Source: Rhynchobatus australiae
Lineage: Eukaryota
NCBI GenBank assembly: GCA_034780895.1
Contig: JAUZTB010000107.1
Location: 44,970,148-45,034,147, forward strand
Direction: 5' to 3'
DNA: 64,000 bases
Part shown: in pieces, positions 1 through 64,000 of the stretch
How the letters are laid out: each line of letters opens with the position of its first letter
How positions within the stretch are numbered: the first letter of the stretch is position 1
Translations under genes and position numbers: made by a program
The notes under the pieces: generated by a model
The model's database searches: none
The model's input: the letters and a program-made list of their open reading frames with translations, nothing else
What the model was told of the DNA's origin: nothing

Positions 1-205
1 TCCACTAGCCTTCTACTGATCCAAGAATGGTGCTCTTAGAAATAGGGGGTAAAAATGGACAACATATTTGGATATTTTTGTGGACATTTCTGGGATTTAA
101 ATAATCCAAGTAGATTGTGCAACCAAGTGGGAATACATGATTAGATATTTAAAATTGTTATGGAAATAACATACAGGAAGGTAGCTTTTCCAGAGCTGCC
201 AAATA

Positions 206-425
206 CAGATCATCCCCAGCTTACGAACGCCTGGCTTATGTACAGGCTGCACGTACAAATGACATTTGGGAGACTGGTGGTATGGATTTGCCAGCTGCTG
301 CGTGGTTGCAGTCATCTTCTCCTGCATGGGAATCTGCTTCATGGCTATATTTCGGACTTGCACACTGTTCAAGTTATGAACAGTTTACAAGAACGGAACC
401 CTTGTCATGACCTGGGTATGACTTG
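206..425. mobile_element. Degraded Tigger/pogo-like MITE
   Basis: Left end TA|CAGATCATCCCCAGCTTACGAAC resembles the reverse complement of the right end (CAAGTCATACCCAGGTCATGAC). Tigger-like terminus with TA on the left. Confidence 0.4.
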
Positions 426-885
426 CAAGATGAAATGATAATTTTGTTTGCACATCCTCAATCATAAACACGGAAATACACCACCAAATGGGAGATCTTC
501 CAAATTTGTTCTTGTATTAGATTATATTACCTGGGCAAAATTCACCAACAGGCAATGTTAAGTTTGTCAAGAAATGTGTCGTTAAGAAAAGTTGTTAATG
601 TTCTTGAGAAGTATGTGCCCTTGGCAATGGATATTTTAAGGGAACCTGACCATAACTTAATACATTGAAACATGAATAGACTAGTTTACATCTCCAGACT
701 CTGGCCAAAGAACTGTTAGTGTTGGAGGAGGTGTAGCACAGTAAACATGTCATCCCATGGCATTTATCAAATACAACATTTTTCAGAAGCTAACAGTCTA
801 CGCCCACTGGACAAAAATAAAATATGGCACAGAGGGTACATATAGTAAATAATGCACCAGAAGTCATCTTATTCAGAAAACTCAC

Positions 886-981
886 CTATGCAGCCTTTTA
901 GTAGTGGGTCAATTGCTTGTGGGTGGTCTGAAATCGTAAACTTGACAGCTGTCACCACTGTGCTTCGTGCATAAGCAGAAC
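886..981 (-). CDS. CAND2: CAND2 (CAND1-like) coding exon 11
   Basis: 96 nt, cag|...|gtgag, phase 1-1. Translates (G)[31 protein letters not shown](G), matching CAND1/2. Not captured by the ORF track. Confidence 0.93.
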
Positions 982-1119
982 CTGGGGAAAATTAAAAAGG
1001 TGAAGCACTCAATTTTCAATTTATTTTTAAACAAAACAGGCATGGCTTTTTTCAGCAGAGATGGGAAGAAACATTTCTTTTCACAAGGGAAGAAATACAG
1101 TTTGATTGCAAATTTCATA

Positions 1120-1400
1120 GAACTTAAAACATTACAGCACAGTACAGGCCCTACAGCCCACTATGTTGTGCCAACATTTTATCCTGCTCTAATATCTATC
1201 TAACCCTTCCCTCCCACATAGCCCTCCATTGTTCTATCATTCGTGTGGCTATCTAAAGAGTCTCTTAAATGTCCCTAATGTATCTGCCTCCACAACTGCA
1301 GGCAGTGTGTTCCACGCGCCCACCATTCTGTGTAAAAACAACTTACCTCTGACATTGCCCTTATTCCTTCCTCCAATCACCTTAAAATTATGCCCGCTCA
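1120..1400 (-). mobile_element. CR1/HER1-like LINE 3' end
   Basis: Minus ORF GHNFKVIGGRNKGNVRGKLFLHRMVGAWNTLPAVVEADTLGTFKRLF is the typical CR1 ORF2 C-terminus, followed by a 3' UTR. Confidence 0.8.
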
Positions 1401-2944
1401 TGTCAGTTTGATAATGCAAGTTAAAAAGCAGAAATGGCAAGTTTAGGAACACAAGAACAGGTTTAGTTATTGATCTAAAGTGCACTGGGTGGAGTTAACT
1501 TTCATGTCTATCAGCAAGGTGCAGGGTCATCAAATATCTGGCATGGGCCAAGTTTACATTACACCACTGATAAAAAGATACTGNNNNNNNNNNNNNNNNN
1601 NNNNNNNNNNNNNNNNNNNNNNNNNNNNNNNNNNNNNNNNNNNNNNNNNNNNNNNNNNNNNNNNNNNNNNNNNNNNNNNNNNNNNNNNNNNNNNNNNNNN
1701 NNNNNNNNNNNNNNNNNNNNNNNNNNNNNNNNNNNNNNNNNNNNNNNNNNNNNNNNNNNNNNNNNNNNNNNNNNNNNNNNNNNNNNNNNNNNNNNNNNNN
1801 NNNNNNNNNNNNNNNNNNNNNNNNNNNNNNNNNNNNNNNNNNNNNNNNNNNNNNNNNNNNNNNNNNNNNNNNNNNNNNNNNNNNNNNNNNNNNNNNNNNN
1901 NNNNNNNNNNNNNNNNNNNNNNNNNNNNNTCTGAGTTGGCAAAAGGTAGAATTCTCTGCTACAAACCCTTTCTGAACCACAGAATTTAAGTTTTTTTTAA
2001 AATAACCATTATAAATCTATAGAAAGTGAAGGGGCAAAATTAAACATGGCTTGTAGTGCAAAATATCAACACAAACTTGAAGGGAAGCTGGCCTGTTTCT
2101 GTACTGTTTAAAAAATTTAGTGACACCCATTATCTAGGTTTGACATCCTTCAGAATAGACAGCTGTCGTAAAATACATTATCAGTGTGCATTTCTGTCAA
2201 TTGGAACTGTAGTTAAATTGTGGTCTCTCAACCTTGCAGGCTATGAGGATCTTTTAGTCTCCTCATTATCTACTGAAGGAACTGTAGTACTATCTTTTGA
2301 GCAAAACATGTGGGGCAAAAGATTTTAGATTGAAGGATAGGAGGCATTTGACTCACTTCCTGTTAAGTTAATTAGCCAATTCTGATTGAAGCAAAATCTT
2401 TATAAAGTAGCTGAATCGATATTCATTGCAGGCAGACAATAACAATTAAATGAATATTATTAATGCAACTTGACTGAGAAGGGAAGAGCATNNNNNNNNN
2501 NNNNNNNNNNNNNNNNNNNNNNNNNNNNNNNNNNNNNNNNNNNNNNNGTGGACTGTGCATGGATCAGATGATGGGGAAAAATGTCTTCTTTCACCCAACC
2601 GAAGCTTTCATTTTATTTTCCTGTTCACACTCAAGTTTAATGGGCAATAATGGGAAGCAATGTCTGCTACACTTCATTTTGTAAACACAAACAAGTGAGA
2701 CCATTTGACTCTTAATCACAACTGAATCAGAAGTCTACGAGTTTCAAGGAGGTGTTATTCGAGAATAACCTGACTTGAATTTTGGATTTACATTTCCTTA
2801 AACCTGGGCAACAGATTCATTGACAGATGAGATAAGTATCTAATAATCATCCAATAAATCCTAGACTTGTACAATTCAGAAACAGGCTTTGCATCTCACT
2901 TATCAGTCAAAATCTAATATCAACTCAACGTTATTATTTTTTCC

Positions 2945-3230
2945 AGGATGTGGATATCACCTGCAAGGCCAGCATTTGTTGACAATCACTAATTGCCCTT
3001 GAGAGGCTGGTGGTGATACACCATTTTCCAGAACTACTGTAGTCCTTGTGTTGTAAGTACACCCACAGTGCTGTTGGAGAGAAGTTCTGGGATTTAGACT
3101 AGGGGACTATTAAGGACCAGTGATATAATTCCAAGTGAGAACAATGTGTAACTTGCAAGGGAACCTATAGGTGGTAGTGCACCTACTTCCCTTGTCCTTC
3201 CTAGTGGTTGAGGTTAAAGTTTTGGGCCTG
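2945..3230 (-). mobile_element. LINE (CR1/L2-type) 3' fragment
   Basis: The motif aaggccagcattt...aattgcccttgag recurs reverse-complemented at ~48050-48100, and related sequence lies at ~8820 and ~32600. Confidence 0.5.
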
Positions 3231-3449
3231 GGTTTCTCTAGTAGCTCACCCCAGTTCTAACCTCTGCATCCACTCTGTGCCACTAGGGCTGTAACAATAC
3301 TGGTCAGTAACAATGAGCATAGAAAGGATCTCTCATTGACTTCCTATACCTGGTTAATGGACACAAGTTGGGCCTCCCAAGTTAGCACTGAAGGGCAGAG
3401 AAGTCAGATGAACATAGCAAAAATGAGGCATGTACTATTATCACTCTCA

Positions 3450-3830
3450 CCCCCCCAAATCATTAAGGTTTTGGATTCAAGCCGCACATCACTTGATCTT
3501 GGCCAGCATTACATTGTGGAACTCTGTAATGTCATTGTCAAATGTGCAATCTTTCAAATGACATTAAATTGAGCCCCAACATGGTCTCTCAGACTGATAC
3601 AGAAAACTCAAAGGCAGCACTTCAAGATTGTGCATTCTTGTCCAACTGCTAACCTTCAAATAGGACCAACTGGCCCAAGCTTAAAATCACTTCATACATG
3701 GTGTTTTTAAGACCATAGTGTGCACAATATGACTCCTGCATTTCTTACATTACAATAATATGTGTAAGTATTTCATTGATTGTAATAAAAGTTGGACTAA
3801 TGTTAGACTATCTAGTGACCATGAAAAGCA
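3450..3830 (+). mobile_element. Old Deu-domain SINE-like remnant (SacSINE/AmnSINE type)
   Basis: Degenerate resemblance to the recalled Deu domain and tail (cattgtc...tctttcaaatgacattaaattgagcccc; gcatttcttacattacaa). Related pieces lie at ~10730-10850 and ~31865-32030. Confidence 0.35.
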
Positions 3831-3921
3831 TGACATACTTCCCCTAACCCCAGACCATACAATGTGCTGGTGCATCAGGGTCTTGATCAATAGTTATACA
3901 ATAAGCTATTTCTATACTTAC

Positions 3922-5427
3922 CAGAAGCAAGTTGTTTTTTCAGCCTGGGTAGCAAGTGGGATGGGTCAATGAGGGTTAACTTTCCTAGACATTCAGCTAC
4001 CACATTCCGAGTTCCTTCTTCAATACACTCACAGTTTTTGAAGAGCAAGGCCCAAATGTCTTGAATGTAAGGTTTTAAGCTGTCTGGCGAGGAGGAACTA
4101 ATAACCTCTTTCAGGGAGTGCAGCAACAAGTACTGACGCTTGGGCTGACTGCTGATCTCCTTGAGTATGAAAGGAAGATAATCACTGAGGTTTCCCACAC
4201 TGATGTTCCCTAATGCATAGGAGGCAGCCGACTTTACTTCTTCACTAGGTGATGAAAATGCTTCAAGGATAACCACCTTGAGCTCCTTTTGTGAGCCCAG
4301 ATTCATGGTGCGGCCTATCTCACCTAAAGAAAGTAGAGCCAGCAAACGGACTGAGTCAGAGGATTTAGGATTCTTCACTTCCTGAACAAATTGGTTCACC
4401 ACTGAACTGGCATCCCTTGGACAAGCTGAAGTAAGCGCAGCTACACATTTTGCCACAGAGTAATAGGCTTGCTTGTGCAAAAGCACAGGACCACCTGATT
4501 GAGTTGATGAATAGATGGTTCCTGTCAACTGCTTGAGCAGCTCCATGTAGCCCATGTTGGGAGTCTTGGATATGACCAAAGCTTGGAAGAAGTCCAAAAT
4601 TGCATTCAGAGCCCCCCCTTGCAGCAGTGGTGAGCGAACCAGGTTGAACAGCTCAATCAATATGGACCCACCAATCTTGGAAACAGATGATGGGTAGACT
4701 TTGGCTAGAGACGTCAGGAAGGTGATGGCCATCTGAGAGACATGCATGTCACTCTCCCCAATGAGGGATGGAAGCTCCTTCAAGACTGACTCAATCATCA
4801 TTGGCTTTAGGCTGTCACTGTAATTCTTAATCAGGATATCCAGAGCAGCGAGGGTACTTAGTTTTAATGCACGCTGGTTTTTCCTTAGAAAGGAAGCCAG
4901 GATGGGAACAGCCTCACCGAGAATTGGGCGCAGATCAATTTTTAAAGGAGAACTTGCAATCAGGGTCAAGGTTTTGACTGTGGTCAGTCGTGTGATCTCA
5001 TTCTTCAGTCGTTCAAGGAAGATTTGCAATGTGGGATTCAGGTCAGCACCCAGATTGTCTCCCAGGTTACAGATGATTTGCCCCATACAGGCAATAGCTC
5101 TCTCCTTCACCTCCTGGTCAATATCAGCAGCTTTTAATCTCTTCAAAGTGCTACTAAACAAATCCTTCACATATGGCTTAGCATCAAATGAACAAGGTTT
5201 GCCCAGTGGACGGATCACCTCTATAAGTTGCTGAGTCACAAGCAAAGCCTCAGATGTTATTTTGTAGAAAGGGTCACTAATGCAGGCCACAGTTGGAGGC
5301 AACAAAGTCTTGACATGGGGATGAAAAACTTCTGGTGGATGATTGCAGAGGATAACATGGAAGAAGGTCAGTGCGTCAATCTTCATGTTTGAGGTACTTG
5401 ATTTGTCAGTAAGGGAGTAAATAATGC
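3922..5427 (-). CDS. CAND2: CAND2 coding exon 10 (large HEAT-repeat exon)
   Basis: 1506 nt open, ttttacag|GC...TG|gtaagt. Translates GIIYSLTDKSSTSNMKIDAL...AADIDQEVKERAI...LLPRLKKQLASG, an unmistakable CAND family sequence. Confidence 0.95.
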
Positions 5428-5494
5428 CTGTAAAATAAAGAATATGGGATCATTTTATCATCACTGAACTTCCAAATATTATGAAGCAAACACA

Positions 5495-6560
5495 TCTCCT
5501 CCTCCCCCCCTCCTTTTTGTTTTCCCTCATTCTTGTGGCTCCCTCACCCCTTCTCTTTCCCCTGCCCCGCCCTCACAACTTGCCCATCACCTCCCTCTGG
5601 TTCTCCACCTTCCCTTTATTCCATGGTCTATTGCCCTCTCATCGTATACCTCCTTCTCCAACCCTTTGCCTCTTCCTCCCATCACCTCAGAGCTTCTCAC
5701 ATCATTCTTTTTCATCCCCCTNNNNNNNNNNNNNNNNNNNNNNNNNNNNNNNNNNNNNNNNNNNNNNNNNNNNNNNNNNNNNNNNNNNNNNNNNNNNNNN
5801 NNNNNNNNNNNNNNNNNNNNNNNNNNNNNNNNNNNNNNNNNNNNNNNNNNNNNNNNNNNNNNNNNNNNNNNNNNNNNNNNNNNNNNNNNNNNNNNNNNNN
5901 NNNNNNNNNNNNNNNNNNNNNNNNNNNNNNNNNNNNNNNNNNNNNNNNNNNNNNNNNNNNNNNNNNNNNNNNNNNNNNNNNNNNNNNNNNNNNNNNNNNN
6001 NNNNNNNNNNNNNNNNNNNNNNNNNNNNNNNNNNNNNNNNNNNNNNNNNNNNNNNNNNNNNNNNNNNNNNNNNNNNNNNNNNNNNNNNNNNNNNNNNNNN
6101 NNNNNNNNNNNNNNNNNNNNNNNNNNNNNNNNNNNNNNNNNNNNNNNNNNNNNNNNNNNNNNNNNNNNNNNNNNNNNNNNNNNNNNNNNNNNNNNNNNNN
6201 NNNNNNNNNNNNNNNNNNNCCCTCACCCTTCTCTTTCCCCTCCCCCACCCTCACAACTTGCCCATCTATTCCCCAACTCCTTCCCTTTATTCTACGGTCA
6301 ACTGTCCTCTCCTAACGGATTCCTCCTTCTTCAGCCTTTGCCTCTTCTACCTATCAATACTCCCTTTCATCCCCCCTCTGTCACCCACCTTGACTCACCT
6401 ATCACCTGCCACCTTGTGCTTCTCCCCCTACCTTTTTATTTTGGCTTCTGTCCCCTTCCTTTCCAGTTGTGATGAATGCTCTTGAACCAACATGTCTATT
6501 GTTTATTTCCCTCCATAGATACTGCCTGACCTGCTGAGTTCCTCCAGCATTTTGTGTGTA
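5495..6560 (+). mobile_element. Penelope-like element 3' region (CT-rich tract plus terminal repeat), interrupted by a gap
   Basis: CT-rich tract followed by the family terminus gatactgcctgacctgctgagttcctccagcattttgtgtgt. Same architecture at 37850-38290 and 57250-57840. Confidence 0.7.
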
Positions 6561-7761
6561 GTGCATCTCCTCAAGTCTCTACAAAATCCCAGCCTGTCCC
6601 AGGCCAATCTTAATCTCTTGACCGGCAGGCCCCAACAAACTTAAACACATTGCCAGGACAGAATAAAGAGCAATTGGTACACTCCTTCTCACAAAGCATA
6701 CTTTTCTCCCTCTCTCTCACCAAACACAACATTCCATCATAACTCTCTTCTCTTTCTTTTTCCTATTTCCTCTGGAATGAAAGAATCCAGAATAAGGAGT
6801 CATGACTTTAAGATTAGACTGGGCCATTCAGAATGTCCAAAAGCCTGACTACACAAAAACAGCACTGAAAATATAGAGCTGTACCCAGAACAAAAAGTGT
6901 TGAAGCTAGGCGTGGGGCACAATTGATAATTTCAAATTGCGAGTCTGAGTTTTCTTAGGCAAAGATACAAAGGATAAAGAACCAGGTCAAGATGGATGGA
7001 AGTGCACATGAGCCAGGGCTCAACTGAATGTAGAAACAGGCTAAAGAGCCTGAATGACCTGCTCCCAAATCCTATTCCTCAATGCACCCATATTGTACTG
7101 AAATAGAGATTGATCTCATGTAAAATCCTTTCCCTTCCCTGAAACTTACATCTCCCTTTGTCTTCACTTTCAAATCAACAGCCCAGTTCTGGCCTCAAAC
7201 TATTCCTAGTTGCCCTTTATATTCCTTGAATTCTTTACAACCTTTGAATAGAGTAATTGTATTTATTCTAGTGTCACTCCCTGGTTGGGAGACAAAACCA
7301 TTGCCGAGAGAGGTTTATTCAACACAACCCAAAAAGAGAACATCTCACTGGTTTTGTATCACACAGTAAAGTCATCCTATAAGTACACTCCAGTCTTTGA
7401 TACCAGGAGAATTGTTTTCAGCTCTGTGACAAGACTTACCCTGACAGGTTATTTTATGGCACTATTAAAAAACTAAAACAAAATAAAAAATTTATCTTTA
7501 AGAACAAGGCACAAATAAAATGCCATGTTCTTAAAATAAATACCTGGCAGCCATTTGGTTGGGATTGTGATCTGAGGCATTTAGATAAAAAATTTAAAAT
7601 GCTCAGATTAGTTCCTGTGCTCCTAGGGTGAGTGTTGTCTGTGATGGGAGTGGCCACAGGTCATACTTGAATGACTGACAAGGGAGGATGAATGAATATT
7701 CTGCTCTACACATCTGCTATATGATCTTTGTAAATCTTGCAGTATTTAGACAAAATTCCAA

Positions 7762-7840
7762 GAGTATAATTTAGTACCCGAGTAAAATTATAATTCCAAG
7801 AATACAATTTAGTTCCCGAGTCCCCAAGAATACAATTTAG
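7762..7840. repeat. Short imperfect tandem repeat, about 3 copies
   Basis: ccaagagtataatttag / ccaagaatacaatttag / ccaagaatacaatttag. Confidence 0.7.
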
Positions 7841-8243
7841 CCAATATCAATGAAAGGAGCAGCCTTGTCTCATTCAAAGCATAATTGTTTTAAAATTGTC
7901 ACCGAGAGGGATTATTTTTTTGAAGCTTTTCACCACCAAACGCAACGTAGAAACAAGAGAACCAGTCAGAGAGCCAATCCAACGTCGACTGCATGGGTCT
8001 GATGACATGCAACATTAATGATAAGTGACTGGCCTCTATTTGGAACTGCTAGAGAGCCAAGTACACAAGGTCAGTAAATCTGACTGTGAAAGAGGGGAGC
8101 AAGGAAAGATGCAGCAACCACCATTCTGTGTGTTAATGCCCCCCTGCAACAAATTTACAAAATGTTAAATATGGAGCTTCTCTTCAATTTATCTATTTTA
8201 GATAAGAACATTGCACACTGCCACTATCCACACTCATTCATAC

Positions 8244-8385
8244 CTGGTACCAAGGCTGGTATATGTTCTGACAAGCCTCCTGGTAGGACGCTAGCCAATT
8301 CCGTTAGAAGATTGAAACAGCCTTGTCGTGTCTTCATACTCTTCTCCTTAAGCTGCTTGTGTAAAGCTTTCACTATGCTAGGTAC
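8244..8385 (-). CDS. CAND2: CAND2 coding exon 9
   Basis: 142 nt, aag|GTA...CAG|gtatga. Translates [47 protein letters not shown](G). Confidence 0.95.
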
Positions 8386-8505
8386 CTTCAGGAGAAGGAA
8401 AGCAAAAAGGGGGCAAGGCAGATAGTACGGGAAAGGAAAGGCAGGGAAGGGGGCAAGGAAAGCAGAGGAGAGAGGAGAGGAAGGAAGGAGGAATGGAGGA
8501 GAGTT

Positions 8506-8668
8506 GAACAATGGGAAATGAGAGAAAAAGAACTCTTGAAAAGTTTTGTTCTCCTCTTCCTTCTCAGGCAAAGAGAAAACAACACTGACTGCGATCTTCT
8601 TCCTCCGGACCATCTGTGGGTTGGAAGTATAGCTCTCATCTGCCATCATGAATGTCTCCTCAGCTGAC
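8506..8668 (-). pseudogene. FNIP2: Ectopic FNIP2-like exon B (3'-truncated) inside CAND2 intron 8
   Basis: Acceptor ttattacaag|G with a CTAAC branch-like site ~36 nt upstream. Translates (W)[54 protein letters not shown], matching recalled FNIP1/2 (..[36 protein letters not shown]). Homology stops at FPLF. Confidence 0.85.
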
Positions 8669-9272
8669 CTTGTAATAAGTACACATTTAACAGAAACAAG
8701 GAAGTTAGTTGCAGAAACATGAATATGAAAATATTAACTTCTGCACCAAAAAGAGAAGGGATAGCCCAATTTTAATCAAAAAAAAAGGTTAGGAACTAAA
8801 CAGGCAAGATTTCCCTTTCCTAAATGTCTTCATAAGGTGGAGGTGAGCCAACTTCTTGAACCCATGTAATCAATACCGAGAAGGTAATCCCACACCTTCA
8901 AGATATTCAGTAATGCTTTTCTAGTGATCTTGAAGAAAGGGAACTTCCTTTATAATCATTGTTCGAGGTGATAGAGGTCATGGGTTTAGGAAGCATTATT
9001 GTGGATGGTGCAGTGACTGCATCACAACTGCACTCACCCAAGCAAGCAAATCACACTAGTTGTTTCTGATAATAACAATCACATTTATGTAGCACCTTTA
9101 ACATTATGAAATAACCATGGAGCTTTATACAAGTTATACACAGGCATGATATGCCATTATATCTCCATAAATTTACAAAGTACTTTGACAAGACACAGAG
9201 TTAACCATTTCTTCCTTCAGGGATTGTTTTAAGCAACACAAGAATGGTTACATTACAAATTTTTACACTTAC

Positions 9273-9392
9273 CATCTGGGAAGAATGCCGTTTTCAAGGC
9301 TGGTGGTCTGACTGCGCAGCCAGCGCCGCTGAAAACTACTGGCACAATTACTGGAAAAGGAAGAATTTGGAGAAGGGAATGGTGTAACCAAG
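9273..9392 (-). pseudogene. FNIP2: Ectopic FNIP2-like exon A (5' part lost in N gap) inside CAND2 intron 8
   Basis: Translates [39 protein letters not shown](W) and ends at a perfect TG|gtaagt donor. Phase 2 matches exon [15 protein letters not shown] is an FNIP1/2 signature. Confidence 0.85.
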
Positions 9393-10247
9393 NNNNNNNN
9401 NNNNNNNNNNNNNNNNNNNNNNNNNNNNNNNNNNNNNNNNNNNNNNNNNNNNNNNNNNNNNNNNNNNNNNNNNNNNNNNNNNNNNNNNNNNNTTTTGCAA
9501 TTGATTAATAACCTACTAATCTCTTGGTAGCTCATTCACAATCCACTGTCTGGTAACCACGTTCCTACCCAATACCTTATGGATGATATTCTTAACTTGC
9601 TCCTGCAGACATATGTATCCAATGCCCAACCTGTAACTGATTGTAAATGTATTCCATTACCAGGGTATCAATCTATATTACCAGTTCACTGCTTATGGCT
9701 ATTACACAGAATATATTAGCTCATTATGATTACCTGTTACCAAGCTTCCTGATCTAGCCTCAGATTCCAAAAATCCACTCATCTCACCTTGAATATGATC
9801 TTGAATGAGCATCCAAACCCCTTTAGACATAGAACTCCAAAAGACTCAAAGATGAATTTATTTACCCTCATCTCAACTCCGTATTGTTATCTAATTCTGA
9901 CATCACAACCCCTATTTCTCGGCTTTTTAAGTAGAGGAAGCAGCCTGTTGGCACCTACTTTGTAAATCCTGCTCAGAATCTGGTATTTTTCAGCAAGATC
10001 ACCTCTCAATCTTTTAAACTCCATTGAATATAGTTTTAACACTTCAAAAAAAAAAGTGACAGTATTCTATCACCTATGCCATTCACTGCCAGTCTGATAC
10101 TGGTTTGTGCCAAGGTGGTTGGCATTGGAAAGGGAAGAATCAGGTAACATTCTCACTACTCTCAAGTGTTCACAATGTGGATCTTGGCGAGGGCAGGCTA
10201 AGGTGCACGAGAAAAACTATAATGTGTACCTACAGAAAAAGACTCAC

Positions 10248-10540
10248 TTGGTTTTGAAGCATCACAAGGGGCATATCTCCCTGCTCCAGCACATCTGCAG
10301 TTTGCAACCAGCTCTGGACTGGTTTTGTCTGCTTCAGGAGAGACACATAGGCGTGAAATATATCAGCCTTCACATTCTCTTCCCGTTCCTTGAATCTACT
10401 GATCAGAGCTGGCGAGACCGTCTTATAAAACTCCTGCAGCATTTCATGCCTGGTGCTCACAATGGCATCCAAACATTTGGTAGAAGCTCGACGCACCTTC
10501 CAGCTCATATCATCATCATCCGTGTACTCCTCTTCACTGT
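10248..10540 (-). CDS. CAND2: CAND2 coding exon 8
   Basis: 293 nt, cag|AC...CAA|gtgagt. Translates (D)SEEEYTDDDDMSWKVRRASTKCLDAIVSTRHEML...MLQNQ. Confidence 0.95.
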
Positions 10541-11444
10541 CTGATTGGAGTATGAAATTAAAAAAAAATAGTAAATTCAGGTCTGACAAAGCCATCAAAT
10601 GCCTATCCACCATTCTTCTCAAGTCTGATTGCTTTAAAACATTTGTGGGGACTTTTAAGGCAAATTATATGAAGGCCAGCACAACAGTGTGAAAGGGAAG
10701 ATGATGCTTTTGCCTTTTACAGTAAGAAATCAGAATTCTCCCCACCATCCTGGCCAATATTCATTATTCAACCATCATTATTGAAACAGATTATCTGATT
10801 GTTTATCTAGTGCTGTTTACAGGATCTTGTGCCTGAATTGGCTGCCATGAATCAGGCGCTCTTAAAAAAAATGGCCATAATACTTTGTCAGTTATGTTTG
10901 CAAATAAAAATTACAGTACTAAAGAGCTCCAAACCAAATTAGTGAAAAATGCGAGGAATTTGTAATCGATGCGCCCAGACTATGNNNNNNNNNNNNNAAG
11001 GAACCCAATCCACTCACCCTAGTGCAGAAAATTGAGATGCAACTTGAAAGCAGAAATCTTACCTAGAATTTAACCAGCTAAAAGCAGCATAAACATAACC
11101 AGTCATACGCCTCACTTCATTTCCTTATTATTTCATTTTAGTTGTAGTTAGCGTGCAAGAAAAAAAATCAGCTATGATTCAGATGGAGCAGTCCGTGTGG
11201 GCCGAATAGCCTAATTTGTCTCCTAGACCTTTTGTCTTTAAAACAAAACAAAGCTTTTTTTTCCCCCCTCACACCAAGCATTAAGAACTGCTAGATTAAG
11301 TATATCATGCTAAAAGGCAAAGTCGGGCAGTCAAACATTCCCAGATCACACAGAGGGGAGACCAAGTATTCTTTAATTTAACTTATTAAGCAGTCCTCAC
11401 AATGCTACATTCAATCCCAGTCAACTTTCACAATCGAGAAACAG

Positions 11445-11545
11445 TACTCTGATGAAAGATCATTGACCTGAAACACTGACTCTCTCTCTCCACTGGAGCT
11501 GTCTGACTAGCTGAGAATTTCCAGCATTTTCCATTTTTATTTCAA
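11445..11545 (+). mobile_element. Penelope-like terminal repeat half with hammerhead-like core
   Basis: CTGATGA-aagatcattgacct-GAAAC followed by the family tail (ctgactagctgagaatttccagcattt). Confidence 0.6.
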
Positions 11546-12462
11546 TGAATATTTTCCCGAATTAAAACACTACTGGCTTTAATACTTGAGACCAATCAGT
11601 TCCACCCTAAAAACATTAATGAGATTTATTTTCCCTTCATTCATCCTCTTTCCTTGGGTGGAGTAATCTAGAACAATAAGGCNNNNNNNNNNNNNNNNNN
11701 NNNNNNNNNNNNNNNNNNNNNNNNNNNNNNNNNNNNNNNNNNNNNNNNNNNNNNNNNNNNNNNNNNNNNNNNNNNNNNNNNNAGGCTCACTTGTGCATTG
11801 AGATACAGATGCAGTTTTTTCATCAAAAGACATTGTAAATGTTGAACCAACTCCCCCAAAAAGCAGTGAAAACTGGCTTATGAACTTTTTGCGACTAAAA
11901 TTAATAGGTTTTTCTTGGGCAATATTGTCAACTGTTTCTCAGATAAATAACGTATTGATAAGCCATGACCTAAATAAAAGGCAGAACAAATTTCATTTAA
12001 CTCCCATGTTGATTGTTACTTTTAAGTATTGTTCCATAGGCAATACAGATTTATAATTCCTCATCGAAGTGTCATTTGTTTTTGTTTGAGATGGTTTGAG
12101 GACATAGCATGGTTCATCCTGATCTTCTCCTCATCTGATATCCACATGTAAATGTTTTCATTTGGTTAAATGTCACAATTATTAACCATGGCTGACTTTC
12201 TTCTTTCCAGCCAGGGAATAATGAATCCATCCAGCAATGAGATCTGTCAAATAACCCCGGGATAACTATTCACTGTATAAATTTGCCATAGGAGAAGCTG
12301 ATGCTTACATGATCTCAGGTCAGCACAGGTCATGCCACAAGGCTATTTCCTCTCCTCTTTCCTCTTATTTGTGATGCTGGTTCAGCTATTCTCAACATTA
12401 TGATGTTCAAAAGGAAATGCAATAAAGGAAAAACCTCTCATCATTGAGCATGAAGCACTGAC

Positions 12463-12611
12463 CTTGATCTTCCTCATCATCACCTTTGTCTGTTTCCATA
12501 GCATCTTCATCATCCTCATCTTGGTCATAGTTGTAATTAGGATCATACGTGATGTATTTTAGGCATAGTCCAATCATTGCAGGAATGTGAACTGACATCT
12601 CCTTAGGACAC
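12463..12611 (-). CDS. CAND2: CAND2 coding exon 7
   Basis: 149 nt, taag|G...AAG|gtcagt. Translates [49 protein letters not shown]. Confidence 0.95.
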
Positions 12612-13418
12612 CTTAAAGGTACATAAATAAACAAAATGTTTTAAATTCCAGCTGCTTGTTTTGAATTTATTTAACTATGCATATTAATGTCAAACATGCT
12701 TTTGTCAACATTAGGATGGTTTGTTGTCCGACAAAGCTCAATACATTCCAAATCAGAAACAACCAGAGTGGAAAGGTTAGAATGCAAGAAATGGCCATTG
12801 TTGGCGTTGATGCACCTCTACTGAAGCAACCTCCTTGCTATGGCCTGACTCAATGCCATGAGGCATCATTTGGAGACAATACAGAGAATTCCCAGGACTC
12901 TCACCATCCCACCACCTCCAGCTGGTTTGTCCTGCTAGTGGAACCAGGGACTGTAACAGAAATGTAAGTAAACAATGAAGGTGGTCAGAAGCTTTCCTTT
13001 TGCACTGACACACCCACACGTGAAGAATCAGTATTGTTAAAGGATGTTATTTTTAACTACTTGTTCCTTGTAACCACTGCTTCTCCCCCCATTCCACCAC
13101 CCTCTTTCCACACTACACATCGCACTGACTTCTGTCAATAACTGGTGGCGCTGAGTATTGTACACAGCCTGTCTAAATCCATTATTCAGACCAATAGTAC
13201 AGTCAGCTTATTGTATGAAACAAATCTTTCACGAGATCCAAAGAATGGAGGAAACAAACAGGATGAAAAGATGAGCCAAGGAAAAGCTCAAGGGCAAATA
13301 TGGGGCCTCTTCTAGGTGCTTGAATTCAGAGCAAGATTGGTCTAGAAACAAGCCTCTTGACTGGGCAGTTGCATTGATCACATTAAAGGAGCCTAGTAAC
13401 AAGCACAGAGTAACACAC

Positions 13419-13524
13419 CTTCTTACAAATGATTCGAATGCCTGGAAGCAGTACTCCCGCAGCTCATCATCATCTACATTGCAGTACTTTACAACCAGTG
13501 GAATAATCTTCTCCAAATGCTCTC
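13419..13524 (-). CDS. CAND2: CAND2 coding exon 6
   Basis: 106 nt, ttttag|GA...AG|gtgtgt. Translates (G)[34 protein letters not shown](R). Confidence 0.95.
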
Positions 13525-13889
13525 CTAAAAACAGATNNNNNNNNNNNNNNNNNNNNNNNNNNNNNNNNNNNNNNNNNNNNNNNNNNNNNNNNNNNNNNNN
13601 NNNNNNNNNNNNNNNNNNNNNNNNNNNNNNNNNNNNNNNNNNNNNNNNNNNNNNNNNNNNNNNNNNNNNNNNNNNNNNNNNNNNNNNNNNNNNNNNNNNN
13701 NNNNNNNNNTTAAAGCCAGCTCTCATGAGAATCAAAGATCACTTCATTTTTGCTCATCTACTTGATTCTGGTTCGCTTTATGTGCTGACTGGCACATAAT
13801 CACCTATATTTTTGTAGGATCATGTTCCACATCCATTACCTTGTTTCTTTAATCGATGAGGGATTAAAATGCTGGAAATGTGTAGTGGT

Positions 13890-14570
13890 TAGAATACTAT
13901 ATGCAGTCTGGTCACCTCAGCAGAGGAAGAATGTGACAGCATTAGTAGGCTGCATAAGACAATGAGGAGGATACCACCAGAGGTGCAGAATTAAGGTGAG
14001 GAGAGGCTGCCTAGAAGGTTTCTTCCCCCCACACCAGTAGATTGGGCGGTAAAGGCGGCACATGGCATGTTCACCTGCATTGGTCGGGGCACTGAGTACA
14101 AGAGTCAGGAAGTCATGTTGCAGCTACACAAACCTTTGGTTAGGCTGCACTTGGAGTATTGTGTGCAAAGTCCGGTCACCCCCATTACAAAAAGGATGTA
14201 GAGACTTTGGAAAGGATACAGAAGATGTTTACCAGGATGCTGCCTGGATCAGAGGGCATGAGCAATAAGGAGGTTAGACAAACTTGGGTAGCTTTTTCTG
14301 GAGTGTAAAAGGCTGAAGGGAGACCTGATAGAAGTTTATAAGACGAGAGGCATAGTTAGGGTAGACAATCAGAAACTTTTTCCCCAGGGTAGAAATGTCA
14401 AGTACTAGAGGAGATACATTTAAAGTGGGAGGGGGGGTGGAGGTTAAAGGAGATATGCAGGACAAGTTTTGTGTTTTTTTATAAACAGATACAATAGTGG
14501 TGTTTAAGAGACTGTTAGATAATACATGAATATGCATGGAATGGAGGAAAATGGATCAGGTACAGGCATA
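13890..14570 (+). mobile_element. CR1/HER1-like LINE 3' fragment(s)
   Basis: Decayed CR1 ORF2 C-terminal sequence (ttggagtattgtgtgca...ggagacctgatagaagtttataa). Confidence 0.75.
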
Positions 14571-15004
14571 AGAGTTTTGTTAGGAAAGTCTAAGGGTAAT
14601 GGAACCATAGCAGACAGACTGAGTTAAGATACATCAGCGATAATCTAACTGAATGCAGGACACTTGTTGGGATTAATGACTCACTACCATTCTTATGCAC
14701 AATTGGGTTAGATTTAAAGCTTGTTTTACACTTCATCAAGCCGTCTCGGGTCAGGTGCAGGGCTTGTTACAAAGTAAAATCCTGCTCTATTGCTACGGCA
14801 AGCTGTTGATGAGAAGCCCATGGTTTGACAAATCAAGAATTTTCACTGTGGAAGATACCATTAACTCCTCAATGATATCCAAACATTGGAGATTTTATAT
14901 TGAGCAGGAACAAAATTCAACATTCTGAAGGCACCCATATACAAAGGAGGAAAAAAAATTGAGTCAGATTGGCTAAAACAGCTGACATTCTTGCGGTCAC
15001 TCAC

Positions 15005-15261
15005 CAACCCTGTGTCCAGCCTGTCGGCTGATGGCACCAATGCACTGGATGTAGGTTCTGGTCATGGAGGTAGATTCATTCTTTGACAGTTCTACCATGA
15101 GGTGATCCATTAATTCAGAGAAGAGGCAGCTGCTGCAGCTCATGACCAGGTGTCCCAGAGAGATGATGGCCCTCTTGCGCACAGCTAGCCTTGGGCTTGA
15201 CAGCTGGGGCAGCAGACAACTCAGGATGGAAGAATGAAATGTGATCAGAGTCCCACCTAAC
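15005..15261 (-). CDS. CAND2: CAND2 coding exon 5
   Basis: 257 nt, ttacag|G...TG|gtgagt. Translates (R)[42 protein letters not shown]...RQAGHRV(G). Confidence 0.95.
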
Positions 15262-16466
15262 CTGTAATGACAGATGTGAAGAGATTTTCAGAAAGCAGTA
15301 AGCACTCCTAGAATTATGCAAAGACCAGTCTTCAATAGCACATCCATTCCATTCTGCTTTTACCATGACTAATCTTAAATCCCAAACTCTATCTGGCTCC
15401 TCACATGTGAGATCTTTGGTGGGATAGCCATTTAATTTCTAACAAAATCAAGTCGGATTCCAAACCAGCCTAAATATTAGAAAGATCCACACTAAAATCA
15501 GTTAGGCTTAGAATTACAACCAAGTAAAACTCTTGATTATCTGGCACTCTCAGGAATGATCCAATACAAGATTATCAGAGTTTTACTGCAGATTCTAGGG
15601 GAGGGTGGAGGTGGGAACGTGAAAGATCAGTCTTGTCCATTCCAAGTTTTCCAATACAATAATACTTGTCCAATGATTAATAAATCTAATTATACAAAAA
15701 GAATCATGCAGCAAAGGAGGCAAATATATGGTTGTTGATCCTCCTGCTAGTGGAACCAACTTACTTCATCAAAAAATCCTCATGTCAAATCCTCATCAAC
15801 ATTCTCATCAACAGCAAATCCTCATTTCCTCAATCAAATCTTATTTTTGTCATCTTATCACTTTCCACCAAAAAGGCAAGGTGAGACCAACCCAATGTAC
15901 TCATTCCAACTGAAAATGCTGCTATTTTAATATATTTTCTTAGCGAGTGTAGTAGATGCTGGGCCAGTCTTACTGCCATAATAATCCAAGTATAACATGC
16001 AAGGGGTTATATCTGTGTACCCACAACTCCTGAGTTCAGAAGATAGTCTAGATAGCACTGTCAGAAGTGCCTTATTTCAAATAACACATCAAATCACTGA
16101 CTCATGTGTCCACTCAGGCTAATTCAAAGGAGCATGCAGTATTATTGCAAAGAACTGGGAGTTTGCCACAGTATCTTGGAACATGCATCAAAGTAGGCCA
16201 TTTAGCTCAATATTCTTGTGACCAGACCAATGAGAGCACACAGAATTGGGGGTATATCTAGAATTAGTTATCTGACAGATGTNNNNNNNNNNNNNNNNNN
16301 NNNNNNNNNNNNNNNNNNNNNNNNNNNNNNNNNNNNNNNNNNNNNNNNNNNNNNNNNNNNNNNNNNNNNNNNNNNNNNNNNNNNNNNNNNNNNNNNNNNN
16401 NNNNNNNNNNNNNNNNNNNNNNNNNNNNNNNNNNNNNNNNNNNNNNNNNNNNNNNNNNNNNNNNNN

Positions 16467-17275
16467 AAGCTGCTTCATGAGAACATGGACACGCTGAGTG
16501 AGTTGGCAAGAACATGGCAGATGGAAAATAATGTTGAAAAATGTGAGGCCTTCAATTCTGGTACACAAAACAGAAAAATAGCATTTTTATTAAAATGGTG
16601 AGAGACTGTTTACTGCTGATGTACAAAGAGAACTCGTGCTTATTCAAAATTCACTGAAAGCAATCCAGGTGGAGCAAACAATTAGGAAGGCATAATGTTG
16701 GTCTTTATTTCAAGAGGATTTGACAAGATGAGAAATAAAGCCCTGTACAATAGCAGTAAGACTTTGATGAGACCACATCTGAAGTATTTACAGTTTTGCT
16801 GTCCATATCCAAGGATGTATTTGCCGTAGAGCAAGAGCAGCAAAGTTTTGCTGGACTGTTTTCAGGGATAGTGGTTTGGCTTATGAATGGAGATTGTATT
16901 CTCTTGAGTTTAGAAGAACAAGACCCCATTGCAAATTACAAAATGCTTGTGCAGATTGACAGGCTGGATGAGGGGTGTGTGTGTATCAAGAAATATTGTT
17001 TCCATGGCTGAAAAGTGCAGAGCTGGGGTCAAAGTTTCAGAATAAGGGGTCCAGTGCTTCAGACAAATACAAGGAGAAATTTCTTCACTTGGAGGATTCA
17101 TTGGAATTCTTGATCCAAATCTGCTGAAGAAGCTCAGTTCATTCAAAACAGAGATGAATAGATTTCTGGATTTGAAGGGAACAGAGGGACAGGGAATAGG
17201 AAAAAGCAGACATGATCTTGATGAATGGCAGAGTTTGAAGGGCCAGATGATCTACTCCTGTTCCCATTTATGTTA
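16467..17275 (+). mobile_element. CR1-like LINE fragment
   Basis: LSELARTWQMENNVEKCE corresponds to the CR1 RT motif WQM.FN..KC and is followed by decayed C-terminal and 3' UTR sequence. Confidence 0.75.
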
Positions 17276-17949
17276 CTTATTCCTCAATCAACTTCACTAA
17301 AATGCTTGCTGACCTTTCACCAGTCTCCATTCTGAAGTCACTCACTTGAACCATTAACTCTCCCTCTTCAGAGGCTGCCTGACATACTGAATATTTCCTA
17401 CATTTGCTGTTTTGAATTCAAATTTCTAATATCTGCAGTATTTTCCTTATGAATCATTAAAACAGAACAAATTTGGAAACTGTCCGCAGATTTTCTAATA
17501 TTACATACAAGTTGGTAGTAGTAAATTAGCTCTAAAGGTTTTTTTTAAAAGAGTCTAAAGTCTGAAAAAGTGCTATAACACAAAATTATCTCACAATATA
17601 GTGGCAAGTAGACAAACGTCACTAAACAGCACCACAGGAACCCCAGACTATTAGAATGGAAGGATGCTATATAAAAAGCAACAGGTGCCAGGATTTCCTG
17701 ATGGACCTCAGTATTAGAAGCTCACTGAGATTGTTCTGCCACTCAATGAGATCAAAGTTGAGCTGATTAAGTCCAATGTGTCTGATTAACAGGGGAGGTA
17801 ATCAGTGGAAACACATTGACCACAATAACTGCAGAATCTTTATCATCCTCTGAAGAGGCCCAGCAAAACACTTAAGCCACAAGAAAAAACACCATTCGAT
17901 GAGGTAGTAACAACCTTATCATGGACATGATCAGGCTTCCTTACAATAT

Positions 17950-18500
17950 ATATTTCATGACAATGAAGAACTGCCCTGAAAGTACATCTCTGATCTCCAA
18001 TCACTGGCATCTAGTATAGCACCAGACGACATGGAAAACTTACATGTCTACTGGGAGTGCGATCTGGGCTACCCATTCTCTCCACTGATTGGATGGAAGC
18101 TCTAAGACTGACTCTCACGACCACCACCTGCAGCAGAATGAAAGAGGTTCACCTCAGAATTCTTCACTGCATTTACCTCATCCAGTAGAAATTTTTGCCT
18201 ATTCCACCTTTCCCTAGCAGACCCAATGCTGTAAAATTGCAGAAACTGGTAGCCCTGAAAGGTCTTCTTAGAAGCGATAACTATTTAATCTTAGAAACTA
18301 TATCTTGTTGAAGCTAGTCTTCAGACTTGATCCCAATCAGATGAATATATTTTCCACTGCTGACTCGACCTGGAATCTGCATCACTCATAAGCCTGCAAA
18401 GATCTCACCAACTCCCCTCCCCACAATCAAGATCACCTCATGAGTAAACAAACAATGGATATTGCTAATGAAAGGAAGAACTCCCAGTGGCTTGTGAACC
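17950..18500 (+). mobile_element. Decayed L1-clade ORF2 C-terminal fragment
   Basis: Frame-shifted WECDLG...DWMEALRL...CSRMKEVHLRILHCIYL resembles the L1 WE.DLG...QFKILHR.YLTP motif. Confidence 0.5.
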
Positions 18501-19717
18501 ATGGTTCCACAATTCTAAAGTATTAGTTTTGTTGGATCTTCTCAGTAACTTCTGAATTATAGCTGATGATTTTGGCTCTATGGCCAGCTTCAGGCTGCTT
18601 CATGAACAAGGCATCAATTTTGCCTTTATCTTTTTGATGTTTTGTCTTTGCCTAAGAGGGCACTAGATCAACATTAAAAATGTAGCAGAAACACAGCATA
18701 ATTAGTGTACGATTTAACATTCACAGCCGGGTAGTCGAAAATTCTTACAATTAAACACTCGGAAGACTAAAGACACTCTTGACATTTTGTGACTGAACTC
18801 TGCTTCCATTCCCATATCTTTTCCATCACCAAGACTAGTTACACAGTCTGCTTCAGCACAGCCTTTGCTGAAACTCAATGATGCTTTTATTACTTCCTGA
18901 CACAAACTATTCCAGGCCAGCTTCCTTTCTTCCACATACCATAATGCGAGCTTAGCAAAGACTACTGCTGATATCCAGATATGCACTGTTAACTCCATGC
19001 TCACCACCTTCAATGACTTCCTGTCTACAAGTGTTTTAAAGGATACTTCTCATTGAAGTCTCCCCATGGTCCCATCTTTATCTCTGCGTTAGCCACATAA
19101 CCTACCATGAACATAATATTCCATCAATTCTAGCCTCCTGATTTCCTTCATTATTGGCACCCAGACAATCAGTTGCCTTGATCGAAATAGTGCAATTCTA
19201 TCCCTAAAACACTGCTTTTCATCCTCTATTGTTTTCAGAAGCTTAACACCTACATATTGGATAAGCTTATGACCACTTTGCCTAATGTGCCCTTTTATGA
19301 GTTGGCATCAATCTTTTCCTGGCTCAGTAAGAGTGTCTTCAATTCTGTTGCTGTTCTATGAAATAGATTTCAAGGGGAGCAATAACTTTAAAATGTTAAA
19401 TTAACACACCATGAAATAAGAATACTTGGGCTCAATGTTTAGCATCTGGAGAAATGGATTAAACAGCTGTGTCAGAGAAGCCATTGGTATGAAATTCTAT
19501 TCTACATTTGGCCCAAAGCATCGTCTACAATAGGCAAGGCCTTGTAAGCTTATTGCACTCAAAGGCCTCTCCTTGGGTCATTCACCACTATGATTAATCG
19601 CCATCCAGGAAGGAGAAAGGAGGGAAAAGGACAAGGTTGCAATTCAGTGTTGGGAGTGCTCAATATAGTGATCAGTTTAGGGAAAATTGGGACATTCTAA
19701 GAGTGCTGCTGAATTAA

Positions 19718-19945
19718 ATTTATTTTTAATTTTATTTACAGCGTGGTAACAGGCCCTTCCGACCCAAAGAGTCCACGCCGCCCATTTTTAAACCCATATT
19801 AACCTAGCCGTACATCTTTGGAATGTGGGAGGAAACCCATGCAGACACGGGAAAACATACAAACTCCTTACAGACAGCGGCGGGAATTGAACCTGGGTCA
19901 CTGGTGCTGTAATAGCATCGTGCTAACCACTACGCTACCGTGCTG
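19718..19945 (-). mobile_element. tRNA-derived V-SINE (HE1-like)
   Basis: The minus strand shows A-box-like tagcgtagtgg, B-box ggttcaattcc, the V-domain gtttcctcccacattcc and an A-rich tail. A same-family copy is at 23030. Confidence 0.8.
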
Positions 19946-21379
19946 AAAATGACTTTGCCTAAAGCTAGCTCTCTGCACCAGTGTCCATGCTGAGTGGACC
20001 TTCTAGCTGACCTATTTAAAAAAAGCAGGGATCAAACTCCTTGAAGGCCTGCTTCTGCAATAGTGACCTGCACTATCTGTGGCATTAACATACATTAGCA
20101 TGTCAAATACAGAGAACCCAGAGGAAAATTGTGAATTTTTCAAACCACATGGATAGTCCTTAATTCTGTTTAATGGGTGTTTTTCTTTTTAAAAAAAACT
20201 ATAAAAAACATAATGATAAACTTTCTAGGCTTTAGTATATGTGGGTTATGTCTGTGACCTACTGGCTCAGAAGTTGAACTATTACTCTCCATAGCCAAGC
20301 TTTTTCTCCCTGTATCACTTCCTAGTTACAGGATGAAAAGAAGTGACTCTTGTTAGAACCAGTCAACCATTCCCAACCTCAGTCACTGGAAGCCTTCCAA
20401 AAAGTACTAGGCACCCAACTTAGTTCTGATGGTGTCACACCCACAAGAAAATATTGTAGGCAGATTCTCATTAACTAATATCATTGTTTTCTCACTCTTT
20501 GTATCATTCTATTACTACAACCACTACGGCTGCTGTTTTTTTGTATCCTGAGCTCTGTCTAACATGTAATTATGGAACTTAGCTTTGGAATGTTTCATTC
20601 TTGTTTATAATAAATAATATGGAATACATCACCCACACATTATTCAGAATAATTCCTGTGTGTCACTGCAGAACACTTTACATGCCATTACGTTCCACAT
20701 ACATTAAAAAATATTACTCCTGACATCATTGCCTTGATTATATCTCCAAGATTGGTCCACATTGTCAAATACATATTTCCTAATAGTACCATCTTTGTAC
20801 TATTGTGCATTATTGCAATTGTTGCAACAGAATATGACATCCATTGGCACTGCTTGCTAACTACTATAAAAATATACCATTACAATGACGTTGGCAGACA
20901 AAATCTTACAATAGCCCTCGATATTACCAGTGTAACTCTATTTGCAAAGAACATGCTCTCTCTACCATCCTGCATACAAGGTATGCAAAAAAGATAGAAA
21001 GAGTTAAGCAGCAGTAAAGGCACTATTACCCTACTAGAAGGAATTCTATTGACCAAATAGTGTGGGGGGAAAAAAGCTTCAAGGTACAGTAGATGTGTAA
21101 ATACTGGGGCCTTCAATTAATACAATGCTGATTGAGATAAGGTTACCAACAAAAGAGATAATTTCTGAAGTGTTCAAGAGGAGTTCCCTGATTATCTTGT
21201 TTACAAGGGAGGAGGCATTGTTGGATCTGCTCTGAGGAATAAGATGGACCAAATATTAATCATTGCCCCAAATACTTCACTGAAAACGCCTTTCACCTCA
21301 ACGCCACTCCATCCGCCATCCTCTCAAAAGTGGCTGTAACCACAGTATGTCATGTCGAGACGGCTGTTCTATGTGGACT

Positions 21380-21920
21380 TAATAAACCAGTACAACCTTT
21401 GGTCGATTAAAGAAAAGTCTGTTTGAAGATTAAGACCTTACGCCTGGCACAAAACCCATCGTCTACTGGGCAGAGATGACCTCTGTGCCATCCTTAACTT
21501 CCCATTTACTTTTGGACATGGACCACCTACAGCAGGCACTTCAAGGCACTCCAAATTCCCCAGAAGGATAAGCAAACCAATATCAGTATCCTCTCCCAGG
21601 CCAACATTTCCAGCATTGAGTCTCATTACCATCATTTCCATCATGCACATTTCTAACACCAGACTCCAAAAACAGTCTATTCCGAGCTCTGCTATGTGAA
21701 TACGTTACCAGGCAGACAGAGGAAAAGATTCATTAAGCATTGCTCAAATCCTCTGAGAAAATACAATATCCCCACTGATTCTTGGGATTCCCGGCCCACA
21801 CCTGCTCAAGGTGAAGGAGGAGCATCAAGGACAGTATTCAGAAGCTCAAGGCTGAGCACTGAGGATTTACATAAAGGCAGGAAGGTGTGCCTCCTCAGAA
21901 GCTACCCACCCACCTACCCA
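21380..21920 (+). mobile_element. RTE/BovB-clade LINE 3' fragment
   Basis: TRLQKQ..YSEL...LPGRQRKRF...LRKYNIPTDSWDS matches the RTE C-terminal GGQ.KR.KD.LK motif, with frameshifts. Confidence 0.7.
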
Positions 21921-22264
21921 TGAGACACATTTCATGGTCTTTTCAAACTGCAGAATACTTGTTAGATGATCCAGTACACATCATAGATGACATGATTGTT
22001 GGGATATGCACACATTTCAAGACAAAAGTCAAGCCTCACCAGACTGTCAAAGAGTGAAGGTTGAAATCCTAACAGTGGGAAAATCTCGAATCTACTTAAG
22101 CTTTACTAATTATCCCCATCCTTGATTGATTTTAATCAGTTGGAGGTCACTACCATAGAATACTCAGAAGAAAATCAACATAAGCCATGAACAGTAGACT
22201 TGACTGTCACTTCAACAATGGAAAACTTGCACCTCATTTGATGAGGTTGAGCTAGAAATGAGAC

Positions 22265-22815
22265 ATCAGTACAGCACAGGAACAAGCCCTTTGGCACATG
22301 ATGTCAAATTAAACTAAACCCATCCGCCTTCACATGATCCATATGCCTCCATTCCTTGTATGTTCATGTGTCCACCTAAATCCCTCTTAAATGCCACTAT
22401 AGTGCTGTTTCCATCCCACCGCTTAGTTTTTATACATAGAGTGGCAGGCACCTGCTCTATACACAGAGTAGGTGCCTGCACTCTATGTATAAAAATCAAG
22501 CTCGCTCATCTCCTTTAAACTTTTCCCCTCACCTTAAAGCTATGTCCCCTAGTATTTGATATTTCATACCTGGGAAAAAGACTCTGACTGTCTACCCCAT
22601 CTTGTAACTTTGTAAACCTCTGTCAGGTCTCCCCTCGGCCTCTGAGACTCCAAGTTTGTCTAACCTCTCCTTAAAGCTACTACTCTCTAATCTAGGCAGC
22701 ATCCTGGTGAACCTCTTCTGCACCTCCTCCAAAGCCTCCACATCCTTGTTGGAGACAATGGGACAACCAGAAATGCACACAATACTCCAAATGTGGCCTG
22801 ACCAAATGTTTTATA
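22265..22815 (-). mobile_element. CR1/HER1-like LINE 3' fragment
   Basis: Minus ORF KDVEALEEVQKRFTRMLPRLESSSFKERLDKLG. Confidence 0.85.
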
Positions 22816-23029
22816 CAGCTACAAGGTTATTTTACAAAATGTCATTCAAAATTAAAACATGCATTGATGATTCACCACTGATATACAGAACTAAGTAGAC
22901 ATTGCACCCAGCAGGTTAAGTATTACAGAGACGGGGATTAATGCAATGATGCAGGCTTACTTGACTTGAATCTATACAAGGATTGGGTGAGTGGTGGATC
23001 TATTGCTGAGGACCACTCATGAGTGATCA

Positions 23030-23262
23030 CTCATCACTATTACAGCGCCAGCGACCCGGATTCGATTCCCCCGCTGCCTGTAAGGAGTTTGTACATTCTC
23101 CCGCGTCTGTGTAGGTTTCCTCCGGGTGCTCCAGTTTCCTCCCACATTCCAAAGACGTACAGGTAGGTTAATTTGGGGTTTAAAAAATGGGTGGTGTGGA
23201 CTCGTAGGGCCGGAAGGGCCTGTTACCACGCTGTAAATAAAAATTTTTTTTAAATTTTTAAA
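23030..23262 (+). mobile_element. tRNA-derived V-SINE (HE1-like)
   Basis: B-box ggattcgattcc, V-domain ccgggtgctccagtttcctcccacattcc, and tail gggcctgttaccacgctgtaaataaa. Confidence 0.85.
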
Positions 23263-23519
23263 AAATTAAAATTAATGGGAAAACACAGGGAACACTGACC
23301 ATCATGTCGCAAGGTATTAATCAGAAATGGAAAAGGGCAAGGTTCACAATTGGAGGGCACCCAATTTCAACAGCATTAAAGAAGATTGGGCCAGGGTAAA
23401 GTGGAACCAAACACTGCCAGGTAAAATTGTAAATGGAACAATGGGTGACGATTAAACAGGAATATAGGAGAACCAAAGCTAGAGCTTTCTTGATGACAAA
23501 GCTAATAAATGGGATAAAA

Positions 23520-24800
23520 AAAACAAAAGTTGAATGACACATGCCAGGTGAATAATTCAAGTAAGAATCAGCTTGAATAAAGTAAGCTGAGAGGGGAGAT
23601 GAGAGGAAAATAAGACACCAAAGAGGGAATATAAAAATAGAATGGCAGTTAACAAAAGGGAATCCAAGTTTACTATCAGCACGTGATTAATAAGTGAAAA
23701 GTTAAAGACCAAGAGGCTGATCTATGCATCAAGGCAGAGTTCAGGGCTGGTACCCCTAATGAGTGCTTTCCATTAGACTTTGCGAGGGCCAAAGATGCCA
23801 CCAAAATCTCATTAGGTGTGGTAGCAGAGACAAAAAATGGGGTAAAAATTGATGTGGAGGTATTAGAAATGCAAGCCAGGATTATAGCAAGTAAGCCACC
23901 TGGTACATATCTCACATTGCTGAGTAAAGTCACGCTAACATCACAGAAGAGCTTATCAATAATGCCAGAGGACTGGAACATGACAAGTCTGACATGCTTA
24001 TTCAAAAAGGGTGTTCAAGATCATACCTGACAATCACAGGACAGTTAAATTAAACTTGAAGACCTTGGAAACAATTAGGTAAAATTGAAAGAACACATGG
24101 AAAAGTTGGTGTTGATAAATGACAAATTGTGCTTGAGTCATCTAAGTTATTTGATGAGATAACAGAGGTTGTTGAAGTGAATGCAGGAGACTGGATTTGA
24201 CATTGCCAAATAAAGCTGGTTAACAAAACTAAGGTCAATAGAGTGAGTTTGTGGCGGCATGGATAAGAAATTAGCTCAAGAACAAAGTAGAATGATCTCC
24301 AATGGTTGTTTTCCAGATTGGAACACAGTAGATCAGTGTTCTGCAGGTGTGAGTACTAGGAATTCTGTTCATCACTTTAGGAAGGATACAAAGATCTAGA
24401 AAGTGCAACATAAAAGTTGCTAGATTAATTTTAACAATGAGTTTTCAGCTACAAGACTTGGCTGTAGAAGCTGGAGTTATTCTTTTCGAAAACAAATTTA
24501 AGATTTGATAGAGATTCACAAAATCATGTGTGCTTATGTAAATTAAAAGGGGAGCAATTTCTCCTATTAGCAAATGATACAAAGTCTAAGAGACACAGAT
24601 ATAAAGTGATGGGCAAAACTTACCTGGGGGGGGGGGGGAGAATATGCAGTTATGATTTGGTACTCACTTGGACATTTGGAGAAAACAATCACTCAGGACG
24701 TTCAAGAGGCTAGGCAGCAGGAAAATAATTTGTTGGGCTGCAAGCAAAGTAGGAGAATGGTTCTGATTGTTCTTCCTACTGTGCCATAACCATTCTATTA
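23520..24800 (+). mobile_element. Highly decayed CR1-like LINE
   Basis: MPEDWNMTSLTCLFKKG corresponds to the CR1 motif P.DW..ANVTPLFKKG, followed by decayed RT and 3' segments. Confidence 0.6.
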
Positions 24801-24852
24801 TTCCTTCACACAATAACCTGAGCTCCTTTGCCTATCATGCCAACAACTTTAC

Positions 24853-24976
24853 CTGCTCAACATATCAGATAGGATATCCAAGGCTTCCAGCTGGACAGAT
24901 ACATCCTCTTGCTTGGCAATAGCACTTGTCAGGCGTCCAGTGATCTTCTTGCACACATTGGCAGATAGGGCTAAAC
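24853..24976 (-). CDS. CAND2: CAND2 coding exon 4
   Basis: 124 nt, ttctag|GT...AG|gtaaag. Translates (G)[40 protein letters not shown](R). Confidence 0.95.
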
Positions 24977-25384
24977 CTAGAATAAAGTAAATGTTCATTG
25001 CCTGTGAGATACTGCTTACCCCAAATAGTTTATTCAGTTTAGCTCTTTTCCCCCCTTATTAGTGGGCTCCAAATCAAGGAGGTTTTTTTGTTCCCCCCCA
25101 CACTTTTACAATTTTTATGCTCAAAATTTCCACTTTTCATACACGAGACAAGAAAACAACCAAGTAAAAGTAAATGAACTAACATTTCATTTGCCTAACT
25201 TTTCTTAAAGTCTGTCAATTATAGAAGTTATAGGCCTTGGTCAGTGTCTCTTGGCATGCTTGAAACTTGTCAGTGTCAAAGAATAAAGTCCTAGGCATTG
25301 GCCAGCATTACACTGTAGCTCTTTGGCCTACACATTAGTTCCAAAGATTGAAGGCCTCAATTGGTGTCCTTCAGTAACAGGTAA

Positions 25385-25995
25385 GCAAGGTTAATTTTCT
25401 CATCCTTCACTGGAATGTTAAATGGCAAATTTAACTGGGAAGGTGCCACAGGAACCAGTGCTGGGGCCTCAACCACAATCTCTGTAAACCACTTGGATGA
25501 AGTCACTCTATTGCAGCCAAATTTGTTGTTGATACAAATATGGGTGGTAAAACAATTTTTGAGCTGGACAATGGATGGACTAAGAGAGTAATCAAAAATT
25601 TAGCAGATACAGTATTATGTAGAGAACATGTGTTTCTACTTTGGTGGAAAAGTAGAAAAACAAAATATTGTTTAAATAGAAAAGACTAAATAATGCTGTA
25701 CTAGAAGTGAAGCTTAATGTTCTCATACATGAATCACAGACTTAGCATGCAGAGATAGCAAGTAATAGACAAATTAAGGGACTTTGACCTCAGTTGCAAA
25801 GTGGGTGGCGTGTAAAAATAGAGAAGTCTCGCTACAGCTGTACAGAATATTAGATAAGATCACAGAATAGTCTGAATATATTCAAGACCAAGATGAACAT
25901 TTTGTTCATAGGAGAATCCAGGGTTTTGGGAAATGGGGCAAGAAAGTGGAGCCGAGGATAAATTCAGATCAACCATGATCTTACTTAAGGGCAAA
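25385..25995 (+). mobile_element. CR1-like LINE fragment
   Basis: gtgccacaggaaccagtgctggggcc (GVPQGSVLGP-like) and aaatttgttgttgatacaaa (KFADDTK-like). Confidence 0.6.
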
Positions 25996-26495
25996 GCAGC
26001 AAAAGGCCAAAAGGAAGGCAAGTGAAGACAAATGGAGGGCAGTCCCTGCACTTGACAGTTATCCAGTAACACATGAAAAGGACTGAGCTTTGCAGCAACC
26101 CCCTCTATATTCAATTAATTTGCTGACATTCAGTGACAAAGCCCATGTACAATATGCTCTCACAAGAGGTACCAAACAGCAGCTAGTGCCCAAGTAAGCC
26201 AAACCCACTTAAAACCCACTCTTGACAAAATCACCATTCAATAACTAAGGTCAAATACTGAGACAAATTCAAGCCATTGAAAGAGTGGTTCTGAAATCCA
26301 GAGGATTTTTATGCCTTGCATTTGAGCTTTCCAAAAGCACTTATAATAATCCTAGCAATCCCACAACAAAAATTACAAGACAAGGTAGAAGAGCCCAAAA
26401 TAAGACTGAGGTTTTATGACAACATCATAATATCACAACAAGAGAGCAAGGCAAGAGGTCAAGCCAAGGTTACTAGGTATAAAGGATCCTCTTAC

Positions 26496-26650
26496 CACTA
26501 GAAGCAGGAGGTAGCTCTGCAATGACAGTCTTCAGACCAATGCTGGATATGTCTCGTAGTTGCTCTTTGTCAGACAGCATGTTGGTACACAATGTGTCCA
26601 CAATAGTCTCCACTTGGTATTCTTTAACCTTGCTGACCAGGGGGCCCAAG
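26496..26650 (-). CDS. CAND2: CAND2 coding exon 3
   Basis: 155 nt, ccacag|C...TG|gtaaga. Translates (C)[51 protein letters not shown](G). Confidence 0.95.
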
Positions 26651-26719
26651 CTGTGGGAAGGAACAAAAGAAATCCCTTGAAGCTAGCATCTTGACGCAAG
26701 TACTGAAAGTCACCTTTTT

Positions 26720-27890
26720 GGAAAATTAAGTGAAGTTAGTCTAAGTGTGTCAACGAGGGTGGTGCAATAGTGTACATGGACTTCAGCAAGGCCTTTGTCT
26801 GCTCTAGTCCAAAAAGCAAGACAGGACATTTCAGGTTCAGGACAATTTGGCAAATCAGATCCAAAATTGTTTTGACGATAGAAGGCAAGAGATAATAGTT
26901 GAAGACTGGATTGGAAGTCCATGACCAGTGGCGTACTGCAGGGACAGGTGCTGGCATCCTTGCCGTTTGTTATATACACTAATATTCTGGAAGTGAAAGG
27001 GAGTGTATGATTACTAAGTTTTCAGATGGTGCTGTGGATAGTGTGTAAGATAAGCAGAAAAGACAGAGGAATTTATTCGAGGTAAGTGCAGGTGATGTAC
27101 TTTGGGAGGAATAATAAGGTTAGGATGTACACAGTGGATGGCAGGGTCCTAGAAAGTGCTGAGGAACAGAGGGACATATACATATCCAAGGACCCATGAC
27201 GTGGTTAAGAAAGCATTGGAATACTTGCCTTCATTCACATTGTATATAAAGAGCAGGGGGCCATGTTACAGCTATGTAAAACATCAGTTGGACCACAGCT
27301 GGAAAACTGTGTGCAGTTCATGTTGCACACTATAGGAAGGATGTGATTGCACTGGAGAAGGTGCAAAGGAGATTCATGAGGATATTGCTTGGGGTGGAGC
27401 ATTTCAGCAATGAGTGACTAGGTTTGTTTTCCTTGGAGCCAAAGGTGCACAAAATGAGGGGCAGGATAGGGTAGAGAATGAGAAACTGTTCCCCTTAGCA
27501 GGGGAGTTCAGGATGAGAAGATATAGGTTTAAAGTAAAGGGCAGAAAATTTAGAAGGGATTTAAAGAAGAATATTTTCTCTCAGAGGGTAGTTAAAAATT
27601 GAAACCTCCTGCCTGAGGGAGTGGAGAGGAAGAGACTTTCAACACTTAAACAAAAATCAAACGAAAACTGCAAACACTGGAAATCTGAAACAAAAACAGA
27701 AAACACTGGAAATACTCAGCAGGTAAGACCACACCTGTGGGAGGAGAAACAGAGTCAACGTTTCAGGGTTGGAATGTCAACGTTTCAGGGTTGGAATGGA
27801 GTTCTAGCGCATAAGATTAGTTAGATAAATAGTTAATGAATGGCATTGACATGGTGGGCTGAAGAGTGTTTCTGTGCTGTGTGACTATAT
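26720..27890 (+). mobile_element. CR1/HER1-like LINE fragment with a nested Penelope terminal piece (~27660-27795)
   Basis: VYMDFSKAF motif (gtgtacatggacttcagcaaggcctt) through to the 3' UTR. The insert ends in a 22-bp tandem duplication gtcaacgtttcagggttggaat x2. Confidence 0.8.
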
Positions 27891-28455
27891 GAGAAATAGT
27901 TCATGGCTTTCATCACAGATCTTTATTGTCAGAGAGCAACAATGTACAGAGTGTGCAGAATGATAGACTGTTTCATTAATGATGAATACAAGGCTCATCC
28001 TTTTTTGTGCTTCACTAAACAAGTCGACAGAACAGCCTATCTGGCCCAAAGTACTATCACTCTTGAATGACGAAGCCAGGAACGGCCATATGCCCTTAAG
28101 GGTACAAACCTGTTTGGCATCACAGTAAACTCTGTTTTAACCAGCTACCACTGTTTCGTTGTGGTTTGAACCTTTAGCTGAATGGCCCCGTTTACTGTTT
28201 GGAAGTCAATGTTACCTAGACCCTTAATTTCATTGTAAATAAATCTGTCTTATAAAGTAGATATGCCTGCTTCCATAATGCTTTTAGGACATAATGTTGC
28301 AGAAAATATTCATAAAACACTCCAGAAATGTGGACTTTTTCATGTACAAGTTCACTCACATGTTGAACTATGCAAAATTACTGTTAAAACAATTCACGCT
28401 ATGGTTTTCGGCATTATGTATTTGCCACCTCACAGTTGTTATCAATGGACCTATA

Positions 28456-28981
28456 CAGTGGCATGCAAAAGTTTGGGCAGCACTGGTCAAAATTTCTGTT
28501 ACTGTGAATAGCTAAGCGAATAAAAGATGACCTGATTTCCAAAAGGCATAAAGTTAAAGATGNNNNNNNNNNNNNNNNNNNNNNNNNNNNNNNNNNNNNN
28601 NNNNNNNNNNNNNNNNNNNNNNNNNNNNNNNNNNNNNNNNNNNNNNNNNNNNNNNNNNNNNNTGCATCACCTGGCCTTTCCTAACGATGACTGTGAACAA
28701 GCCATAGCCCTAACAAGCTAATGAAGGTCTGAGACCTTGATAAAAGTTATCTGAGAACTCAAATCACTTGGGGTGCCCAAACTTTTGCATGGTGCTCCTT
28801 TCCTTTTTCCCCCCCCACTCTAAAATTGTACAAAACAAAAATTATACATTAATCTTGCTTAAAATGTGGAAAAGAATGTTTCATCTTTATGACTTTTGGA
28901 GATCAGTTCATCTTTTACTCACTCAACTATTCACAGTAACAGAAATTTTGCCCGGGGTGCCCAAACTTTTGCATGCCACTG
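28456..28981. mobile_element. Tc1/mariner IR/DR-type transposon, interior hidden by a 100-N gap
   Basis: TA|CAGTGGCATGCAAAAGTTTGGGCA...TGCCCAAACTTTTGCATGCCACTG|TA. Inverted similarity extends about 100 bp, and an inner direct repeat ggggtgcccaaacttttgcatg lies at ~28770-28791. Confidence 0.9.
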
Positions 28982-29848
28982 TACATGCCTCTCTCCAGAG
29001 TCTTAATTTTTTTACATCTTAACTCTTCTAATGAAATTGCAGTTGCCTATTTCAGTAAGGCATCTAGTGGTATGGGAAAAGGGACAAGATCAGCTCTGAT
29101 TGTAATGAACGTTGGAGCATGCTGAAAGGGCCAAATGGACCACTCCTGCTTCTCCTTTCTTCATCTCTATCTTATTAATAATAAAATGATTTCACCCTCA
29201 ACTACAAGGGCTATTTGTCCTCTTCCATTTTCTCTTTCTAGTAGATGTTAACTTGATTTAATTCCCCATCCTGAAACCATATCACAGTAAAGTTCAACAT
29301 GTGCTTACAATTCACTCAATTTATTCCTTCTACTCTATACTTATGTACAAGGAACACCCTTATTTGTGCCACATGTTCTGATCTGTCTTTCTGCTCTAGT
29401 CTTCTACTCACACTTTGCTTGTTTCTCTCCCTGGCTAATACAGCTGACATTCTTTAGTTTTCCTTTCAGCTGCAGCAGTGAAAGGACAGTTTCTGACAAT
29501 TAACCCACTCTCATTTGAGGAACTATTAATATGACCTTTACCATCTCCAGTCTCACCAGGAGGCTCTCCTATTTTATCACCCTAAACTGGAAGAGAATAA
29601 TAACCACCATCGTGCATCAGATTGGAACCAAATTGCCACTTGAAATAATATAATGAATGCACTGTGGATGGTTACATATAATGGGGTGGAAAACACACGA
29701 AATAAAGTAATTCCCTTGTGTGTAGTCAAACCAAACGCATCAACATCCAGAACAGCTTGGCGTAACATTTACCTAGTCACCTATGTCAGAGATTGACAGC
29801 AAAAGGTTACTGAGCAACATATGGATGGATTTTGTGACTGTTGCTTAC

Positions 29849-29992
29849 CATTTCACAGCCAGGTTTTGCACCTCTCCATTTTTATCCTCCAGCAGTTTAA
29901 GCAGCATCTTTACCACCTTCTTCTCACTGTCATCATCCAACTTGATGGAATCTTTCTGTAACTCTACCATCAGGTCATTGGTGGCCATGAAC
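29849..29992 (-). CDS. CAND2: CAND2 coding exon 2
   Basis: 144 nt, tttcag|G...TG|gtaagc. Translates (R)[47 protein letters not shown](C). Confidence 0.95.
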
Positions 29993-32804
29993 CTGAAAAA
30001 CAAAAACCAGCGAAGATCTATGAAAAACATAAGCCAAACCACTTAATAATCATTATGCAGCAGGGAATGAGGTTAATTGAATAGCCCTTGGGTCTATAGT
30101 GACTTCTTAAAAGTTGAATGGCCTCCAGTGCCATTAGATTCCACTCTTACCATGACAGAAAATATCATACTCATTACTACAATTGAGAACAACCAACTCA
30201 AATATGTTTGCAAATCTACAAATATAAAGATCTATGGTAAACAAATATCTTTGAAATTCAAACCATAAATGACTACCCAGAACTTTCTACCATTAGAAGT
30301 TTTTGTTTTAAAAAAAACTGCAAAATAATCCTGCAATAGGAAGCTGCATGCAAACCAAGTTAACTTAAGATTCACAAATGAACATTTTCTTTCAGTCCAA
30401 GAAGAACTAAACAAAAGACCCAGACTTTTCCTTTTTGTAAAAGAAATTTTACAAGTTAATATTGGCAACCAATTGTAAATCACAACAGGCCCCAGGGCCC
30501 AAAACCCACTGCATTTAACAGAGAACATCTTTTACTTACAATGACAACAATCTGAAATTAGATCTTGCCTGTTTCATCAGCTGATCAAAACTAAACCAGA
30601 GACCCATTACAATTCAAATACAAGACAATGACATTATCTCTATTCACACTACCGAGTTCCTCTGGTCAGGGAGATGCATGGATGATGAGTTGAGGATGAG
30701 TCCCCAGCAAAACCAAATGATTGCCAAGGGATGGATAGGGATTTTATACAAAGTTAACTTCAATTAATCATCAGCATACATGGACCTTCATGTACATGTG
30801 TCACAACACAAGCTTGGCAAGCAATGAACTAGCTCAGCACATATAGTAGGCTGTAAATCATATTGCAACTATCTGACCGGAAACTAAGTGAAAGTTGAGT
30901 TTTCACCATTATCTGCAATGGAAAACAGGAGTTGTTTATCACTGACCCAGTGACAACATTAAATTCTCTTCCCTATAATCAAGAGCACTCTAGTTACATC
31001 CAGGCTCTTTGGTCCATTGGTCAAGTAATGGAGTCAGGGCAAATGCTGTATTTACTTCCAGCCACATTCAGTTCTTGAACTCAATCTGCCACCACAAAAG
31101 CTAGCAGGGCAGCTTTAAAAATCCAGTACTGGGAAATATGTATCATTGGCATGGCCCAAGTCTCATCACCCATTCTAGTACCTCAAGTCACACTCTGATA
31201 CTTTTGAGCAGCTTGCTGGGAAATTTCAAATGGCAGTTAAGAGCCAACTACATTGGACTCTGACTAGAATCCCATCTAGGTTAAGACCTTCATTTACACT
31301 GTGGGTCTCAGTGTCCCAGGTACTTTTGAAACAAATACTGAAAACCTAGCAGCTNNNNNNNNNNNNNNNNNNNNNNNNNNNNNNNNNNNNNNNNNNNNNN
31401 NNNNNNNNNNNNNNNNNNNNNNNNNNNNNNNNNNNNNNNNNNNNNNNNNNNNNNAAACAAATACTGAAAACCTAGCAGCTGGTTTTCTTAGAGGAAATAC
31501 CCACAAACAGCAATGTTTATTTTATTATAATGTCTAATTTTCTCTGAGATATTAAACTGAGTTTACATTGCCTTCAGATAGATAACTCTGCAAACAAAAA
31601 AAATAATCTTACTATCACACAGCACTGCTAGAAGAGTAAGTAGTTCTCCATCTTGGTCAATTTTCCTCCTTCGATCAATATAATTAATGCCTAAAGATGT
31701 ATTCATTGAGCAGAATGGCCTCCACACCTAACTCCTCAATAAACACTGCCTCTGTGAGAATTGACTGTGTGGAAGGCACTTCGAAGCATTGACGGAAAAG
31801 TAATGAGAATTCTCCTTTAACTGAGTTAGGTAAGACTTTAAGACATCTCTGTTGTTGCACTTCAGTTCAGCACTGAGTGGACACCGCACTGTCAAAGAAA
31901 ATTGGACATTTAACCAAAGCCACAGGTAAATGTGAAAGTTCCAATGAAATCAAAAGAAGGCAGAGTGCCCAAATCTAAATGTCCTGAACAATATGCCTTC
32001 AATGGATTTTTTTAAAATCACAATTAGTCATTAANNNNNNNNNNNNNNNNNNNNNNNNNNNNNNNNNNNNNNNNNNNNNNNNNNNNNNNNNNNNNNNNNN
32101 NNNNNNNNNNNNNNNNNNNNNNNNNNNNNNNNNNATTAATTCAGTACCATCTGTGGAATATAAATACCGTAAATACAAGTCAGATCAGAGAATGGGTATT
32201 CCACAATGTGACTCAACTCCCAAATCTCCAAACTCCTCTATCATCTATAAGGCACATAGCTGGAGTGTGATCGTACACTCCATTTACCTGGATGAGTCAA
32301 CATTATTCAAGCCAAATAAATCACACACTGTCCAGCAACAGCATACGGAAGCACATTGCACATCTTATACAAAAGGCAATAGTTACACCAAGACTCCTTC
32401 AACAGTACTACCCACACCACAACCTCTACCACCAAGAGCAGCAGCAGGTATGTGGAAATGCCATCACCATGTTGCACTCCAACCTGACTTGGTCATATAC
32501 TGCCACTGGGTCGAAATCCTGATATTTACATCCAGTAATGCCGTGGAAATAATTTTACAAGCTGGCAATTCACAACCATCTTCTCAGCTCCAATTACGAG
32601 TGCAAGTAAGTGGCAAGGCCACTGATGCCCTGCATCTAAATAACAGAAAAAACTGATGGTATGAAAATTTGCTGTCAGACTTCCTCACCTCAATAATAAT
32701 TACTCCTTAAAATTGGTTGTTAAGAATAATACCATCATAAAGCTATGGAAGCTGCGATTATAAATGCATGAGCTCTTCATTCACATAAACTTTACAACTT
32801 CAGA

Positions 32805-33118
32805 ATCAGGTTTATTATTACTGACACGTCATGAAATTTGTTGTTTTGTGGCAGCAGTGCAGTGCAAGACAAAGACATAAAAATTACTTTGTTACAAAAA
32901 TAAATAACACAAAAGGGGAATAATGAAGTAGTGTTCATGGACCGTTCATAAATCTGATGGCAGAGGAGAAGAAGCTGTTCGTGAAATGATGAGTGTGGGT
33001 ATTCAGGCTCCTGTACCCCCTCCCTGACAATAATAACGTGAAGAGGGCATGTCTTGGATGGTGAGGGTCCTTAATGATGGAAGCCGCCTTCTTGAGGCAT
33101 CGCCTCTGGAAGATGTTG
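32805..33118 (-). mobile_element. Rex1/Babar-clade LINE 3' fragment
   Basis: RCLKKAASIIKDPHHPRHALFTLLLSGRGYRSL...FFSSAIR is a Rex1-type C-terminus, with an aataaacctgattctg tail. Confidence 0.75.
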
Positions 33119-33529
33119 NNNNNNNNNNTAAACATCAAAAATTGTTTATGGGAATAGTACAGGTTACAGAAAGAAATGACTAAAATTCTTTAAATCATAA
33201 TAGGCACTCAAGCACTTATGGTTGGTTTTTTTCCATTGGCTGTTACCTCCCATTAGACCTCTTTCACAATGCAGACCTTCCTTTAATCGACAATATTCAG
33301 TCGATCCTGAGTCTATTTTACCAACAAAGCATGCAATATCATTGTTTTCACTTTCTGTACATTGCTTGGCTGTGTCTGAACAAAAGACTCGTACAGAACC
33401 ACCGTCTTCCAACCAAATACCAGGTGTTGTGCGAGGACCTATCACTTGACTCGCATTTCTGACAATCCAAACACATTCACAATGAATGGCCCGAGCAGAT
33501 TACATGAGAACTTATTTGTCAGTGGCTCA

Positions 33530-33815
33530 GTAACTAGTAAGCCTCACCTTTAAGGTGAGAGGGGAAAGATTTAAAGACCTGAGGGGTAACCTCTTCAGAG
33601 AGGGTGGTGGGTGTATGGAGCAAGCAGCCAGAGCAAGTGGTTCAGGCAGGTACACTAACATTTAAAAGACGTTTGGACAGGAACATGGATGGGAAAGGTT
33701 TCGAGGGATATGGGACAAGTGGGGCAAACGGGACGAGCTTAGATGGGCATCTTGGTCGGCATGGACAGGTTGGGCCGAAGGGCCGGTTTCCGTACTGCTC
33801 TGTAATTCTCTGACT
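33530..33815 (+). mobile_element. CR1/HER1-like LINE 3' end
   Basis: RVVGVWSKQPEQVVQAGTLTFKRRLDRNMD plus a 3' UTR ending ttctctgact. Confidence 0.8.
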
Positions 33816-34414
33816 GCATGGAGGATGACAGGAAGAATCTGATCCTGACCAGGTCCAGCCCTTTGATCCTGCTCCATGGCTGATCCAGTTTTGTCCCCAA
33901 CACCTCTTGCCCACGCTCTCCCCATATCCCTTGACTCCCTAGTGGTTTAATCCACATTCCTGCCTGATCCCTTGAATCCTCTGGTGTTTGACATTCTATT
34001 GAATCCACGAGTAATCCCTGAGAATCCACAATTTGCTGAGGCAAAGAATTCCACCGATTCCCAAATCCAAGTGGAGAAACTCCTCCTCACCTCAGCTGGG
34101 ATTGGCTGGCCCTTGAACGTCGGTGGGGGAAGGACAGGCGCCTCTACTCATCACAGAGAATGGGGCCATATCCGGAAATCCACCTCTGGTGGAGTGACAT
34201 CGAGAATGCCTCAAATGTATCATTTTGAATGTGTTTGGGTAGTGTCACTCCACCCTTTAGCTATTGTGAACTTAATCTCTGATTATGAATTTATTAACAT
34301 TTGTGTAACTTATTTAGCAGTTCAGATTTATTTGCAAATAAGTTTTGGGGAATATTGCCACCAAATTGTGCACAGTAAGCTCCCACAAGTTACCGTGTGA
34401 TATTTGATAGAGGT

Positions 34415-34698
34415 TTAGAAAGGGGAGATATGATAGAAGTTTACATAATTATGAGGGGTATAGACAAAGTAAATACAAGAAGGCTCTTTCCACCTAGACA
34501 TGGCTTTAGGGTGAAAGGGGAAAGGTTTAGGGGGAACATTAGGGGGAACTTCTTCACTCAGAGAGTGGTGGGGGTGTGGAACGAGCTGCCATCTGACGTG
34601 GTAAATGCAGGCTCACTCTTGAGTTTTAAGAATAAATTGGACAGATACATGGACGGGAGAGGTCTGGAGGGTTATGGACTGGGTGCAGGTCAATGGGA
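34415..34698 (+). mobile_element. CR1/HER1-like LINE 3' fragment, relatively young
   Basis: Uninterrupted RGDMIEVYIIMRGIDKV...FFTQRVVGVWNELPSDVVNAGSLLSFKNKLDRYMD up to the gap. Confidence 0.85.
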
Positions 34699-35506
34699 NN
34701 NNNNNNNNNNNNNNNNNNNNNNNNNNNNNNNNNNNNNNNNNNNNNNNNNNNNNNNNNNNNNNNNNNNNNNNNNNNNNNNNNNNNNNNNNNNNNNNNNNNN
34801 NNNNNNNNNNNNNNNNNNNNNNNNNNNNNNNNNNNNNNNNNNNNNNNNNNNNNNNNNNNNNNNNNNNNNNNNNNNNNNNNNNNNNNNNNNNNNNNNNNNN
34901 NNNNNNNNNNNNNNNNNNNNNNNNNNNNNNNNNNNNNNNNNNNNNNNNNNNNNNNNNNNNNNNNNNNNNNNNNNNNNNNNNNNNNNNNNNNNNNNNNNNN
35001 NNNNNNNNNNNNNNNNNNNNNNNNNNNNNNNNNNNNNNNNNNNNNNNNNNNNNNNNNNNNNNNNNNNNNNNNNNNNNNNNNNNNNNNNNNNNNNNNNNNN
35101 NNNNNNNNNNNNNNNNNNNNNNNNNNNNNNNNNNNNNNNNNNNNNNNNNNNNNNNNNNNNNNNNNNNNNNNNNNNNNNNNNNNNNNNNNNNNNNNNNNNN
35201 NNNNNNNNNNNNNNNNNNNNNNNNNNNNNNNNNNNNNNNNNNNNNNNNNNNNNNNNNNNNNNNNNNNNNNNNNNNNNNNNNNNNNNNNNNNNNNNNNNNN
35301 NNNNNNNNNNNNNNNNNNNNNNNNNNNNNNNNNNNNNNNNNNNNNNNNNNNNNNNNNNNNNNNNNNNNNNNNNNNNNNNNNNNNNNNNNNNNNNNNNNNN
35401 NNNNNNNNNNNNNNNNNNNNNNNNNNNNNNNNNNNNNNNNNNNNNNNNNNNNNNNNNNNNNNNNNNNNNNNNNNNNNNNNNNNNNNNNNNNNNNNNNNNN
35501 NNNNNN

Positions 35507-35509
35507 CAT
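35507..35509 (-). CDS. CAND2: Probable CAND2 start codon; rest of coding exon 1 lies in gap 34699-35506
   Basis: The minus strand reads CCCGGCACC-ATG-NNN, a Kozak-like context in a CpG island. The expected ~68-nt exon 1 was not found elsewhere upstream of exon 2. Confidence 0.7.
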
Positions 35510-35700
35510 GGTGCCGGGGGTGCGGGCCGTGACTCCTGGCTGCTGGCGCTGCGCTGGCGACCGCTCGCTGCTCGTCCATGGGACAAGATGGCGCCCACTC
35601 GGCCGCGCTCCCCGCTGACGTCACCCGGGTTAGAAGTCACTGGAAATCCCACCGCGGCCGGCAGCGCCACCTGCCGGCGGCCCAGGCAGGCGTGTACTGG
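35510..35700 (-). promoter_or_regulatory. CAND2 CpG island, 5' UTR and promoter with YY1, CRE and CTCF-like motifs
   Basis: GC/CpG-rich. CAAGATGGCG at 35584-35593, TGACGTCA at 35616-35623, CAGCGCCACCTGCCGG at 35662-35677. Confidence 0.7.
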
Positions 35701-35924
35701 AGGCTAGAGGCTGGAGCCAGGACTGCAGCAGGACTCAACAGGGCAGGCAGCACCTGTGGAGCCAATGGATGGACCCTGCAACAATACATCTACAGGGCTG
35801 GGATAATGTCCACAGACATACACACAGAACAGTCATGTGAATAATGTTCAAATATTAACCCTCACGCAAACATCTACAATAATGGGGTAATGTCCACCCA
35901 CACACAGACACAGTTTGATGTGAA

Positions 35925-37130
35925 TGATAATCTCTGGGTTACATTTTTCACATAAAGAGTAGTTTGTATCTAGAATGAGCTGCCAGAGGAAGTGTTGGGG
36001 GCAGGAATATTAAAAGGTGTGGAATGCAATTAGAGGGTGGGCAGAGAGCATTCAGGTAGTGGAAACAGTGGAGGCATGGATGAGGATTTCAGTTGTGCAT
36101 GAGCTGATGCAAGATCAGAGGGAGGTGGTGCTACAGAAGTAGACGTAGGCACTTTTGGGGATGGAAAAGTTTTGGGTTTTGTTTTCGCATCATAGTCAAA
36201 AGCAACGCCAGGATCCGTCATCTATATTAACAACTTGGATGAGAGTATATTTGGCATGGTTAGTAAATTTATGGATGACACCAAAATTAGCGGGACACTG
36301 GACAGTGAAGAATGTTATCTAAGATTGCAATAGGATCTAGATCAACTGAGAGAGTGCACCTAAGAATGGGAGATGGAATTTAACTCAGATAAGTGGGAAG
36401 TGTTGCATTTTGGCAAGTTAAATCAGGGCAGGACTTACACAGTATATGGCAGGGCCCTGGAGAATGCTGTAAAACAGAGAGACATAAGGGTACATTTACA
36501 GAATTCCTCGAAAATGGCGACAGAAGTAGACAGGATGATGAAGGTGTTTGGCATGCTTGCCTTCACAGGTCAGGTCACTAAGTACAAAGGTTGGGATGTC
36601 ATGTTACACCGATACAAGACATTGGTGAGACTGTACTTGGAGTATTGTGTGCAGGTCTGATTGCCTAGCAAAAGGATGAATATCATTAAGCTGGCAAGGG
36701 TACAGAATGGCTTGAGTCAGAAGGTACAAAAAGGAGAGATGAGGTAGGCTGGGTTTTTTTTCCCTGGAGAGGAGGAAGCTGAAGTATATAAAATCATGAG
36801 GGGCATAGATACGGTGGATAGTTACAGTCTTTTTCCCAAGGTAGGGGGGTCTAAAATGGGAGGGCATAGATTTGAGAGGAGGGGGAGAGACTTAAAGGGG
36901 ACATGAGGGGCAAATTTTTCACACAATGGGAGATGGTTATGTAGAATGAGCTGCCAGAGAAAGTGATAGGTGCAGGTACAATTACAACATTTAATTACGA
37001 CACTTGGACAGATACATGGATAGGAAAGGTTTAGAGGGATATGGGCCAAATACAGGCAAATGGGACTAGCTCAAGTAACCAACTTTGTCAGCATGGCCAA
37101 GTTGGGCCAAAGGACCTGTCTCTGTGCAGA
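35925..37130 (+). mobile_element. CR1/HER1-like LINE fragment(s)
   Basis: YINNLD...SKFMDDTK and MEFNSDKWEVLHFGKLNQGRTYTV...LEYCVQ, continuing to the 3' UTR. Confidence 0.85.
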
Positions 37131-37271
37131 CACGGTTGACATCCCACTAACTGTGGTTGAGTGGAAAAAGGGATACAGCTCAGAAGCGCAGGTGTTGAAA
37201 CTCTCATCATCAGAAGACAGAGAAACTGGGAGAATGGAATGGATTCCTTACAGGAATCATGCTGGGAGGAG

Positions 37272-37749
37272 CTCAGAATCAGGTTTATTATTACTGACAT
37301 AGTCATGAAGTTTGTTGTTTTGTGACAGCAGTACAAAGCAAGACATAAAAATTACTATAAGTTACAAAATAAATAAATAGTGCAAAAGAGGAATAATGAG
37401 GTCGTGTTCATGGGTTCATGGACCGTTCAGATATCTAATGGCAGAGGGGAAGAAGCTGTTCCTTAAATGTTGAGTGTGGGTCTTCAGGAGTGTACCTCCT
37501 CCCTGATGGTAGTACTCAAAGAAGGCATGTCCCAGATGGTGAGGGTCCTTAATGTTGGATGCCGCCTTCTTGAGACACCACCTCTTGAAGATATTCTTGA
37601 TGGTGGGGAGGGTTATGTCTGTGATGGAGCTGGCTGAGTCTTCAGCCCTTTGCAACTGCTTTCAATCCTGAGCATTGGAGCCTCCATACCAGGCTGTGAT
37701 GCAACCAGTCAGAATGCTCTCCACCGTACATCTGTAGAAATTTGCAAGA
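37272..37749 (-). mobile_element. Rex1/Babar-clade LINE 3' fragment
   Basis: QRAEDSASSITDITLPTIKNIFKRWCLKKAASNIKDPHHLGH. Closely related to 32805-33118 and 38650-39050. Confidence 0.75.
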
Positions 37750-37849
37750 NNNNNNNNNNNNNNNNNNNNNNNNNNNNNNNNNNNNNNNNNNNNNNNNNNN
37801 NNNNNNNNNNNNNNNNNNNNNNNNNNNNNNNNNNNNNNNNNNNNNNNNN

Positions 37850-38290
37850 TCCCTCTCCTAGCCTATCTCCCTTTTTTCTAACCCCTTTTTTCTTTCTTAT
37901 TAATCCCCACACCCCTTCACCCCCAACCATGCCTCTTTTCTTACCTTTCCCTTTCCCTTTCCAAGCCAATCTCTCTTTTTTTCTAATCCTTTTTGTTTAT
38001 CTCCTTACCTTTGACCCAGCCCCTGGTGGGTCTGCTCTCCCCTCCTCTGCCGCATCTGCCTATCATTATCTCCTACATGCATCTACCAATCACTACCTTG
38101 TGCCCACCCCACCTCCCCTCTTTTGTCCACCGTTAGCTTCTCTGCTTTTCCCTCCTGTATAGTGGGCTTCCCCTTTTCCTATCTTCAGCCCTAAAGAAGG
38201 GTCCTGACCTGAAACGTTGACTGCCTGCTGTTCTTCACGGATGCTGCCAGGCCTGCTGAGTTCCTCCAGCATCATAGTGTTTTTTATTTT
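37850..38290 (+). mobile_element. Penelope-like 3' region with degenerate hammerhead-like motif (38186-38223)
   Basis: CT-rich tract, then cagcc-CTAAAGA-agggtcctgacct-GAAAC-GTT-gactg and the family tail. Confidence 0.7.
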
Positions 38291-38649
38291 GAGCCTGGTA
38301 TTACCATTACACAAACAAATCTGCAATCCTTCCAGTCTTTGAATTCCAATCATATTTTCCATTAGATTGAAAGTTCTACTGCAGTGAAGGCTCTACTGCA
38401 AAAACTGCTCAGAAACAGGTCATCTTGCCCAACCAATCCATGTGTACCTTTAGCCTCCTCTTTCTTCTATTCCCTTCTACCTTTCCCGCTCCAGCCTCTC
38501 TTTCCTTGTGTCTAGGCATTTCCACTCCCTGTGGAAGCAGGTTCCACATTTTTTCTGAATTCCCTGTTGGATTCCTTTGTGACAGTCTCATGTTGAGGGC
38601 CCCTGTTTATGCTTTGCCCTCAAGTGGAAATATTTTCATTAAGATAATC

Positions 38650-39250
38650 AATAAATAGTGCAACAACAAAAGGAATAGTGAGGTAGTGTCTATGAGTTCA
38701 TAGACCATTCAGAAATCTGATGGCGGAGGGGAAGAAGCTGTTCCTAAATCATTGAATGTGGGTCTTCAGGCTCCCGTACCTCCTCCCCGATAGTAGTAAC
38801 GAGAAGAGGGCATGTCCCGAATGGTGAGGGTCCTTAGTGATGGATGCAACCTTCTTGAGACACCGCCTCTTGACGATGTCCTTGATGGTGGGGACGGTCG
38901 TGCCCATGATGGAGCTGGCTGAGTCTACAACCCTCTACAGCCTCTTGCGATCCTGTGCATAGGAGCCACCATACCAGGCTGTGATGCAACCAGTCAGAAT
39001 GCTCTCCACCGTACATCTGTAGAAATTTGCAAGAGTCTTTGGTGACATACCAAAGTGGTGTAGTCAGAATGGCTGTAGGAGTCCCTGAGCTGAGATGGAG
39101 ACAGAATCAGATTTATTATCTCTGACATATGACTTGAAATTTGTTGTTTTGCGGCAACAGTACAGTGCAAAGACGTAAAAACTAAATAAATAAATAGTGC
39201 AAAGAAACAATGAGGTAGTGTTGATGCATCGTTTAGAAATTTGATGGTGG
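38650..39250 (-). mobile_element. Rex1/Babar-clade LINE 3' fragments (two adjacent pieces)
   Basis: Near-identical stretch to 37560-37749 (ccataccaggctgtgatgcaaccagtcagaatgctctccaccgtacatctgtagaaatttgcaaga). A second tail lies at ~39100-39250. Confidence 0.75.
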
Positions 39251-39385
39251 AGGAGAAGCCAAGAGTGGGAAAGGTCAAATATTGATCGTATGAAAGTGAG
39301 AGCAGGGTGAAAACTGGGAACAAAGGAGTGCAATTTTCAAGTTTTGTTCAAGTGGGGGAAGCAGCACCAATGCAGTCTTCAATTA

Positions 39386-39616
39386 CAGATAGTTTTTCTG
39401 TAACACGATAGTTATGTTCCTTAGAAAAATTGCATTATAAAAAGACACATTTTTTTGCAGAACAGGCTGTAGTTGCCTTCAAAGCACAGACTTAGATAGG
39501 TGTTCCTGACAGCAATGGCTTTGCAACAAATGCAGCCCGCGTAATGCAAATAGTGTTCCTAATTGTGTTATAACCAATTCGCGTTTTCAAAACGTGTGTG
39601 AGAGCAGCTCTACCTG
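39386..39616. mobile_element. Tigger-like MITE with TA target duplication
   Basis: TA|CAGATAG...CTACCTG|TA. The flanks rejoin into the Penelope RT F.(Y)IED motif. Confidence 0.6.
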
Positions 39617-39977
39617 TAATGGAAAAAGAATAAAGGGGAGGGGCCTTGACTAGGACTGAAATAAGGACTGTTTCATGAATGTAGCCCATAAATGCACAGA
39701 CATTATTTAGACCCATGTGAGTTCCCATATTACAGCTTTGATTTGGAGAAAGTGGATGGAGCTGAAGGACTTGTCAATGGACAAGTGCAGCGAGGCGAAT
39801 AACGATGGTGGGGGAGGGAATCTGATTGGGCCTCTTGCATTAAGGAAGAAGAGTACAGAGTTTAGTCCATTCTGGCGTGGGGTGAAAATGGAGAGGGACC
39901 AGACATCTATGGTGAAGATGTGCAACTGTATAAGGTGTTGTCCTGGAGATCAAGGCATTGCAAAGGGTTCAGGGTGA

Positions 39978-40244
39978 GGGATGTGTATCTGGGGCTCAGG
40001 TTGTGGGATGTGTACGTAGGGCTCGGGGTGCCGGGTGTGTACCTAGGGCTCAGGGGTGCGTACCCGGGGCTCAGGGGTGCAGGGTGTGTACCTGGGGCTC
40101 GGGGTGTGTACCCGGGGCTCAGGGGTGCAGGGTGTGTACCTGGTGCTCGGGGTGTGTACCCGGGGCTCAGGGGTGCAGGGTGTGTACCCGGGGCTCGGGT
40201 GTGTACCTGGGGTTCGAGGCTCAGAGGCTGTGTACCCGGGGCTC
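39978..40244. repeat. G-rich minisatellite (20/28-bp subunits forming a 48-bp higher-order unit)
   Basis: Repeated gggtgtgtacc(c/t)ggggctc(a/g)g. The ORF track shows 16-aa periodicity (RAPGTHPAPLSPGYTP x~3). Confidence 0.9.
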
Positions 40245-40249
40245 CAGTG

Positions 40250-40720
40250 TCAGTGGTGGCGCTGCAGCCCCTCGGAACCTTTGTTCCGGGCCCTTGCCAG
40301 GAGCCGGTCAGTTTAGAGCGGGGCGCCGGTTCGGGGTTTGCCACGTCTGAGCGGAGCGACGCTGGGAGCGGGAGCCATGGTGAGAGGACCGGGACCGGGA
40401 CCTGATTCTCCGGCGGATGGGGTGGGGTTGGGGTTGAGCGGAGTGTGCTGTCAGTGCCCGGGCTGAGGTGAGGGTCGGCCGGGGAGCCAGGGGTTGCGGG
40501 CGCGGCCCGGCTCGGGATTGGCCCTGACGTTGCCCCGGCCCCGAGCTGGAGTGCGGCTGCGGTGGCGGGGTTGGTGGCCCTGGAAGAGGAGGGGGGCAGA
40601 GGAGCGGCGTCGTGGGGTCCCAGCGCTTTCCACGTCTGCAGTCCGATGCCACCCCGTGCAGCCGCGGACACATCGCCTCCCCCCACGTCTGCTCACGTTG
40701 TCCGCTCTCTGCTTTTGACC
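40250..40720 (+). promoter_or_regulatory. SEC13 CpG island (promoter, 5' UTR and start of intron 1)
   Basis: CpG-dense region surrounding the GCCATG|gtgag first exon. Three CCACGTCTG copies at 40341, 40630 and 40683. Confidence 0.75.
40377..40379 (+). CDS. SEC13: SEC13 coding exon 1 (ATG only)
   Basis: GGAGCC-ATG|gtgaga in the CpG island. Phase 0 joins exon 2 to give MVSVINTVDTSHEDMI. Confidence 0.85.
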
Positions 40721-40804
40721 AGATTGGTCCCACAACTTGCTCTATCGTTCAGTGACCGCAAGATCTCAAGAACCATTAGTTGGCACCATTTATTGATCGT
40801 AGAG

Positions 40805-41712
40805 TTAAAGTTTTGGTTTATTATTGTCACTTGTACCGAGGTACAGTGAAAAACTTGTCTTGCAAACCGTTCGTACAGGTCAATTCATTACACAGTACAC
40901 TGAGGTAGTATAAGGTAAAAACAATAATAGTACAGAGTAAAATCTCACAGCTCCATAGAAAGTGCAGTGCAGGTAAACAATAAGCTGCAAGGTCCTTAAC
41001 GTAGATTGTGAGGTCAGAGTCCATCTCATCATATAAGAGAATTGTTCAATAGTCTCATCACGGTGGGGTGGAAGCTGTCCTTGAATCTGGTGGTATGTGC
41101 CCTCAGGCTCTTGTATCTTCTGCCTTAATGGGAGAGGAGAGAAAAGAGAATGACCCTGGTGGGTGGGGTCTTTGATTATGCTGGCTGCTTCACCAAGACA
41201 GCGAGAGGTGAAGACAAGAGTCCATGGAGAGGAGGCTGGTTTCTGTGATGCTCTGGTCTGTTGCAGTCCTGGGCAGNNNNNNNNNNNNNNNNNNNNNNNN
41301 NNNNNNNNNNNNNNNNNNNNNNNNNNNNNNNNNNNNNNNNNNNNNNNNNNNNNNNNNNNNNNNNNNNNNNNNNNNNTCCTGAGGAAGTAGGGGCACTGGT
41401 TAGCTGTCTTGGCCATGACGTCTGCATGATTTGACCAGGACAGGCTGTTGGTAATGTTCACTTCTAAGAACTTGAAGCTCTCAACCTCAACACCATTGAT
41501 GTAGACAGGTGCATGTACATCGCCCCTTTTCCTGAAGTCAATGACCAGCTCTTTTGTTGATATTGAGGGAAAGTTTGTTGTATGACACCATGGTACTAGG
41601 CTCTCCATCTCCTTCCTGTACTCTGACTCATCATTATTTGAGATGCGGCCTACCATGGTGGTATCATCTGCAAACTTGTAGATGGAGTTAGAGCAGAATC
41701 TGGCCACACAGT
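40805..41712 (-). mobile_element. Rex1/Babar-clade LINE RT and 3' fragment
   Basis: SNSIYKFADDTTMVGRISNNDESEYR...KELVIDFRK...AASIIKDPTH. Confidence 0.85.
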
Positions 41713-41799
41713 CATGAGTTTAACAATTAGTCCATTAATTGGCATTTGGGTGAGGGAATTCAAACAAAAGGTTCAGTTTCATCCCATGTACACAGATAT

Positions 41800-42400
41800 T
41801 TGGTGTTATAGAGTAATAAAGCAGAGAAACAAGCTCTTCAGCCAGTCTTGTTTGTGCTGGCCATCGTACTCATCCTACACGAATTCTGTTTTTCTTTTCA
41901 TCACCATCAACTCCCACATAATAGAGGCAATTTACAGCAGCTAATTAACCTACCAACCTATATGCCTTTGGGACATGGGAGGAAACTGGAGGACACGGGA
42001 GACCAACGTGGTTACAAAGAGCAAAAACAATCTGCTGAAGGAAGTCAACAGGTCGAGCAGCGTCTGTGGTGGTGGGGGAGGGATAGTTGACATTTCAGGT
42101 TGAGACCTTGCATCTGCACTGAGAGGGAGGATAGCCTCTTTATACTGACAACCTTCCCTCTCCACTCTCAGTCCTGATGCAGGGTTTCAATCTGAAACCT
42201 TGACATTTCCTTTCCCTCACACACGCTGTTCGACCAACTGAGTTCCTCCAGCAGATTGTTTTTTGCTCCAGATTACAGTATCTGCGGTCTCTTATGTGTG
42301 CAGTCACAGAGAGACTGTACAAACTCCACACAGACAGCAAATGGGGTCAGGATCAAACCCTGGTCCTTGGAGCTGTGAGTTAACAGTGCTAACCTCTATG
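41800..42400 (-). mobile_element. V-SINE interrupted by a Penelope-derived fold-back (~42015-42300)
   Basis: SINE V-domain (gggaggaaactggag) and head (gatcaaaccctggtcc) flank an inverted-repeat insert caatctgctgaaggaa...gagttcctccagcagattg. Confidence 0.7.
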
Positions 42401-44284
42401 TAGACCTGTAGTGAGCACAATTCAGAGTGGTGGAAGCAGATTTGTGGAATCACGGCGATATAACATGGAAGAAAGATCTTTCCCTACTGGCTGAGAAGTC
42501 AGGGTTTGTATATGAAAAGGAAAATTTTGCAGGATGGTGGAGGACAAACTGGGAAATGAGAATAACTGAATAGCACTTTTAAGGACCTGGCACTGCAGTG
42601 AAGAGCTGAATGTCTCCTCCTGTACTGTAAATTTCTGTGGCCACAAGAGCAAAAAGCTGAGCATCTTGCAGTGAGTAACTCACTTGTTGCCACCCAAAGT
42701 CATTCCACTATTGTTTAATACATAGTATACAGTTAATATTTATTTCTTTTGGCAAAAAGAATCAACTGGAAAAGGGTCCGGCTGTGGCTATCAAAAAAAG
42801 TTAAAGATAACATTAGGCTAAAGGAAAAGGCATATTGCATTGCCAAAACAAAATGCAAGCTTGCGTATTGCGCAAATGTCAGCACTCAGCATGACAGACG
42901 GGCAAAACAGAATGCGGCAAAAGTCTAGTGAGAAAAGTAAAGCCAAGTTGTAAGAATGTCTATAGAAATATAAAAACAAAAAGATCTATTAAAGTTAATA
43001 TGGGTCCCTTGCAGACTGGGTTAGGAGAAATTATATCGGTGAAGCAGGAAATGGCACAGAAATTCAACAAATAATTTATATTTGTCTCCAAGGAAGAAGA
43101 CATATAAAGCCTTCTAAAATTACTGGAGGACTTAAGGTCCAGAGTGAATGAGGGGCTCAAAGAAATTAGCATGAGTAAACAAAAGGTTTGTTTTGGAGAA
43201 ATTAATGGAATTGAGAGGGCCCCACAGTGATAAAGCTGTTTGTGTGGAGTTTGCACATTCTCCCTGCAACTTCATGGGTTTCTGCACCAGGTGCTCCAGT
43301 TTCCTCCCACTTCACAAAGATGTGCAGGATTGTCGATCAATTGATCACTGTAAATTACCCCTAATGTGTAGCTGAATGGCCAAGTCTGTGGAGAGTTCGT
43401 CAGAATGTGGGAATGAAATGGGATTAGTGTAAATAGATATTTGATGGTTGGGATGGTCCCATTTGGCTGAAGGGCCTGTTTCTGTGCCATGTGATTCTGT
43501 AACTCTGAAGGGTGATCAAATCCCAGAACCTGCTAACCTGCACCCTTGAGTTTTGAAGTTGATAGGTATGGAAATTACAGATGTACTAGTTGTCAGCTTC
43601 TAAAATTCCACAGATTTAGAAAGGTTCCCACAGTTTGGAAGGTAGTCAATGTAAGTCCACTATTAAAAAAAACAAAGAGAAAACAGGAAACTACCCATCA
43701 ATCAACCGGTTAACCTGATATTAGTGTATAGAAAATGCTAACGTTTATTATTAAGGAAGTGGTAACAGAGCATTTAAAAATATTAGTACGATTAGGCAGG
43801 CTTGCCATGGATATACAGAAGCAAAATCATATTGAGAATTTTTTTGTGATTGTAGCTAGCAGAATAGATGAGGGTGAACCAGTTGTGTATTGGGAAGCTC
43901 AAAGGCCACATGAGAGATTATTAAACAAAATTTGAGTTTGTGCATGAGGGTAATATACAGGCATGGATTGAGGATTAGTTAACAGATAGAAATCAGAGAG
44001 TTGGAATTAATGTTTTTGAGTTGGGAGGCTGTGGCTAGTGAGGTGCAACCTGGATCCCAGTGGATATCAGTGTACATCAATGATGAATGTAACATATGCA
44101 AGTCTGATGATGACACAAAGCTGGGTGGATTATCAGGAGGGTACAGAGGCTTTGGGGGATAAAGGCGTGCTAGCCAAATGCAAGGACATGGCAGATGGAA
44201 CCGAATGTGGAAAAATTGTGAGGTCATCCTCTTTGGTAGCAAAAATAGAAAGACTAAGTGTTCTTAAATTGTGAGAGATTGAAT

Positions 44285-46806
44285 GGAAAGGGTTTCATTT
44301 CTGGAAAATGTTTCCTTAAGTGAAAATTTGTAAATTGAAAAGGTTCTTCCCCTTAGTTTCAATGTAATAAAGCTGGTTGTGTTCCAGAGCTCAAAGTTCA
44401 GTCAAAAATTCCTAAACATTTAACAATAAATCACTACAAGTATCGGAAATTATAAAGTATTTTTAAACAATTATACCTTAAAGTAAAGTAATAATATCTA
44501 AGATTGTGTCCTCTTTCATGATGAGTCTTGAGTGAATGTGGGGAAGATTTTAGGATGTTTTCTCTTCTCTAGAACCAGGGGTCACTGTCAAAAAAAGGCT
44601 TACCTGTTTAAATCAGAGATGAGGAAACTTGTTAAAATTTTTTCAGGAGATGGTGAGTCTTTGGAACTCTTTTTGTCAAAGGCNNNNNNNNNNNNNNNNN
44701 NNNNNNNNNNNNNNNNNNNNNNNNNNNNNNNNNNNNNNNNNNNNNNNNNNNNNNNNNNNNNNNNNNNNNNNNNNNNNNNNNNNNNNNNNNNNNNNNNNNN
44801 NNNNNNNNNNNNNNNNNNNNNNNNNNNNNNNNNNNNNNNNNNNNNNNNNNNNNNNNNNNNNNNNNNNNNNNNNNNNNNNNNNNNNNNNNNNNNNNNNNNN
44901 NNNNNNNNNNNNNNNNNNNNNNNNNNNNNNNNNNNNNNNNNNNNNNNNNNNNNNNNNNNNNGACGATGATGCATCTGAGCTTGATGGAGCTAACAACACT
45001 GATCATGAGGGTTTTTCTTTGGCTTTTGTATGAGTGATAAACAACAAAAATTAAGTCTTCACAACAAAGTACATTTTCTATCATGTGGTGCCATCTCCAT
45101 ATTGGGAATGTTGTCTTTGAAAATGGCTGTTGCTTACTTGATGTGGAAGAATGCTTCTGAAAGCCTTTACATAATGAGCCTCTTTGGTGGTAGTGTTATG
45201 TTGGTGACAGCTTCTTCCTCTTGTGACTTCTGTTGCTCAAGTTCTAACAGATTCTCATTCATAGACTCTTGAGATTCTATTGGCTCTTCCACATCATTCT
45301 GGTGTTTTTCATTAAACCCAGTGTGACAATATCTTTTCAAAGGTCTTTCAGGGGAACAATTTCCTCCAGGTACCATTCTCTATCACATCCCAAGAATCAT
45401 TAAAGTGCATTCTGAATATCTTGATATTGTACGTCATCCAAATTTCCTTAATGGTGAGTTTACCATTAATGTTCATCTGTGAAATGACATGCCTCATTAC
45501 ATAGTACAAGTGGTAAACCTTGTTCCTAGCAATAGCACCGTGGTCCAAGGGTTGTATTAATGAAGTGATAGTAGTAGGCAAAAATGCTACCCAGATGTCA
45601 TTGGCCTTGTTCTTAACATTAAAAAGATGTCNNNNNNNNNNNNNNNNNNNNNNNNNNNNNNNNNNNNNNNNNTTATTTCTTACAGAGTATTTTTTGATGA
45701 TGGGAGAGAGAAGCAGCATGCTTATATGATGCTATGTGCCTGTAATGCTGCAAGTCAGTTTTTCATTGCACCTGTGCATGTGACAATAAACTCGACTTTC
45801 ATAATCTTGCAAGAGCAGCAATGTCATCCAGGCTTTATTGTTTGAGTGCCAGACCACTGGAAGAATGGCCATTAAGTATCTCTTTGAAGCCCTCAGATTC
45901 TCTGACTGGTCGATTAGGAGAGGCTTAGGTTGACAGTCACTCTTGCCATTGCCTCCAAGGAGAAGAGTAAGGCAGCCTTTGGCTGCTTTATTTTTGGAGC
46001 AGTTTTCTCATCTGTTGAAAAGAATGTGTGTGAGGGCATCCTCTTCTAAAAGAGGCTCACCTGCACCATGTTAAGCATTTGTTCAGGAGAATAGCAACTT
46101 CTCTTGATTCATTTCAACACCTTGGGAAAATGTTCTTCCATCACAGTATGTGCACTTGCTGGCTTCTGTGGAAGATGAACATAATGAAGATTTGCACATT
46201 TTTTTGAAGCAATCAAACCAGCCACCGCAGCCCTGAATAAGTTGGCCTTTTAGAAAATCATCACACCACACCCCCTTATCCCCTACCCCCCTCTCATTCT
46301 TTCCACACTTTCTGTAACAATTTCACGTTTCCTGGATCATTTTCAAAATTCAGAGGCATATGCCCTTGACTCTGATGTAAGTACGCATTTATTCTTTTTC
46401 CTATTCTCTATTATAACATCTCTAGCGTTAACATTTTGGGCACTATTATTTTGTCTGCATTATTAAGGTTTCTTTGCTCTGTTAATGCTGTAAAACTTAT
46501 AAGTGGCTGATGCCTACCAAGCACTCACCTTTCTTTCTTCTATTAATTACTTCCAGAATAGTATTAATCCTTATAGCTTGTGGTGATTTCTTAAGCATCC
46601 TCACAGCTGCTAGGGTATTCCAAACCCTTCACAAAGGATGCACGGAATAAATTATAATGAATCCTGATAATAAGTGGAGCACTGCAGTCTCAACAGAGAC
46701 ATAATGATGTGGGAGAAGTATGAATGCATTATGGGTGGGAATTGGCACACTTTTTGTTACAGAAAAATTCATGAATTAAATTTTCATCAGTCAAGGGATA
46801 CCTATG
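44285..46806 (-). mobile_element. Tigger/pogo transposon with decayed DDE transposase (TIGD1/Tigger1-like)
   Basis: GWFDCFKK (CENP-B-type HTH region), VAFLPTTITSLIQPLDHGAIA..K.Y (catalytic P.D motif), TIKEIW..YNI, and acidic tail DVEEPIES..NENLLELEQ. Many stops and frameshifts. Confidence 0.8.
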
Positions 46807-47109
46807 TGCAATTAGGAATTTGGCCTTTATTGAAAGAAGATTTGAGTACAGGAGTAGAAATGTTTTGCTCCAATTATGCAGACTCCTAGTAAGAACACAT
46901 CTGGAATATTGTACACAGATTTGTTCTCCCTACCTGAGGAAGTATCGACTTTTAAAGAAGGGAGTGCCATGAAGGTTGATTATTGCAATGGAAAGTTTGT
47001 GGTGTGAGGAGAGATTAAGCATGTACTGTCAGGAATTTAAAACAATGAAAGGTGATTGCAATGAAAGATCCTCAGAGTTTGAAAAGGTAGACATAGGGTT
47101 GATGTTGAC

Positions 47110-47306
47110 ATGAGATTGCAGATGCTGGAATCTGGAGCAACAATCTGCTGGAAGAACTCAGCGGGTCGAACAGCATCTGTGGGAGGAAAGGAATTGTCAA
47201 CGTTTCAGGTCCTAGTGCAGGGTTTCAACCTGAGACGTTGACAGTTCATTTCCTCCCACAGATCCTATTCGACCCGCTGAGTTCTTCCAGCAGATTGTTT
47301 GTTGCT
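47110..47306. repeat. Penelope-derived fold-back (hairpin) element
   Basis: caatctgctggaagaactcagcgggtcgaa...gtcaacgtttcaggt pairs with acctgagacgttgac...ttcgacccgctgagttcttccagcagattg. Confidence 0.85.
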
Positions 47307-48439
47307 AGGGTTGATGTTAGCCTGGCTGGTTTGCCTAGGACAAGGTTTGCAGCTTCAAAGGAAGGGATTGGTCATTCAAGACAGATGAGAAGAAATTTCT
47401 TCGTTCAGAAGTTAGTGAATCTTTGGAATTCTGCGCCCAAAAAGACAGTGGAAGCTCAGTCAGTGAGTATATTCAAGACAGATTGATAGACATTAAAGGG
47501 ATTCAAGGAATGTCGGGTTAGTGCTGAAAAGTGGCACAGGGATAAAAGGTCAGCTGTGACTTCATCGAACGCTAAGGCAGGCACAAGGGGCCAAATCGCC
47601 TAAACCTCCTATTTCTTACATTTCTGTGTTGTGTTTTTCAAAGGTACAGGTCAGGAGAGTGATGTAATATTTGTCTGGATGAGTGCTGATCCAATAACAC
47701 TCAAGACGCTCAGTACCACCCTGGACAAAGCAGCCTGCTCGATTAGATACCATCCACCACCCTAAGCATTTACTCCCTCTACCATTGGTGTGTTATGGCT
47801 GCAGTATGTGCACCTATAAAATGCACTGTAGTTTCTAACCTGTGCCACTCGGACAGCATTTCCCAACGATTCACCGCCACCATCAAGGTGACCAGGAGCA
47901 GCAAGTTCATAATACCACCACTTAATACGCCTTCCAAGTTGCATAGCATCATAACTTGGAAATCTAGCATTGGTTCAAGCCCATCAAGACTAGAAGAGCA
48001 CCTTCACGATGAGGACTACTGCAGTTTATGAATGCGACTCATTGGTAGTTTCTCAAGGGCACTTGGAAAAGGACAATAAATGCTGGCCTTGCCAGTGATG
48101 CCCTGCTCAATGAAAGGAACAAAAAAGAAGTTAATCAATTTGTATCTGTTTTTGAAGAGATTTTGGTAAGCCTTATTTAGTGGTGATTTTTGAATTGTAG
48201 ATAGCTTCAGAAATATAACTGGGGGACTTCCACCATGAGGATCTGGGTTCAGATCTCTTAGATTTGATAAGCAGGTGAGTTTCCTATGCAGGTTATAAAG
48301 GTTGTATGCGAAATCAGTGGATATTTGGGGGGAAATGATGTGGTTGTTGTGATGATCCACTAGAAAATTCAGTCCAATTCCAGCCTTATTAAAGACCAGA
48401 GGGTCTCTGGCATGCAAACTAAAGGTCATGTTGATGCAT

Positions 48440-49085
48440 TAGATCATGTTGATGCCACGGCCAAGGGAGCTCACCAGCACCACTACTTCATCAGGAGGAT
48501 AAAGAAATTTGGCATGTCCCTGTCAACTCTCACCAATTTTTATCGATGCACCATAGAAAGCAACCTATCTGGATGCATCACGGCTTGGTATGGCAACTGC
48601 TCTGACTGTGATTGCAAGAAACTGCAGAGAGCTGTGGACCTAGCTCAGCACGTCACGGTAACCAGCCTCCCCTCCATGGGCTCTGTCTATACTTCTCCCT
48701 GCCTCGGGAAAGCAGCCAGCGTTATCAAAGACCCCACCCACCCCAGACATTCTCTCCTCTCCCCCCTCCCGTCGGGCAGAAGGTATCACCAGGTTGCAGA
48801 AGCATGTATCACCAGGGTCAAGGACAGCTTCTGTCCCACTGTTATAAGACTATTGAACAGTTCCCTAGTACTCTTCACCTCACAGTCTACCTCGTTATGA
48901 CCTTGCATCTTATTGTCTTAACTACACTGCACTTTCTCTGTAGCTGTTACGCTTTATTCTGCAATCTTTTATGGTTTTACCTTGTACTACCTCAGTGCAC
49001 TATGTAATGAATTGATCTGTATGAACGCTATGCAAGACGGAAGTTTTTCCACTGTACCTCGGTACATGTGACAATAATAAATCAA
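48440..49085 (+). mobile_element. Rex1/Babar-clade LINE 3' fragment
   Basis: LTNFYRCTIESNLSGCITAWYGNC..KKLQRAV..AASVIKDPTHP..PSGRRY. Same family as 40805-41712. Confidence 0.85.
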
Positions 49086-49249
49086 TTCCAATTAGAGTCA
49101 CTCTTGAAAATGAAGCTGAGGCACATTTCTGGCATTATTTGATATAGTCACTGGGTACTTGGTATGAGAATGGTCAAAATTAACTTAAGTGGTCACATTT
49201 TTAAGCACCATCAGGGTCTTTTAATCTGTCCTCTTATTGTTGTTTACAG

Positions 49250-49294
49250 GTTTCCGTGATCAACACGGTGGATACGTCCCATGAGGATATGATT
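49250..49294 (+). CDS. SEC13: SEC13 coding exon 2
   Basis: 45 nt, tttacag|GTT...ATT|gtaagt. Translates VSVINTVDTSHEDMI. Confidence 0.95.
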
Positions 49295-51254
49295 GTAAGT
49301 TGATTGCTCATTCATATTCATGTGAATCCCAAAGTACAGAAACTTCCTTAATTGCTACTACCAAGGACATTTAGTGATTGATTAAATTTAAGAGGAATGT
49401 AGTTCAGTTTTAGTACTGAAATTTCTGTCCTGATTTGTATGCAAGTCTGAATGCTTGATTCTGGGGAGTACGAATGGAGGATAGTATTGGGCTGGCATAA
49501 TGGAATCAGAAATTTACAGCACATGTAATGGGCGCATTTCATGTCACCCTAAAGTTGATGGTCCCTTGGGCCTTACTTGAGCACTTGGGCACTTACTGTG
49601 GCTGAGTGAAGCATAGGAGCAGTCTCAGTGCCAACGACCAACTGCACTCATGATGTCTTTGTCAGCCAGTGATGCTCCACCCCAGACACACCCACTATCA
49701 AAGAATAATGCCTTGCAATGATTAATGACACCATAATCTATTTGGGTTTTAGAATACTATAAGCTCCTTGACCTTTGCTTGCTTGCTGTAACGTGTTCAT
49801 CAGTGTTTGTTAAATTGACAAATGAAGGCTTAATGGTTTGGTTTTCTACGCTGTACCTTGAATCTTTTTATACATCAGGTATTCAGGCTCCCACAGCAAT
49901 AGACCTCAGAGTAACTATCACTTAACAGTTCAAGTACCATGATTGGATCTTTTGCTTCAGTTTCTCTTTTCTTTGTTAATTGTGATCAGAAAATTGTGAA
50001 TGAGAAGGAAGTTCCCTGCCCGTTACCACCACTACTCCATCTCCTTTTTATATAATTTTCCAGGAAAAGCCTTGAAGTGGGTTCTGGAAATAAATATAGA
50101 CAATAAGTGTTTACATCAACAGAGAGAGTTGGGTTGTTGTATTGTGCAGGCATTAGCTTCATCATTTGCAGTTTAATAAACTAATCATTTTTCTGTTTGA
50201 ACTTGCCACGGTTATGCTCATATCATAAATACTTATGGGTAAATGCCCTAGGGTATCCTTTAAATGAACCATCTGCATGACAAGCACTGCTTGCCACTTC
50301 CCAATAGACAATTCTGAGCATTTGTGGCACAGAATTCTGTTCTCTTGTGACTGGGACTGAGATTTCAGGGGAAAGGATGGAGAGATGAGAGAAAGGGTCT
50401 TGTTTCTATACAGCAAACTCACTTGTTCCCAAGTATACTTAAATCTCCATAGCAATTATTTCTAGCAGCAGGGCATCAACTGCATGTCCTAGGCACTGCA
50501 ATGCAGTTTCTCATTTCTTTGCATCAGAGTATAGAATCCCATTTTGCAAAAGGAAATCGATAAAGTAATTATTTTGTTTTGTTCCACTAGCAAGGTGATC
50601 TCAGCTAGAGCAGTGTGACAACAAGGGAAATAAGGTGGTCACAGATTAATTTAGTATTACAGAAAGAATTTAGAAGAGACACAGAGATAGGGACACAGAG
50701 AGAAATGTAATAATGCTATCTAATTTTAAACAATTTGAAGCAAATATGTCCAGTTACTTGCTCATTCCCGCAAGAAGTATAATAGGGATTGAAGCCCATG
50801 TGTAAGGTACAATATAAAACTAATTGGATATTTTTGCAATGGTGTATCTAAAGTATACTAGAAGCCTTGGGAATGAGTTGCAGGCTCTAATCTAATACAT
50901 TATTCTTTGATTCTAGTACCTAACCCTTGCCATGAGAATGTTATTTAGACTGGTGTAATCACATATAGAAAAAACTTTGCTCCCCTCTAATTTTTTTAGC
51001 CCTCTATCTTTCTAACGTATTAACTTTTAGACATCTTTTCTAACTTGTTCATGGGGATGTGGTTAGCGAGATTGGCAAAAGTTGTTGATAACAAATTGAA
51101 TAACTTGATGGGCCACTTCAGAAGGCACCAGACTGGTGGGTTTGGAGTCACATAGAGGTCAGAGCAGCTAAAGATGATAGATTTCATTTCTTTAAGGGCA
51201 TTAGTGAACTGGATGGGTTTTTATGGCCATCGCTACTGATACCTGTCTGAAAGT

Positions 51255-51610
51255 GAAACACTGCAAGTTCTGGAAATCTAAAACAAAACAGAAAATGATG
51301 GGAATGTTCAGCAGATCAGAGGGCATTTGTGGAGAGAGAATCAGATTTAACATTTCAGGATGAAATTAAAACAGAAAATGCGAGAAACACTCAGCAAGTC
51401 AGGTAGTTCTGATGAAAGGTTGTTGATTTCTCTGCACAGATGATGCCTGACCTGAGGTGCTTCCAGCATTTTTTGTTTTTATTTCAGGTTTTCAACACAA
51501 GCAGCTTTTCTGATTTTCAATTAACATTTCAGGACTATATCCTTTGGCTGATCAGAGATGTCACCTGACACAGAGCTCTTTGTCTTTCCCAGCATTTTCT
51601 TTTATATTAC
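51255..51610. repeat. Compound decayed Penelope-derived fold-back
   Basis: Two left arms (aaaacagaaaatg..cagca..tcag) and two right arms (cctgac..ccagcatttt), with central gttctgatgaaagg. Confidence 0.55.
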
Positions 51611-52754
51611 TGATACCATCTTTGTATTGCAGATATATTTAATTATTTGAATATAAATTCCCAAGGTGCCATAGTGAGACTAATAGTTCAGGCCCTGAAT
51701 ACTAGTCTACCAATTTGTCCGCTATACTATATTACTTCTAACAAGAAAATCTGCGAAATGAAAAGACTAACACTGTTTGAACATGGTGTTACCTCCATGA
51801 AGCCCGACTCCACTACCTTAAAAGATGTTGTCGATCTACTGTTTGACGTGAGGTTAATTATATTTTCAGAATGACCCATTTAAAGTGAATAGTTAATTTT
51901 CATTGTGGTAAGAGCTTTTGGATTTACTTTGCTCATTTATTTTCATTCATTTTATTGGAACTTGCCTTTGTTTAATGTGAAAGAAGTCTTCCCTCTCCCT
52001 GCTAACTCCTTGTCACTTGGCCTATGGTTCCCACATCATAGTACTTGTTGTATCTTTCCCTGTATAAACCATCTTGAGCCTCGCACATAGCTGAACAAGG
52101 AATATTTGTCCTTATGTATTGTTGATACAGCCTTATTCACAAGACATTCCAGGCTGAACCTGAAGAATTGTCCTTTGTGCCTTTACTGCCACTTTTCCCT
52201 GTTCTTTGCTTGTGACTTTAAATCTGTCTTTATATGCAGCTTCCTCTTTCCTGGTATTGAAACCCCTTCAGTAAGATGTGGTGATGTATCCCTAACATGC
52301 AAAACTGATTGTATGAAATGGAATCTTCATCTTATGTTTCTTGTAATCTAGACTGATGACTTTGCATTCTCAATTCTCTAGCCAGAGATAGTCAGATAAA
52401 TCATTCCAAATTCTTCTAACTACTTCAGTAAGGTTTTCCCTTGACCTTCTTTACTTCAGTAAATACAGCTTTTGGTTTCCAAGTCTTTCATCAGAGCCAG
52501 GAAGCCACTCATCTGTAGTGCCATCCTAGTCTTTGATACTAAATGTATGATTCAGTGGCCAGAAATGCTGGATTTTGGCATTGATTAATGCTGTCAAGGT
52601 CAGATTTATTGCTCAAGCTTGAGAAAAGTTGAAAATAATTTGCAATTTTTGCACCCGCACATGTTTTTCTTGCCTTGCTTTATCTTCCCTTGGGGCAGGC
52701 AGCAGGGTAGGACAGACAATGTGGGGTGGAGGGATTTGCAGCCTCTAGTGGAAA

Positions 52755-53980
52755 TGAAAAGAAGGTCATACAGCCCTCTCAAGCCTGCTCTACCATTTCA
52801 GTAAGATCATGTTAGATCTGAACTTGGCTTCAACATTTCCCTGCTTCATNNNNNNNNNNNNNNNNNNNNNNNNNNNNNNNNNNNNNNNNNNNNNNNNNNN
52901 NNNNNNNNNNNNNNNNNNNNNNNNNNNNNNNNNNNNNNNNNNNNNNNNNNNNNNNNNNNNNNNNNNNNNNNNNNNNNNNNNNNNNNNNNNNNNNNNNNNN
53001 NNNNNNNNNNNNNNNNNNNNNNNNNNNNNNNNNNNNNNNNNNNNNNNNNNNNNNNNNNNNNNNNNNNNNNNNNNNNNNNNNNNNNNAGAAGCTTATTTGT
53101 TTCAATAAATTCACCTCTCATTCTTCTAAACTTCAATGAATATAGGCCCAATGTGGTCAGACTTTCCTCATAAGACAAACACTTCTTACCAGAAATTAAC
53201 CTAATGTATTGCCTCTAATGCAAGCACATCTTTCTCAAATAAGATAAGATATTTATTAGTCACATGTACATTGAAACACACAGTGAAATGCGTCTTTTTG
53301 CGTTACTGAGAATACGCTGGGGGCAGCCCGCAAGTGTTGCCACTCTTCCGGCGCCAACAAGGAAATAAAAAGTGTAACAATACTTTTGGTGTCATCTCAT
53401 GAGCACCCAATATAATGAATCCACTGGGATATTTCCAGAGTTTAGGGAATTTTGGAAGATCACAATGCATCCTGTACATCTGCAGCAAATTCTTTTGCAA
53501 CTCTTGGATGCAGGCCATCAGGTCCAAGAACCAGTCCACCTTTAGTCCTGCTAAAGAAAGCAGAGTGCTTTTCTTCCAGTGATGATGATTGTTTTAAATT
53601 CCTACCTTTTTGCCCCTAATTTTCTACTATTATTGGGATGCTCATAATGTCTTCTACCATGAAGACAGAGACAAAATATTTATCCAACATCTTTGCCATT
53701 TCCCATTAATAATTCTCCGGTCTTACCTCTAAGGAACCAACTTTTAGCTAATCTCTTTCTTTCTATATATGCCTACAAATTCTTGTTGTCTATTTTTATG
53801 GTCCTCACTTGTTTTCTCTCATAATCTCTTCAATTCCTCTATTATCTTTTAGTTATCCTTTGATAGTTTCTAAAGTTTACTTAATTTTGTGGTGTACCGG
53901 TGACCTTTCTAACACTTACCTTTCCTTTGACTTGACGCCATGTTTAACTTCTTAAGTTAGTCATAGATGGATCGTCCTTC
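52755..53980 (-). mobile_element. CR1-like LINE fragments
   Basis: SYEESLTTLGLYSLKFRRMRGEFIETNK, plus decayed upstream ORF2 (PDGLHPRV-like, revcomp of actcttggatgcaggccatcaggtcc). Confidence 0.7.
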
Positions 53981-55774
53981 TCATCGTGTTTTTTTTATTT
54001 CTGAGGCACTGGTAGCCTTTAGGTTCTTGACCCAAGTAGCCCAGCCAGATCATAATCTCACTTTTCAAGTGTCACTGAATGCCTGATAGTTGGAAATACC
54101 ATGACAGGTTATTTTCCTTTTCCTTTGCCAACCACCACTGATTTTAGTATCCTACCACTAAAATGAGGTCATTGCAACTTTGGAATCAAACCAGGATACT
54201 ATATGATCTATATGAAGCAGTACAACAACTTGCTGACTGTGTTATGAATGGAGTTACTGGGAGGAGTAAGATGTGTTTAAAGATAAGCCTGTTGACAGCT
54301 CACAGGGAGTTCAGTAAAGTGGAAAGGTATGTGAGCTCTTTATGCACAAACTGCAAAGAAAAATCCCAGTAGTCCAATTCTAGATTTTGTCCTTTGGACT
54401 GCATTCAGGGTTATAGAGCTGTCATTAGTAGTTATGACGAGAGCAGAGCAAGGATTTTGTTGGAAGTAATTTTAGATTTCTTTTTGATTCATTAGAAAAC
54501 TTGTCCTTTTAATAAAGTTGTGCGTCACTGTTTAAAAATAGAAAACATATTGAATGGAATGAAGAATCCTGCTTTACACGTTACCCTTGTGGCCATTTTA
54601 GATGGGGATATTGATTTCAGAAAAAGACTAGATGATTTTATTCATGGTCTCTCTGTCAGCGATGGAACTTGCCGTAATATTGTTACTGTGCTTGTCAGAC
54701 TGATCACAGACCTAAGATTTTTCTGCTTGCAAAAATGTTAGACCTGACTAGTTTNNNNNNNNNNNNNNNNNNNNNNNNNNNNNNNNNNNNNNNNNNNNNN
54801 NNNNNNNNNNNNNNNNNNNNNNNNNNNNNNNNNNNNNNNNNNNNNNNNNNNNNNNNNNNNNNNNNNNNNNNNNNNNNNNNNNNNNNNNNNNNNNNNNNNN
54901 NNNNNNNNNNNNNNNNNNNNNNNNNNNNNNNNNNNNNNNNNNNNNNNNNNNNNNNNNNNNNNNNNNNNNNNNNNNNNNNNNNNNNNNNNNNNNNNNNNNN
55001 NNNNNNNNNNNCAAGTTGATTTGGAAAAACTGTGGTAAATGGAATTCAATGTCGGAAAAATGGGAGGTCCTCCACACTGGTTTTGAGAGGGAGTGATGAG
55101 GCTGCTGAGGTTATGCAATTTAAAACTTCGACGTTGAAAATTAATGATAGTAGAACTAAGATTAATGGAATGAAGAAGAGCAAAATGAGGTTAAGCTACA
55201 GATCAGCTTTACCTAATTAAATGACATTACAGGTTCAGAGGGAGCATGCACCTCCCCAACCCTTGTACCTTCCCTCCCAGAAACAAGTCTCATGCTCTTA
55301 AAGGTAGTGTATAAATGCATGTTGTTTATAACTCACAGGTGTTTCTGATAATGTAAGCAAAAATAAGTAGTTGCTGCTCTATCCCCATACTAGTTGGACC
55401 ACTGCCTTGGCTGATGATTATGGACAGCTCTGCATTACTGCTGTCCTGCAGAGCATTTTATTACTCGTACCCAGGTGACGCACTGTAGGTAATAAAGTTA
55501 CATTCTTTGAATGTTGGCACATCTGTATCATTAAGTAAGGGGAAGGTAGTTTCGAACTAAGAGCTTTTTGTACATTATTAAGTGGATACAGGCTAAGATA
55601 ACAATTATAAGTAGGTGTAGCTCATGAATTTAACACCTGTGGTCATGGGGAGATTTAGGCAGCTTGGAGTGATTGGTGTTAAGTTGCAGGAAATCCCATG
55701 ACATGTCTGATATGTTAGTGTCTTGTTGCATTTTCGTGCAATGCAAAGCTTGTGTTTTGCTTCATAATTTAGAG

Positions 55775-58280
55775 GCTAAAGAAGTGAAGTAAAACAAGAA
55801 AATGCCAGGAAGGGAAGAGGGAGTGAATTAAACAAATATTTTGTGCCCATTTTTATGAGTGACACAGAAAATNNNNNNNNNNNNNNNNNNNNNNNNNNNN
55901 NNNNNNNNNNNNNNNNNNNNNNNNNNNNNNNNNNNNNNNNNNNNNNNNNNNNNNNNNNNNNNNNNNNNNNNNGCCCATTTTTATGAGTGACACAGAAAAT
56001 CTTGTGGAAGCAATAAAAAGCTATAGGTGAATGAGGAGATAAAGAAATTAGCACTGGTGAAAAATGAGCATTGAAGGAATAATGGGAATGAAATGGAATA
56101 AATCCCCAGGACCTAATAACCTGCATTTTAGGATTTTGAAGAAGATGACTGGAAATAGTGGCTGCCACCTTTCAAAATTGCATAGATTCTAGAGCAGTTC
56201 CCATGGACTGTAAAGTTGCATATATAACCACAGAGAAAACAGGCATGACAGACCAGTTAACCTGTGATAAGTGGAGGGAAAACTTTGGAATCTATTATTA
56301 AGTAAGGCACTTAGAAAATAATAATAAGATTGGGCAAAGTCAATGGATTTATTTAAGGGAAATCCTGTTTGACAAAACCATTGGCGTTTTGAAGTTGTAA
56401 CTAGCAGAACAGATGAGAGTGAATCAATGGATGTTGTGTATTTGGACTTTCAGAAGGTCTTCAATAAGGTACCACACAAATTATTAAGCAAAATTATAGC
56501 ACATAGTATTGGAAGTAGTGTATTGGTGTAGATTAAGGATTGATAAATGGACAGAAAACAATAGAAATCAACCTTTTGGGATTAGGATGCTGTGAGGGCA
56601 GGGATTGGTGCTGGGGCAAAAGCTGTTCGCAATCTTAATGATTTGGATGAGGGATGCCTCATTAAATATATGAAATGTATTTAAGTATGTTGATCTCACA
56701 ATGTTGGATTACAGTGTGGGCTGTGAGGAAGATTCAGAGAGGCTTTGGGGGCGAAAGGCAGGTTAACAGAATGGGTGAGGGCATGGCAGATAGGTCATCA
56801 CTTTGGTGGAAAATATTGCAAGAAGTTTTAAGTGATGAGAAACTGAAAGATGTTGGTGTTCAAAGGGACACATGGATCACTTAAAATTAACGTGCAAGTA
56901 GAGCACCACTTTGAAAGTCAAATGATATGTTGACTTTTATTTCAAGAAGATTTGAGCACAAGAGTGGAGACATCTTGCTCCAATTGTGTACGGCCTGGCG
57001 ATGCCACATCGGGCCTATTCTGAACAGGTCTGGTCTCCCGACCTAGTGAAGGAAATACTTGTCATTGAGCAAAGCTTGATTCCTGGGATGGTGGATTTCT
57101 CGCACCGGTAAGATTTAATCAGACTGACTTATATCGCCTTGAGTTTAGGAGAATGAGCAGTAGAAATACACAAAGTCCTAATGGAGACACAAGAGACTGC
57201 AGATGCTGGAATCTAGTGCAAAAAAAACAAACTGCTGGAGGAACTCATCAGGGCAAAGAACACCATCTTGTATTCCATTTAGGTATTCTGCAACCCCCAA
57301 TATTGTGAACATTGAAGTCTCCAACTTCAGGTGACCCACACTCCCTGTGCTCTTTTTCTCTCTTCTTCTGATTTCCATTACCTCCTCTCCCCCACTGGTT
57401 CCATCCACCCATCATCCCTCCCTTACCTGGTTCCACATATCACCTTCCTTACTTGTCACATTCTGCATTTGCAGCCTCTTGCTTTCATTTGTCACCTTCT
57501 AACCTCTGTCTCTACCTCCACCCTCTCCTCCCCCATCAGACTCCCATCTGCCCTGTTTTTTCTCTCTTATCTGTCTCATCAACCACCAGCCACTGTCTCC
57601 TGAATCCACCCTCCCCCTCCCTACCTTGCTGCATCTGCTCATCATCTTCCTCCTCACCTGGTCCCACCTATCACCTGCCAGCCCTTGCCTCACCACTCCC
57701 TCTCACGTCTTTATATTGCCTACCTCCCCACTACACTCTCAGTCCTAATGCAGGTCTCAACCCAAAACATTGACCATCCCTTTGCCTCTACAGACGCTCC
57801 CTGAAGTGCTGAGTTCCTCCAGCAGTTTGTTTATTGCTCCAAATTCCCAATGGAATTTGATAGGTTAGAAGCAGGGATAATGTTTTCCATCTAGAATTGG
57901 TTCCACAGGCTCAGAATAAGCAGTCGGACATTCAGGATGGAGAAGAGAAGAAATTTTGGAGTTCTGATGAGGGTCTTTAACCTGAAATATTAATTGTGTT
58001 TCTCTTTCCACAGATGCTGCCCGACGTGCTAAAAGTTTCCAGCATTTTCTGTTTTTATTTCATATTATTTGATATTCATGAGGAGAAATTTCTTCACCAA
58101 GTGGGTGCTAAATCTCTGGAATTCCCTACCCAAGATGATGGTAGAGGTTCAGTTGTTGAGTATATTCAATCACTCTGAGTGATAGATATTTAGAAATTAA
58201 GGGAACCAAGGGATATGAGGTTAATGTAGAAAGGTGGCACTGAAGTAAAAGGTCACCTATGAGCTTAGTGAATGGCAGAT
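55775..58280 (+). mobile_element. Long decayed CR1-like LINE with nested Penelope pieces
   Basis: KSPGPNNLH.RILK and DVVYLDFQKVFNKVPH motifs, continuing to the 3' UTR. Confidence 0.8.
57186..57842 (+). mobile_element. Penelope-like element: inverted terminal arm, GIY-YIG C-terminal remnant, CT-rich UTR and terminal repeat
   Basis: EHHLVFHLGILQP/..NIEVSNFR* (~57258-57333) resembles the Penelope endonuclease end EQHLIFRLGTLQP.G.NI.FSNF. Flanked by inverted arms aaactgctggaggaactca / tgagttcctccagcagttt. Confidence 0.8.
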
Positions 58281-59039
58281 CAGCCATAGGATGGTGTTTG
58301 TGGAGTGATTAATAGCAAAATGGATCTTTAGTGTTTTGGCTGAGCAATGATTTACAGAGGGTTGGAGATGTTAGGCTGCTGAGGAATAGGAATCCTTAAC
58401 AGGTAGAGGAGCAACTTGAGTGCCTTTCTTTGTGTCACATAGAGACCAGGGGATGGCAGTGTTGATCAGGATGAACATCAGAATTGGGAGCTTCAGTATG
58501 GCTTGTTACCAATATTTCATTCTGTGTTTCGGTCTGATCATGTACTATAGATTTCTCTGCTAATGAAACATGCTTGTGAACTGTGTCAAAATTGAATAGA
58601 GTATACATTTAATTTGTGGTTTAATTGTTGTTCAGTAAATATTATCTGCATTTCAAATAAAACCGTTTCATTCGATTCAAATGCATGTTAAGGGCCATTG
58701 TGAAATGCAGAGAAGTATCAGACCCTCAGTCTTCAGTGTAGTTCCTTAGTTAATCACCTGTTGTTTGACAATATAGGTATACATATCATCTGCATAATGC
58801 AGTATCAACTGCATGCTTCCTTATTGCACAAGTTGCATTCTTTTTCTTTCATTTGTCAAGCTTTAAAGGTTGTCAATGCCTTCTTTTCAAGTTGCACTGC
58901 CTAATTCCACTGGAATGTTAATCAATTACAAATGTCAGTCAGTGAAGTTCAAATTGGAGTCAGATATATTGCAACGTCATAAACTACATAGTTCGGTTTC
59001 AAATTGTTGCTACTGAATGGAGCTAGGAAAAGTGGAAAA

Positions 59040-59760
59040 GAGTTTTTGATTAGGCCGACAGGTGATGACTAATGTCTTCCCAATGTTTAGTTGGAGTAAA
59101 TTTCTACTCTTTCAGTTCTCGACGTCAGGGATACTTGATAAGTCAAGAGATGATGTCATTATCGTGCTTGTGTAACGGATTCAGTGTTTCTGGGGTTTGT
59201 TGCCAAAAGTAAGTTTGGTCTACTCCTATTTCTTTTCTACAGTGACGGATCTTTTGGAGCACATCAGAAATAACCGCAGATGTGAAATAAGAAGCCATTT
59301 CTAGTGATTTTTCGGCTTTGACTGAGTAGATATAGAAGTACAGTCTGATTAGGTTGGACAACAGAAACGCTTTGGGAGATGAATGTGTTGTCAACTTTAT
59401 CAAAGACTGTTGATAAATCTTACCTCAATCTGAAACAAAAAACAGAAAATGCTGAAAACACTTAGTGGGTCCCAAGAGCCTTCATCAGAACTGGGAGAAA
59501 GCCTATAAAAATGCTCAAAATGACAGCCATGGGTTCCCAGTCAGCCTCTTGTATATGGCACCACCAAAAAATGGGACACATTGAGGCCATCCTCTATAGG
59601 AGGGGGGATGTTAAGAAACGAGACAACCATATAAGATGTCATCAGGCCCATTTCTTCACTGTGGCAGGACAAAAACCTGATTGGAGGGATTCAGACAAGG
59701 AGCTCGGGTAATAAGAATTTGAGAGGCTAAATGTAATCAAGGACGTTGGAGAGAGGGCAG
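59040..59760 (-). mobile_element. L2-clade LINE RT fragment
   Basis: DLSTVFDKVDNT (DLSAAFDTVDH-like) and NLLQLNIGKT motifs on the minus strand. Confidence 0.7.
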
Positions 59761-60371
59761 TAGTTTTGAAGAATGGGTAATTTCTGTCAATCTAATCGCT
59801 TTCAAATTTTGATATGTAATAACAAATGAGGCCAAGGAAATTATACATTTGCCTGCCTGTTCCATTCTCCATAGCTGCAGTAGCTTCTTTTTATTTTACT
59901 TGATTATTTCTGATTCGACTCTTATCACTTCAAAGCAATTTGGTCAATTATATGATTAGAGCACAGAAGAAGGCCATTTGGCCCATCAAGTTCATGTCTG
60001 CTTTTTGTAAGGGTGATCCAGCTAGTCCCCCACACCTACTCTCTCTCACCAGCCCTGTAAGCTCTTCCCATTCAAATACGTACTTGTTCAGCTCCCTTTT
60101 GAAACAGCCAGATATAATAGTGGAGGTTATGTGTTTTAGACTTTNNNNNNNNNNNNNNNNNNNNNNNNNNNNNNNNNNNNNNNNNNNNNNNNNNNNNNNN
60201 NNNNNNNNNNNNNNNNNNNNNNNNNNNNNNNNNNNNNNNNNNNNTTTAGACTTTAAGTACTAACTGTGTAAATAGAAATTAATTGTTTCGACAACAGCTA
60301 CTGAATTAATTTGAGCAATTGCCTTGTGCTGTGTGGATTTAGTGAAAGCTTTCTCCACTGTTTTCATGCAG

Positions 60372-60487
60372 CACGATGCACAGATGGATTACTATGGCAC
60401 TCGTCTTGCAACCTGCTCCTCTGATCGATCTGTAAAGATATTTGATGTTAAAAACGGAGGTCAAATCCTTGTTGCTGACCTAAGGGG
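60372..60487 (+). CDS. SEC13: SEC13 coding exon 3
   Basis: 116 nt, tgcag|CAC...GG|gtaagt. Translates [38 protein letters not shown](G), a WD40 repeat. Confidence 0.96.
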
Positions 60488-60959
60488 GTAAGTAGAACAT
60501 ATTGGTAAGGGGCATGTTTCTCTTCATATTAACATGTGAAATGCTGGAAAAGCTCCAATCTTAGCTTTAATAAGAAGAAAGAGAAATAAATGTTGCTTGG
60601 TTTAGCTTCCCTGATTCAGAAGTAAAAATAAAGCATTCTTACAGTCCTTCCTTCTTACCCCTGTATGCCCTGCACAGGACTTTAATCCTCTTTCAAAAAC
60701 TAAATTGCCACAGTTTGCCTAGCAGTATTCAGTCAGACTTCCAGATAGCAACAAACATTTGTTCCACAAAAGAAGTTAAATTGACCCAGACTAGCATGCA
60801 TGCCTCCAGGAATATCTGTATTAGCTCAGTTCAGTTTAAATGTCAGGTGGAGCAATATAGCATAAACCAGCAACCCAACTGATGTAATTGCCATTTGGCT
60901 CTCATTGTGTCAGCGTCATTCCAATGTGTCTTGCTGATGATCACAAGTACGTACAAGTA

Positions 60960-61215
60960 TACAACTTAGAAGTTGGAGTAGGCCACTCAGCCTCTCAAGC
61001 CTGCTCTGCCATTTATTAAGATCATGGCTGATCTGATTATAACTTCAATTCCTCTTTCCATCAACCCCTGATAATATTTCATCCTCTTGCTTATCAAGAA
61101 TCTATCTAACTTAGTCTGAAGAATATTCAAGGGCTCTGCTTCTACTGTCTTTTGAGGAAGAGAGTTCCAAAGATCCAGATCCCTAATTCTTAAACGGGTG
61201 ACCCATTATCCTTTA
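60960..61215 (-). mobile_element. CR1-like LINE 3' end
   Basis: ggagtaggccactcagcctctcaagcctgctctgccatt..aagatcatggctgatc is the reverse complement of the CR1 3' UTR. Also seen at ~52770. Confidence 0.7.
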
Positions 61216-61305
61216 ACAAATCCCAATAAGCATGCTGTTGAGAGAGTGTTTTCCATTGGAGAGATCCCACATGATTACTTTTCAGCCCATGGCTTATGAT
61301 TGATT

Positions 61306-61540
61306 AAAAAAAACATGATGATGCTGGATGAATTCAGCAGGCCAGGCAGCATACATGGAGAAAAGCAAGTGGTCAATATTTCGGGTCAGGCCCCTTCTTC
61401 AGGACTGCAGCTCCTGAAGAAGGGTCCTAACCCAAAACGTTGTCTGCTGCCTGCTTTTCTCCACAGATGCTGCCTGGCCTGCTGAGTTCATCCAGCATCA
61501 TCGTGTTTTTCATCCAGATTCCAGCATCAGCAGTCCTTTC
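61306..61540. repeat. Near-perfect ~200-bp palindrome from Penelope terminal repeats with two hammerhead-like cores
   Basis: Centred on ctg|cag at 61407/61408. Arms atgatgctggatgaattcagcaggccaggcagcat and atgctgcctggcctgctgagttcatccagcatcat. Confidence 0.9.
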
Positions 61541-62230
61541 GCTTGTGATTGATATCTTTCCCAATTTCTCTGTGGTTATAAGAAACTGTTTTGGTACCCA
61601 CTCAGAGCTTCCCCACCCTCCTTCATTGTCACCTGGGAATTGTCATTGTCACCTCCTCCATTGTCACCCCTTCATTAAGCTTGCGCTGAACACTTTCCAG
61701 TTAAGTAACTATACCGCTGGATGTTTCATGAGATAATGCCAACACTGTACGTAAGTGCTGGGACTGGAAGAATATGGTTAGATTTGGTTCATTTTGAAGT
61801 CAGAAATTTGCTATGTAGGTATAATTGCACTGTGGTTGACTTGCTGGACTGGTAACCAGGCATCCAATATCTGAGGAATGTAATTCAAATAAGTAAATCT
61901 ATTATCTAGAAAAAAAAATTCTGTAATGATGACTGTTGAAACTACCTGATTGTCATAAAAACCTATGTGGTTTGTTAGTGTCCTTCAGGAAAGCAAATAA
62001 GTGATTCTTACCTGGTCTGGCTTATATGTAATTTAACAATTCCATCAAGTAACCAGGGTTACAGCTACCTGCAGAGCCTCCCTTTGCTGGGGAAGATCCT
62101 AAGCTTCCAACAAGAATGCTACTTTCCAGACCTGTATCCTTGTAATATACATAATGGGCTTTTGCATAAAACAGTTAATGTACAAATAAAATTGTTAATT
62201 TCAAACTTAAATGAACAAATCCTTGTTCAG

Positions 62231-62382
62231 CCATGAAGGTCCCGTGTGGCAGGTGGGCTGGGCTCATCCAATGTATGGAAACATCTTGGCATCTTGTTCC
62301 TACGATCGGAAGATCATCATCTGGAAAGAGGAGAATGGGACTTGGGACAAGATGTATGAATATACAGGCCATGATTCTTCCG
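62231..62382 (+). CDS. SEC13: SEC13 coding exon 4
   Basis: 152 nt, gttcag|C...CG|gtaaag. Translates [50 protein letters not shown]. Confidence 0.96.
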
Positions 62383-63509
62383 GTAAAGATTCTCTTTTGT
62401 TATTCACAGTTTAGGATTGTGGTATTCTTTTATAGCAGTGTTTTCTGGTTTTCTTTTTTCTGAGTTCATTAAATCCAGGTATCTGTCAAAGAGCAAGTTC
62501 TTTTGAGGTACAAATATCTATTCAGATAGATTTTTTTTATTTTTGAGCTGTCTTCAGTCAAAGATAAATTACTCAGATTTTCCACACACAGTCGCTCAAA
62601 CATTAAATACAAATTGGAAGTACTACTCGGTCATACATATTCCTTACTCTGGACATTGTAAGACTGCTGAGTAAATGACATCTTTTGATGATGATCCTGC
62701 AGCTCAGTGCCACTTACGTGCACTAAGCACATATCCCTCAATTCCCTTAATGTTTGGAACTTTGCAGTCTTGCACCACTTTCTTATCCAAGTAAGATTGA
62801 AACGTTGTGGTNNNNNNNNNNGGTCAGTGCTTCTGTTGTCCCCACATTTGCTTTCCATAGCAATCTAGGACATATCTGCACCAAAAGACATTGGCTTTAA
62901 TTGTCAGTTTATTTAGCACTCCTCTCTGTTTTTATCATATACAAAATCTACTTGTCCATCCTCTGTGACATTGCATGTGAATTTGTGATGAGGTTAAAAT
63001 ACTCATTCCATAACTTAGTTATGTATCTGTCTCCATTCTGATTTGCCCCTAATTAGAGCACATTAACTACCCTACTTTTTATAGATTACTAAAGTACTTT
63101 TGAAATTCCGACTTTCCCCATTCTCCTCTTGACCTTTTTTAAAATTTTCTCTTGGTTTTCCATGGTTTTCTGTGGAAATCTGGACTTGACGTTTGTCACA
63201 AATCTGTTTTGTTTATTCTATTTTTAATATTTTCTTTGTCATCATCCAGGCAGCTGTAGCTTTCGATACCTCATCTAAAGAGAACATGCTTGGTTTGCCT
63301 GCGTGTGTTCTCCACTTTGAAGACCTGTCATAGTTCATTTACTTTATTCTAGACCAGCTTCCACTTTTAAGTACATCTTTCATCCAGCCAGAAATAATTA
63401 CTTCCTACTCCTGCTGATGGCTAGGAACAGTATTAAGATTCTTTGTGGTACCTTANNNNNNNNACATTAAGGCAAAATTGGGTGGAATCTGAAATACATG
63501 TATCATAAA

Positions 63510-63780
63510 ATTCACAGCAGGTCAGGCAGCATCTCTGGAGAGAGAGAAACAGAGTCAATGTCTATTGGAGAGTCCTTTAAAGATTAATTTACAGGGGTAG
63601 ACAACCAGAATTGGGAGATTTTATTCTGCTTCTAACTAAGCTAATCTATGTGATGCTAATACTGTTCAAAACAGCGACATTAAATGAAAGATCATTCACC
63701 TGAAACATTAACTGTTCCTGCTTCCTGTCTCCATAGATGCTGTCTGATCTGACCTACATTTCCAATACTTTTTGTTTCTG
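63510..63780. repeat. Decayed Penelope-derived fold-back with spacer
   Basis: ggtcaggcagcatctctggagaga pairs with tctccatagatgctgtctgatc. A degenerate atgaaagatcattcacctgaaac core is present. Confidence 0.55.
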
Positions 63781-64000
63781 CTTGATACATTGCTTACATT
63801 AACACACAAATTTCAATATCAATGTAGTCAGCTCTGTCTCCTCCACCATCTAATTCCTGTCCTTTCTAGTTCTCTTAGTTCTGTTGTTGTCTGTTCCTCC
63901 TATGACCCTGTGCTGCCTCGGTGATGTAGCATTCTAATGTTATTCCCTGGCAAATTATTTGAATAATTCCCCACAATAATAATTCACTTCTCTATGAGAA

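Follow-up and report, generated by a model that had tools for sequence, protein, structure and literature searches.

A FNIP2 gene piece placed in a CAND2 intron of Rhynchobatus australiae is almost certainly a chimera of short-read assembly

The window analysed here is the whole stretch of 64,000 nucleotides (G000:C107:44970148-45034147) and carries ten exons of a CAND gene, found in order from 29997 to 878. The two exons that border the intron of interest (10540-10248 and 8385-8243) are 95-96% identical to the cartilaginous-fish CAND1-like/CAND2 proteins P0122 and P0123 and 70-78% identical to the shark CAND1 protein P0217, and a second CAND locus was detected in the genome (G000:C42, 77%). 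Judged by these similarities, the host gene is a CAND2-type paralogue and not CAND1, a separate CAND locus being present elsewhere in the genome. For residues 1-21, the first CAND2 exon, no match turned up anywhere in the window, positions 30000-64000 included; this exon may be hidden in one of the N gaps. A reading of this DNA made from the sequence alone had located a foreign gene piece in CAND2 intron 8; the assignment to CAND2 stands, and the number 8 is correct provided that a single exon encodes residues 1-21. The features of this region, in window positions and in the direction of CAND2 transcription, are as follows:

10248-10540, minus strand: CAND2 exon ("exon 8"), residues ~335-432 of P0122
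9393-9492, no strand: 100-N scaffold gap at what is almost certainly the free end of a chimeric contig; true CAND2 intron letters are missing here
9273-9392, minus strand: FNIP2 exon A, its 3' 120 nt, stop-free, residues 236-275 of P0001
8669-9272, minus strand: FNIP2 intron, 604 nt, GT-AG, phase 2, with CTAAC at 8708
8513-8668, minus strand: FNIP2 exon B, its 5' part, start of FNIP_M (PF14637 positions 3-44)
8513-8533, minus strand: the join, almost certainly false, a 21-nt pyrimidine-rich word common to the FNIP2 exon and the CAND2 intron, and the overlap of the X1 contigs described below
8386-8533, minus strand: true 3' end of the CAND2 intron, a 148-nt tract of 86% pyrimidine with an AG end, found on the CAND2-side contigs of runs X1 and X9
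8243-8385, minus strand: CAND2 exon ("exon 9"), residues ~433-480 of P0122

Other features of the window should be mentioned. A SEC13 exon lies at 62211-62411 on the plus strand, opposite to CAND2 (E 8.4e-42 to a SEC13 chain). At 28454-28983, a 100-N gap is enclosed by inverted arms of 41-91 nt; this element starts with TACAGTG and ends with CACTGTA, and we take it to be of a non-autonomous Tc1/mariner type. Near-perfect hairpins at 47139-47299 (72 nt, 93%), 61309-61510 (59 nt, 92%) and 42023-42263 (46 nt, 85%) are head-to-head copies of a dispersed repeat family, and a GC-rich tandem repeat of 20/28-nt units at 39998-40244 lies in the kilobase where the GC content of the window peaks (61%). 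The window contains 23 runs of N, 9 of them of exactly 100 letters, and the assembly is fragmented and gap-rich. The results of a literature search on FNIP2 together with CAND2 listed no work on the linkage of the two genes.

The gene structure proposed for the piece was largely reproduced. On the minus strand, 9392-9273 (120 nt) and 8668-8506 (163 nt) are both free of stops, and between them lies the 604-nt intron, which starts with GTAAGT, ends with AG and is spliced in phase 2 to yield the same peptide as before; the CTAAC branch-like site starts at 8708, about 36 nt ahead of the acceptor, and the run of N that bounds one end of the piece is indeed present at 9393-9492. When compared with 5 of the 120 listed homologues, the 94 spliced residues were identical at 93 positions to P0001 (named FNIP2, from the sawfish Pristis pectinata), at 91 to P0002 (Amblyraja radiata) and at 82 to P0012 (Callorhinchus milii). 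Against the PDB, exon B scored higher with human FNIP2 chains (E 1.2e-18, 68.6 bits) than with FNIP1 (E 6.6e-16, 60.1 bits), and the highest ranks among its named homologues go to ray and shark proteins called FNIP2 or FNIP2-like. Together with an in-genome paralogue on C87 that is just 63% identical, these scores bear out the earlier preference for FNIP2 over FNIP1. The piece is ordinary FNIP2 sequence and sits almost certainly in the wrong place. A processed retrocopy is ruled out, as the sequence-only reading had argued, since the 604-nt GT-AG intron is retained; this intron is also present on the FNIP2 contigs of the four sequencing runs X1, X2, X3 and X9 introduced below. The database protein nearest to the piece is P0001, a FNIP2 isoform X2 of 634 aa; it is without the C-terminal Pfam domain PF14638 of its full-length relatives. 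In run X9, opposite-strand joints at 9126/9176 and 9127/9177 mark a 50-nt inversion (window 9127-9176) within the FNIP2 intron of that relative.

No second genomic copy of the piece was found by DNA, exon A, exon B or genome-wide protein searches. The DNA query 8300-9392 matched itself and one 67-nt stretch at 81% (2 of 2 candidates), exon B matched itself and the C87 paralogue at 63%, and exon A matched itself and one stop-containing sequence at E 0.27. The rest of FNIP2 lies on C64 (G000:C64:103125201-103196170), where tblastn against 100 kb of this contig revealed ordered exons matching P0002 except for residues 230-341. The genome-wide search, whose stricter first pass may miss weak matches, showed the same gap of residues 230-341 at C64. 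Runs of 1109 N (103168922-103170030) and 264 N separate the exon ending at residue 229 (103168779) from the exon starting at residue 342 (103178706), and the FNIP2 residues beyond the exon B part, up to about 342, are missing from the whole assembly. All the other C64 FNIP2 exons are open and 59-100% identical to P0002. Among 8 genome matches to Pfam FNIP_M, that of C64 starts at domain position 41 and that of C87 at position 2, and the window carries positions 3-44. Next to the two C64 gaps, neither a motif scan nor blastn turned up leftovers of the missing exons. The parental FNIP2 locus, which the earlier reading proposed to look for in the same assembly, was found on C64 without exactly these exons and with N in their place.

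Some irregularities of the FNIP genes themselves were also observed. In the FNIP1-like paralogue (G000:C87:22216132-22218485, L024), the exon for residues 230-269 is absent too, and an 831-N gap lies there (22216958-22217788). On C64, a 100-N gap flanked on both sides by a short diverged repeat interrupts the large FNIP2 exon (103186803-103187030, L018). The intron that follows holds a second copy of 78 nt of this exon, 96% identical (103190059-103190136, L019:59-136), which is either a small real duplication or another local assembly fault.

Both loci were then compared with public sequencing data. Words of window 8000-9392 are held by 22 public runs, none of the listed holders being an RNA run. 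Four of the 22 (X1, X2, X3 and X9, with four organism codes) were compared over window 7600-10600 and the native locus L026:1-7000; the other 18, including X18 (organism code as X1, share 0.08), were left out. The data are Logan contigs, for which Minia3 simplification is combined with SPAdes-like heuristics, all 31-mers are distinct and singleton words are dropped (PMC12424806), so that these contigs would not show a join that one read alone supports. On the window, 32 of 955 contig pieces were listed, and contigs were paired between the window and the native locus by equal length and depth.

Run X1 holds 0.98 of 144 sampled words and shows no differing letters in its 5 long pieces. Its FNIP2 contig also shares an edge with the assembly, as it begins at 9392, right where the gap starts. 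Because of this identity and this shared edge, X1 probably derives from the assembled sample or from one very close to it. It would then represent not an independent animal but the right control, namely the same DNA assembled with 31-letter words.

In the relatives, the piece belongs between the neighbouring FNIP2 exons. On a 3475-nt contig of X3 (depth 12.8), letters 1261-2146 follow the left flank of the native locus (L026:2043-2921) to the last base before the 1109-N gap, letters 2249-3110 follow window 9392-8513, and letters 3277-3475 follow the right flank (L026:4052-4254). A 5001-nt contig of X9 (depth 7.79) likewise carries the left flank (2752-3639), the piece (3742-4616) and the right flank (4786-5001). 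On a 1212-nt contig of X2 (depth 6.3), letters 371-1212 match window 8513-9357 and letters 1-224 match the right flank (L026:4031-4253), with 146 letters between them. Both flanks are thus reached in X3 and X9 and the right flank in X2. This placement rests on the relatives, i.e. on three of the four runs, the FNIP2 contig of X1 reaching neither C64 flank (a tail of 87 nt versus about 146 needed). According to the relatives' contigs, the true home of exon A is the 1109-N gap of the native gene (G000:C64:103168922-103170030), and the 264-N gap, considered as another home of the piece, was rejected as the same contigs put the piece in the 1109-N gap. The expected fill of this gap is 102+880+146 = 1128 nt versus 1109 N. 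The anchors around the gap (L026:2922-4030) span 1130 in both the assembly and X3, as against 1146 in X9; the exact agreement with X3 hints that the gaps were sized from a related reference genome.

The CAND2 side gave the complementary picture. A 2948-nt contig of X9 follows the window from 10518 to 9494, continues with 285 other letters and resumes from 8545 to 7600, so that the CAND2 intron of this relative has 285 letters where the window has 948, and no FNIP2 sequence there. The FNIP2 piece that the sequence-only reading placed in this intron is thus missing from the orthologous intron of X9, which is crossed without it. From X9, the length of this CAND2 intron is estimated at 1199 nt.

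The junction itself was examined in X1. Its 723-nt CAND2-side contig follows 7858-8533 and then continues with 47 unlike letters, and its 967-nt FNIP2 contig follows 9392-8513 and then continues with 87 unlike letters, the two tails probably being the true continuations of the loci. The two contigs overlap by exactly 21 nt with no differing letters, at a word (8513-8533) that has one occurrence in the assembly. Other X1 seams, with overlaps of 5 and 15 nt, lie at contig ends without unlike tails. Among the pieces listed (32 of 955), no contig with at least 31 letters on both sides of 8513-8533 was present in any of the four runs. The junction had previously been read as contiguous sequence at ~8505; instead, the real join is the 21-nt overlap at 8513-8533, which is left unjoined in the read-derived contigs. 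Similarly, bases 8506-8512, formerly taken for the last FNIP2 residues, sit on the CAND2-side contig of X1 and happen to preserve the FNIP2 residues P-L-F. As these residues are preserved and the X9 CAND2 contig matches as far as 8545, 12 nt beyond the shared word, the two loci may resemble each other over slightly more than 21 nt.

The shared word requires no special cause, as a Phe/Ser-rich codon run meets here a 148-nt tract of 86% pyrimidine. For some word of the 880-nt piece, 2 to 7 chance 21-nt matches are expected genome-wide under Markov models of orders 0-5 trained on 194 kb, the piece included. The minus-strand frame that stays open across the join (8224-8733, 169 codons), leading from exon B to the CAND2 exon by way of the pyrimidine tract, is likewise unsurprising because such a tract can hardly hold a stop.

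Taken together, these results indicate that the piece fused to the CAND2 intron at a shared 21-nt word is, with a confidence close to certainty, a chimeric contig of a short-read assembler and not DNA of the animal. The earlier reading had left two options, an assembly chimera or a DNA-level duplication or transduction. The first is favoured by the C64 gap and by the lack of a bridging contig among those listed, and the second is disfavoured by the lack of a donor copy and of support for the junction. It had also named two signs of misassembly, and both were found: the true FNIP2 locus has a gap at these exons, and no contig bridges the junction among the pieces listed for the four runs.

Such a chimera may have formed as follows. 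X1 contig depths are about 3-10 across the window and the native locus, and at such low depth both loci would have broken off within some tens of bases after the shared word. With words of about 21 nt, the two loci could then have met in the graph at this word, the true arms of 47 and 87 nt being trimmed as tips and the two long arms being condensed into a single contig. Scaffolding would have placed this contig by its longer CAND2 arm and padded its free end with 100 N, and a sized gap would have stayed in FNIP2. Two marks of a small-k chimera are present, i.e. a short exact shared word and true continuations that are both short dead ends, and the join is absent from the 31-mer-based contigs among the pieces listed. 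If the chimeric path had been solid in the Logan graph, it would be expected to displace the short arms, yet these arms remain. In SPAdes, k = 21 is used in the first iteration and edges are passed to later iterations; a chimera formed via a shared short word and two short dead ends is described (Fig. 5b), and many more false contigs are reported below k = 29 (PMC6736328). RaGOO, mentioned as context and not as evidence on this assembly, pads contigs with N and breaks only large chimeras (PMC6816165).

The false join could also stem from a later step, such as gap filling or the merging of contig ends, or from one chimeric library molecule. This too would be an artefact, and its weight lies inside that of the best explanation; we give it a small share, roughly that of one case in several. 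In its favour, the assembly also bridges the X1 seams with 5- and 15-nt overlaps and therefore used information that the Logan graph lacks. Against it, the exact 21-nt overlap with short true arms (47 and 87 nt) is the pattern of Fig. 5b (PMC6736328), and a random chimeric read would need no 21-nt shared word.

A biological origin would be a recent, intron-containing FNIP2 copy inserted into the CAND2 intron of one chromosome by microhomology-mediated repair, the two copies having been collapsed by the assembler and the donor emptied. The 21 nt of microhomology at the junction and the frame open from exon B into the CAND2 exon (169 codons, 8224-8733) are compatible with it, as is the depth of the X1 FNIP2 contig, which is 7.8 over the piece whereas its window neighbours are at 4.1-6.8. 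However, X1 depths nearby and at the native locus range over 2.6-10.2, so this per-contig depth of 7.8 seems ordinary, and the open frame is expected anyway in a tract of 86% pyrimidine. Moreover, X1 holds both unjoined continuations and no join-crossing contig among those listed, its FNIP2 contig starts at 9392, the edge of the assembly gap, as for a break of coverage, and neither sequence divergence nor a second copy was seen. A donor copy at the parent locus, as a duplication or transduction would leave, was not found on C64, where residues 230-341 are absent and N stand instead. A heterozygous microhomology-mediated insertion in one animal, which could give a CAND2-FNIP2 hybrid transcript, is very improbable. 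Least credible of all, to the point of being negligible, is a true cut and paste of the exons from FNIP2 to CAND2 that broke FNIP2 in this species, as, although the exons occur once, in the window, and not at the native locus, the latter shows a right-sized run of N and not a seamless deletion, its remaining exons are open and 59-100% identical to P0002, and in X1 the FNIP2 contig continues past 8513 and the CAND2 contig past 8533 with unlike sequence.

Read as an assembly chimera, the feature is not real and there is no new gene arrangement. It has no biological importance; its value is practical, as a case in which an interchromosomal misjoin can be followed clearly, in a fish assembly of low depth and with many gaps. 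An annotator would meet a FNIP2 gene without two conserved exons and could be led by the open frame at the join to predict a FNIP2-CAND2 fusion that is false. Where else in this genome a gene piece lies in a foreign intron and borders on a 100-N gap on one side, an artefact should be assumed as long as the piece has not been compared with contigs in the same way.

Segmental duplication and DNA-level transduction are known to leave an intron-containing gene piece in a foreign intron, with microhomology at the junction. The present case differs from them in that there is no second copy, a gap lies at the donor and the junction is without support from the contigs listed. Compared with the FNIP2 genes of rays and sharks (Pfam FNIP_M, PF14637), the piece corresponds exactly to what the native C64 gene lacks, and no biological difference is seen. 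The closest likeness is to the small-k chimera of SPAdes-type assembly (PMC6736328), in which a shared word likewise lies near two coverage ends, the short arms are lost and the long arms are condensed; the case described there concerns transcript ends in RNA-Seq, whereas here it is low-depth genomic DNA.
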